The notes under the pieces: model-generated
What the model saw: the letters and a program-made list of their open reading frames with translations, nothing else
Databases searched by the model: none
Told to the model about the DNA's origin: nothing
From: Klebsormidium nitens
Lineage: Eukaryota > Plantae > Klebsormidiophyceae
NCBI GenBank assembly: GCA_000708835.1
Contig: DF237012.1
Location: forward strand, 62,001-126,000
Direction: 5' to 3'
DNA length: 64,000 nucleotides
Program-made: the position numbers and the translations under genes
Part shown: one piece after another, positions 1 through 64,000 of the stretch
Numbering within the stretch: position 1 is the first letter of the stretch
Layout: every line of letters begins with the position of its first letter

Positions 1-913
1 AGATCTTCTCTCCAGAACGCAAGCTTGCGCAAGTTGCAGGTCTGACATCCATTGGCATAGGCCAGCTGTTCTGCATGCATGCAGCGCAGCGCTGTGTCGA
101 GTCAGCCAGGGATGGAACCATTTCGTCTAGCGTCAATTGCGCTTAGTCGTCGATAAAGCGACCACATGGTAAGTGACAAAGGTAAACCGTTGATAAAGAT
201 TGGCCCCGTTCGCCACCACCGATGGATCGGCTCTCATGCCCCGCAATGTGACATGTGGACATGGACTCTATTCATATTCATAAGTGAAGCTTTGGAGCTT
301 TCTTGCACCTTTTGAAGCATAACTTCAATAAGTCTTACTTCTGGCAACGAGCTGAAAGGAATTCGACAGTGGATGAGAGGTTGAGACGTGTGAAGAGCCA
401 GTTGGAAGAGCCCGGGCACCTTTTCAATATTCTTGGTCAGAGGGGTTGTACCAGCACGATATTGTGCTTGAAGGTGCAGTGTGCAGCTTGCAGGTACTTC
501 TCTGCATAATAATGCTGGAGTGGCCATGAATATATTTCACCGCTCAAGTTCATTGGTCAAGTAGACTCCTATTCTAGCATGAGATACTGTGATCATGGCG
601 GCACTTAGATTACGGGCTAGGTTACCGCATGAGTACGTCCGTCTGATCATATGAACAAAATTTCTCGCCAACCCTGAAGCTCACTTGCGCCAAGTTGCAG
701 CCTGGGTGCTGAAAGTGCGATCTGTACAGACGTTGCAGGCCTGCACCTCAAACCTGTCAAGCCTCCGCTTCATGTCCAGGAAGGATCCAAGTATTTGATG
801 ACGTAAGCTAGAACTCTGCCCCAATACCAGTAGCAGAGGCCCGGGCCAAAGATCAAGCAGTGAGCAAGTCAACGTTGGAGAGCGCTCGTGAACGTGTTTT
901 TATAAGTACCAAA

Positions 914-1282
914 ATGACAGGGAACCTGGAGAAACGCTCGTCGGCGCAAATCTTGGAACGTGCGCAAAGGCGGCTTCCTAAGAATGAGTCGGAGATTGCT
1001 AGAGTGGTGACGTATATAAAGGAGATGGAGTGTGAGATCGATCGTTTAACTGAACAGGGGGCGGCCGAGAACTCTGAGAGAATTCAGCACTTGAAGAAGA
1101 GGATCTTGATCAATACCGAGCGTTTGTCCATCTTACAGGAATTGGGAGAGGCTCTATCTTTGCAAGTTCGGCTTTCAACACATCGTTCAGCAGATGTTGT
1201 CCCACCTGCTGCGGAGCAGCTGATCCCAGAAAGACCCGCAGCATCTTCATGTGTCCGGAGAAGGCGTGCTGTGCCAATCTGA
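914..1282 (+). CDS. Short hypothetical coiled-coil ORF (possibly a gene or transposon relic)
   Basis: ATG at 914 opens MTGNLEKRSSAQILERAQRRLPKNESEIARVVTYIKEMECEIDRLTEQ..., which is E/K/R-rich with heptad-like hydrophobic spacing. I recognise no family. Confidence 0.2.
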   Translation: MTGNLEKRSSAQILERAQRRLPKNESEIARVVTYIKEMECEIDRLTEQGAAENSERIQHLKKRILINTERLSILQELGEALSLQVRLSTHRSADVVPPAAEQLIPERPAASSCVRRRRAVPI

Positions 1283-2572
1283 AAAGGAGAAGGTCTCCAA
1301 GTTGACGTTCTTTGTGATCGACTTTGACCTTCACAATAGAAGATTTACCAAGCGCAGGGAGTGGGGAGTCTGTGTAGACTCGGAGGTACTCGTCGGTCAA
1401 ATTTGTCCGATTCTGTGGAAGCTGCCCTGAATTATCGGAGATCCATCGTAATCTATGCTTAAAGACGCCTGCTTGTAGGAAGCAGAGGATCAACCCCAGT
1501 CGGCTACATGCATTTTTGGATTCAATCTGAGCATTAATTTTATCGTAGTAATGAACTTACTCATGATACGGTACTCGTCAGCACGACTCAGTAAGCTCGA
1601 TCTAGCTGGATCTGCGGTCGTTCAATCGCTGAATTTGCGCTCTGCAATTACATGGATGAGTGACTATGGACAAAGTCGATCACAGTTCCATACCTATCAT
1701 ATGCATGCCCTTCATATTAAGCAGTCATTGTAAATATAGTGAAGAGGTAGGCTGGCCATCATCGTTCAATGATGCATCATGCTGCACACAGAGGCCACGT
1801 AGTCATTGAAAACGACGTGGCGTATGCTCACAGGCTAGGACACTGTTAGTATAGTTGAACGCTCTACCATACTAAAGCTCGGCGGCTGGACATGACTGCT
1901 GCTGTGCGCCGCGCAGACTCCGAGATATAGACTAATTGATGATTAAGAATAAAGTTACACGTACAGCCAAGCTAAAGACTTGTGTAACCCATGGCCGGCC
2001 CTAGCTTAATTGCAAAACGTGGTTCACAGCATATGGTCGTTCGATCATGCAAGATCCCTCAATGTGCTTGCATATACCGGCAACCTGAGTTGACAGCAAT
2101 ACCGCTGGCACGATCGATGATCAATAACACAGATATGCGGCGTTGTTGACATGGTCGGACACAAGAACTATGATTGTTGCAGATAAGAGACGCCGACCAT
2201 GATCGATGTATCTAGCTGGCCCGAGCATGCGCAATTTGGCCGACAGCTCAAGGAAGGTTGTCATGAGGGCGTCACCAGCTAAGTTCGAAGCCATGCCAAT
2301 AAAGGCCGCTAATCTGGTACCTTACGTCTCTTGTATAGACATGTACGTGACAAGATTGAGGATCCAAGTCAAAGGCTTGTGCAAAGCAAGATTGGTCTTG
2401 AACCAACCAATCATATCATGAGTCGTCATGCAATCACTACAGAGAATAGACCACATCTTGCCGTTCACTCCAGCTTAACGAAAGAGGTCATCGAAACAGT
2501 CTGACACTGTCGGGTCCTTTGGACACAGATGCCCGCCTTAGTAGGATCAATTGCCTGATTCGCGATCTAGAA

Positions 2573-5500
2573 TCAGCGACCCGCAACGTTGCCGTTTGCA
2601 GTTGCGAGGAGATTGCGGATCCCATCGTTCTTGGGACGTCTCGAAGCATTCCGAGAGCCGCCTGCCGACACTGACCCGCTCAAGCGGCCACTCCTTCGAA
2701 TTTGTTCCAAGATGACCTGCTTCTGGGCGGTGCCATCGTCGTACCCGACCATCTGCGAAACACCAAAAAAGAGAACGGCTTACTCTCCTTCTCACACATC
2801 CCCGTACTTATCTTCCGCTTCTGGATTGCCTTTCAATGATCTGCATCGAATGATATTCAATTTGCCAGACTCCCAACTGCTATTGGAAAAGCGCGTCACT
2901 CTGCTTATGGAAGACAGGGGCAATAGACTCCCACTTCAAGATTTCGCCATCCACTCAAGCGACGCTTCACTGAGTACGATAACCCTGTCCAAAAATTTCC
3001 AAAGCGACTGCCGGACCATGATCCTCAAGTCCTAAGAATCCTTCCAACTCCTTGGACATGTCCAAATTCTGTCTGCCCTTGCTTTCAGAAACACAAATGC
3101 TGCAGCACCGGTTTTCCACAATGTCTACGGATTTCAAGCCGTCAGAAATTTCAAATATTCTCGGAAGACGGCAAGGAGCTGACCTGGGACTCCAGCTGCG
3201 ACTCCTGGAAGCGCTCATCCTCCGCGACAGCTGGCGCGACAGCTGTCCGCTGCCTCGTCCACGGCCCATCTGCGGCATGCGGAGCAAGGGCCGCCGGCTC
3301 CCGGCCGGGCCACGTTTTGCCGATTCGCGGGCGCTTGGAGTCGGAGTCCCCAAGGCCGCTCTCGCGTTTCTCTTCTATGGGCGCAGACTGCAAAAGGCAA
3401 ACGGATGGGAGAGGTCGAATGAGTGGTAAAAGGCTGCGGTGTATGCCAACAAATATGCAACTATGCAAAGACTATGCAAAGATCCGACTTTGCAGCAATA
3501 TTCTTTTGAGAGATGTTGCTTCCTCGTCGCCTCAGTCCTCCAGTCAGAGATGAACGCTGTTGAAGTTGGGCCGACTTTTTGATATGTGCTCCGCTCGCAG
3601 TTGCATTGGGGACACCTGCCAACGCAAAGCGTTAGAAGGACACACACCGGTTTTCATTTCTACTTGCTGGTCACAGAAAACACAGTAAGTGGGAATCCGT
3701 CCTGGCGCAGAACCCGCGGAACCGCACCGGCGGGCCACTTACCGGCTTCTCGGGTATCTTGTGCAGGAAGCTCTCGAGCACGTGCGCCCATCTGTCCCCT
3801 TCCGGCGACTGGCCGGCCGCGTCTCCCTCTGGCCCCCTTTCACTTGGCGCCCCTGCTTCTCCAGGAGAGCGTTTCTGACCGTCCACGACTCCCTCACATC
3901 CCAACCCGTGCTTGTCTTCCCTTTCGGAAGTTGCTTCAATCCCAACCTCAACACGTCCCTTCTCTGCAGATTTTGCCTCCTCTTGCTGTCCCCCTGCCAC
4001 GTTGCCCTCCTTCCCCGCTGCCACGTGCCCCCCCCCAACGACTTCCGCCGCATCTGCGCTTTTGCGCTGCTTTGCGCCCCCCCCCTTTCTCCCCTTCTCT
4101 TGGGAATCCGGCGCCGAGTCCCCTGGCGAGTCGCGTTCGTCGCTTTTCCGTTTTCCCCTACTCGGGGGGGCAGCTTTCGGCTCCGGCGGAACCCCCCGCC
4201 GGCTCCTGAGGTTCTTGCTCGGGGTTTCGTCGTCCAACTCCCTCCCCTCGGACGACCCCCCAACCGGAGTCGGTCCCCTTAACCCCTTTTTCAGAACGGG
4301 CTCGCTCGCTGACGTCACAGCCTCTTCTTGCTCCCTCTCCGCGCCCCTGGTCTTGCTCTCCCTCGCGACGTCATCATGCGGAGTCCGCTTCCGCTCGGCC
4401 TCTGCTGTTCCGGCCAGATTATCAGCTCCCCCGGGCGCCGGACCCCTGTTAACACCCCCTCCCCGTGCACTTTCTCCGGGCCCGTCTCTAGGCCCCTCCC
4501 GATCCCCGGACCTGTTCGCCCCCCCGGAGGGCGTATTCACACCGAAGCTGGGCCCCGCCAGGTTCAGAGGCGACTTGGCGCTTTTCCCGGGGGAGGGTGC
4601 CTGAGAAAAGGTCCACGTGGCAGTGAAGTCGTCCAACTTTTCGAAGTCCCCCGGTCTCGGCTGCGGGGGGCTCTCCTTTTTGGGGCGTTTCCGTTGGGGC
4701 TGGCTCGCATGCTGGGAGGACTGGCCGGCTCGGCCGGTGCCTGCAGATCGAGAAGGGCCCAGTCAGCTGATGACGTCACGGTGACCGGTTTTCAACCCGC
4801 GAAATAGCGCAGACGCTAGACCGCGCGGGATTCTTATTTTTGTTCTGACGGGCTTTCCTCAAGCTTGAGGTGCCGAAAGATGACAGCCGTCTGTTTTTAG
4901 GGGTTGTTACGAGCTGACAGCGAGCCACCAGCTTTTGAAACTAGGCAGGTTTGAATGACTGTTAAAGTGACCTCTGGTCCGAGGGCGGCATCTCAGCTTC
5001 CCAGAAACGCTTTCCACAAGCTCGAGATGACGGCATGATGACAGCTGCCCATTACCATGAAAGCATCAAAGCCGACAGCGAGCTACCAACGGATTTGAAA
5101 GAACTTCCATCCAAGCTTATTCTTGTACTGACCTCTAGTCCGAGGGGGCGGCATGCTCGACTGCCCAGGAGCGCTTTGCTCCGCATCGCCCGGGCTCCGC
5201 GCCTCTAGTTGCGAGGGGGCGATCCCCCCGGCTTGGGATGGAGCGCAGGTGACGTCAGTAGGCTTCGACGGGGGCGCGTAGTCTTCCACTGGGACTAGAC
5301 ACCCCTGAAAGGCGAGAGACGGGCGGAGGTTATCGGCATTGGCGAAAAGCTGAAGAGAGGCTGCGCATGTGCACGTCGGAATCTGACCTGATTTCCATCT
5401 TGGGCTAAGATTCTGAAAAGGGAGCACAGCATTGCTGATGATTGAAGCCCGCCTCCTTTTATCCTAAACTTCTAAAAGATCTCCTCAAATGAAAGCGTTT

Positions 5501-8500
5501 CATTCAGTGTCCCTTTCGCTTGTCGCGAATAGCACATCACGAAACGTAGCAAGTCAGCCAACGACGAATCACACTCGGCTCGTAAGAAATCAGATGGGGT
5601 ACACTCCCTGAGCTTCTGCAAGCCTCCTGAATGCTTCAACCAAGTATTTACTTCCCAATGATGTGGGTCACCTTTGGCCTATCATTGTGGATCAGGAGTT
5701 TTACCCTCAAGGCTGAACTGTACGTGCATCAGTCTCGCAAAGGGCGAGCTTCCACCTGAGTCAGCCTGAGGTCAGCAAACTCAAAACATACACGAGAAGG
5801 AAGTACTTCGCAAACGACGATATCTCTGCCGCCCACTTTGATTCACACCGCGAACAACAAAGCTGGGCAATGAACTCCAGCTTCACCTGCTTCGCACATG
5901 CGATCAGCCACTCCCCCGTCGCAACCGGCTTCCCTTTCCGCACCATGTGCCGATACTTATCGCCGTCCGCGTACTTGGTTACCACGTGGGTTACCGTGTT
6001 GGTTAGCCGGTCGAACGACTTCGCCCCGAGGCGTTTGGCCAGGTCCCTGAACCACTCGTGTTCTTTTTGTTCGTACTTTGACAGACAGACCGTGATGCCT
6101 CGGAAGAAGTCTAACGGGAGGGCGCGCGGGAGCGGCCGGAAGTAGAGCCGGTTTTCCTGAGGCACTAGCCTTTGCTCCTGCAAGGGTTTCGACTCATTGA
6201 GGTTTCAGGGTTTGAATTTTTAGGGTTTCAGAAGAGATGTTTAAGGGTTTTAGGTTGTTAGGATTTCAAAAGCTTTTCAAAAGCATGGGCTTCAGATTGT
6301 TGGGATATCAGAAGCTTTTCGAAAGCACGATTTGGGGCGTGGATCGTCTACTATGTTTCAGAGATGAAGTGCCGCGATCGTAAATCCTGAAAGAGTGCTC
6401 TGGGTCATAAAACCCGCACGCGTAAGGACCACCGGCCCTACAAACTCGTGTAGATCCGAAACCTCGACAGATTCTACTCAAGTCCAAGAATAGCTCTCAT
6501 TCGAACCGCTGAAGCCTAGAACGCGGAGCGGAAGGAAAGCTGATAAAATTGGCAGAATATGCAGGATCCCAGCTTTTTGGTAGTCTCCTTCGCACCAGCG
6601 TCGCCTAGTCAATCTCCGGATGCATTTCGATGAAAGAACAAGTTTGCAAAGCGGAGCGTCCTCAGGCGCACCTTCAAGCACTGCACGACCCAGTAGGGCG
6701 TTACCACGTCTGCCCCGTCCGGCACAGTTGTCGTGTTCGTGTCGAACCCGTGCTGCACGACGAAGTAGTGGACGCTCTTCGACGGGTCCGTCTCAAGGTC
6801 GCCGGCGCCTTTTCTCACGAGCCCCTGAATCTCCTCTCTCTGCATAGGAAGGTCAAAGCCCGGGTATCCTTTCCGTCCGTCCCTCGTGCAACGTGTTTTT
6901 ATTTGGATTGTAAAAGCCGTTCCGATTATGACAATTCGGTGAAACTGGGCCGACGCGATAGTGCGAGGGACACTGCACTGCTCAATTTTTTGAAGGAGTT
7001 TGTGGGGAAGCTGTAAACGTTTTGTAGGCCAAAAATTGCATTCAAGCACTGATCGTTGAGCAGACCCGAAATAGTTGAGATCTCATGGATCAGAGGCTTG
7101 GTCGAAGGTTCGCAGCAGTGTCGCCCTATTGGTCGTAGATTCAGTGGCTGTTTGTACCTACTATAAAAACTGGACCGGAGCGCTGGATTGAAGATACAGA
7201 AAACGGCCAGAATAAGATGCACCAATCCAAGGGCGCACATTGAGGCTGAACAAGAGGTTCAAGACTTATCAAAGTGCACAATCGAAGAGGCGAAGCACTG
7301 CGCCCGGCAGCTGACGAAGCCAGCAAGCTCATGTCTATCAAGAAAGACCATGCTTCTTAACATATCTCAGTTTCTTTCAGCGCCGAGCTCTTTGATCTCC
7401 GGCTAGGACAAAGGAAGTAGACGCTATGGGAGTTGTAAGCTCTCCTAATCCGAATAGGATGCGGTGGTTGAAGTCTCAAAGGCTCACATCTTCAGCTTTC
7501 ATCCTGACGTCGACGTTAAATCGCAGCCCCTGAAACACGTCGCTCGTTTCAGGAATCTGTGAACCCGCTGGAGTCGATTGCGTGCCCCCCGGCGTTCCCC
7601 CTTCGCATCCGCTCGCCTTAACCCCTGCCCCGTTCTGCAAACCCGGCCTTAACCGACCTGAATTCAGATCCTCGGACTGTCCGGCTTCAACAGTCGGGTT
7701 ACCTGCCTGGTTATCGCAACCCGGACTAAACTTCACCGGATTTCGCGCCGCCTCTAACCACTTCCTCCCCTTCCCGGGGGGCCCCATCACCGTCTTTCCT
7801 CCGCCCCCCTCCGCCGAAAACGCCGCCGCCAGCTTCGGCGACGCCGCCCCCTCCTTCTGCCACGTGTCCCCCCGCTTCGGCGACATGAAGCGCTTGCCCA
7901 GGACGGGCATCCTCGCGCTGACGTCAGCGACCGGCTTCCTCGGGGGGATCCCCCCGGGCCCGAACCCCGTTCGGCTGGCGTCGTCGAAGATGTCGGAGCG
8001 CATCTCCATCACGGGGGGGTCGTTCCCAGCCTCCCCCGAGCCTTCACCGAAACCCCCCCTCGAGCCGTTTTCGCTGAACTCACGCGGCCGTTGACTGACC
8101 TGCCGTTGCGATTCCCTGAGCTTCTCCCACTCTGAGCTGCCCGGTTCGTTGGGGCTGTCGTCGTCATCGGGAACAGGGCCTCCCGCCGGCCTGCTGGCCG
8201 GAACTTGTTGGAGGAGGCCCTGTTTCTGGGACGGGCGCGCGGAGGCAGTGGGCTCTGGCTTTGCAGAGGCGCGAGCAGCTGCATGGAGGACGAGGCCTTT
8301 CCTTAAATACTGGTCTTTGGAAAGCCTTCGCAACACAAATTTCGAAGCACGCAACAATCTGGATCCTTGATGTGTCCGGATATAAGCATGTCTTCAGCAG
8401 GTTTGAGAGGTCTCCGCTCATGTTGGTTTTGAGTGCAAATCTTCGCATTAGACATACTAAGCTCAGCACACATCAAGGTGGGTCTACCGAAGCCTTCGCG

Positions 8501-11500
8501 CCACTCGTATCGACTCTGTCGACTAACAATCGTCCTTAAGCGCTCTTTGCAAGGACAGCGCTCAGGACTTGGACGCAACCGCACCACCGTCATAAAAAGG
8601 AGTTTCTTTTGATTTGAATCGAAAAATGAGTGCGCACCTGTCAGCTGATCGCGCGGTACCCGGTACTTGTCCGCCACAGGAAGCAGTTTCCTGTACTGGA
8701 GGCACGCCCGTAGCCACGACAGCCGCACGACTTCTACGATTCCCTCCAAATCTAGTTTCCGCACTTCGGTAAGATCGCTGCAACGAGAGCCCGAAAGAAC
8801 GTCAGAGGACGAGTTGCGACGTGCAACAACGAGCGGGCGCCCTTTTTTGACCTGAGTTGTTAAGGAGCCAAGGGTTCATCAAGCGAACCGGGTCCGTACG
8901 TCAGTCGAGACTGTCGCATAATGATGTGCGAGTCTTGGGTCACAGGTCAGACTTCGCACTGCATTGACTCCAGAAGGCTTCGTAATCGAGCCATAGATAT
9001 CCTCGCATCAATCAAGGTTTGCAAGAGAGGATTTGAGGTACCAGCACAAAGCAGAAAGTTGATCCGATCGTGCCCCATTTCCCTACTTGAGCGGGACAGC
9101 TCTTTCCGCTTTCGCCACACTCTATTGGATCTTACCAGTCGGGGCTGTCCCCCAGGACCACGTGGGTCGCCCGCTCGTCCAACAGCGCATACCGCGTTGC
9201 TCCACTCGCGCGCATTATCCCCATCGCCTCCTGCAGCTCTTCCCGCGTCATCCCCGAAAAGTATAGCCGGCACGAGCTGAGGAATAGCTTATCGTCATCG
9301 TCATAGCATATTGCTTCTCGGCCAGCGGTGCTCGCGTGCTTTCCGCTCTCCGCACGTCCCAACGACTCGTCGTCTGTGGGCGTAGGCGTGGCGACCACGC
9401 GAGTTAGGGTTAAAGATCCCTGTGTTCCGGAAGCTAACCGGGTGGTTTGACCGAACGAAGTTTGGGATGCGGAGCGGAGCGCGGCCGGGAGCGCGGCGTC
9501 GTTGGGCGGGGGCGGCGCAAAGGGGGTTTCATCGAGACACCCTGGAAAATAGACTTTGGGAGGTAAGAACGGGGGAGCGTAAAGAAACGCCGTCAAGGCT
9601 GCTCGGAGGAGCAATTTGTAGGCATCAATTGAGGTATTCGGGACAGCCTTCAGAAAGAGTGTTGGGTACAAGAGGAGTATTTGCGTCCCGATTTAGATAA
9701 GAAAAGGGTTGGGTATCAGTGCACAGACCTTCCATATGATACTGCCGGTCTCTGAGGATTCAGCAAAGACCTTCATGAGCGTTTCGTCTATCAAGGCAAA
9801 GATCTTCATGAAAATTTCGTCTATCGAGGCAATCTGACAGCACAAAAGTTGCGCCAATCTGCGAGCCACTCAGCGACGAGAAGTCGCGGCGCCCACATTC
9901 ACCTCCTTGTGAATGTCGGGTGAACACAGTTAACCACAAGACACTGAACCCATCGGACTTGATTTTGAACGCAAGTAAAACGTCTGAGACGTTCAGCGAG
10001 GACAGGGCCAGGCACCTAGTACTCTGCACGTTTATTTAGATGATTAACACACGGCCGTGCACGTCTCTTTCAGAGGAGCATGACTCACCTTTCGCGGCAA
10101 CTGACTTGTAGATCCACTCTGGGGTGACGACTTTCAAGCGTGAGTCCCGTTTTGTTGCTACCTGATACTTCTTGCTGTTGGTCGAGTGCAGGGTAGTCAA
10201 GGAGGATTGACAAGGGAAAAAAAGTATGGTCAGAGCACATGTGCTTCGCGTCTCAGAGCATGCTTCCAGAGATCACTTCCTTAATTCTCAAATCCATCTC
10301 AAAGCTTTATCCTTTTCCACAATTGAGGCCCCCAGCGGGAAATGCTCACGCGAGCGCTAAAAACACCAGAAGCAGATCCAGTATTTCCAAGAATTCAAGA
10401 GGACAGAAGACTTTCTTGAGCAACAACCGAACCGGCAATGAAGCTCGAGAACAGCTACAAAACAACTGGGACATTACGAAGTTTCGTTTGGGAGGATATG
10501 CCACAGACGAGGTGCGTGCACGTCGAGTCGAGATCTGCATCGAACGTCCCGCCGTTCGCCCAAACCAGCTCCTTCACCTTGTCTTTGTCCGGGGCTGCAA
10601 GGATAGAAAGCTACAGCACTTCGACCAGCAGGCATGAGGTCACTTCTTGCTCCTTATTACGCATTCCAAAGCCGCTTAATCAATCGCTAATCAGGTGTCG
10701 TCAGCGACGGGCGGTTCTTAAGGAGAAAGTTACGAAGAAGTTTTCTCGAGGTGAGTTCTCTGATGCTGAGGTTTTGTGCACGCAGCAAGAAGCCTTCGAT
10801 TGCCTGACACGGCTCGGAGACTCTCTGAAGGTCGTCCAGCGCAAAAGAAAACTTCACCGATTTAAAGGTTAAGCACAGTTTCCAGCAACTCCAACCGACC
10901 TGCCCAGAAAATTTTGGCTTCAGCAAGCTGGTCGATGTGACTTACTTACTTCTAATCATCTGGCCGCGATTATAACCGTCTGACCACATTCACATGAGAG
11001 CACACGTATCCTGAGCTTCGGGGTTGAGTCATACCCTTCAGACTGGTACAGCAGACCTTGAGCTTGCAGAAGACTGGGAGCCTAAAGTCCTCCTCTCGCG
11101 ACGCCGCATGCTCAGCCCAACACTCTTCCACCCACTTGGTTGTGACCACCGGTTTCTTCATCTTGACGGCCCACTGGTCATGCAGATAGGGACGAAGACC
11201 CTCATTAGACCTTGGTGTCAAGAATACAGCCGCTCTCCTGCCTATCATAATCAGAGAAGATTTACTAGAGTGGGAAGGTGCAACACGAATCTAGATATGA
11301 AAGGTGCGACCTCTGAATCTGCACTGCGACTATTGCAAAGCAGTTCCCTTCCGCATTGTTGCAACCAGTTTGCGACTCTTCAAATCCAACAAGCTACCGG
11401 CAAACATCGATTCCGCAGTTGTCCAAACAACCTGGCTTCACATCTTTCCTTGCTGTTGCAACTGTTTTCAGAAAGTTTCAGAAGCACGACTTTGACTCGG

Positions 11501-13159
11501 CAAGGCCTGTTACACCATACATGTAGCATCACATTGCGAACATAAAAAGACATTCCTGTTTAATTGTGTTGAGCCCAATTTGACTTACCTTGCACTTGTC
11601 GTTGATGATGTTCTTGCTGACAACAGTTGTAATTGTGCCGTCAAAGTTGTTGGTGACCTCTGCCCCCATGGCAAGGACCCAGGAACTAAGCCTAGTCTGC
11701 ATGGGAGGGCACCACATACTGTCAATCGACCTTTATTCAGCTTGAGATTTGATCGCAGACTGAGGAGTCAGGTCTTGCGCTGCAACGCCCAAGATTCAGC
11801 TTGTGGCAGACACCCTGTAACGTGGTGACAGACAGTGGTGGGACTTGCTTTGTAGTTGCGAACCTGCATCATTTTGATGCTTTGAGACCAGTGGATCGTC
11901 CAGGTGTGCACTTCGAGGAATAGTAGTAAGCTTGTTCCAAGCTTCATGGGAAAACAGGGTTGGAACCTGAGTACTACTGCCAGGCCTTACCCGTTCTTTC
12001 TCAAACCCCGAAAAGCCCGTGAGGCAAATCTTGTGACCTTCCAGGGCTCGGCAACAGAGGATGCGGCCAAGCTTGGGCAGAGGCCGACGCTGTTCGACCG
12101 ACTGGTTCACGCACTCAACACCTGACGAAATAGTCTTTGTTAGGTAAGAGATAAAGATACGACTGCCCTCAGAGAGGAGATAATGTCCGGCTGATGACAG
12201 GTTTCTTCCCACTGATGAAAGGCTATACTTTGCGTAAGATGCTGGCTGTCGCGAGGAAAATGGCCATACAGATTTGTTCTGAGATGCGTCCCCCTTGCCA
12301 AGATACTGGGTGCAAAGAGCCATGCGACTGACGGTAAGACCGAGGAGTACCCCTGGGGACAGCTGGCGAATCCCAAAGAGTCACATACATCCTGTGCATA
12401 ATGAACTCTGCCTGTCCATTCGTCTGGTCGACAGACATGTGCAGTAAATGACATTTTCAAAGCAAGGACCAGCGCAAGTGGCCTTACCAATGATTGTCCC
12501 CCCCTTTTTGCTCAACTCTTGAATCTCCTCCTGCATCTAGCAAGCCAGATATGTCAGCTTCAGGATCCACCCTGATTGTTGAGCTCCTTTCAACATCCCC
12601 ACCCCTGTTTGTGAAGCAAGTAGAATTTTTCATGTAACCACGCTCCAATCAAATCTACAGCAACATAACCCCTCTCCAAATCAAACTTGCAGCTATTTCA
12701 TTGACATCAAAGGCGTCTTGTGGGGCTGCCAAAGCTTTCTCAATTGTGCACTTCATGATCAACAAATGCAGATCACTTTAACAATCGCGTCACCACATAT
12801 ATTGAAGAGAACGCCGGAAGCGCCCTGTTAATCTACAAAGCCTGCAGTCGGGCAATAACGGTATATTCCAATAGACTCTACATTGCAGGGCCCCTCATCC
12901 TAGTGAAACATCCTGGTTCTCCATGCACTTCCCCTGTTGCAGATATACATAGCAATTTAGGAACGAAAGTCTGAATCGCAAGCACCTTTTGCACGTCATC
13001 CACCACCAGGAACTCCTCCTTGGAATGCTCTCCTTGCATCCAGTCGCCTTCTTGCAAGGGTGCTCCATTTTCGTTCAGAGCATGGAAGACTCTCTCACGA
13101 GTCTCAGCATCCAGTTGATACCAAAGCCAGACTTTCTGGCCAGCAAACAATGACTTCAT
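2573..13159 (-). CDS. TOPBP1: TOPBP1/MEI1-like multi-BRCT DNA replication checkpoint scaffold (BRCT0-5), multi-exon
   Basis: ATG at 13159 (MKSLFAGQKVWL). Frame-consistent exons: 12986-13159, 12488-12530, 11991-12121, 11589-11696, 11035-11173, 10500-10594, 10089-10185, then ~9135-9547, ~8640-8780, ~7485-8280, ~6665-6845, ~5885-6180, ~5128-5306, ~3742-4741, ~3190-3385 and 2573-2752. BRCT motifs include GHKICLTGF..KPVVTTKWVEECW, TCTHLVCGSTNSKKYQVA..VVTPEWI, ATHVVLG..VVRLSWL, VVTPYWVVQCL and VTHVVTKYADGDKY..VATGEWLIAC. The C-terminal ESQ|MVGYDDGTAQKQVILEQIR resembles the plant MEI1 terminus as I recall it. Stop TGA at 2573-2575. Confidence 0.9.
4858..5170 (-). repeat. Decayed tandem duplication of a TOPBP1 exon 3' end and donor site inside the following intron
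   Basis: Plus strand tgacctctggtccgagggcggcat (~4968) versus tgacctctagtccgagggggcggcat (~5128), and gacagcgagccacca...tttgaaa (~4916) versus gacagcgagctacca...tttgaaa (~5074). Period is about 160 nt. Confidence 0.65.
9763..9828. repeat. 33-bp tandem repeat, two imperfect copies, intronic
   Basis: gcaaagaccttcatgagcgtttcgtctatcaag followed by gcaaagatcttcatgaaaatttcgtctatcgag. Confidence 0.8.
10186..10499 (-). other. U12-type (minor spliceosome) AT-AC intron in TOPBP1
   Basis: On the minus strand: 5' site ATATCCTCC at 10499, branch TCCTTGAC (plus 10196-10203) 10 nt before the terminal AC. Splicing joins THLVCG to STNSKKYQVA in frame within a BRCT domain. Confidence 0.9.
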
Positions 13160-13931
13160 GGTTCTTCGTTTGCATCCCTGCGCGTCCTACACCTCGCGCG
13201 TCCTACACCTCGTCATACACGATTTTACCTGGACCCGTCCCGGTTGCCATACCGCCAGCTGTCCCTTGCGCAAAACCGGCCCTGTGACACCTCCAAGCAT
13301 ACCAAGTCCTAGGCCCAAGGACCACCAGGCTACAGTTCCAGCAAACTTTTGCTACCCGAAATGAAAGAATCGGTGAGAGAAACCTTCGAAGCTTCATAAT
13401 GCCAGCACTCATCAACCTCAAAGCCGCCTTCTTTTGTGCTCAAATTTGCACGCATTTTTTTCACAGGAACTTTTGAACCAGGAAAGCGCGAAAGCGGTGC
13501 CTCGAAGAGGAATGTGAGAGGTGCGATCCCGTCGCGACCCGCGTCCTCTGCGGGTCCATGCGTGCCAAGGAAAGGCTATCATGAGCAATCTGCATGATGT
13601 TCTGGAGCATTTCCAATCGAGCATTGCGCGCCAAATTTGCCCATGGGCGCACATGTCATTATAATGTGTGACACTGACAGTCTGAGTGAGGGGGCGGCTC
13701 AGCTTTGGCGAAAGGACTTCATGACCTAGATCTGCTGATTCTCATAAGGGTCATGCGTCTTGAACCTTTTTAGGGTTTTGAGCTTTGCCTCCTCCTGTTC
13801 CTGCGGGCGGAGTGAAGGCACACCTGTACAACACGGAGAGTTGCAAGCAGTATCAGCTGGTCCCTGATTTGCGGAGGATGTTGGAAGTGAAGGGTAGAGC
13901 AACAATGTGAGGGCGAGAGAGGGAGGGCAGA
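13160..13931. promoter_or_regulatory. Putative bidirectional promoter/5' UTR region with two E2F-consensus sites and a telo-box
   Basis: Divergent ATGs at 13159 (minus) and 13932 (plus). GCGCGAAA at 13486-13493 and GCGCCAAA at 13628-13635 are reverse complements of TTTSSCGC. TTTTTAGGGTTTT (telo-box AAACCCTAA on minus) lies at ~13767-13779. Confidence 0.45.
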
Positions 13932-16900
13932 ATGCAGCCGACGGGCGTGGCCCTGGTCGGGCGGACCGTCGAGCAGCGCTCAAAGGAAGGCTCCACGCTC
14001 CAGGCTGGCCGTGTCGTTTCATTCAACCGGGCCAGGGGCAAGTACAAGGTGCGCTGGGAAGACAAGACAGAGGACAACTTTGCAGAGGATGAGCTTGCTT
14101 CAATCCTTGTAAACTGGCAGGAGGATCCATATAAGCCGGCTGATGGCGGTCCTAGAAGGAGGGGCAGACCTCGAAAGGCTGACGTTGTGTCACCGGAGGA
14201 GCCCCCGGAGCAACTAGTGGGGGGGCAAATTGAAGAAGCAGACGGCAAACCTGAGGGTTTAGGGCCGACATTGCTGAAGAGGGGGAGGCCAAAGGGGACT
14301 GGCAAGCTCCAGCGTCGGGCGGGGCCGTCAAAAACCCCCTCCACGGCACTAGAGCAGAGCGCCGGCGGCGGCGGTTCAGCGACTGGTCGAGTCGTGGTTG
14401 CAAGTTCAGAGGTGGGGCCAGACAAAAAAGGTGAAAGTGCAAGAAAGGACGGGGTCGAGGAGTCTGGCAAAATGACGTCAGTGTCTCCTGATCCTCACTT
14501 GAGAAGGTTGAGAGAAAGACCGGCGCGTGGCGCATTGGGGGTTGTTAGCCCCCCCCGAAAGGTCGCGATCTTGAGTCAGGGGCGAAGGGTGATCGAAGTT
14601 GATTCTGGCGGGGGGGAGGAAGAGTCGCCGGTGGGGAAGGGGAGGCGGCGTGTGCAGACAAACTACAAGTCGGGTGAGTGGCATCAAACAAGGTCTTACA
14701 CGGTCACAGAAGATTGTCATTGTTGTATGTTTACACCGATCGACTGTTGCTCCCCTGTTTCTTTCGCAAGCTTTGGGTTTCAGCTATTGTTGTTGTCTAA
14801 CGAGAAAAAGCTTAAGCATTTCTGTAGATGGAATTTGTTTGCAAGATCTAGAAGTAGGCAAGCCCTGGGAGAAGATTCTGGGGGCAAGTATTTTCGGCCA
14901 ACATAACGCACCTTTTTTCAGAGTGTGCAAAGCTCATATACCCCTGCTGCGTCGAAACGATACACCTGCAGCCAGCTACAAATTTGTGGCATCCGTCTAA
15001 CTTGATTTCGATAGTGTGTGCCCCAAACTGGCTCAAGTTGACCTACATAATCTAGAAATTGCAGGAGCAGTCTCACTTAGAGCACACATCAACGCATCAA
15101 ACCGCTTCCTTGACCACAGATGCGACACCCTCTCATACGTCGCGCGATAAGATCTTCCAAGAAATGAAGCGGCTTCGTAGGCCCTTCACTAACCCTTAAC
15201 TTATCGCAACAAGCTCTCATTAAATTTCAAGCATCAGGATGACTTTGACGTGCCCGAGCCCGTTGTTCTCCACTGACTGTCACGATCATCAACAACAAGA
15301 AAGGTTCATCCTTACTGCAGACAACGAAGACGAGGCAGCACCCCAGACCACTCCAGCCAAACGGTTCCCCACCCCAGCAAAGCACAAAGGCGGCCTCCTC
15401 GCCCTCCCGGCTTTCTCCTCACCCCCATCAAAAGCCACCGCCGCAAAGTCCTCCCCTGCTGACGTCACTCCACAAGTCACCATCCCTGCTGACCTTACCC
15501 CTGGCGCCACTACTCCCGCTGATGTCACCGTTGACACCATAACCCCTGCTGACATCGCTGCTGACGTCACTACTCCCGGCGCGGCCTCCCGCTTTCTCGC
15601 CAGCCGCGCCCGGTCCAAGCTGGCCCGCAGGGACGCCCGGCCCCTCCCGAAACCTCTCGCCCCTAGTTTCCCTGTTTCGGGGCCCGCCGCCCTGGACCTC
15701 CTCAGCACGTACGCCTTCCTCCGGAGCTTCAGCCAGGCGTTGTACCTGAGCCCGTTCACACTGGACGACTTCCTGGCGGCGCTGGGGTGTGAACGGGCGA
15801 ATTCGCTACTGGACGCGGTGCACCTGGTTCTGATGGGGGCGCTGCGGCCGCGCGTCGAGGAGTTACTGGCGAAGCAGGGGCCCTGGGAAGTCATGTTTCT
15901 GGGGTACGTAGTCCTGATTTGTTGGTTTGATGGCATTACAAGCTCCCCCGAGGCGTTGCCTTCATGGCAGAGCCTTTCATCGCAGAGGCATTTGTCCTTC
16001 GTCAGCCTTGCTGGAAGGGCCAGTTTTCAGTAGAAGAGGATAGACCACTTCGGGCAAACTTGTAAGAGCCCACGTGCAGGCTCGCCTGATGGCCTTTCGC
16101 ACCATCTTGAAAAGGATCTGACACACATAAGGCTCTGGAATCGGCACTGAAACTTCTGCGGGACTTACTCAATTTCTTTTCGTCACAATTTCCGGTTCGA
16201 AGCTTCTTACAGATCTGAAAGCGTCGAAAGTTCCTCGTGAGAGCATGCTTTCCAAACTGAATATCCGAGCGAAAGCCGAGGGTAAGATACTGACGCTTTT
16301 TAGAACATTTTGAACGTTTACATCTTTTGGCCTTGTACAGACGGGTCGACTGGGAGCATCTGGACGAGATCACGTGGCCCGAGTTCGTCCTCGCCTACCT
16401 CGCCGCGGCGGGTTTCTTTTCGTCCGCCCTCCACAAGAAAAGCTTTTCTCAAACCCTCTCCCGCCGCGAGTACTACGCGCTGCCTCCTGAAGCGAAACTC
16501 GAGGCGCTCTCCTTCCTCTGCGACGAGGCCCTGAACTCGGCGCGCATCCGCAAGGCCATCGCCGAGCGGGAGGGTCGCCAGAACGACGTCACCTTCAGGG
16601 TGACGTCAGCGACGCCAACAAGTTCAGGGGCGAAAGCGACCTCCCCCACGATAGAGAATGGTGTCACGGACAGCGGTAAGAAGGTGGCGGAGCCACGTGG
16701 CGCGAAAGGGTCAGGCGAGGACCCGGGAATGAAAACCCTTAAGGCGTCACCCGCAACCAGCTTGCGGCCTGCTAGAACGACCGGGCCCTTGACGAGGTTC
16801 GCGGGAAAAACCGGGGCGGGGGACGGAACGGCGGCACTGGGGGCCAGCCCGAACCAAGGTGAAGCGGCAGTGGTAACGTCTGGAGGGGCTGCTACTGTAC

Positions 16901-19900
16901 TAGCTGCCAAGCCGAGCGTCGAGTCTGCGGGACTCGAAGGTGGCTCTGAGGGGCCGGAGGAGGCGAGACGCGCCGGGGGCGTTGCGGACCCAGTTGCAGC
17001 GGAGAAGTCCAAAAGCGGGGAACAAAATGAAACGGCCAGAGACGTGGGAAACGGGGTAGCAGCGAACGGCGTTGAAAAGCTGAGGGACAGAACAAATGAG
17101 GACGGAGGAGCAGTCGCTTCTGGAGAAGGGCCGTCGGTGGATGGGGGGGCGGTTAGCAAGCCGGGCGGTGATGGCACTGCTGACGTGGCAGCTGGCTCGA
17201 CAAAGGGGGCGGATCCGAACGAAGCCCCCGAGAAAGAAAGTGCTTCAAAGGGGCCTATTGCTGTCGCAACGAACGGGGGTTTGGGTCAAGCGACGGCCAA
17301 AGCAGGCTTGCAAACCCACGGGCACGTGATTACATCTGCCGCTCTCCCCTCGACCGGCCAGCTGCTCCTAACCCCCCTGCCCAAGCCGCCGGCTGCCGAC
17401 GGCGCCCTTTCCAAACCAGCTCTTTCGACCCCAACGACATTCTCCTTCCTCAAACCCTCCCCAATCCCCGCAGTCACGCTCAAACCCCAAACCCCCGCAA
17501 ACCCTGCTCGAACCCTCCCAAACCCGTCCCAAACCCTGCCCAAACCCCAAACGCAACCCAAACCCCGAGAAGACGACTCTGACGACGCAAACCTGGACGA
17601 GTGCGTGCTCTGCGGGATGGAAGGGAATCTTTTGTGCTGCGACGGCTGCCCTGCGGCGTACCACGCCCGGTGTATCGGGCTGGGGAAAGCGCAGCTCGCG
17701 GAGGGCGAGTGGTTTTGCCCCGAGTGCCGGGTGACAGGTGTCAACCGCAGGGAGCCTGCGCTGCTCGGGGTGCGCGTTGAGCCCCTCGGGACGGACCCCC
17801 AGGGGCGGGCGTACTGGTTCGCGTTCGGAAGCGTGCTGATGTGAGTGATGACAAAAGTAGTTTGCTTTTTCTTTCTTTTGCCCCATCGATAGCTTGGAGA
17901 TTGCCAGGATAAGGAACCCAAAGAGATCAGCGAACAATCAAACGATTCGAGGGACACAAAAAGTCGTTCGTTCGTTCGTTTTCGAATGGTGGACTGGTTA
18001 CAATGTTTGAAGTTGGAATTCCGTTCACGTCATTCACCGTTCGAATGAAATAAAGGTAGCCTCTGTCCTGATTTGCCAGCTTTGGAGATGAGCTGTGTTT
18101 ACAACGGCGTCAAATCTCGTGGGACCAGCTTCTAGGCTGTGTAAGAGTTGCACTTCGCATTCTTGCATGCACCAGTCCGCGCTTCCGCAAAGATATCTCA
18201 TCGACAACGGGAAGCGCTTTCCACCACCTTCCACTTCGCCGATCAATTGCCGCACGTATTGATGCGGTTGTTTCTGCTGATTGTCTTCGCAATACCATGA
18301 GGTTCTTCAATACTCCAGTGCCGCCAGTCCCTTGACCGTCACCTATCCCCCTGAATCTCAATCCAGATTTCTCTTTCCCAGTTTGGACGTCACTCCCGAC
18401 GGCCCCGCCGTCATCCCCCACCACTACGGCTCGGCCGACCTGCACCTAATCGCATCTTTTCTAAGCGAGGGAGGGCGCGCATATTCTCGGTTACACAGCG
18501 CCCTGCTCGCGCGCGTCCAAGAAGCGGGCCTCGAGGCCCTGCTGGAGCCCCCACCGCCGCCCCAGGCAGAGACGGCGCCCCTTGCGGGGGTTGCGGCGAA
18601 GGCTGACAAGGCCTCGCCGCTGCCGGAAGCGATTCCTGCAACGAAGAAAGACAGCGGGGATGCGAAGATGGTCGAGCAAGGGGCGGCTGCGCGGGCAGAA
18701 ACGACTCCCGTAACTTCGTCAGGGATCGAAGATACAGCTGACGTTGCCATGACGTCAGCAGAGGCGCAGGCTGGGGTGGGGACCGGGCCAGAGGCCAAGC
18801 CGGTCCCGAAACCCGCTCAGAATCCGTCGATTATTGCTGCAAGCCCGAGCCCGCAGTCACTCGCTGCTCCCGTTCTTGGAAACCTTCCAGCAAACCCTCT
18901 TGCAAACCCCTCCGTAAACCCTCCTGCGGACCCTCCTGTGAAGGCAATTGCAGCCCCTGGCGTGAGCCCTCCTAGGGACCCTGCCACAAACCCTGCGGTA
19001 AAGCCTCCGCCGAACCCTTCCGCAAACCCTCCGGCAAACCCTTCCGCAAACCCTCCGGCAAACCCTCCTGCAAACCTTCAGGCAAACTCTTTTGCGAACC
19101 CTCCTGCAAAACCTCCGCCGAACCCTCCTGCCAACCCGTTCACAGAGCCGGTACTCGAACCTGGTCCCAGCAGCCAGTCGAATTCCCTCTCCAAGCCGAT
19201 TGCTGGTGCAAACGGCACAGACGTGGCACTATTTCCCGCGGAAACGCAAGAAGGCGGTGCATCGGAGGGACTGTCTGTAAAGGCGTCCAATAGTGCTGTC
19301 GACGAAAGGGGCGTCGGGAAGCCGGGTCCAGCGGAAGGGAGTGGTGCTGTACCCATCGCTGCGGCTTCAGAGGCGGGGCAAGGAGCGGGAAATGGGCGGA
19401 AAAAGGCCCCGGATCCGGTGCCTGGTGGAGTTCTGGACGTACGAACCCCGTCCGAGAATGAGAGTGGACCGAAAAGCAGTCCGGCGGCTCTGGGGTCACC
19501 GAGCGTAAGTGACGGTCTGCAGGGGCGAGAGGACGGCAAAGCTGAAGCAGGGGGGAGCCATGGGGAGCAAGCGGCCAAAGAGCGCCCTGATATAGCGATT
19601 GGCTCTGAAGAGAAGGCCGAGAACGGTTATGGCGTACTTTCGGCATCAGCAAATGCAGTTTCGGTAACGTCCCCGGTGATTGGAGCGGGAGGGGGGGCAA
19701 TAGAAGGAGAGCCGGCAGCCAAAGGGTCCGCGGCGCGGATTGAGGCTTTCAAGGAGGGTGAAGGGCCGAGTGGCGTTGTCCAGAGGGGAGGGTCTGAGGG
19801 TGTGGCCAGAACGTCGGAGGCAGCGGAGAGCGACGTGGCAGCCGGGAAGGGAGAGGATACTCCGGTGAAAAGCGCCAAAGGGCCCGGGGCAGCGGAATCC

Positions 19901-22900
19901 GCAGGTGCGCCTGCAGGTGAAGTGTCCCAGGCCCAAGGTCTACCGGCATCGAGCACCCAGGTCCCGCGGCCCCCCGCGGACGGGCGAGGAGGCCTTTCGG
20001 AAGTCCCCGCCAGCAAGCCTCTTCCGTCGGACAAAGCCATTGACGCAGCAGTCCAGGGGGGCCGCCGCTAGCGGAGGTTGGGGCGGAGAAGCCGGAAGAG
20101 GGGTCTGTGGCTGAGGTGGCGGCCGCTCCTGAACAGCCGGGGGAACAGAATGGCCTGCTTGGCGGTTCCCCCGGGGGGGGGGCAGGGCAGCTTCTAACCA
20201 GGTTGCGGCTGAAGGGTTAGGGCTGGCGGGTTCCGGAGAGGGGCCTGCGGTTCCTAACCAGTTCGCAACAAGGGGTTCGGAAAGGTTGGAAGTGGCAAAA
20301 AACGGAGGTGGGTCTGCGGTAACCCAATTGGCAGCAGGGGATTTGGCGGGCTTAGGGCTGGCCGGGTTAGGGCTGACAGGCCCTGGAAACGGCTCTGTGG
20401 GTCCCAGAGGTTTGGAGGGGTTTGCACCGGCGGGGGCATTGGAGACTGAGCCGTTAACGTGTGATGAGCCCCCCCTGTTCGAGTTCGATAACATCGAAGA
20501 TCTGGTCGAGAAGCTGGCTCGGGAACAAGGATACCTGGTGGATACAGGGCCCGCGGATTTGCCCCCCGCTGTGGCTGGCGCGGGAGGCCCTGTACGGACG
20601 GACGCCGCAAACGGGCCGGCTAGGCAGGAGGCATCGGATCGGGCGCCTCAACAGATCGGAATCGAGTCGATAGCGCCGACTGGAGGCCTTGTTGGGGTCA
20701 GCAATGGGGCGCCGGCCTTTGCTCCGCTGTCCGCGGGTGGAGTGGCAAGGCCGGAGCAAGGCCCTAGCAAGCGGCAGAAGCTCGACGATCCTCTTCCGGT
20801 CGGGGCCGGTGTGCCCGGGCTGCAAAAGCCTCCCTCGCTACCTGCCACCACGCTTGCCCCTCCACATTCCCAACCCTTTATCCCCCAAAACAACACCCTC
20901 CGACCAGCATTGCAGTCTCAGCAACACCAAATCCCCCCGCAAAACCCTATGTCGGCACCCGCTCCGGCTCAGGGGGTTCCTTTCGCTAGCCCCAACCACC
21001 CCCCGGCGCCGCAAACTCTCTCCGTCCGGTCCCCCGTTCCGGGCCAACAACTAGGAGCGGGCAACAACTCTATTTCCAGCCAGCCCGTGCTGACGTCAGC
21101 AGGGCACGCCCCTGCCCCGAGGCCCCCGCCTCCAAAGCTCAGGTGGCCATTCGATGACGTCAGTCACCCCCCAGCCAGGCCGACGCCCCCTCCCGGCACG
21201 CCACAGACTCCCGCCATAGCAAAAGGCCCTGTCAGCACCCCAGCTCAACGACCTCCGACTGGAACGCCCCCGTCGGGAACGTCAACGGCGGTCCAAACGG
21301 GGCCCGTCTCCAAAGGCCTTGTTTTGACGAAGGGGAGGCAGGCTCAGCTTGCAAAGGCGGGTACGAGCGGCTCGGTGGCGGCGACTACGGGGCCTTCTAG
21401 TGCATCGATAATCATCAAAAGGCCGCTGAAGCCGTTTGAGAGGTACGAGAATCGGTATGCGGACGGGGCGGTTGCAGCAGAGGCGGCGGCGAGACTGACG
21501 GCGGGGGAGAAGGAGTCCGCTTCCCAGGCTTCGAGTAAGCACTCTTCTCTTACTCAAGTATCTGCCAATTCAAAGATTGCCTTTTTTTTGCTGAGAGACC
21601 ATCCGCGATAGCGTTTGGCAGGACGTGTCGCCAGAAGGTGTCTCTGACAAAACATTTCTGCTCTGACTGGTCGCGTCAGATGTCCGATCGGCGAGCGCTT
21701 CTTGCGATCTGACACGACTATTCGAGCTCGAATCTGATTGGATTGAAACCAAGCCTTGAGTTCTAAGTTGCATCTAAGTCGCCGTCTAACCAAGAATTTG
21801 GTTCTCTTATGGGTCTTTTAACTGAGAACCACGAACAGCCGCATCAACTTCAAGACTCAAGGACCTGAAAGTTTAGAGCTTTCCTTCGCCAGCATACCTG
21901 CGGAAGCATCATCGTCGCTCCCCTCTCTGCTGTGCAGCCAAAGAGAGCGCAGAGAACGAGGCCTCTTCAACATCGTGTTTTCGACCACGGAACAGCTATT
22001 GATCATCTTTGAGGTATAAAAATCAACCATTGAGTTTCGGGACTAAGCGGGCCCCTCGTCCACTTTCGCAACTAAGAAGAAGGGCGCAGGCTTCTGCCGA
22101 TCGGAGCAAAGTGTCCTGCAACACGTGCCTTCCCGCAAACCATCAGAGCGAAGACTTTGTAGATTCTACTATCCTCTGGGTCTTGTTGCAGCCAAAAAGA
22201 AGTGCGCCAAAGCCGCGGCGGAGCAGTGCAAAGTATCCCGCGAGACGTAGGTCCTTACTAACCCTCAAAATGGAAGTGAAGAAGTTTGCTTAAACACAAT
22301 TCAACCCATTTTTCGGTCTGCTGTGCAGCCAAGAAGAAGGGCGCCAAGGCTGCGGCAGAACAGAGCAAAGTGTTCCGGGAGGTGCTGAAGCGCTTTCACT
22401 GGCGCGGCCGCCCCTTCGGCCAGGATCGTTGCGGGTGGTGCCATAACTGCCTCACTACAGCGCAGCGCAAGGGCTGCCTCATGACGCTGACGGGGGAGAA
22501 GGTTGCGCGCGGGGCGCCGCTCCTGCAAGGTACGACAGCGAAAGATTCTTGGTGTTTTGAAGAGAATTGTTTTTCTTTCTGGCAAGCTTGCAATATCTTG
22601 TGCAGTGGGCAGTAGCAATGACAAACAAAGACGACGGGTGGATTGTTGTGTTTAATCTATCAGAGTGATAAGGTCGTGGGCCCATGCGAGAGTTTGACGT
22701 TTTTACATTGAACCTTTTGAAGTGGGACACGCTTTGGTCATCCGGACTGGCCAGACGAGCAACGTTCTTTTCGTGGATCAAAATGAGTTCGGGCATCCGA
22801 TTTGCTCCGGCTTTATTTTCCGAGTTTACCTTTGCCTGTATGGGTCCATCTTCCTTTCGAGCTCCTGTGGTGGTCAGGTTTCGCACGTCTTTGTCTGCTC

Positions 22901-25900
22901 GTATGGCTCTGCCAAATCAGCAAACAGTCCAGGCTTGTTCAACAGAAATGAAACATAGAAAAGATTTACAAGAAGCAACTCCCTGGGAGCACGGGTTCCG
23001 AATTCCTTCGACAATCTCAAAAACCTCTACAAAACCGGGAGGTATTGTTGACCATTCAGAAGTCTTTGCAGGCCCAGCCCGGCCGGGCGTTTCCCCGCAC
23101 CTCGCCCGCGTCATCAACTACGTCCTCCACATGGAGCGGACGGTCCGCGGCCTTCTGGGCGGGCCCTGGGACGGCCTCCGCTTTTCGGACAAGTGGCGGG
23201 CGTCCGTGGAAGGTTCACGGACTGTACGAGATCTGAAGCAACCGCTCATGGAGGTACGGTGTTACACTGGACGGGTCAACATTGCTACAAAATTCCCTTC
23301 GTATGTTTCTTTACGCCTAATAGGTGTTTATTCTACTATCTGAGAGTTCCTCATTTCGCTCTGCCTCTCAGCCGCAACTACAACGCTGTCAAACTGACAG
23401 CTCTGCGAACGTCCTATCGTGACGAAGTGAGAGTCACTTTTCATTCAATGTCAGTTCTTAACGCCGACGAATGTCTCTTGACGACCTCGACTTTGCACGG
23501 CGTTGTCCACAGGCGCAAAAAAATTGGCATCTTGCCAATGGATAGGATGCGCACGTCCGAGCTCCCTTTGGTGAAACTTCCCTACAGTGGTTTTCGATCC
23601 GGAAACTACACTCTCAAATTACTCTTACCAGCCCTTAACCACTCTGCAGTTGGAGCGCTCCCTCCGCCCGATTGCCCGCACCACTGATTGGCGACACGAG
23701 CTGGAGCTCGGCCCCCAACCGGTCGCCCACCACTCCGCCCAAAACCTCAAAACCCTACCCTCTTCGGACGCGTCATCCGCCGTCCAAAACCTGTCCAAAT
23801 CTTCCAAACCACGCCGCAAGGGCCAGAGCGCAACCCGCATCGATTCGGGGGGGTTCCGGAGAGAGGGCGTTCAGTGGTACCGGGGGGGGTGGCTGGTGAA
23901 AAGGGTGGCGGACTGGGAGAGACTGCCCCGGGGGGTACTCCGCAGGGCTGCAAAGAGGGGGGGTTTTGTGAAAATGGAGGGGCTGACGTATGCGGAAGAG
24001 GAGGCGCTGCCGCAGCGGACGGTGGCGGCAGCGTGGAGAACTAGAGTGGGGGATGCGAGGACTTTGGCCGACCTGGCGCTGCAGGTGGGTTCGTAATGCA
24101 CATGTGTCAGATTTGGGTTTAATCTGCTCCACTTGGTGCGCAGTCGAACGGTCCAAAGATGCGTTTCGGGAAACAACGGTCAGATAGCGTAAATATTGGA
24201 ATGGAGGTTTGCGCCACGCTATCAAGCTGACGCAAGTTGCGTAAAGGAACTGATCAGACGGGCCCTTCGGTGATTTGGACATGTTTCTAGCAAAAGCTTT
24301 GAATGCTTGTCCGGTTGAGAGTTTCAGCGGCTTGGGCGCAGGTGAATGAAAAGGGGATTTACACATGAGTAGCTGACGGTCCCAGGGTTCTGAGAGTAAC
24401 ATTCGCAGGCAGCTGGTGGATTTGCCTCTTGTCCTAATAGTACGCTTCTTGTGGTTGGCCGAAAGAAGCGCAAGGGCTCTAAGGTTCTTAGGGGTCTTCC
24501 ACTTGCAGAGGTGCGTAGAAGCGAAGGCAGAGCGCGTGTCAACAGCAGCCAGTAACAGGGCACCGTTGCAAGCCTTCTCCAGATTTTATTTGTAAAGTGA
24601 TATTTTTGCACAACTCTCACTCGAAGATGTGGTTTCGTTTCTTGATGTGACAGGTTCGAGAGCTCGACGAGACGATCAAATGGGCCGACCTCAAACGGCC
24701 CGTCCAAGGCCCCGGCTCCAGCGCGATTCCGGACGCTGGCACCGTCCTAGCCGTCACGGACAAGCGTACGGACGGCTGCGGGGCGGTTGAGTACCTGGTG
24801 CGAATAGCCACCGGGGTGGACCGGTCTGTCAGCGAGCCGACTGCCCAGGGGCCGATTCACACCGACGGCAAGAAGGGGAAGAAGCGGGCGGTGGATTTCA
24901 CGGCCAGCTGGCGGGCGGAGGCGGCGGTGCCGCTGTTTGCGGTCGAGCAGTATGAGGAGAAGGCGAGGCGGTGAGGTTCTGCGCTCTTTGTTGAGCCCGT
25001 TCTTTTATTATCGAAGAAACCGGTCACCAGACCTCCTCTTGCCGCTCCTGAAGCACAATTCGCCATAGTGCTACCGTCGAATATTTCTCAACGCAAAAGT
25101 ACTGACACCCGTGATTTGATTACCGAGGCAGTTTTCAATTGATAGAGATTGTTGTCTCGCATGATTGCTTCTCAAAGCACCTCCATAAAAGCTCGTTCAT
25201 TAGCTTATCCGTTTCGATCACCCTTTCACTGCTGGCCTGGTTGTTCGACAAATTGGAGCTTACTTTCTTAGTGGACAATCTGCAAAGTTCGACGACTCGA
25301 GGATTGTTCGTCCATCCATTCGTCCTGTTCTTTTGGTACTCAGCTTCCTGAGCCACAAACTGGAAAGCCCTTGCTTCCTTTCCAGGGACAAGGAACGTGC
25401 TGCGATGGCTCCTCCTCCAAAACCCCGCCCCACTCCCCCACTCAGCGCCCCCCCTCTTCGCCCCACTGGTCCCCGACACGGTTATCCTAACCAGTTTTAC
25501 AACCCGGTCGCCCCCCGGCCGAGTCCCCCGGTCACAACCTGGGTGCCCGCTCAACACGTGTACGTGCAAAGCCCACTGTTTGGTAACCCTAACCCCTGGC
25601 AGGGTGCCCCTAATCCCGCAACGTACCAAACCCCAGGGGCGTACCAGTGGGTGGCCCAGGACGGGAAAAGGCCAAAGCAGGCGGTCAAGAGGAAGGGTCA
25701 GCTTAACCCGGGCCAGCAACCGAGCTATCCCCAACCGCCCACCGATTTGATGCCGCCCCCGCAGCACTACACTGCCCAAAATTTAACCCCGGTATTGAAC
25801 CCCGGGCTTAACCAGGGCTTAACTCAATGCTTAACCCCACCCTTCCAAGCAGCGCCGGCGCCTGCGGGGCCGCTCGGGCAGTACTACTACCAGGGGGTTC

Positions 25901-28900
25901 CCACCCCGGGTGGCTTAGGTGTTAACCCAGGTGCTTTGGGCACTAACCAGGGTGGTTTGGCCGCTAACCCGGCTCCCTTAGTCGCGGGTTCCATGTGCAA
26001 CTATTGCACGGGGCTCATCGGGCCTGGAAAGTTGGGGGCGCGCTGCAGCAATTGCGGGGGGGGGTTCCACACGGACTGCATGCGAGTGCAAGGAAACCGG
26101 GTGGTTTGCCGCCAGTGCACCGAGAGGCTGTCTCAAGGGGAGAAGAAGAAGAATTGGAAAGTGGGGGCGGAGCCGAAATCAAAGAAGCCGGGGGGGGGCG
26201 TAAGTCTTGCCACTCCTATGGCGCCACCGCAAGTGGGGGCTGATGGGGAGATTGGGTCGCCGCCATTTCCAGCAAACGGAGTCGTTGTGGGGGGTAGCCA
26301 GACAATAAATGTTCCTTTCGGTGGGGTGGCAGGCCTGCCCGTGCCAGGATTGCCAGGAACGGAAAAGGGTAAGAAGCCCAAGAAGGGGTCTGAAAAGGGG
26401 GGTGCCGAAAAAGGGGTCGTCCTCAAGCAGGGGGGGCCGGGGCGGCAGCTGCGCCTGGTTTGGACGCCGGACCAGTGGGCTCCGGACGGGGCGTTCGTGA
26501 CCCCCCTGAAACGGGCGGAACTGGACTGGGCGCGCGCCCAAGAGTCGGCGTCCGAGTCGGACAAGAAGCGCGAGAAAGAGAACGCGGACCGGCTCGAGGA
26601 CAAGCGCTTTTCACGGGAGGCCGTCGAGCGGTTCAAGAAGCTGCGGGAGGAGCGCTACAAGAAGCGGTACGGCGAGGGGGGGTCCGGCGACGCCCCGGAA
26701 GCACCCCCTCAAACCGGGGAAGTCGGGGAAGTGCCCAGAACGCCGGCTGCAGCGACGCCCATGAAGCGGCTCAAGCCGCCCGTGAGGAAAACGCCGGAAT
26801 TGGAGCAAATGGCGGCGGAATCCGCGGTGCCCATCTGCCGGATCTGCTTCGAGAACTACAACGCGCAGCTGTGGTACATTGCGTGCGACAAGTGCGAGAG
26901 GTGGTACCACGGGGAGGCGTTCGGGCTCGTTCTCGAGGACGCGGCGAAGCTTGCCAGCTGGCGCTGCGGCAAGTGCCTCAAAAAACGGACCCCCGACGGG
27001 TGCCCGTACTTCGACCCGGTGGATGCGCTGGCGGAGCCGGTGTGGATCCGGCCGAAGGAGCGGACCGAGCGGAACGAGCGGAAAGAGGTGAAGATCGCAT
27101 ACATGCGCGACGTCGAGGGGACGGCGCAGTGGCACATGAAGCGGGAACGAGAGATGCGGCAGGGGCGCCCGGCAAGCGCACAAGAGGGCCTTGTTGGGAG
27201 CGTTGCGGCTTCCCAAGCCGGGGAGGCTAAGCTGGGCGAGAGTCAAGGGATCGCTGAACAGGGCCTCACAGTCTCTGGGGGAAGTGAACCGGTTGCAGAA
27301 CAGGGTTTGATGGGGCTTGAGGGGGCGGTCGGTGGGACGATTCCGGGGCCTGCCTGGCTCGACTCGAGCATGGACTTAGACCTGGAAGGGCTGTCTTTCA
27401 CAGACATGCTGTCGGTTGAACACCCGCCACCGAAAGCCGCAGCAACGGTACTGGCGACCGTTACCAAGCCCGTTCTGGGCACCGCAGCTGCACATACAGA
27501 GGGCCCGGTGGGGGGCGTGGAAGGTCTCACTCTACAAGGGTCGAAGGGGGCTGACGTGGCGCCGAATGATGGGTCAAGAGTTGAGGTGGCGAGCGGAACT
27601 GAAAACGCGGGGAGCGTTCCGTCCAGGATGCAACCGTTCGGGCACGTCATGGCGGCCAAAGTGGAGCGGATCGCCGCCCAGAAGCGGAGAGCGGAAGCGA
27701 AAGCGGAAAAGAAGAGGAAAAAGGAGGGGGGAGAAGATGGGGGCAAATCAGGGGAGGAGACAGGTCGGTTGGATATGGATGCGAAAGGGGGGGCAAAGAA
27801 GGGCGGGAAGAAGGTGGATGAAAAGACATCGATCCGTCCAGGGCAGCAGGAGGGGGCGGAAGACGTTCCGTTGGTGCTGCTTTTGGGAAGCGGGGGATCT
27901 GGAGAGAAGAAGAAGAAGAAACGGAAGAAGGGGGATGCGGAAAAGGACGGGCCGTCAGCGGAGAGAGAAGGGGAGCGGAAGAAGAAGAAACGGAAGAAAG
28001 AGCGAAATGGTGATGAAGGCGCTTCAGGGGGCGCTGGTGTTGCGCAAAACCCGGAAGGGATCCCGACTGCCACCGCACAGGACTCCGGGAACTCGGGTGC
28101 TCCTATTCTGATCAAGTTGCACACGGCCCGGGGGGGTGGGCAGAAGCCGGGAGGGGAGGGTGGGGCTGAGCAGGGTGACCTTACAAAGAAGGTGCGTTTC
28201 GGCAGCCACGAAGAGATTGCACCGGCATCAGTAAAGAAAACAAAGAGCGGGGGTAGCGCAGGAGTGGCGAAAGCCGAGTCAGATGCGAAGGCTCATTCAG
28301 GAGATTCCCAGATGTCGATTGAGAAGAGTAAGAAGAGAAAGCGGGTCTCGAACGACGCTCCTGCGGTACCCCCCGGAGCGAAGAGGCGGCGGACCGAGGG
28401 GGCTCGGAAGGCAAAAAGCGTGTTCGTGCTCCCTGCATTTCTGGCGGGAAGCAAAACGGAGAAAGTTTCGCTGTCGGGGGGGCAAGCCGGACTGACCGGG
28501 GGACAAAGCGGCGAGAGAGAAGGGCGCGAAACGAAGGCTGGGGGAAAGGCGAAAGGGCGCCGGAAAGCGGCTTCGCAACCGGAGGTAACGGAAGCTCCTG
28601 CTAGGGAGGATGTTGGTGCGGAGGGGGTCCCTAAGAAGGGCGATGCGGTGGGGGGATCGTCTGCACAGCAGGACGACGGGGGGGGGACGGCAAAGGAGGG
28701 CACTCTGCCGACCTACAAACGGCTGAAGATCAAGAAGCGAGCGGAAGGGGGGGATAGCGAGGCAGGTGCGAATAAGATCGAGGATTTGGGGGAAGGGTCC
28801 GGGGGTCTGATGGAGGGGGGCCGTGCGGAAGACGGAGCTCGGGAGGGGCGAGATGCAGAAGGGGTCGAAGCAAGGAGAGGGTTTGTGGAGGCGGGGCGTG

Positions 28901-31077
28901 CAGAGAAAGCAGAAAAGGCGGGTCCCAATGGGGTTGGAGGGGTTCGCTCTTCAGTGAAGGAGCAGAAGGGTTCGGTGTTGGAGGAAAGCAAGACGGTTCG
29001 GGAAGCGCGGAAGCCCTCTGAGGGGGCCGAGACGTCGGGAGATCGTCCCCGGGGGGAGCCCAGTGAGGTCTCCGAAGGACAGGGGAAAGGTGGGGAGAAA
29101 CTGGGTGAGGGGCGAAAAGCAGCGCAGCCGACTGTGAAGAAGATACGTGTCAGGATCGGTCGGGGGGGGGGCAATTTGCGGTCGGGCCAGTCCGAAAAGG
29201 TCGAGAAGCAACCCCCTCAGAGGGAAGCAAACATCCTGCAGGGTGATCCCGAAATGGGAAAGACAGACGCGCTGACTGTTGGGGGTGAGGAGGAGGAGGG
29301 GCGGAGAGGAGGCGTCGAAATGGGGGGAGGCTCGCCAGCCGGGTTTGCGAAGAACGCCAAGGACTTTGCCCCCCCGCCGCGGAAAACCCGCCGGCAGCTG
29401 AGGGATGAGGCTGGGAGCCTGACCAAACCCTCAGAAGGTGGGGGCGCGCTTGACACAGACAAGGGCCAGGCCGTTCTGAAGGAGAGTGTCAAGGGAAAAG
29501 GGCGAGCAGGCAAGGCGGAAAAAGGGAAGGGAAAAGAGCCGGAGGCAACGCCGCAGGGGGGGGGGAATCCAGGCGCAGCGGAGGAGGGGGGCGCTCCGGC
29601 GTGCTCGGTGTGCGGCCTGACGACGGGTGACGTGGCCACGTGCAGAGGGTGCCACGTGGCAGTTCATCTGGTGTGCTACGAGTACGACCAGCGGGTGCTT
29701 GCGAGGAAGGGAACGAAGGGCTGGAAGTGTACCGCGTGTCGAGCGGGAATTCCGGCAGGGCAAGGTGGGCTCTCTGAGCGGCGTTTCGTGCTTCGAGGGG
29801 TGTCTTTTTGAGACTTCTTTACTTTGGTTCCTTGGATTATTGTACGAGAGTAGAGCTTTAATTTCAGCTTTGCCGAGTTCGACGCACCTTTTGCGGTCGA
29901 CGGCTGCTGCGCTCAACATTATAATTGATAAGAAGCCGATCGTCCCAATGCCGACGGGGCGGGACTTTTCGAGCAGAGCTTTGCATGCTCCTCTTCAGGA
30001 ACCCTACCCAAGAAGGGCTCACATGTAAAGAGCAGCTACGTCTCTTTCTAATCGTGGATGAAGCTGCTGAGTTCAATCAACCAGCGCATTCCTGCGTGCC
30101 GATTCTTGTTAAGACCTTGAGAAACTCGCATTTCAAATGCACTGCAGCCCTCCCTCATTTCAAACGCCAGTACGCTCCTCCAGCATCGTGATGCCCTTCT
30201 CACCATTCCGTCCTTCATAACCAGTTCTACAAAACGCCTACAATATGATCCGTATTCCTTTCACTTAACACTTTTCTTTCCGTCGAACCAGGTGCCTGCC
30301 ATCTGTGTTCCCAGCGCGGGGGCCCGCTCGTTCCGACGGCGGAGGGCACGTGGGCCCACATGACGTGCGCGCTGTGGCACCCGCAGACGTACATCGACGA
30401 CCAGGGGCGCGTTCTGGACGTCGCCAAGATCCCCAAGGTGCGTTTTTTTCTGCGGCTTTCGTCGAAACGGATTCTGGTTTGAAAGGAACGCTAAACCATC
30501 TCGTTCTGGACTTGCAAGCCTTTTTTGATACATTACGTTACTCCTGCGGATGAATCACCAGGAGGTTTAATCCGGTCAGAATTCGTGAGCTCACTGAGGG
30601 TTTTGCCGGTCACTCTTGTTTTGGCGGGAATTTGCAGTCGAAGAGGAGTGAACAAGTCGTAGTTCACGAGCTGCGAGGGAGCCGGTAGAAACGTTTTGCT
30701 GTTAGTGAAGACAGCCGTGCTTGTTCCAAGCCGGTCCGATCCAGAGCACAAACAGATGGAAAAGAGTGGCGAAATAGAGTGGCAAAGAAGCCGCGTAATC
30801 CCTTCTTTTAGGAGACGTGTAGCTCCTTCCGAAGACTTTCCTGCTCCAAACAATCTTCGAGACTGTGCTTTTTCCCCCGCAGGATCGGTGGAAGCTGACG
30901 TGCTCCGTGTGCGAGACCCACGAAGGCGCGTGCATTCGGTGCAGCGCCCCGGGTTGCCACACGCCCCTGCACCCTTACTGCTGCCGTAAGGAAGGACTGC
31001 CGATTTTCATCATGCCCGGCCCGAAGTACCCCATCCACGTGGCTTATTGTCGTCAGCACGCGAACCAAGTGACGTAA
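13932..31077 (+). CDS. PTM: PTM-like DDT/WHIM/PHD chromatin protein with N-terminal Tudor-like fold, AT-hooks and C-terminal PZP module; multi-exon
   Basis: ATG at 13932 (LVGRTVEQ..GRVVSFN..YKVRWEDKTEDNF). AT-hooks RRRGRPRK and KRGRPK. DDT (LLSTYAFLRSFSQALYLSPFTLDDFLAAL, ~15700). WHIM1 (LDEITWPEF..YYALPPEAKLEALSFLCD, ~16350). PHD (CVLCGMEGNLLCCDGCPAAYHARC..WFCPEC, ~17600). WHIM2-like EPLGTDPQGRAYWF. PTM-family blocks YENRYADG..AAEAAA, CGWCHNC and LPRGVLRRAAKRGG. Further PHDs at ~25995 and ~26835. One ~4.4-kb exon (~25387-29764). Terminal exons 30292-30437 and 30883-31077 end in TAA. Confidence 0.85.
18880..19140 (+). repeat. Coding 12-bp minisatellite (PPANP/PSANP repeats)
   Basis: Repeated gcaaaccctcc(g/t)-type units encode NPPANPSANPPANPPANLQ within the large exon. 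Confidence 0.75.
22068..22380 (+). repeat. Three tandem copies of an acceptor plus exon start (two decayed, one functional)
   Basis: Functional copy: gcag|CCAAGAAGAAGGGCGCCAAGGCTGCGGCAGAACAGAGCAAAGTG at 22329. Copy at 22192: gcag|ccaaaaagaagtgcgccaaagccgcggcggagcagtgcaaagta, with an in-frame TAG at 22248-22250. Copy at ~22071: gcaactaagaagaagggcgc...ggagcaaagtg, with the AG lost. Confidence 0.8.
29602..31077 (+). other. PZP module (PHD - Zn knuckle - extended PHD) at the C-terminus of the PTM-like gene
   Basis: CSVCG..CRGCHVAVHLVCY..WKCTAC, then GACHLCSQRGGPLVPTAEGTWAHMTCALWHPQ, then RWKLTCSVCETHEGACIRCSAPGCHTPLHPYC..YCRQH. Junctions are GT-AG with matching phases. Confidence 0.85.
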
Positions 31078-32593
31078 GGAATGGTCAGGCTATCGGTACA
31101 GGATGTTTACATGTATGGTTGTGAGCTTGACCAGAGATAAACATACTCCACAGAGGAACGACCAGTCGAACCTGCAGGGCGTGTGGGTTGGACTTATGGA
31201 AGGTACGCAGGTGCGGCGCTGCAATCGTAGTGCACAGGTGGTAGAACAGACATGATAAGTGACTTGGTTCTCATGTTATGGCCTTTATTCGTCACGCATC
31301 TGCTCAGCTAAGTCGCTTCAGCTCTGTCCAATGACCGGCACTTCAATCACGCAAGTACTTGATCTCACACTTGGATGCACATGACGCAATCGCAAATATT
31401 CAACGATCGAGTATAATGGTGGATCGCTCCAGCTTTCCAGACTTTATAACGTCACAACTATGGTGTTCGAAAGTTGACGGCGGCAGAGGTATATGTCAGC
31501 GTTGCTGCGCATATCACAGTGATTCAAGAATATCAGTGCATAGATGACTAGTACAGATCACTGCCAGTTATATAAACGTTCTATATATGCAGACAATATA
31601 GAATGAATACCACTGAGAGGCACGGGACGTATGAAATCGTGCACGTACGCAGCCGGTCGACCAGAGATTTCTCAACCGTCCACATTACCATGCCCAATTA
31701 TGGCAGCCTGAGCGGTGCGTCAAAAAGACTTTCGCGCGGCCCATTGTCATGTAATGTGTTTGAATGTTGATTCTCAGTGACCGCGTCTCAGTGCACGGAT
31801 GAAGTGAAAAGAGCTGAAGACTCTGCAGATCTTTCAGGTTGCCTGAGGCTGCACCCGACCCGCCGCCGGGACGTGACGTCGGCTCCTACATAGCTAGTTG
31901 CACGCCGGGCTCGAAGCTGATCGTCATGGTCTCTTTCCGGCCCAGAATATCGTGGTCATTTGGATGAGAAAGCTATAGTATAGAAGTTAATAACGCCGTT
32001 GAGAACGGCGTCATGAGATCGAGTGATTGAGTGCACGAACCCAGTGAAGGATTGACAGCATGACTGAACCCAGGCGTGAACGGGAAGTAACTCATTGTGT
32101 TGCATGTATTGGCAACAAGCGCGCTTTGTGACGCGTGAATGATCAAAGAACTGGTCGATGCTCCGGCAGAAATCTACGACTCCTTTCTGCGCAACAAATT
32201 TGATACCATCTCTTACAGACGTGACCAAAACCTGTAGTGACTACAACAGGTATCACTGATCACTGATCATCGATGGATTTAGGCGGCGTCTGCACAGGAG
32301 GCAATCCAGTTGCACACAGCCATGTGCCCGCATGGATGCTGTGCGTGATCGGACGTGCCTGGAATGAGTGGCAACAAAGAAAGCGGCCCACCGCTTCAAT
32401 CAATTCATATTGATGGAGTGTATAGTTTCAACTCGTCTGTGACGACCTGTGCGGAAGGTGAGTGTACCTACTATGGTGTACCGTAAGTCAACATGTCCAC
32501 TTCCTGACTAGGAACTTAAAAGCTCAACACGCGCGCAGTACACTGCTTACAATTCCAAAAGTCCAAAAGTTGATTCGAGCCCAACTTACACAA

Positions 32594-35500
32594 CTAGGAT
32601 GGCGGCGCAGTGACCTCGACGTCCCCCTTCTTCTTGTGGGACAAGCTCAACTCCTCCACGCCTTCCTCTTCCCTTTTAAATTTCACGGACCGCAACTCGT
32701 CTCCCTTCTTATGGCCTTTCGCCGTGTGCTTAATCTCAAAATCCTTCGTCTTGAAGTCCGCGGTTAGTCTACAGATCTCGTCGTCCTTTTGCCACGTCAC
32801 GGCCAACACGTGGCCGGGCGCATCGTCGTCGATGCTCATCTCGCCGCCAAACGCGGGGTGCTGGTTCCGGAACCGGCACAGCTCAAGCAGCGCCTGAACC
32901 ACCGGGCGCTTCACCTGGAGAAGTGTCGATTTTATTGATGATCAAAGTTGCAAGAAAAGTGACGTCTTTCCCCAGGGACCGGGTGGGGTTGGCTTGGGGT
33001 ATAAAGCTTGAAGTCAGCTCGATGGTTAGGGTGGGGTCAGCTTGGGGTTTAGCTTGGGGTTCGGGTGGGGTTAGCTTGGGGGTTAGGGTGGGTTAAGGTG
33101 CGGAGCGCAGAAATTTCTCGAGCGGAGAGATACCTTGGTTAAAGTTTTCCGATAATTCATTCCCAATAGAATGTCCTTGAAGAGTCTTTGGCTACGGCCA
33201 GGGCAGCCGATTGTGCGGTTGTGAGACTCGAACTTTCTTCAAAAAGCTTATCATTCCATTCACCAAAACCGAGAGGTTGCTTACCTGTTCCACCGCCTGC
33301 TCGTACGAGTACAAGTGCCGGTTGATGGCCCGCCCGGTCCCCTCCTTCTTAACCAGGGTTAAGTCGTTGGACCCGACCAGCATGCCCACGTAGTAAACCA
33401 GGGGGATCCCCGGGCAGAAGAACTGGATGGCACGTGCCAGTAAATACGAGTGCTCGTCCTCCTCGCAGGCGGAGAAGTACGTGCAGTTTATCTGGTGGTC
33501 GATCGACACGTAGCCCGCTTTTTCCGGGTCGTACAGGTATTTTGCGGTGATGGAGGCCTTCTCCTTGGACGTGGCGTCGTTTGCGATCTTCTTCAGCTCC
33601 TCCGTGTCGCAGACCTGCGGCGGGCGTGGCAACGCGTGAGCGAGCTTAGGGTAAAACGAGTCCTTGTCAAGAAACGGGTTGGAGGGAACTGAAGCCTCAC
33701 GAAACCGGTAAGAGAAAACCAGAACTAGAGACGAACTCAGGTACTGCGACCTTAGGCTGATTTAGGGTGGCATGCGTGGCACCCTCACAGAAATCACACG
33801 CAATCCCCACGCCATCCTCAATTCAAACCCATCCTATGTCCGTTGGATTATAAGCAGAAGGTCGTTCCTGAGCTCGGCCGCCCGACTGTACCCCTTGATT
33901 CAACCTACAAACCTCATTTCTAAGCAGGGGCTAAACCACTGGGACCTCGTTATCCGGGCGCACCGTCACGAACCCATCTCCTCTCCCCGTTCGCAATCCA
34001 ACGCAACGGTTCATTTCAAGGCCCCCCTCAAACCCCACCGAAACCCCAAACCCCAAAACCCTCAAAAGACCTAAACCCTAAACCCTTAAACCCTAAACGC
34101 TAAACCCAAAACCCTTGAAGACCTAAACCCTAAACCCTCACCGACGCCAGCCCTGCGATGTCGTCGATGCCCATTCCGTCGTGCGTGTCGAGCACGGTGA
34201 TCTGGCGCCGGGGGCAGATGCGCAGCCAGTGCCGGAGGTTCTTCGCGGTCTGGAAGTAGAACGCGTGGAGGACAAGCAGCGGCAGCGCGAAGTCGTACAC
34301 CCAGTAGCCCTTGTCCGCGATCTTCAGGTTGGTCTTGTACTCCTCGTGGACCTCGCACAACAACCTGGGGTGTATAGGAAAAATGTTTCAGGGTTTCGGG
34401 CCTTCAGGGTTTCAGTGCAAGCTTTGCAAGCCTTGAGAAGATTCTGCAAGTCGTACACCCAGTAGCCGTCTTGTCCGCAATCTTCAGGTTGGTCTTGTAC
34501 CCCTCGTGAACCTCGCATAGCAACCTGGGGTGTACGAGACGAAGGGGTGTCAATCTTAGCGGCGTCGAAAGGCCTTGAGAGGTCACACCAGTTCTGAGAA
34601 CAACGAGCAAAGTGCTACGCAGACCTTCACGGGCCTTGAAGAAGCGTACACCCATTGTCAACAATTCATCACATCCTTAATGACAATCTTTCAATGCATG
34701 ATCCTCTCGGCCCACCACGGTAATACCTACTCGCCACCATCTGCCATCTGGTCGCCAGACCAGAGGATTCCGTTAACCAATTTTTTTAAGCCAGTCTCGA
34801 AATTTTGTTATAAGAAGAGGGCCTGAAGTAGTGTCAAGAATAACCCTACTGAATCCGGGCAGTGCATCTGGCTAGAAAGGTAGCATGCCCGGCTGGAAAG
34901 GTTTGGTTCGAGGCCCTCCTATTGAAGCGCAACCACCGGGAACCGGCTACTCAAGGTCTCATCTGTCTTACTTTAAAGGTGGCCTTCACCAGTGGATGGT
35001 GGGAGGCATTCCGATGCAGGGCAACGAGTCTTCCAAGACGAGGAAAGGTGGACCAAAAGCGGAAGGGATCCCCCAAAGCAGATTTGAGAGTTTGGGTTGA
35101 AGGGCGACATACCTGATCCCTTTCTCCTGCACCAGCTTCTCCATCTTGTCCAGCAACTCCCACGCCTCAGGCTCCTGCAGCAGAAGAGACAGAAGAACTA
35201 ATCCTCAATTTGCGCTGATCAAGCCTAGGCCTATGTAGAGTTCAATCCGTTCCCCGGGCCCTAAGAAACTGGAATTTTAGACGCGAAGCTATGATGCTCC
35301 GCACCCGTACCCAACCCCAGATTCTTAAACCAATCCCACCCGTCTTCCGAGAAGTGCCGTAATTCAACACACCCTAACTCAACGTAGCATTGACACTGCT
35401 GGAAGGGGGCTACAGGCTATCGCTTTAATTTCGTTCTGGTTCAGCGCCTTTCTACAGACCGATCACGCCCCGGCGATTGACTATGAGAGCTCATCAATCC

Positions 35501-37948
35501 GGACCTGGTTGAAAGAGCATAGGTTTCTAGTGAGCGATGTCGGCAAAAGCAAGGTTTTCGCAGACTGTACCTCGAAGAAACAGCGCGTATCAAGCTTTTT
35601 GGTGAAGTACCCGAAGGCGTCGAGACGGATCACGCTCGCCCCGTTGTCTCGAAGACTGGAGATGGACTGCTCTATGAACTGCCAACCTGGACGGATAAAG
35701 AAGACAAACTGTTCTCGCGACAATAGTTGGATGAGTGCTTTTGTGAATACGGCTTTGCTTAGTTCCCTATGAGGAAGCAAGTGCCTTTAGAAAAGCGCGT
35801 CGACGGTGATTGTTGGGAACGGAATGTTTCACGGATTGCCAGCCTGAATAAATTCGGAACGGAATGCCTCGGACGATATTCCGCCACGAACTGCACGACG
35901 AGAGAAAGGTGCGAAGTCCGATGGCGCTTCTGCCCCCTAATTTGAGCTATGCGCGCATTGAGTGCCTCGTTCGATTTCCCCACAAACTACAAGCCGGGAA
36001 AGCCTGGAAGACGACTTACTTGCGTTTACAGATCGGCTACGAACTGCCGGCTGAGACGGAAGCGGAAGACAGGCAAAATGCGTCCGACTGATTTCGACCC
36101 AGATCGCCAATCGATACTAGTTCCAAGAAAGACGGAATACGTCTAACGGACTCCACAACGAAACACTATTTGGAACGAATCTAGGAGTATGCGGGGAACA
36201 TTTACATGCCAACGTGCGTCATTGGGGGTACGTCGACTTGCTCCAGTGCAAAGCTCAGTCATTTGATTTCACGCGTGTGCAAATACAGAAAATCAGAACC
36301 CCAAAACCCAAAACCCCGAAAGCCGAAAACATACCGACACGCGTCATCGGGTTGATGTCAATCTGCTCGGGGCCAAACGTGCACCAGAGACGTCTCTTGC
36401 TCCCGTCCTTCATTTCCACCTCCAAAACGGGCTCCTTATCGTTGCGGCACCGGATCAGCTTCTTGTCGTTCTCGTTGGGCCGACCTGCGCATTGGGGGTT
36501 ATTGGGTCAATTGCAGCTTCCGTCAACGTAGGCTTGACAGCAGGTTATAAAAAGGCTTAACGACAGGGTAAGTGGCAGGTCCCACTGCAGAATCAACAGC
36601 AGATTTTGATGCAGCAACGCCTGGGATTCACGTCCTTATCCTTGTTAGGCGGACCTCCCTTTCAAAGTTTGTGAGAGTGATTTCCGTTACTGACATAGGG
36701 TTTACGCAGCGGGGTACAGAACAGGTTCGTTAGCAGGTTCCAGTGCCGGGAAAGCGGCAAAAGAGACGTTCTCGATCGCACTCGTCAGGCCGAACAAAGC
36801 ATCAGGCTCAACAGCAAGGGCTGTTCAAGATGAACGGCAGGCTCATAGAAGAGAAGTTACTGTAGCGATGCATTCTGGTGCAGAAAACGTCGTCTCCTCT
36901 TTTTAGCCTCTTGTAGATAGTGCGCAAGCACTAACCAGTGATTAAAAGTGCGGTTAATATCCTTAACCGAGTCAGCATGGCATCCCCACCTTTCGGCCAA
37001 AATTTGTCCCAGTCAACAAACATGTCCGCAAACTCGGAGTCGTCGCCCTTCGCCAGGAAGTCCTGAAACTCGTCCGAGTCGGGGGAAATGTGGTTAACCA
37101 TGAACTCCACGCACAGGTCGTACCGGTCAGCAATCTCCTTGACGTCATCCCATGTGCCGAACTTGGGGTCGATGTCCGTATAAGCGATTGGCGCAAAGCC
37201 GCCGTCGCCGGAGGAGCGGTACACTGGCAGCAGGTGCACACTGCCGATAGCGCCTGTCATTACGAAAAAACGAAGGTTGGGTTAAGCATGAGTTAAGGAA
37301 GGATTCAGGGCGATGGACTTGACTTGAGGGCTTGGAAAGTGTCGATGGTCCAAACAATTGGCGCGCTTTGAAAAACGGGCGAGTAAAGCCTCACCCGCTG
37401 GCAAGCAGCGCTGAGCAACTTTCCAGCTTTTATCAATGTACATACTATTCTCATAGTTGCACTCAGACACTCCAATGCAAGAGAACACCGCTGCAGGTCT
37501 GCATCTAAATAGCAGAAAGAAATGAGCCCAGGATCCTTTGAGTCCAGGGGAACCCTTCCAACTTAACGTGATCAGAGCAGTGCTGGATTGATCGTTTCCA
37601 ACCTCACCCTGAAGGAGTCAAGCTCCAACAGAAGCGCGACAAAGCAAGGCAGGTCGACAAAAGCTGGCATGCACTTTCTCTGGTGTCAAGGTCTAGTTGG
37701 TTTCGAAATCTTGAGGCCTTACCTCTCAAGTGGTCGTTCATGAAGCGCATCAGATCCTTGAGGCCCTCCCCAACCCCGTTCCCATACGTGCTCAGCTGCA
37801 CCTGGTTGCGTAACGTCATTTGGTCGAGCGGGTCCGGGTCGTCCGTTTTGATGCGGCCATCCTCAAAGTTGTCGCTCTTGTCGCTGTACAAGAGCTCGTT
37901 GAACCCAGGGAACATCGGCTTCTGCCCGATCGCGGTCCTCCGCTCCTT
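32594..37948 (-). CDS. GH13 subfamily 18 sucrose-phosphorylase-family glycoside phosphorylase, intron-containing; 5' end not resolved
   Basis: Exons in order: RNQVQLSTYG (~37800); GSVHLLPVY..GDGGFAPI..FMVNHIS (~36990-37255); LWCTFGPEQIDIN (~36335-36483); IRLDAFGY (nucleophile Asp, ~35620); EPEAWELL (~35115-35178); LLCEVHEEY (acid/base Glu)..VYDFALP..LDTHDG (transition-state Asp) (~34140-34364); HQINCTYFSA..PGIPLVYYVG..GRAINRH (~33285-33615); VKRPVVQALLELCRFRNQHPAF..., stop at 32594. All junctions are GT-AG and in phase. Confidence 0.92.
32980..33107 (+). repeat. G-rich TTAGGG-like degenerate repeat in the last intron of the phosphorylase gene (G-quadruplex potential)
   Basis: gggtggggttggcttgggg...ggttagggtggggtcagcttggggtttagcttggggttcgggtggggttagcttgggggttagggtggg contains many runs of three or more G. 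Confidence 0.7.
34030..34138 (-). repeat. Interstitial telomere-like (TTTAGGG)n degenerate array directly after a splice donor
   Basis: Plus strand cctaaaccctaaacccttaaaccctaaacgctaaacccaaaacccttgaagacctaaaccctaaaccc abuts the GTGAG donor at ~34140. Confidence 0.8.
34448..34534 (-). pseudogene. Pseudo-exon: frameshifted duplicate of the start of the phosphorylase catalytic exon
   Basis: On minus, acaccccag|gttgctatgcgaggttcacgaggggtacaagaccaacctgaagattgcggacaagacggctactgggtgtacgactt lies 160 nt upstream of the functional acaccccag|gttgttgtgcgaggtccacgaggagtacaagaccaacctgaagatcgcggacaagggctactgggtgtacgactt. The copy carries EEY to EGY and a 2-nt insertion. Confidence 0.88.
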
Positions 37949-37974
37949 CTGCAAAAAAGGTCAACCCTGTTAAC

Positions 37975-40900
37975 CATCGTGCTTCTTTGACATGTCTCCG
38001 ACAGGACCTTCTGGGCCTGGTACCCTTATTGAGGGCTGGTTGAAAGTCCTCATTGATCCAAAAGCTGTATAGAAAGGGTGTGCTGGGTTATGAGTTTGAA
38101 CAGACGACCTTTCAGAAAACCATCGATAGCAGCGGTATGCGTTTCAAGGAGGACGCCCACATCGCTGCCACTTGCTTCTGGACAACCCTTAGCTGTTGGG
38201 AGTCGACAAGAGAAAAGCAATACAGTATTGGAGTTCCTTATCAGTGCAGCAGAAAATAGTAAGAAACCAGATACTGGCCCGATGTGGCCACTGCCTAAGC
38301 AGAAGTGTCAGAGGTCGCAAGTCAAACTGCGCCACTCAATCAAAGCAGAGACGGTGGCTCCACAAGCTATGTAATCATAATGACGACATTTTGCAGCTGT
38401 CAATTCGTTTCTTCGGCTCAAGCAAGCTGACTATCAAGCAGTATTAAAAGAATTCTGGACTGGAGGTCAGGGCCGGCAGTCAGGCGTGCATTCTGCATGC
38501 AGCTATGCTGTTCATCTTCTCACTCGGCAACAAGGATTGCAAGACTTCTATAGCCTTGAATCACTGGGACTAATAACCTGACGTCATTGAGCACCATATG
38601 AAGCCATGAAGTGACCACCTGCGAGGGTGCCACTACCTCATGATCCTCAGCATTGTATCCCAAGCTGAAAATGAGACCCCTTAACACATCATACTGCACA
38701 ACATACTGCACAAACTTACCTCTAAAGCGCTCGAAACCATAGCTGGAGCCTCCTCAGCTACAGTCGGTGCAGGCCACAGCTCCTCCAATAAAAGTAGTGT
38801 AGCACCCACAGGAAGAAGCTTCAATGAGGGTGAACACTAGGCCAAACGAGGAGACAACGACACGTTTTGACGCTGCGCTCGTTTGATCTGCGTTCTGCAG
38901 CTGTTGCCGAACTTTTATGTGCGGATCACATTGTCTTGTTTGAATCCCGGGGGAACTGAAGTCCAAAGTCTCTGGAGAGCATACCTACAGTAGCACTGAG
39001 AATAGCTACGGTAGACAGCAGAACAGCAGAACAGCAGAAATCACACTTGAACAGCACTGTCAGCAGCTAGAATAAGATTGCGGCCGGCCTGCATGATGAC
39101 ATTCTCATGAAATCTGGGACAGGTGGCACACCGTGGCACATAGTGAGTCACGACTCAAATTCAGTCCAGAGTTCTCTCAATCATTGCGGTCGGCAAACGT
39201 CCGGTATCCACCGGTCACCTTTCCAGGGAATGATTGCTGACCAGTGACTCCCCGACTGCCTTTCAATTTCACGGAACGGGACTGCTGATGTCATCGGGTG
39301 TCAGTTGCTGGCAGTCCTCGTGGCCGTTCGATTGCTGTAGGTCACAGTAGGTGGCTTGTCACATCGACGGCCGTGCGGCATTTGCGGCTGTCGAAGCGCG
39401 GCCGTCGAAGGTGCTCGCGCGCGCGCTCGGACTCGGAGAGCTCTTCTAAAGGGAGAAAGGTTTCCTTTGGGTTTCACTGTTTCATGGGGGTGGTGGTGTT
39501 GTTGAAACGAGATAGGTAGATACAAAAATAGAGCTTGCGCATGTAGTTTAGGGCGAAAGCGGCCGCCTTTGCGTGCTTCAGCTTTAGCGCACCATAAAGC
39601 CAATACTTGATCTGTGAAGACGTCGAGAGCTCGGCCAGATGAGTGGTAGCAGCCGCGACATCTTTGATTCTTCGCTCGACCTCGAGCGGGAGCACCTCGA
39701 CAGAGGGTATGCGGAAGGGCTCAGGTGAGTTTTCAAGCCCTTCTCCGATGGCCAACTTATCGAGGCACCAGGCTTGGTTAAAGTAACCTGGGCTAAACTT
39801 TGGTTCGCCAACTCTCTGCATTTCACAATGCAAGTTTGGTGCATTCTCACCCAAATACTTTGAGATACTAGATTCAGCTTGGCCATTCGTTGTAGCGCTT
39901 CATTCACGCAAGCATCAGACCATTGTTTGTCCATGCACATCCTAGAGCGCCTCTTTTTAATATCCTGAAGCCCCATCGCTTGATGAGAGATCCCAGAATG
40001 CATGGGAGGGCAAAACATCGTGAAACGTTCGGGGATACAGGCAGCAGTCTTTGATAAACTTTCATCAGCCAGACAAATGACCAGATTGCTAGCTTTGCCA
40101 CATTACGACCTGATTAACAATCAGGCATTGATGTGGAGCGAAGCCACAGGCAAACCTGTTACACAAGAGAGTGGTGCCAAAGGTGGAGCGCTTTTAGATG
40201 CTCACAGCGCTCATGCAGGAAAGCGTGTAGTTTTTGTGCTGCAGGGACGGTCAGACGGAGGGGCTGAAGGAAGGGAGAGAAGTGGGCCTGAAGAGCGGGT
40301 TTGAGATTGGTGAGCTGCTTTAACGAGAGGCTGGCCAGCTTTGAGCATAAGTCATTCCCTGCGCAGTGATTTGATTCATTCCATGATGTCACTAAGAACG
40401 GCAGTACTGCCAGATAGCCCAGCCCTTCCCATCGTTGGTTCCAATTTCAATAGGGCAACGTCAATTTAAGGAGGTTTTCACCAACATTTGATAAACTGGA
40501 GATTGCAGGTTGAGTGAGAGGTGATGCTGCTCCTTGCTCCACACATTTGTGCGACTGCATCTTTCTGACTTGGTTTGCTTTGGATCAGGGGAGGAAGTTG
40601 GATTCTACTCTGGGTGTGTGGAGATTTGGAGCAAGGCCTTGGAGACAGACGGGACTCTCTTCAGCGCCAGGTATGCTGAACTCTTTGCTTGTTGAACGGG
40701 ACCCGCAAATAACCCTTTAAACTTGGAGTTTGTTGACCTGCGATTGTGGGGTACCCAAAAGGGCAGCAAAAGTATATTGAGATGTATCTATCAGGGCGCA
40801 GAAGCCTGACGATCTACTTTTAAAGCGCAAGTTCTTGTGAGGTGTATGATATCGAGATGCCTTCCGGACAACTGTTGACTGCTATGAGAAGAACAAGAGG

Positions 40901-41300
40901 ATTTTTTGCTGATGAGCTGCACAGATGAAGCTGTAAAGGTTCCGTACCACTACTGGCAAGTGAAGCTGATTGTCATTGTGCGGCTCTCGACTGTGTCTAA
41001 GAATCTGGTGTTTTTGCTGAAGACTCTCCTTTGGCATTCGCATGTGCAGGGGTCGGAAGAGCATACACACATTCTCGCAGCAGTTAGCTGCCTTTCCTCT
41101 CAAAGAACCACAGGCAAGTTCCACTGTTGCTGGCTTGCGCTTCCTTTCCATCTCATTTCAATGTTTGGGTCTATAGTTTGCTTCTCCCTTTGGCAGCAAA
41201 TCACGTGCTTTGTGCAGTTCGACAAAAACGTCATTAGATGCTGCTGGAGCGCTTCACAGAGTTCGGTCAAAGAGAATCCCAGATCCGGGAGGGGACGAAC
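37975..41300 (-). CDS. Unresolved candidate exons: N-terminal extension of the phosphorylase or a separate unknown gene
   Basis: Open segments with splice-like ends: KGCPEASGSDVGVLLETHTAAIDGFLK (~38120-38200), YDVLRGLIFSLGYNAEDHE (~38635-38693), LLPVGATLLLLEELWP..SSALE|gtaagt (~38720-38820), PFRIPSVEVLPLEVERRIKD..ALNYM (~39540-39720) and MGLQDIKKRR..AKLNL (~39872-39980). I could not build one phase-consistent chain. Confidence 0.3.
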
Positions 41301-41857
41301 CTGCTTCTTGAGGGGTGATTGCGAAAACTTTGATGAGTCATAGGACGTGGATCTTTGAATGGAATCTTGTCCAGGCTAACGTCCTGTTTGCAAAGCACAC
41401 GAAGCCACCCTCCTCAATAAGGAAGAACTACCTCATCAGTACATTCAGACAATCGCAGCTAGCCTTAGAGGGACCATTACTTTAGTTCAGCCCAACGATT
41501 CATAACCAAAGGAGAGATGAAGCGCTCAAAGGAACGTCAAGGAACACTTAGCTCCGCAGAAGGTTGAGCATCTGACACAACCGCCAAGCAATGTCACCGC
41601 AAATCGAAGCAATTGAAAAGGGCCCTAGGGACTCAAATCCAAACCGTGAGAGGGTTGGATCATACGTCAAGCCCCTCAAATCAGATTCTGCTCCCGTCCG
41701 CAGAACGAGCAGTACGACAGTCTCTTGAAGCAGCTGAGAACGCGGTGGAAGGTGCTGACGTCACTCCTGGGCGTGGCGCCGTTGGAGTATCCGGGGTACC
41801 CCCGGGGGGAGGAGGACCCCACCAGCTTCTAACTAGAGCGAGGGCGCTGCGGGGGCG

Positions 41858-44800
41858 ATGACCGAGAGCGACGAGGAGCAGGAGTTCATGTCCAACCTTT
41901 TCACCGACGAAAGGTGAACCTTTCTATTGAACCGATTCGCCTGTCTTTTGTACTTTCGCGATTTCTGGAGCGGTGTTTAAAGGCATTACATGATTCACAC
42001 TCGCACGGCTTCCTTACTTTCGTGACTTTGGAGAAGCTTTCATTGAAGCCAAGATTCGGAGTGGCCGAAGCTAACCAGAAGTACAGTGTGCAATGATCAA
42101 GTCACGACCTCTATCGATGTCCGTACCAACCACCTTCTTATGCTCATGAGGTTGCTAGTTCTGCCAGATATAGTTCGTAAGCATCCATTCCTAACGCCAC
42201 TGATGGGGTCAGCCAGCTACATCAGCCACCGGCGATCCGTGTGGCAGCACTGCCTGCAGAATTCTGCCGACGCCATCGTTTGTTGCTCGTATCTCATGTG
42301 CCACTTCGGTTCTGCAAGGGGAAGAAGAGGAAACGTTTCCTTTCTTATGCAGCTACGTTCCAAAGACGTTCCACTTCGGCGCCCAGACCATCACCGTGCT
42401 GAGACTCGAGGCATCTTCCAGTGAGTCTCCTTCTCGACAAAGTTATCATCGAGCCAAGAGAGAGAGAATGGATAGGTCCTTCCTGCTGAGAACAAACCGC
42501 ACCTCACATTTTCGAAATGAGAAATTATATCTACTGGGCACTCGAGCCCACTCGAAACCCCCTCCTGAGCATCACCCGTCCCTTGCGGGTGACCTTGACT
42601 TTCGAATTATATGTACCTTTGCCGACAGGTAAAAGTCTTTAAGCATGCGCAAAGCCCATCACATGTGTTCGTCGCTCCCCGGACGCTCCCTCAACGTTTG
42701 TCCGTCAAGAGCAACCCTGCTCCGCGAGAATTGGCTACGCGTCGGAGGAATGCTCGGAGCTCACTGTGCTGACGTCACGTCCGTCCCTTCTGCTCAGCTG
42801 ATTTCGACCTGACGGGGCAGATCGTATGGCCCGGCGCGCAGCTGATGGGCGCTTATCTGAGCACTCGGGCAGAGATGTTCAAGGGGAAGACGGCTTTGGA
42901 GCTAGGGTCGGGCGTGGGTAAGCGCCCGCTCAGATGCTGAACGTATGACCATGTTAAGGGGCGCTTTTAAAGTGTTGGACTCGAACAATTTGTCCCCGTT
43001 TTTCCGAGAAGAACGTATCAAACAAAGAGCAGGCTGCGGCTGAGCCCTGCCCGTATTGTTGCTCCCTACCTGTCGGAGCCTGCCCAATCCTTTCGCTCCG
43101 GTTGCTGTGAGATAATGAAAGCTTATGTTCAACGCTCCTTCGTGTAGCGACTTGGTTTGGGCTTACAAAGGTGTGTAAGCCGTCGACGGAGGCGGACTCA
43201 TTATAAACCGGGACTGTGAAGGGATTTCTGAAAATATCCACTCGAACTTAGCCCTTTGCAGGACTGACGGGGCTGCTGTGCGCCCGATTCTGCCCGGTAG
43301 TGATGACCGACCACAACGAAACAGTGTTGAAGGTGAGGAGAAGACACGGACTCTTTCAAACGGCGGAAAGAATTGTGGGGGAGCTAGAGGCTCGCCTCTA
43401 CTCCATGCAGAGTGACGCCGTCTCAGATAATCCTCCCTTTGTTCATGGATGAGTGGCCTTAATCGACCTGACCTGTCAGGAGACGGGTCTTCGCTTTGCA
43501 TACGAGCCTTCAATCGCGAGGGGTTTTCCAGCGACTTCGGAAACTGCAGTTGAACGACCTGCAAAGCGAACACCACAGTGCCCATTGACCTGACTAGCTG
43601 TTGATTCTGCAGCGTTCGACGTTGTTGAAAAGTTCGATACGACGCAACTATTGAAAATAGAATCTGTTGATCAACTTCTGTGTAACTCTTTTCGTGCTTG
43701 TTACTCTTTAACCTAGACCTTCCGGTCAGTCACGGCTTTCTCCATCCTGGCCAAACCCACGAGATTTGGTAAAGAGTTCTCTTAACAACCTTGTGCAAAT
43801 CAGCTGTCACGATCTTTTCTCAATTGTCCACCGTAATAAGCGGCCCTCATTTCTGTTGGTTATTGTACCCTAAACTTGATCCATCGACTTTTCTATGCCT
43901 TTTCTATTCCATTTTTAGTGGATGGCGCTGCCGCTATCACGGTTCTGCGGAAGCGTGCCCTTAGCCATGCTGAGAGAAGGAAATTAGCGTCCAGTCTTTG
44001 TCCAACCACGACCGGCTTGACCTGCTGCATTTCGCGATATGTTAATCATCTGCAGTCCGAACCTCGTCAATCCCACTGTTCGTTTCCAGGTTATGAGGAG
44101 GAACGTCGCGTTCCAAACGGAGGTGGCCAAGGAAGCAGCGATCCATGGTGAGCCACGTGGCACCTCTGAAATGTTGATCGAAATGTAGCTGGACTTTCTG
44201 GCTGCTTTCTAGACTCAGCCGTTCCCATCAGTTCGGAGAGTAGAGATTTCACACTCACCAGCAATGCCCCCGTAGTATCAGAGTCCTTAAGTCTCCGTCA
44301 GCTACTTACGGTTGATCAAAATGCAAGTGAAGAGGTCGGGAGGTAACGGGGAGTGTGAGGGCGGTCTCCTGTTAGCGACGACCTTGAAAAGGAAGTCGTC
44401 TATTGTCGGCCTTCCTGTTTGGCCGGTTTTGATTGCAACTCGAAATTGAGAGCCTCTTTCTAAGAGTCCCGCCTCTATATTTGAAGTCGATATGCTTGGC
44501 TACCTTTCTACTTGTCTGCCTTTTCTTCATTAACATAATCAACTGACGTCGGCGAAAGTGCTCCTCTTAGCTAAGAGCAAGGGGACTCGGGAAAGTGCAG
44601 ATCTCTCGGTCAATTTCTTCTTTGTGTGTTTCTTCCTCATCCCAGCACTTTCTTCACCCCTTCCTTCAAGCTCCGCGCTCTTGGAACCCTGCTGTTCACG
44701 CTCAATGTAACAAACACGGTCTCCTGTGCAGAGGTCGATTGCATGCAACTAGAGTGGGGCAACCGGGATCACTTGAACGCAATCCTGGCTCGCCACCCGG

Positions 44801-46365
44801 GGGGCTTCGACTACATCCTGGGAGCAGACATCTATATCCTCGTCCCGCCTTTGCTTCTCCCGGGACTTTAACCTCAGGGCCTCTACTTGTTCAAACTTGT
44901 CTCGTCGGCCGTTCCAAGTTGCTTCTTAGAGCAGATCACAACTTACCGGTTTGACTGTCAACGGTCTTGTTTACTTGCAGTCTGTCGACGTATCTTGTCC
45001 GGATGCTCTGCCACGTCTTGTTTAAAGCATACGTCTGTGCTTTCGTTCTGCTGGCTTCTTTCTCCTCTTGCGTCTCTTCGCTTCGATCCCTTTCGAGACC
45101 AAGGCTATCAGATGTGCTCCATCCTCTTGCTCCCTCACATTACATTCTTTTTCCTTTGTAAGGTCTCCCTCGTGTCTATTTGTGAGGATTATGTGTCCGA
45201 GCATATCGCTTCCGGCTTTGGATTACCGATGCCTGACGTATATGTCCGCGCCTCGCCGGTAGTTCACGAGCGCTCCGGGGCCCTTTCCGACTTTCGGGGT
45301 GTGATTTGTCTGACCTACGAATCTTGAGATGAAGTCTTTGGGCAGGTTGGTAATCTTGGCGTGCTCTCGTCATGTTTCAGCTACTTGCAAGCGCCCCCTT
45401 TCTAGATTTCGCATTGCGACTCACCATGTCGCAGTCTGCTGACGACCGTCGCTAGCCCTCCCGTCTTGAAGCAAGTGTCTAGCGCTCCCTCCAGACTGAA
45501 CTCCTTTTCAAATAACGGCGCTACATAAGACATCCCCATGTCCCTAATCATTGTTTAGTCACCACCTTATCATGGACATTTCGCCGGACGCATTGAGCTT
45601 ATTGTCACACGTCAGCGGACATACTGCTCCTTGACCGAACCCGTCAGCACGTTACCAGCAGGCGAGCGTGCCCCTGCTCTTTCGGACGGTTCGGCAGCTG
45701 TTGGACGTCCGAATTGGGGCCAACTTCATCCTGGCGTATGTGTCCCGCATCAAGGGGTACGTTCACGGTCTTACTTCGTCCGAAGTTTTCGCGTCATTGG
45801 TGCTGCTCTTCAACTTATTCCACGTTTTTCTGGTCCGAGCGATTCAGCAGTGCCTAGATGCGTACATTTGGATGATCTGACTGGAGACCTGAGACTGACC
45901 CTGATAGAAGGAAGTTGTATACACGAAGTGCTCGATCGAGCTTCCAGTCCATGGCGCGTAGCCGATGTCAGATTCGGCGAAAGCTCGGAAAGACAATTCC
46001 GGAGGGACCAAGGGCTTTTGATGTCATTGTTCGAAGAATTTTGGCTTGCATTTAAATGGAGAGCAGACTGTTGTCATTCCCTGCACTTATTCAGCCTTTT
46101 TCACTTGAATCGAGCAGACTCCTGTCTCCGGTTGGCGCGTTCAGCCAGCTTGCGCGTAAGGAGCATGGTCGGCTTTTCTAGAATGAGCTGGAGAAGGGCT
46201 TGAGAGCAACTGAAAAGGATTCCAATTGGTCTTTACAGAACCGACGAGCTTGTAAAGGCAACCGTGCTGGATAACAACATGCGCGCCACTGAAGCTCCCG
46301 GAACTCGACAGAAGCTGGCTAACGGGACCCTCGAAGGGTGGGTCTATGTAATCTCCTCCAACTAA
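41858..46365 (+). CDS. Family-16 (METTL21/EFM-like) SAM-dependent putative protein-lysine methyltransferase, 8 exons
   Basis: MTESDEEQEFMSNLFTDE | SYVPKTFHFGAQTITVLRLEASS | TDFDLTGQIVWPGAQLM..KTALELGSGVG (motif I) | LTGLLCARFCPVVMTDHNETVLK | VMRRNV.. | VDCMQLEWG..FDYILGADI | CYQQASVPLLF..FILAYVSR | ..GTRQKLANGTLEGWVYVISSN. Stop TAA at 46363-46365. Confidence 0.9.
44834..45650 (+). other. U12-type AT-AC intron in the methyltransferase gene
   Basis: 5' site ATATCCTC at 44834, branch TCCTTGAC at 45628-45635, terminal AC at 45649-45650. Splicing gives GAC ATC T|GT TAC CAG CAG = D-I-C-Y-Q-Q in frame. Confidence 0.9.
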
Positions 46366-47122
46366 GGAACGCGAAAATATCCAGGCCCGGATACTACCAC
46401 TTGCACAACGATGGGTGCGGTTCGGTTCAACCTCGTCGTGTGGATTGCGAGATATCCACGGGTAAGCAAAATGGGAGACGTTAGTGCTTTCAGAACTTGT
46501 CTTAAGGAACAAAAAGAGTGACTGGCAACCAGCCTCCATGGGTCTTGAAGTCTTCATCATCATCGTGACTATCTTTCAATGCTGGCCACTGCTTGCGGTA
46601 TTTTCAGGGACGTTGTCGAAGATCATTGTAAGAACACGTTCGTGCGAAGTATGCACTCAAGTCAACATTGGCATGCATGTACCTGCACACCGCTGGCGCC
46701 CCATGCCTTTTATAGGCATGATCGTATAATCGTATGCTCGAGCTCTGAGAGAAGCGTCCCATCGGCCGGCACATGTGCGTGACCTGACAATATCGATTAG
46801 AGCATTCACAACCAGCAAGTTCTTGCAATGTCATGCACTCGCCAGAATCATGACTCATGTGATACAAGGAGCCAAGTGATCGTTCAATAGCCTGGTGAGG
46901 ATCGTGGACGTGAACCCGCGTCCAGACAAAAACTAGTTGCATTCTGCACACGTATCTAGCCGCCACAAGTCTCAGCTGTAGGCATGCACTGCGTGGCGGC
47001 GCATGCCGCCACTTGTGATGCACGATCGTAACCCTGAACTGTACATAGCGTTGTTGAAGAATGTCGCGACCCCGCCCCTAACTCGGAGACCGCAGAAGCC
47101 ATCACTACCAGATTGGAAAGTT

Positions 47123-47739
47123 GATTCGTTTGCAGGATAAGGTGGTTTGAGCCGTGGATATTCGTATCGACGGTGCGCGCAACCTCAGCCAAAACGGTGG
47201 AGTTCGATGGTGTCAATGGCGCCCCATGTTTACAAAGTTCCAGCTGAACGTACACGAATCGGACCGCCGCACGCATCGACATTAAATATTAGACACGCGG
47301 CGCGCGATGACTTGCCCAATGTTTCATTGATGTCAGACAAACTCATCATGCTCGTACGGCCGACCGACTTCTACGGGTAAGCCTCTACCGTCAAAGTATA
47401 TTAAATTTCAGTTGAACGCGACTCGGTCTAAATTCGCGCGTTGCCTCGAAGAGGACATTACCAATTCAAACTCGGCGTCCGTGTCACTAGGTAACACCTA
47501 CTCCAGCTGGACTGTTCCGAACTTGGGCATATCGCTAGGCCGGTCGACACAGCGCGGTACATATTAGACCGAGCGGTCAACTCAGTCCAGACACCAAGTG
47601 CAACCTTGCCCGGTGGTCTAGCCGGGTGGATGATATGGCTCTCGGCCTGCAGAGTTGAGGGCCAAGCCGCCCCTAACACCAGAGTTCCGACCTACGACAG
47701 GTGGCGGTTCCTGAGTGGATCTTATCCTGCAAACGAATC
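47123..47739. mobile_element. Segment of ~617 bp bounded by perfect 19-bp inverted repeats (possible degenerate MITE)
   Basis: gattcgtttgcaggataag (47123-47141) is the exact reverse complement of cttatcctgcaaacgaatc (47721-47739). No TSD seen. Confidence 0.45.
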
Positions 47740-48608
47740 TGGCTGAAATGCCCCGACCACTTCTCCATCAAGCTACCGGGCACAGTTAGGGGCGGGGTTG
47801 CACGCTTCCTCTACAACGCTATGTAGCCTGCCTAGCTTCTCATGGTGTGTAGTGACGGCCCGCACTTGGTGCATATGTGCATGGCGCATGATCTTTTGCA
47901 TGCAGCTTGACGGAAGCAATATGCATGCAAGCTTCATTCTTGAGTGACTGGCGGACCTTCGCCGATGCCAGTTCTTAGTAATCTGCATATCACCTAACTC
48001 ACATGATCGCTTACACAAGGTCACTCAATGAGAAGTTAAGCTTATCAGTATTTGCATATCGGCACTCAGTGAACGAAACAATCATTGCACGGACACATCA
48101 ACATAATTGATACGTGCCATGAATATCGGATACTCTGAATTGTCATTCCTATGCTTGATTTGGCCCGTGAGCTGGACATCTTGGTGTATGCATTGCATAA
48201 CGTGACTGTTTGAGCTTGTAATGCGGTCCCAATGAGACCTACACAAGGGTAGATTCAATCTGAGACCGCCTGATTCTAACATAGTCAGGCTTTTCTCTTT
48301 TCTAGCTTCTCAGAGAGATCGACCCAATTTCTACTTAGTGTTGACAATTTGCGCTGGATAGTTTGCCCTTATCGATTTTGGGGCATAATTCGTGTCTTCA
48401 GTATTTACAACCGGAACGTTCTTGACCTTTTATCCAGCCTTCCATACTTTCTTAGGTAATCATTCGTATGGTACATTCGCTGAGTAATTTCCGTTAGAAA
48501 CATCTCGGCGTACCCACTCGAGCTCGTTCCCTTCATCCAACAACCACTTGCCTGATTTCGTTGTCAAGCCCTGTCAGTTCGAACAATAGACCGTACTGGT
48601 CAAACTGG

Positions 48609-51600
48609 TCAAGAAAAGTACAGCTCCGCACCGTGGAATCTCTCTACGTTGCCTACTTCCACAGCGGCCTTCCCCTTCTTGGCCGCACCTTGTCGGATGA
48701 TCTGCTCGAGCACTCCCCGAATGCACTCCTCCTCCCAGCCTCTGCCCAACGGCACTGTGCGGACAGGCTCGTCTCTCCCCATGTCTACCACCCTTTGTCC
48801 AGATGCCCCAGCTGAGACGAAACTAGCAACTTGGCCCGGACCCCGTCCTCCCACGGGCTCGCCACCGCGCCGCCGAAACCCTAGCATCTCCTCCAAGTGC
48901 TCTAGAATGCTGTCAAGGTTCGTGATCGCTCTCTCTCCCTTGCGGCCTGCACCTGTGGACCGCTCCATCCACTCAAGGAGCTTCAAAAGCTCCGTTCCAT
49001 CAATCCCGCTCTCGTCCCGTTTCCGCTTGGACCCGCTCGACCAGGCCGAAGTGAACAGAGTCCCGCACCACTTGCTCGTCATATTCTCCGAGCTCTCCAA
49101 GGGGCGCTCTTCCGAGATGTGAGCGGACGCACCACGAGGCCCCGCAAGGTCCCCCTCCGTCTCTGTCAATAAGCTCTGAGAGGGCCGTTTTGAAAGAGTT
49201 CTACGTATCCCCTCTGGCAACTCCTGGTTTTGCGGACCACTTAGCAGGGAGAGAAGTGGAGGGGGGCTGACTTCGTAAGGGGCGTTCTGATGAGCGCACT
49301 CCGACCTCCCTCCTTCGTTCTCACAACGGGGAGAGGCAAATTGGTCCTTCAATGCGCGTGTGTACTCCGACTCAGACCCCAGACTGTCCCTGCATGTGAC
49401 ATACAACACTCGTCAAGTCCCTGGTTTAAAAGACTATCAATCAGGACACAACCTTGCAGCTGCTGCCCCTTTTCCATTTCTGCAGCGTCACACCACCTTG
49501 TACAAATGATGCTTGTGAAGGGGCGAACAGATGTTGCTGCAACACGTTTGCAGTATTGCTGAGGAATCTGCGCTTCAGAAGCTCTTCACCACTGCTCTAC
49601 CTTCTCACACATCAGCGGATCCTCACACAAACAACCCATTGAACCAACTTACAATGGAAGCTACCAGGGCGATCCTACAATTTGACACAAGTGCGCAACC
49701 ATCTGGTCATATCAAAGATTGACACAGAGCTTCAACATCTGATCTGGATTGTATACCTGAACTCCAGCTCCACCCCAAACGGCTTAGCCTCTCGCATCGC
49801 AATCTCATCGGCCCGCAGCCGCGCGGCAAGCATGCTTAGCTTGGGTGACGGATCGAGACTCAATTCGAGGGCCTTGTCCAACTCAACAACGGAAGGCACA
49901 AGCACTATCCGCTGCTTGCTCTCGCTTGGAGCCGCGGCTTCATTGGCAAAGGACCTTCTCTCTGTAGGGGAGGCTTCCCCAAAGAGCATGCAGGCGCCCC
50001 GGGTCGGGACTGGTCGGACAGTGGAAGCAGAAGACTTCTTCTCTATAGGGACCGCCCGTGCAAAGTCCTCTACTCGGTCTTTGCTAAGTGCTGCCATTGA
50101 GCTCTGGGGCTGCTTTGGCTGGGGGATTGATTGCGCAATGTTCTGCAGTGCCTGGAAACCGCGCACGTAGTTGTCAAGGAGCGCCTCCTGGCTGGTTACA
50201 GTCGCGCCTAGTTTGAATTCCAGGGCTAGCGGCTTGGCGACGTTGGCAGCAGAGAAGCCCTGCTCCGACCGCCGGTCAGCCAGAGAGCGCTTGTCCCTTT
50301 GCATCGCTACAGAAATGTTGAGCCCCGTCAGAAGATCGCTGAACCTGCGGGGAGGACACGGCATGTTGATGATTTTGGGTGCCGCTAATCAAATATTTGC
50401 CTGACAAGGAACCCCAGCAGAAGATTAACGTGCTTTGGAGTGAAGTGTTGCATACAACAGCATACCGGTGATTGTCCAGACACGCAGGAGCTCAGCAGTC
50501 AGACTTAATACAGCTTCCTTGTGCAGAATATGCAGATTGATTTGGAAGTACGAAAGACAAGTTGCTCAAGCAGTTCACTCCGGTTCCACTTTAGACCAAG
50601 AATCTGACAGGCTGCTTGAATGATTGAACCTGCTGGACTTAGATGTGGAAAAAATGATGATCTTGCACAATGATAGTGCAAATAATGAAGAGTTCAACTC
50701 AGAGTCACCCCTCAATGAAACACAGCCTTGAAAGTGCAGAAGGCACAGATTTCCCCACAAGAACAAATTCATCTGCACAAGTAGCTTGGCTGAGTCGCAA
50801 CCTCAAGGAAGATAAGTATCTTGTCTAATCATCTTCCATGGTTCACAACCAACCAGGACAGAGGTGTGCAAAGTATTATTCAGTCTCAGATACCTACGAT
50901 CTGCATTATGGGCCCCCTTATTATTCAGTCCCAGATACCTACGATCTGCATTATGAGCCCCCTTACTTGTTCATCATAAAGCCGGCTGTCTGTCCTCAGA
51001 CCTAATCCACTCAATGATGATTTCTTGCTTTGAGTGCACCAAGCACACAGCACATCTTTCGTAAAGGGCCGTAATAACTTCTGTTCAACAAGAAGTGACT
51101 GGTCCCTAAACGTTGTGCATAACCAAAGGCTTTGCAGACCTTTTCTTTCCAATCTGATCTGCCTCCCTGCATGAATATGATAGGTGCAAGAATGATTCAC
51201 TCACCTTCAGCAGGCTCGTGGACTGCCCGTCAAAAGTGGTCACAATGGCTCAGCAATTGGAGCTGTTCCTGTGGCAGGAAGCTTGGTGTCAATGTCATCT
51301 GGATCCATTCGAGCATAGCTATGGAAGATGCCCTTGCGATGTGCACTCACCACATCAGAGGTCATTGTCTTGGATATTCCGAATACTCAAAACACTTGCA
51401 GCAATGCATCATACGATTTCAACAGCAGCACTAGCCCCTTTCCCTCCATCTCAAAATAACAGAAACTCAATGATGGAAGAATCGAATGGATACTCGGGTT
51501 TTGATAGAGCAAGAAACGAACATTCCAATACTCGACCAATGCTTTTATTTATGCAGCTGAGTGACTGACTGCCCTTGATGCAGTGCTGGCAAGCATCTGC

Positions 51601-52530
51601 AAATTACCAGATTCTTAATTCCAAGATTGATGGTGGATCTGCAGAGCAGTTGTGCTGATCTTGGACCACCAAGCACAAGCTCAGCTTCCATGATTCATAC
51701 TCAACGGGCATTGCATGCATCCCTTCCTTCTATAAGTACCGCAGAAGCAGATGCATAATGCAACCCATGATTTTCCAGGTCCATGAAAGATGTTCTGTGA
51801 TGATGCTCAGCATCATCTGCTGGAACGGCGATTACTTGATCCAATATTGTTTCCCAGTTGGCTTACCTAGTTGCTCCGTTGCTGCCAGCCTTCAGCATCC
51901 CAAAGACAGAAGCCCTCAAGGAGTGGCACCACTCGGCATAGCAGGAGTATCAGACGGCCTAACAATCAAGGAACGTTGATGTTACCTCTGCACCTCGTCC
52001 TCTTGACCAAGCGCCTCTTGTGCAGCCCTCGTTGCTCCCGCAAGGGCCCTAAATGAGCTGAAAATCGAAACGCCGAAGTTCTCTGGTTTGATTGGTCTCC
52101 TTCTTCTTTCTTCTTTCAAGTTCTCCCCTGTCGAATTTTGGGGATGGCAACCGCGAAACTTACGTTGCAAGTACGGTGCCCACTGCCACTGGTACTACCG
52201 GTACTGTACTCACTGCTCAGTCTGAGTAAGCTTTGAACACGTTTCACAATGATGCCATCGTCAGCTAATGTAATGCCGCACCACCCGGGCAGTACCGGTA
52301 TCGGATTCATAGGGACAGGGCCGTACGCAACCAAATCGGAGGAGGATGTCGTCCAAGGACTCTGCCCGGGGGCCTTGTCCTGTCAGCTTGATTTGGGTTT
52401 GCACAGTGCAGGTTAGGAGTTTGTTTCAATCGTCAGAGGTCTTTTAACCGGAGCCTCGAAGAGCCTCGATCGAAGTTCGAACCGGCCGAACCGGTCCTGC
52501 TGTAAACCCGGCACCGAGTACATATTAAGG
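48609..52530 (-). CDS. Unidentified multi-exon gene; two large exons at ~49745-50330 and ~48655-49270; ends uncertain
   Basis: GC-elevated 210-aa and 266-aa ORFs with natural-looking composition (..TSQEALLDNYVRGFQALQNIAQ..; ..ELLKLLEWMERS..ITNLDSILEHLEEML..WEEECIRGVLEQIIRQ). Upstream small exon-like segments with GT donors reach ~52.5 kb. No family recognised. Confidence 0.45.
50876..50965. repeat. 45-bp tandem duplication, two copies, 43/45 identical
   Basis: ttattcagtctcagatacctacgatctgcattatgggccccctta followed by ttattcagtcccagatacctacgatctgcattatgagccccctta. Confidence 0.9.
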
Positions 52531-53188
52531 TTAGGGTTACGGTTCTCCAATTCAGCTGCCAAAACTCCCCGAGCACTTTTTACAAATGAATTGACACAGT
52601 ATCGACTCACCGTACATCATTTGAGTAGGTATTGGAGGCTGGAGCTCCCTCTTCACAGGAGTGCCCTGTGCTGATCCGCCTCACTACGGGCCAATGCAGA
52701 GTTCGAAACAAGCCGTCACACCAGGCAGACTACCGATCGACAGGTTTGCCTCGGCCGATACAACCGGGGGTATCGTGCCGAAAAGCCGACGTCAAATTTG
52801 AGGCGCTTGGGTGCATGTCCAGCCAGCTTTGAAGTTCGGATTGACCGGAGGCTCAGAACACTTGGGAGTCGGGACAACTTGGAGGAGCCGACGAACGCTG
52901 GGCCGGTTGCTCACAGCCAAGAAGAAAATTATGGGAGTCTGAATCGTGAGGTCATCATGACCCTTGCCCCGCGTCAGGACTCAAACCATGGTAATTTTGT
53001 TTGTTGCTACCGGTAGCACGTATATTTTACCAGAGTACGAATCAGAGTAACCGGTAATGAAAAGTATCAACCGGTTTCTCGAATATAGCAAGTTGATACC
53101 AGCGATCATGACCGGGCCTAATGGTACGGTGACGTCCAGCTGGTGCGGAAGGCACCTCTGCCGGCCTAGTCTGATTCCGATCGACGTA

Positions 53189-53336
53189 GTGAACAGTAAC
53201 AGCCAGTGAACAGTGACGGAGACGGGTAGGGTTAGTTAGGGGGTTAGGGTGGGTACGGGTGCGGAGCGGGTGTTTCCTTAGGTTAGGGTTTTTAGTAACC
53301 CCAAAATGCTTACTGTTCACTGGGCTTGCTGTTCAC
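53189..53336. mobile_element. 148-bp MITE-like element with ~28-bp imperfect TIRs, flanking TA and a TTAGGG-rich core
   Basis: TA|GTGAACAGTAACAGCCAGTGAACAGTGA ... TTACTGTTCACTGGGCTTGCTGTTCAC|TA. The core contains gggtagggttagttagggggttagggtggg and ttaggttaggg. Confidence 0.65.
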
Positions 53337-54915
53337 TAGATCGAGAAATACGGTAGTCTGCCGGCTGAGCTGATAGCGTATAGGGACTACCCACTACCTC
53401 GTATAGTGCGAGCTAGGAACTTAATTAGACGTTTTCAGTCCCTTCTTGACACTTTCACCAATTCGCGGTCGTGCCACAGGATTGCCTCGAGGCGGTCAGT
53501 AGGAGCGAAAGTGTCTGTTTGGAAAACGGTGAAATACTGCTTCAATACAAGCAGTAGACCAAAAATGTGCATTTTGCGTGTTGACGTACGGGTTCTTTCC
53601 GGACCCCCGGGCAGGTGATATTTCAACCGTAATTGCTCAATGCTTGGAAGTTGGGCTGGCATGTCCCCCAGGGCCCCCCCCAGCCGGCTTGGAATCAGCC
53701 GGGACTGGTCAAGTTGTGATACCGATTCACCTGAAGTGACGTACTGAGTATGATTACGTCTTGCCAGTTCCTATTCCCGGCATTTGTGGCACTTTCAGCT
53801 TCCGTGTCACGTGTCCTACGATCAATCGCAGACAACCATACGTGCGTCGCGCACGCTCTTTTTGGCATGCCATTTTTTGGCTAGTATTGCGCGCTATAAG
53901 TGTGCGCGAGCACAGGAGTATTATTGAAAATGGCGCAGCCGTAGAGATGGGCTCAAAAGTGTCGCCGTATGACGTCGCAAACGAGGAAGCGACCAGAAAG
54001 ACTGCATGCAACTAACAAACGGTCGCTGTACCACCTTTAGAGATTCTTCGTTTCTACCCCGCCCGAAAAATACAATCCGGATATACTGCTCGGTGTTGCG
54101 AAACTGCTGTACAGCGTGCGGGTTGAAGTCCGTCAGATGTCACCAAATTCATTTCCTGATATCCAGGTGCGTAGTAGTAACGCTATTTTTCGTACAGCTG
54201 AATTACAAAATTTGTCGTCTTGCATCCACCGGTACCTGGTCGGACCTCCGGTCGCAGGCCGTCCGATGGACATTCACGCGTGCGAAGGTTTGTTAATTAC
54301 CGTCGCTTGGTCCGCCCACCTCGTACTGAATGTACACCCACCCTCGGCGGTGCCCCGAGTACAAAATGCTGAACTTGGTGTCAATCAGCCTCGGATCCTG
54401 ATTATCCTGAATGTCCTATCGTTTTGGATATCGCATCGGTTCTAGGGCGACGCCCTGTTTTCCATTGCAATTTTTATTTTTTCGCGATTGGTAAATCGTC
54501 CAAAAACTTGTATCGGCGATTCCTATTCGATGTTGTAATACAACATCACATTCTGGCCATCCGATGGTGTCTGAATAGTTCAAGTTTTCAAAATGGGGAG
54601 AAGCGCTTTTAGATAAGCTACTGATTCTGCGCGCGCACGCGCCAAGACTTGGACATACAGAAAAAGTTCCGATTACCAACCATATTTCGAGGCCGCATGA
54701 TGACGCTAGGAACCTACCGGGTACAGCTTTAGCCGCATCATGACCAGAGACACTACTACCTACAGATTCCATGGCAACCGGTGGGTCACATATGAGCTCA
54801 GTGTGATTGCAAGTATGTAGGACTTCGAAGTTCGCAGGCGAATGTAACTTACGAACAGAGCAATCAAATAGCATGCCGAGAGCAGCACAGTGTGCTGCCT
54901 TTCTACTTTAATAGC

Positions 54916-55024
54916 TGAGCTCCGATTTGCATGCATCACGAATCATCGTAAGCCTATGGCCTATTTGGCTACGGCGAGTACGAAAAGAGACCATCGTGTG
55001 AGCTCCGATTTGCATGCATCACGA
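54916..55024. repeat. 26-bp direct repeat, intergenic
   Basis: tgagctccgatttgcatgcatcacga at 54916 and at 54999. Confidence 0.8.
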
Positions 55025-56006
55025 TTCACGAATCATGATGATTCAGATGCACCATCGTCGTCGAACCATCCGATCATCGATGGTCACAATCGGACAATTG
55101 TAACACACTTCTCAACTTCTTACTAGTAGGGTAACTTCCGATATCTTATTTTTGGGCCCGTGCCCGGCCGCGGATGGCCACGCACATGTACTAGAATGTC
55201 CTCCCCCTTGGAAGTTTTGCGATCCTTGGAAGTTCTGCGGCGAAAGGTTTAGTATGGGGTTAAGAGTTCTCGTTTTCGAAGCAGGGAATCTGCTGGGGTA
55301 AGTAGGGGATTAGTCGCTCAAGTTTCGATCTCGGTCAACGCGGTCAACCCGGTAAGGGTTCCGGCCAATGGGATCACGAATAATACTGCCTTACCGTTTT
55401 TGGAACATGTCATGTCAATAAGAAAGGCAACAAGAACTGGCAATCATAGTGCAGACCAGTGAGCCGCAGTGGGAGCGGCAGCGGCAGTTGTTTGTTATTT
55501 CTCACAAACGTCTAAACGTCGGCTGGTCAATTCACGTTCAAGATGGCGTCCAAGTTTCTCGGCCCAAAGGATGTACACAATTGCTGTTAAGTTCAATGTG
55601 TCTTGTGAATGAGAGTTTGATTGACATGTTTTGTATGTGAGCCACTGCTTAGCCGCTTCGTGTACTTGATCGGAACACATGGCAGTGGGTATAGGAGTCA
55701 GGTTTACTCATGCAATTCATTGTACGGAGTAACATTGTGCAGCCGGCCATGATGCCAGGCCTAAGCCAGGAATGTGCGTTTTTGATGTCTAGTTCCTGAA
55801 TTCCGCCGAATGTTGTAGTGTTAGCGAGTTGATCAAATTGTCAAGGAGGCTACCGGCCGTGTACATTAGACATGCTTTGGCTGAGTCTAGTTCCTCATCA
55901 TGTGTATTTTACGGGCGTTATAATGGACGAACATATAGGCAATGTTCATGTATAGTTAGAATCCGCGAGACTGGGCACTGATTGTTTTCACCCCGCACCA
56001 GCAGGC

Positions 56007-58203
56007 TCACCCCTCTCTCATCTCTTCCCGGTAAGCTCCTTCGTTGGAGATAGGAGGGGGCAGGGTCCAGCTGCCCATCGGACTGTTCGAATCAGCCGTG
56101 CTGCCACCTGCCAAAGAAGAGGAAAGCTGATTCAATCGATGTCGAAGGTACACAAAAAGGGATTGGTTGTTGTTTCACCAATCAAAGCGTTGGGTAACGG
56201 CTGTAGATCCCGGGAGTATTCCCTCGAGAGGTCGCACCGTCCCTCGACAAACGAACCCTCGTTGCTTGGTCTTAGGTACTTCAAAGTGCACTTCGCCTAG
56301 CAAATCTGAATGAGCACTGTGGAACTAGCTGCTCATATTCCAAATTGAGTCCATGGCAAAGACCACTTGAACTGCGCCTATTGACTGCTGCTCCTTGTCG
56401 ATTTCTCCCTGCAGACTGATCGCGTGCTGAACACTTTCGCAGTATTCTTCGTGCTTTCAATAGCTACCTGCCTGTACACATCACATCTTCTTTTCTGAAC
56501 CCCTCCCTGTTCTTTTTGGGATGCGACAGATGCTAGGGCTCTCAAGTCCCGCTTACCTATCACAGGACTGCTCACTTTACAATCTTTTGGCTTACGATCT
56601 CTCGAAACGACGTACCTTCCTTTGCTGCGTTCTTGCACCGTTCCCGATAGTTTTTCGAAAGAGACGCCTCCAGTCCGCTCAGCAGCTGCTCGTACCGCCG
56701 CTCGATGTCGGAGATCCAGTGCGCCAGCTCGAGTTGCCCCTGAGTTGGGCCGTACATAGCCAGAAACATTCGATACACGTTGAACGTGTTACTTAGGACG
56801 TCATCCTCGTAGTCAAACAGATCGTCTGAGATCTCGACCAGCAGTTCGGATGCTGCAAAGCAGGGAAACAAGAAAGAGTAAAGAGGAGAGGGAGGCATTT
56901 ACACTCAATTCAAAAAGCACTCCAGCTTTGACACACTTCTAAGACAATTCAGCGCTTTTGAAATGTTGACAGCCAATGCAGAAACCGACATGAGAACGTA
57001 AGGAATAGCACAACAACGCTTTGAGATGGCAACTCGGCCAAGTTCAGAAAGTTACGTAGAACTTTCGACTCAGTTCATCAGCACCAATATGAATGAGAGA
57101 GCTCAACATTGACATGGGTCAATTACATCAATGATTGGTCTGCAAGGGTCGCACATGTAAACTTGGATCACACTTGGTGACTAGAGGTGTCTGAGGAAGT
57201 CTTCTCAACCATTTTTCTGTGAATTTCTCAAACACTTGGGATCACTAACGAAACTAAAAGTCCTTCCATCCTTGACCTCCCATGCTTGATCCGTACACTT
57301 GGTGGACTACAGTGAAAAGAATACATGCATAACAATCTCACCTTTCAGAAACTCGAAATGTTGTTCATTCACCGCCTGTCCTTCCATTTCATAGAGCAAC
57401 AGATTGAGCACTCTGTAATCAAAGGACTTCAAAGCTACAGCCCTCTCAACCTCGCGCCTCTCCAACGTCTCCCCGCAGCCCACGGCCAGACACAGCTTGC
57501 GTTCGAGCCCCCAGAACTCAAGCCCATCTCTCAGTTCCCCTTCCATTCTGACAGTCAGCAGTTTTTCTTTCTCCAAAAGGTCTGCTAGGCCAGCGAACGG
57601 TGTACAAGGTAAATCATCCACTTCATCAATAGTGTCCAAAGCGTTCGCTGCACTGGTCCCTTGTTTGAGTTCGGACTCTCTGCAAGTGATGTCAACATGC
57701 TCATTGAGTTCTAGACAGTGCTCTGACAAGGACGTTTCTGCTGGATTTTCAAAGCTTTCACTCCTGGCGCACCTTTCTGTTGCAGGAGGATTGCAGTCGA
57801 TCCTGCGTCTCTTGGCTGGATTCAACCCTTCTACTTGAAGATGATGCTCACTCCCTGCTACAACATCGCCTTGCTGCTCAATCTGAGCAACAGTTTTACT
57901 TTCTGCTCGTGACTTTGAAGCTGCTTGACAGTCTTTTCCAGCTGCAGACTGTGCCTCCTCTCGGCAGCATTGCCGAGTGTCAGTCCCATTGCCCAGCTCA
58001 GGTGCAGCTAGACGGTCTTCATTCTCTTGATCCAGTTGGTAGATGAAAGCTTCAACAAACATCAGCAGTGGCAGGTGCTTGAATACATGCGCAGGCTGTG
58101 AGGCGTCCAGTCCGTGGAACATGAAGTAGGAGCTCACAAAATCCTCGAGAGTTGTTCTAGCTCTCCGCATTGACTGCAACGATATCAATGGGAGGATAGA
58201 CAT
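56007..58203 (-). CDS. Conserved uncharacterised plant-type protein with a DDxxD-like motif, 3 exons
   Basis: ATG at 58203 (..LEDFVSSYFMFHGLD..FKHLPLLMFVEAFIYQLD..ALKSFDYRVLNLLLY..HFEFLK); exon ~56620-56853 (ASELLVEISDDLFDYEDDVLSNTFNVYRMF); last exon ~56007-56107 (GSWTLPPPISNEGAYR). Stop TGA at 56007-56009. Phases are consistent. Confidence 0.8.
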
Positions 58204-58583
58204 GGCTGGCACTTACAGTGAAGGGCCATGCAAATGCAAAGGCCAGTCCGGCTGCTGTCCCTCAACGTTCTGGTTCTTTTCTTGCTGCCAGTGCCAGCGT
58301 TGCAGATTATCCAGATCGCTTGCATTTGATCACTGACAATTCCGCGCGGGCTGTGCGTCCTCCTGTGAGGACCTCCTCCCAGGGGCAAGTCTGGCGACCC
58401 ACGCGTCGGCAAAAGCCAGGCAATCTTTGGACCGGCACTTTTACAGTTCTTGGATAGACCGCCGCCCAAGAAACGCCACCAAGCGGGAGTCGCTTGGAGT
58501 CGCCAAATCGAGATGCCCGGTACATTGCGTCTGGAGCCTTGACTCTGAGCAGCAAGTTCGGAGGGCGACAACTTCAACTTCAA

Positions 58584-58940
58584 GGGTCTATACACACAGA
58601 GAGGGTGTTCGTGTTTCCGAGCGACGGTACAGCAGGAATCGCGGTGCTGCCGTCGCCCAAAAAGCACCGTGCCGATCGCGGGGTGTTGTTTCCATTTCGC
58701 CGACTCGTACGGTCATACGTCAGCAACAACACCGAGGTGTTCCAATCGGCCACCCCGAAAAAAGCCTGGTGACGGTCCGAACACCGGGTGTTGTTGCGAT
58801 CAGACCGTGTACGGGGCAATTTTGCGTGCGGAAGCTACCCCCCGGCACGACGTTGAGTTGCAGGGGGAATTTGGGCAAAACAGCACCTTGAGTTCTCGGC
58901 GATTTGCCAAAAAGAACACCCGCTCTGTGTGTATAGACCC
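58584..58940. mobile_element. 357-bp MITE with 27-bp TIRs and a 3-bp TSD (PIF/Harbinger Tourist-like)
   Basis: CAA|GGGTCTATACACACAGAGAGGGTGTTC (58584-58610) ... GAACACCCGCTCTGTGTGTATAGACCC|CAA (58914-58940). TIRs are 26/27 identical. GGTGTT/AACACC motifs are repeated internally. No ORF. Confidence 0.85.
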
Positions 58941-59344
58941 CAAGTTGAGCATCGGCTCTGTGCAATGCTGCTACTTCTGATTCGTGCTGGGATGGCAAGG
59001 TTTTGGACATCTTAGGCCCTTCCGGTGGCCATTAAGGGGGCAGCCACTTGTCAGTTTGTGTTGCAGACGTGGCGCCTCAACCTCGAGGAGCTCAGAACCA
59101 CCACGTCACTGTTCTGCTTGGTGCACAATCTCAGTTGTCGACGTCGTTTCTCTGCAGATCGCCAGCACCAGCCATTCTTCACCTAATGTCTGAACAGAGG
59201 TTGCTGTTGTATTGCTCCTCCTGAGAATCCAGCATTCTGGATCCAATTTTGAGTCTGCAACAACTAGGAAACCCCAGCTTTGTGAGTCCTACATTGACAG
59301 CCGGTTCTGTAACGTCAAAGAACACCCAGCTTTGCCAATCCATC

Positions 59345-62300
59345 ATGGACAATGTGGCCCTAGTTCGAGCGGAGCTGGACAAGCACACCACCAGCAAAGA
59401 GGAAAGGCAAGAGCTGGTAAGCTATGGTAAACTTCGTACTTCCAGCTCATATTGGCTAGCAGCTTCTTTTGTAGGAAAGCAGCCCGGTTCTTTGCATTTG
59501 GTACGGAGCAGGATTATGAACAAATTCAGCCATCATTCATAATGCATTGGCGATGACGCCAAGGACCTGGGGAGTACCTAGTATACTTTTCTTGTGATCC
59601 TGGACGTGGTTTTAGATCGCCAATCTTCTCAGACTGCTTGTACACTGAAAGTGACCTGCGGAGATAGCCTTAGTGCGTACCAGGAAGAGGGGCACGGTAC
59701 CTAACGAGAGACTTACATCAATTGAACTTTGATCATCCAAGCTGCTCCTGGAGACAGACTCTCTGCTTATGCAGGAGGCATGGGCGGACGATGCTTGCAT
59801 CTCCCGATACTTACGTGCACGTAAAAACAACGTGGCCCAAGCCATAAAACTTCTTAGGGCATCCCTCAAGTGGCGGGTGGACTTCTCAGTCGGTGAGATA
59901 TTGTTTGATCATGCGCCTTTTTGAGACCATCACAGTCCCACATCGGATGCTGGACCTTGAGAAAGATCTTGTCATGGCCATCGCCAAGCCCCATCATGAA
60001 CAGTCTGTGTGTCCTGTAAGGCAACTACTTTGCACAAGTCCAGGTTGAACCGCTGATGCGATCCTCACAAATCAAACTGCTCTTGCACATGAAAGGCTGT
60101 GATCTTGCGCCTCGCTCTCAGTCGGAGGGACCTTTCTGCCACCAACTAAGCTGTGATTATCTGGGTTCCCTCCCAAACAGAACAAGGGAACTTTTAAGGG
60201 AACCTCTCTCTCATGCACGCCTCTGCGCTCCTCTTAGAGAATCTTACCTCAGAGAATCTTCTCCTTTTGTACACTAGTGAATCTTCTTCTTTTTATTTGC
60301 CTAGGAAATTTTCCTTTACAATATCCTAGAGGATCTTGTTTCTGCAGCCTCACTACATGCGGAAGAATTCCCAGATGAGTTTGCAGCAGGCAAGATGTAC
60401 GTTGGCGGACGGGACACCCAAGGGAGGCCTGTGCTGGTGAGTAACGTTGGCCAATATACGGAACGATATGAACTCGAGTGCGCGCCAGGTCCAAAGAGGA
60501 GGGGGACAAAACATCTATCTGCTTGTATCCTGTTGGTCCTCTTCAGGGCAGCCGCAACTGGTGGTATTTTTCGACACTCTATGCATAACACTGTCATATT
60601 GTCAGAAGATCTAAGAGTAGCATGCTTAAAGGTGCGCATGTGTTAAATCAAGAGGGGACCTTACAGAAAGGGCAGAGCTAGAACCAGGACTGCAAAGGGA
60701 CTTGCTACCATTTCGTTTCGCCTTGCAGATTACGAGGAAAAAAGCGGACGCGATCCAAGCTGGTCAGCACGAAAGGTAAGCTCTCGTATGTGTTGCTGTC
60801 GGGTCTGTTTAACGGTCAAGTGATCTGGCATTAGACAGAGACCTTCTCAGATTTCTTGAGCAATTGGCAACACCTCCAAAAAACTTCCTATCCCTTGGCT
60901 CAGATCCCATCGACATTGGAATCGTTCATCCGTCTCAACTTTGCGCAATAGCCCAGGGCTCTCCGCTTATCTGAAAGCCCAGTGTCGTCATGGCCTAAAG
61001 CTGCGGGCAAGTCTGAGCCCCTTTCTCTATCTCCTCGCTTGCACTTGTTAACTCCTTTCGTTGTTGCGCACTCTCTCACATGGCACAGGCATTCACATGT
61101 TCATCTTTTTCTACCGCTGAGTAGAATCTTCCAAGATGGCTTTCACTTCTGCCTCTTTTCTTCTCCGACCTGCACACACCCCTTACTGCAGGTATCTGCG
61201 CCATCTGGTCTTCACGCTGGAGTCTACCGTCGCCGCAATGCCACCCGGGGTTGAACAATGGGTGTGGATTATGGACCTCCAAGGTGAGTCCGCACCATAT
61301 CGCTTAGCCGCTACTTGGCCGCTTTTTTGTCTTTCGGTGGTTCGAAGCTTGAGATGGGCACAGGACACGCGTGCCCATTTGCAGGTGGACGGTACAGACA
61401 TCCGCAAGGGACTTTGATCAGAGGTACTGAGCGTCAAAGATAATGACGTTTTCGGCGTTTAGTGCGTGACGTCTGTTGGGCTTTCCAACGCATCTTCATG
61501 ATGACTCTAAGCGGGAGGGGAGAAGAAGCAGATCTGAATTCTTGGCAGAGAGCGAGTCATTAATCTAAGGGCATCCGTCTCGCTGCAATCACACCGACCT
61601 GTTTTTTCATTGCGGCGGAAACGAGTCCCGGGGGTGTTCGATGTCCGAACCTACCGTGGGCGCGTACCAAGCCAGCGGTTTTGCCATTTTCAGCGGCAGC
61701 CCGTATTAAACGTGGATGGTCATTTCCTGCGTGATGCAGCCCTTTTGCCTGTGCCCCTCCTTTTCCCTCTGTTGGCGTGCGCTGCCTTCTGAACGACCTG
61801 ATCAGCCGCCTGTGGTTGCTGCAGGTTACTCAAGGGCTAACTCGCCGCCCCTGAGCGTTTCTTATGCTACCATGAAGATCCTTGCCGTGAGTCCTTCTGT
61901 TCCTCGCCGTGAGCGCACGCTCGTGAAAGTAGAGAAAGTCTGCGCTACTACCGAGAACCGTCTTCTAATGGAAAGATCTGTGTCCGAGGTTCGCTTTATA
62001 TGGGATGTTCAATCCGCTGTCTCGCCCTTTATGGTGTTTGCCTTCCGGCAAGAAGTAACTCGCCTTTTGTATCGACGTCAGCCTTGCTCTTGCAGGACCA
62101 CTACCCCGAACGCTTGAAAACAGCGTTTATTGTGGACGCTCCGTCCATCTTCTCGTTTCTTTGGAAGGTGGGGTTTGATCAACCTTCATTCCAATCCCGC
62201 TGTAGGAAAGTGCTTTCAGCAACGGGTGGTATATTTATCTGTTGGTCACACAAATGAGCAAGTAGCCTCTTCCAATTCCATCAAACGGAGGGAGCAGATT

Positions 62301-62688
62301 CTTCGCAGTAAAGACGACAGATTTCAGGTCGGGGCGGTCCACGAGAGCCAGTTCTTGGCAGCCTGGACTTTCAGCTTTTGTGAAACTTCAAGCGTTGACT
62401 TCAGTCAGCAAGAAAAACTCCTTGTCTGACATACAGGCGTTGGCCTCGTTCATTGACCCCGTCACCAAAGAGAAGGTCAAGTTTGTTTACTCCAAGGATC
62501 TCCGACCTGCCGAAGCTCCCGAAGATGCGTCAGGGGTTGCGCGGGAAGAGGCACCTGCGACTAAGCCAGTCGAACCCTCGAAACCTGAGAGCAAGTCTGT
62601 AGACGATGCTTTCAGCCCTTACGCTTCTTTTTATCGGACACCCTATGATGAAGCAGCATATCGGACTTTTTTGACGAAACGTTCTTAG
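59345..62688 (+). CDS. CRAL-TRIO (Sec14-like) lipid-binding protein, 8 exons
   Basis: MDNVALVRAELDK.. | EAWADDACISRYLRARKNNVAQAIKLLRASLKWR (CRAL-TRIO N) | GKMYVGGRDTQGRPVL | ITRKKAD.. | YLRHLVFTLE..EQWVWIMDLQG | YSRANSPP | DHYPERLKTAFIVDAPSIFSFLWK | ALASFIDPVTKEKVKFV.. Stop TAG at 62688. Confidence 0.92.
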
Positions 62689-63229
62689 AGTAAGACGGAA
62701 CTGTTGCATTAGTGCCGAGACAGATCGGCCAGTGCAGGATATATAAACTCCTACTTTGTATGACGATCGCGACTCAAAGGCCCGGCCCATGCAAAGCAGG
62801 CATTATCACATGCATGGACTATTAATACCGTCGATATGGCAGTTCTGCCTTAACCCTCGGGTAATATCAGTCAGGATATCCCTATGAATTGATCGATCAT
62901 CTAGTATACCACTGTCATGTACTGCGCCGGTACGTCAATACCGTATTAGGTGAATGATTGCATGTACGTAGTTTTGAGAGCCAATGATGTCGATCAACCA
63001 TCCCGTAATTCTGAGCCACTGTGTTGCTTCAATCTGGTGCCTAATACCGCACCCGTTAGGCTTTGTTTGCCAATTGCACCCAATCATTCGTGACTGGCCA
63101 TGATGCATGTACAACGGTAGATTACATCATGTAGGTATGTTGAGGGGCCTGTAAGCGGTTGCTGTGACATTGGACCATTGCATGCATTTCAAAGTTGCAC
63201 CACAGGGCTGTAAGTTATCCTAACAGACG

Positions 63230-63898
63230 TCAACAGTCCTCCGAAGCTGGTTGCTTCGAAAAACGTGATTTGAAGATCAGGCACCTGGCGGATCCCAGTT
63301 GTGATTTTGGACAACGTTGGACGATCCATTGGTCACCCGTCTCTACCTGGATTTTCCATGCGAGAGCCAAGCTGAACAGCTTATCAATGTTGACCCGCTT
63401 TACTTGCACCGTCTTGTACCACATGCCTGACGCGGGCGATGTGCTTGACTGTGTTGAGATCGACATCTGCTGGTGGGTCTGCCACAATCTCCACGAGCTT
63501 CTGCCGGGGGGCGGATAGGCAAACCTGCAAAAAGATGGGTGAAAGACTACATACAGGCTACCTACCGCGTTCAGGAGTATACCTTGCAGACCGGAGGGCA
63601 AATACCCCAAAAAATCCGCGGCAATGACGGGTGTCAAAACACCAGCACCGAGTGGATCGTAATCAAGAGGACAGTGGAAAGCAGAGTAGACGGACAAATC
63701 TGAAGTAGGACACGTTTTTCGGCAGTCGTGTTGTCGGAGATGAGGTCTCCTGAAAAAGAAGCTCAAAACTATGGTTTCTGAAAGAATCACTGAGAAGGCT
63801 TTGCAACTAGATGCATCACCTTGCACCACCGGCAAGGCAGATGCTGTCTTGCTTGCGCACTGCTTTGAATGGAGGCTTATAGAGCGTACTGTGGCCAC
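63230..63898 (-). CDS. Possible 3' exons of a gene continuing beyond the window
   Basis: A 222-codon open frame with internal cag/gt splice-like signals; an alternative frame reads VCLSAPRQKLVEIVADPPADVDLNTVKHIARV. No family recognised. Confidence 0.25.
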   Translation of the reverse strand: MATVRSISLHSKQCASKTASALPVVQGDASSCKAFSVILSETIVLSFFFRRPHLRQHDCRKTCPTSDLSVYSAFHCPLDYDPLGAGVLTPVIAADFLGYLPSGLQGILLNAVGSLYVVFHPSFCRFAYPPPGRSSWRLWQTHQQMSISTQSSTSPASGMWYKTVQVKRVNIDKLFSLALAWKIQVETGDQWIVQRCPKSQLGSARCLIFKSRFSKQPASEDC

Positions 63899-64000
63899 GT
63901 TGTATTGTGCTGACGATACTTACTTAAATGGCAGCTGTGGTGAGTATTTTCATCCCATATTTTACCTGGAAAGTGGCCAGCACCGGAGGAGTCGTGACGC

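What the first reader, a model, noticed from the sequence alone, without database searches (positions are those of the whole stretch)
32594..37948. Bacterial-type GH13_18 glycoside phosphorylase domesticated as an intron-rich eukaryotic gene
Seen: a complete catalytic triad (RLDA, CEVH, THDG) spread over at least eight spliceosomal exons and flanked by ordinary eukaryotic genes, so contamination is unlikely. Established: characterised GH13_18 enzymes (sucrose, sucrose-6'-phosphate, glucosylglycerol and glucosylglycerate phosphorylases) are bacterial, and land plants cleave sucrose with invertase and sucrose synthase. Inference: an old horizontal acquisition giving this alga an ATP-saving phosphorolytic route from a compatible solute to glucose-1-phosphate, plausibly relevant to salt, cold or desiccation recovery. 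Homologs in other algae may already be annotated; I cannot check.
Basis: partly seen in the sequence, partly recalled or inferred. Interest (0 to 1): 0.78.

Follow-up and report, generated by a model that had tools for sequence, protein, structure and literature searches.

The report
Known algal sucrose-phosphorylase-family gene, second copy
This is a real, expressed, intron-split gene of the land-dwelling green alga Klebsormidium for a bacterial-type sugar phosphorylase, but bacterial origin for this family in green algae was published in 2026, so only details are new (introns shared across green algae, an unusual substrate loop).

Summary
A minus-strand gene with nine exons (ATG 38740, stop 32594) encodes a 570-aa protein collinear with sucrose phosphorylase TIGR03852 (GH13_18). 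All catalytic and glucose-binding residues are intact. Transcript contigs from four studies remove every intron exactly at GT-AG sites and carry poly(A). dN/dS against a related alga is 0.14.

The gene sits in one fully supported green-algal clade (Klebsormidium, Trebouxiophyceae, Sphaeropleales) nested among bacterial enzymes. Six of its eight introns lie at the same position and phase as in chlorophyte homologues. So there was one old bacterial transfer, or later alga-to-alga spread, and not an acquisition by this alga alone.

This is already known. A K. nitens paralogue (57% identical) and the Coccomyxa gene are annotated "sucrose phosphorylase". A 2026 paper (PMC13315243) reports bacterial HGT of this gene into Sphaeropleales, K. 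nitens and Coccomyxa. The scan also flagged GH13_18 genes on other pieces of this genome.

The substrate is untested. The specificity loop reads SIDHQ, not the sucrose-phosphorylase NLDxYQ. It keeps every residue that binds sucrose 6F-phosphate in the bacterial enzyme TtSPP. This copy is the conservative paralogue and never surfaced in the protein database searches.

The parts
38720..38885 (-). Exon 0: 5' UTR plus start codon (ATG 38740-38738) and the first 7 codons. The upstream end is approximate.
   Evidence: Loose 5' letters of transcript contigs match 38722-38751. A GT donor follows 38720. It is the first ATG and has an in-frame stop upstream.
37723..37948 (-). Exon 1: acidic N-terminal extension and the start of the conserved core (NQVQLSTYG)
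36990..37253 (-). Exon 2: beta2-beta3 region with the -1 subsite Asp99 and His137
   Evidence: TIGR03852 positions 28-117 at 118 bits. 7XDQ E=1.8e-31. Residue table.
36335..36484 (-). Exon 3: loop B (IRCRNDKEP, Arg184 equivalent to TtSPP Arg134), Phe207 and Gln211
35571..35686 (-). Exon 4: catalytic nucleophile motif IRLDAFGY (Arg241, Asp243, Tyr247)
35113..35174 (-). Exon 5: 62-nt exon. Its length and both flanking intron positions are conserved in Coccomyxa and Myrmecia.
34142..34364 (-). Exon 6: acid/base CEVHEEY (Glu284) and transition-state THDG (His341, Asp342)
33285..33614 (-). Exon 7: loop A YVSIDHQIN (His394, Gln395) and GRAINRH (Arg453, His454)
32369..32914 (-). Exon 8: C-terminal beta-sheet domain, stop codon 32596-32594, 3' UTR with poly(A) sites near 32395 and 32369
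34440..34534 (-). Decayed copy of the 3' splice site plus the start of exon 6, inside intron 5 and 160 nt upstream of the real one. It is not used in the transcript contigs.
   Evidence: Direct repeat D2 at 92% identity. Sequence read. The joint goes 35111 to 34362 only.

Best explanation
This is a functional nuclear gene of Klebsormidium nitens. The species name comes from earlier scan notes and fits the paralogue's NCBI record. It encodes a retaining alpha-glucoside phosphorylase of GH13 subfamily 18.

It is one of two sister paralogues in this alga. It belongs to a green-algal clade that descends from one old bacterial gene. That gene gained introns before it reached, or diverged into, Klebsormidium, Trebouxiophyceae and Sphaeropleales.

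Inferred mechanism: Asp243 attacks C1 of an alpha-glucoside and forms a covalent glucosyl-enzyme. Glu284 protonates the leaving group. Inorganic phosphate, held by loop-B Arg184, loop-A His394 and Gln395, then takes the glucosyl group to give alpha-glucose 1-phosphate.

The most likely substrates are sucrose and/or sucrose 6F-phosphate. The enzyme is probably cytosolic, because the N-terminus is acidic.

Shown here: gene structure, splicing, polyadenylation, family membership, intact catalytic residues, purifying selection, clade membership and shared introns. Inferred: phosphorolysis, the substrate, the compartment and the physiological role.
For: - Gene model and RNA.
- Family: a collinear TIGR03852 hit on every larger exon, and the best PDB matches are GH13_18 phosphorylases.
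- Residues: all -1 subsite and catalytic residues are present. So are the equivalents of TtSPP Arg134, Tyr201, His344, Gln345 and Arg399 (roles from PMC6720575).
- Selection: dN/dS is 0.14 over 291 codons against the orthologue on metagenome contig L086.
- Phylogeny: 18 algal sequences form one clade at 100/100, nested among bacterial enzymes. The window gene and K. nitens P0169 are sisters at 100/99.
- Identity: 52-57% to algal homologues against 44-49% to the best bacteria. The K. nitens paralogue used as query reached at most 47% against 570 relatives in GTDB genomes.
- Introns: all eight positions are shared with P0169. Six are shared with Coccomyxa and Myrmecia, and three of those also with Tetradesmus.
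- Species-tree fit: a tree with chlorophytes held monophyletic is not rejected (p-AU 0.175).
- Literature: HGT of this gene into these algae (PMC13315243), and desiccation-induced transcripts in Klebsormidium (PMC6691101).
Against: - No biochemical datum exists for any algal member.
- Loop A is one residue shorter than in sucrose phosphorylases. It lacks the NLDxYQ motif and the Asp342 register. So sucrose is not assured.
- Lys185, conserved in the other algal and nearby bacterial enzymes, is Asn here.
- The bacterial sister group is an unresolved polytomy, so no donor can be named.
- The patchy distribution needs either many losses or alga-to-alga transfer, and these cannot be told apart.
- The exon-wise sum of bit scores is only an approximation of a whole-protein score.
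Confidence: 0.8

Rival explanations
1. It is specifically a sucrose 6F-phosphate phosphorylase of the TtSPP kind. It interconverts sucrose-6F-phosphate plus phosphate with glucose-1-phosphate plus fructose-6-phosphate, rather than acting on free sucrose.
For: His replaces the sucrose-phosphorylase Tyr344, as in TtSPP. All TtSPP residues docked against fructose 6-phosphate are present: Arg134, Arg195, Tyr201, His344, Gln345 and Arg399. A tree uniting the algal clade with the bacterial His-type clade is not rejected (p-AU 0.415). Sucrose 6F-phosphate is a normal intermediate of sucrose synthesis in green plants and algae (established knowledge).
Against: The ML tree puts the algal clade among sucrose-phosphorylase-type enzymes and apart from the His-type bacterial clade. 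Loop A (SIDHQ; algal consensus xPHQ) differs from GFDVHQ and is shorter. TtSPP itself is promiscuous, so these residues do not fix specificity (PMC7178133).
Confidence: 0.3
2. It was acquired recently from bacteria by the Klebsormidium lineage alone, which is the strict sense of 'this alga'.
For: GH13_18 is otherwise bacterial. No other streptophyte or land-plant homologue surfaced.
Against: It lies in one 100/100 clade with chlorophyte genes. Six intron positions and phases are shared with them. The best bacterial identity is below 50%.
Confidence: 0.03
3. The enzyme has lost phosphorolysis and works as a hydrolase or transglucosidase on an unknown alpha-glucoside.
For: Loop A and part of loop B differ from every characterised specificity class. 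The sister paralogue P0169 has clearly remodelled its acceptor and phosphate pocket (Arg to His183, Tyr to Cys246, His to Pro453).
Against: This copy keeps the residues that hold phosphate or sulfate in solved relatives: loop-B Arg, Tyr247, His/Gln of loop A, Glu284 and Asp342. It is under purifying selection.
Confidence: 0.12
4. It is bacterial contamination or a dead relic.
For: None beyond the bacterial affinity of the family.
Against: Eight GT-AG introns are removed in poly(A) transcript contigs from four studies. There is a PHD-finger neighbour. The 570-codon frame is intact and dN/dS is 0.14.
Confidence: 0.01

Closest known systems
K. nitens 'sucrose phosphorylase' paralogue (P0169; NCBI assembly GCA_000708835.1, contig DF237122.1)
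   Same: 57% identical and sister in the tree at 100/99. All eight intron positions are identical, and six internal exons have identical lengths (264, 150, 116, 62, 223, 330 nt).
   Different: P0169 has lost the loop-B Arg (His183), Tyr201 equivalent (Cys246) and the His after Arg399 (Pro453). The window copy keeps all three. The window copy's product was never listed in three database searches.
Green-algal SP genes reported as bacterial HGT (Sphaeropleales, C. subellipsoidea C-169, K. nitens; PMC13315243)
   Same: Same family and same clade. Coccomyxa P0154 and Tetradesmus P0158 are 49-56% identical, with shared introns.
   Different: That paper names the enzyme sucrose phosphorylase. In the passages read, it does not discuss intron sharing or the non-canonical loop A. 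Whether it counted this second K. nitens copy could not be checked, because its supplements are not held.
TtSPP, promiscuous sucrose 6F-phosphate phosphorylase of Thermoanaerobacterium thermosaccharolyticum (PDB 6S9V)
   Same: His-Gln in loop A, plus the Arg134, Tyr201 and Arg399 equivalents. Exon 2 scores 109 bits and exon 7 scores 83 bits.
   Different: It is bacterial and intronless. Its loop A is GFDVHQ against SIDHQ here. In the ML tree, TtSPP-like His-type bacterial sequences form a separate clade; TtSPP itself was not in the tree. A sister relation of that clade to the algal clade is not rejected.
Bacterial sucrose phosphorylases (BaSP 1R7A; 7QQJ; Paenibacillus, Lachnospiraceae, Caldatribacterium, Spirochaetales enzymes)
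   Same: Same fold family, catalytic triad and -1 subsite. These are the nearest bacterial relatives at 44-49% identity.
   Different: They carry N(L/V)D(I/L/V)YQ in loop A and Tyr at the start of loop B. The alga has a shorter loop with His, and Arg at the start of loop B.
Glucosylglycerol phosphorylase (7XDQ) and glucosylglycerate phosphorylase (E. coli YcjM)
   Same: GH13_18. 7XDQ is the best PDB hit for exon 2.
   Different: Neither the VGAIYQ motif (glucosylglycerol enzyme) nor the (T/S)ETN motif with a loop-A Glu (glucosylglycerate enzyme) is present.

Membership tests
GH13 subfamily 18 (NCBIfam TIGR03852 sucrose phosphorylase family) | Collinear full-length match to the family profile | tested here: met
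   Exons hit profile positions 28-117, 118-162, 169-206, 227-298, 318-406 and 404-469. The sum is about 416 bits against a cut-off of 334.4. The pieces were scored apart, so the sum is approximate.
GH13 subfamily 18 | Catalytic Asp nucleophile, Glu acid/base and Asp transition-state stabiliser, plus -1 subsite Asp, His, Arg, His, Arg | tested here: met
   Asp243, Glu284, Asp342; Asp99, His137, Arg241, His341, Arg453 (roles from PMC6720575).
GH13 subfamily 18 | Phylogenetic placement within the subfamily | tested here: met
   Nested among bacterial enzymes annotated as sucrose phosphorylase or carrying GH13_18 loop-A motifs, with E. coli YcjM as outgroup.
GH13 subfamily 18 | Phosphorolysis with retention, giving alpha-glucose 1-phosphate | not testable with these tools
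   Needs an enzyme assay.
Sucrose phosphorylase sensu stricto (EC 2.4.1.7) | Loop A motif N(L/V)D(I/L/V)YQ (PMC7178133) | tested here: not met
   The loop reads YVSIDHQ. His replaces Tyr344 and the loop is one residue shorter. The algal consensus is xPHQYN.
Promiscuous sucrose 6F-phosphate phosphorylase (TtSPP type, EC 2.4.1.329) | Loop A GFDVHQ with His344, plus Arg134 and Tyr201 holding the 6F-phosphate | tested here: inconclusive
   His, Gln, Arg134, Tyr201 and Arg399 equivalents are present, but the rest of loop A differs. The ML tree separates the clades, while a joint clade is not rejected (p-AU 0.415).
Strict sucrose 6F-phosphate phosphorylase (IcSPP type) | KxxYYQ in loop A | tested here: not met
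Glucosylglycerol phosphorylase / glucosylglycerate phosphorylase | VGAIYQ motif / (T/S)ETN motif and Glu in loop A | tested here: not met
   CEVH and HQ are present instead.
Eukaryotic nuclear, spliceosomal gene | GT-AG introns removed in polyadenylated RNA | tested here: met
   Seven joints appear in contigs of four runs, an eighth intron is shown by the 5' loose ends, and there are poly(A) tails. The runs' RNA label is the tool's guess, but a fully spliced, poly(A)-ended 2-kb contig fits only RNA.

The most novel reading that the evidence does not exclude
The whole green-algal clade, of which this is the conservative Klebsormidium copy, may not be a sucrose-degrading enzyme. It may be a sucrose 6F-phosphate phosphorylase that can run towards synthesis. 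Glucose 1-phosphate from starch phosphorolysis plus fructose 6-phosphate would give sucrose 6F-phosphate. Sucrose-phosphate phosphatase would then pull this to sucrose. That would be a UTP-independent shortcut from starch to the protective solute during desiccation or cold in land-dwelling algae. It would fit the co-induction of 'sucrose phosphorylase' with the starch-to-sucrose pathway in K. dissectum (PMC6691101).
Probability: 0.15. Interest if true: 0.7.

Novelty: already known. Interest (0 to 1): 0.3.

Why it matters
The headline is already known: a bacterial sugar phosphorylase living as a normal gene in a streptophyte alga. It is in the databases and in a 2026 paper, so little is added there.

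Three details may be useful.
1. Six intron positions are shared between a streptophyte and chlorophytes. This dates the gene's eukaryotic life to before those copies diverged. It argues for one transfer followed by loss or alga-to-alga spread, not repeated bacterial transfers.
2. No algal member has the sequence signature of a true sucrose phosphorylase. All carry His where sucrose phosphorylases carry Tyr. The database name is therefore unproven, and the substrate may be sucrose 6F-phosphate.
3. Klebsormidium has two copies, one conservative (this one) and one with a remodelled pocket. That is a natural pair for testing how specificity evolves.

The family is of biotechnological interest, so an eukaryotic, possibly differently specific branch is worth one enzyme assay.

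Tried and rejected
- Contamination and pseudogene readings are rejected.
- A Klebsormidium-only transfer is rejected by the clade and the shared introns.
- Pfam on single exons was nearly blind: only exon 2 hit PF00128. NCBIfam was informative.
- Pfam on ORFs at 39-50 kb gave nothing, so the gene on that side remains unidentified.
- P0151 scored above all bacteria against the algal profile and looked like a possible donor relative. It is a Lachnospiraceae-like sucrose phosphorylase with an internal assembly duplication.
- I first read the algal His344 as convergent with TtSPP, because the ML tree separates the clades. The AU test does not reject a joint clade (p 0.415), so I withdrew that claim.
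- The window's own protein was looked for in three word-index searches and one exhaustive search. It was never listed at full length. I cannot tell whether it is unannotated or mis-modelled in the public K. nitens gene set.
- No structure was predicted. A model would not have settled the substrate anyway.
- The supplements of PMC13315243 are not held, so its gene list for K. nitens could not be compared.
- No donor phylum could be named. The nearest bacteria (Bacillota, Spirochaetota, Thermodesulfobacteriota (Desulfobacterales), Atribacterota) form a polytomy.


Full report
**Observation.** ORF fragments on the minus strand between 32594 and 37954 read like pieces of a sucrose-phosphorylase-type protein. 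Joining them at GT-AG borders gives eight exons and one open frame of 552 codons.

Contigs of four public runs from four studies were laid on 32300-38250. They carry exactly these seven intron deletions (CT..AC on the + strand). They show zero mismatches in the listed pieces and end in poly(A) near 32395 and 32369. The tool only guesses that the runs are RNA. A fully spliced 2-kb contig with a poly(A) tail fits only RNA.

The same contigs continue 5' of 37948 into letters that match 38722-38751. That exon ends at 38720 before a GT. It holds the first ATG of the transcript (38740), in frame and preceded by a stop. The gene therefore has nine exons and eight introns and encodes 570 aa. The finding's coordinates cover all but the first small exon.

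**What it is.** Each larger exon matches NCBIfam TIGR03852 (sucrose phosphorylase) in collinear order. The scores are 118, 39, 37, 92, 97 and 33 bits, against a whole-protein cut-off of 334. Pfam on single exons saw only a weak alpha-amylase hit.

The best solved structures are:
- glucosylglycerol phosphorylase 7XDQ;
- sucrose 6F-phosphate phosphorylase 6S9V;
- sucrose phosphorylases 7QQJ and 1R7A.

In an alignment of 303 family members, the protein has the following residues:
- the nucleophile Asp243 (IRLDAFGY), acid/base Glu284 (CEVHEEY) and transition-state Asp342 (THDG);
- all glucose-binding residues: Asp99, His137, Arg241, His341 and Arg453.

The roles of these residues come from the TtSPP/IcSPP structure paper PMC6720575. 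The neighbour at 25333-29811 is a 1492-aa PHD-finger ORF. The N-terminal 50 residues are acidic and do not look like a transit peptide. A cytosolic location is therefore inferred, not shown.

**Relatives.**
- An exhaustive search with exon 7 found 456 relatives. Most were fragments. The best was an 86%-identical fragment, P0001.
- Word-index searches seeded with algal homologues, and then with a profile of them, returned about twenty eukaryotic members. They are a K. nitens protein annotated "sucrose phosphorylase" (P0169), three Coccomyxa species (C-169 also annotated "sucrose phosphorylase"), Trebouxia, Myrmecia, two Apatococcus, Tetradesmus obliquus, two EukProt transcriptome entries and unnamed transcript-size contigs.
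- After these came bacteria, with a score gap. No other streptophyte, land plant or non-green eukaryote appeared.
- The window protein is 57% identical to P0169, 49-57% to the chlorophyte proteins and 44-49% to the best bacteria.
- Among 570 relatives in one-genome-per-species bacterial and archaeal contigs, the best identities to P0169 (the query's first sequence) were 39-47%. They came from Spirochaetales, Paenibacillus, Lachnospiraceae, Caldatribacterium, Desulfobacterales and Halanaerobium.
- The window's own product never appeared at full length in any search. P0169 lies on another contig of the NCBI K. nitens assembly, so it is a paralogue.

**Phylogeny.** The tree used 61 sequences and 480 columns under LG+C20 PMSF, with E. 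coli glucosylglycerate phosphorylase YcjM as outgroup.
- All 18 algal sequences form one clade at 100/100 on a 0.64 stem. It sits inside a poorly resolved group of bacterial enzymes with the sucrose-phosphorylase loop motif.
- The window gene and P0169 are sisters at 100/99, so the duplication happened in the Klebsormidium lineage.
- Trebouxiophyceae form a clade at 99/95, and the Tetradesmus group forms one at 100/100.
- Holding all chlorophytes together, as in the species tree, costs 4.3 log-likelihood units and is not rejected (p-AU 0.175).

**Introns.** Annotated proteins were threaded exactly onto their genomic loci, and intron positions were mapped on a protein alignment.
- All eight introns of the window gene are shared with P0169.
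- Six are shared in both position and phase with Coccomyxa C-169 and Myrmecia.
- Three of those six are also shared with Tetradesmus.
- Exon lengths 150, 116, 62 and 223 nt recur in Klebsormidium and Coccomyxa.

A bacterial gene has no introns. These introns must therefore have been gained once, in a eukaryote ancestral to, or donor of, all these copies. So there was one bacterial transfer. It was followed either by vertical descent with many losses (land plants and Volvocales among them) or by alga-to-alga spread. My data do not separate these two.

**Selection.** A 125-kb metagenome contig (L086) carries the orthologue from a related alga. Exon 6 is 97% identical and exons 7-8 are 79% identical at the protein level. 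Over 291 codons, dN/dS is 0.14 with dS 0.65.

**Function.**
- The review of the subfamily (PMC7178133) gives loop A as the specificity fingerprint: N(L/V)D(I/L/V)YQ for sucrose phosphorylase, GFDVHQ for the promiscuous sucrose 6F-phosphate enzyme TtSPP, KxxYYQ for strict ones, VGAIYQ for glucosylglycerol, and Glu plus (T/S)ETN for glucosylglycerate.
- The window protein reads YVSIDHQIN. The algal consensus is xPHQYN, one residue shorter than in sucrose phosphorylases. HMMER aligns the His with BaSP Tyr344 and with the TtSPP His.
- In TtSPP, Arg134, Tyr201 and His344 hold a sulfate at the 6F-phosphate site. Arg134, Arg195, Tyr201, His344, Gln345 and Arg399 contact docked substrate. All have equivalents here: Arg184, Arg241, Tyr247, His394, Gln395 and Arg453.
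- The paralogue P0169 has lost three pocket residues: Arg to His183, Tyr to Cys246 and His to Pro453. The window copy is therefore the conservative one.
- In the ML tree, the bacterial His-type clade is separate from the algal clade. A tree joining them is not rejected (p-AU 0.415). Whether the His was inherited or arose twice is open.
- I therefore commit to a retaining phosphorylase that makes glucose 1-phosphate from sucrose and/or sucrose 6F-phosphate. The substrate is unproven.

**What is known.**
- PMC13315243 (Nat Commun 2026) states that sucrose phosphorylase was thought to be bacterial only. [quoted passage not shown] It also reports higher transcripts in dark/glucose in Tetradesmus.
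- PMC6691101 lists sucrose phosphorylase among transcripts raised by desiccation in K. dissectum at 20 °C, together with starch-degrading and sucrose-synthesising enzymes.
- All characterised GH13_18 enzymes tabulated in PMC8950772 are bacterial.
- Earlier notes of this scan flagged GH13_18 genes on other pieces of this genome. They also re-read this stretch for its atypical loops.

The central claim is thus already known.

**Verdict.** Novelty is "already known" and interest is modest.

The additions are the full gene model with its 5' exon, the intron sharing across green algae, the non-canonical loop shared by the whole algal clade, and the contrast between the two Klebsormidium copies.

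Noticed in passing
window 34440-34534 (copy) and 34310-34374 (original), minus-strand gene: Intron 5 holds a 92%-identical copy of the 3' splice site plus the first part of exon 6. It lies 160 nt upstream of the real one and has a 2-nt insertion. Transcript contigs use only the real acceptor. The scan noted the same kind of decaying exon-start copy in COG7 and DPE2 introns of this genome, so it may be a genome-wide habit.
   Followed up: partly
L086 1376-1447, 1538-1591, 1842-1916: In the related alga's orthologue, intron 6 holds three partial, decaying copies of the end of exon 6 (residues 332-355). These are exon-end copies on the donor side.
   Followed up: no
L086 3001-3669 compared with window 32594-33614: The related alga's orthologue has exons 7 and 8 fused. 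Intron 7 is absent there, while introns 5 and 6 are present. Both K. nitens paralogues have intron 7, so this looks like an intron loss in the relative.
   Followed up: partly
window 34041-34138, 36297-36330, 32984-33092: Degenerate 7-8-nt arrays resembling the plant telomere unit TTTAGGG sit just inside introns. Two start a few bases after the donor site of introns 6 and 3, G-rich on the gene strand. One lies in intron 7 in the opposite orientation.
   Followed up: no
window 25333-29811 (+): An uninterrupted 1492-aa ORF with PHD fingers and long low-complexity Lys/Gly/Glu-rich stretches. It lies in a region of strong GC and AT skew (26-30 kb).
   Followed up: no
P0360 (Tetradesmus obliquus, 1006 aa): A second Tetradesmus homologue is annotated as fused to FAD-binding domains (PF07992, PF01494). 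This is possibly a merged gene model.
   Followed up: no
P0151 (ENA metagenome, 588 aa): A bacterial sucrose phosphorylase with an exact internal duplication of about 110 residues. It is most likely an assembly artefact that inflates its profile score.
   Followed up: yes
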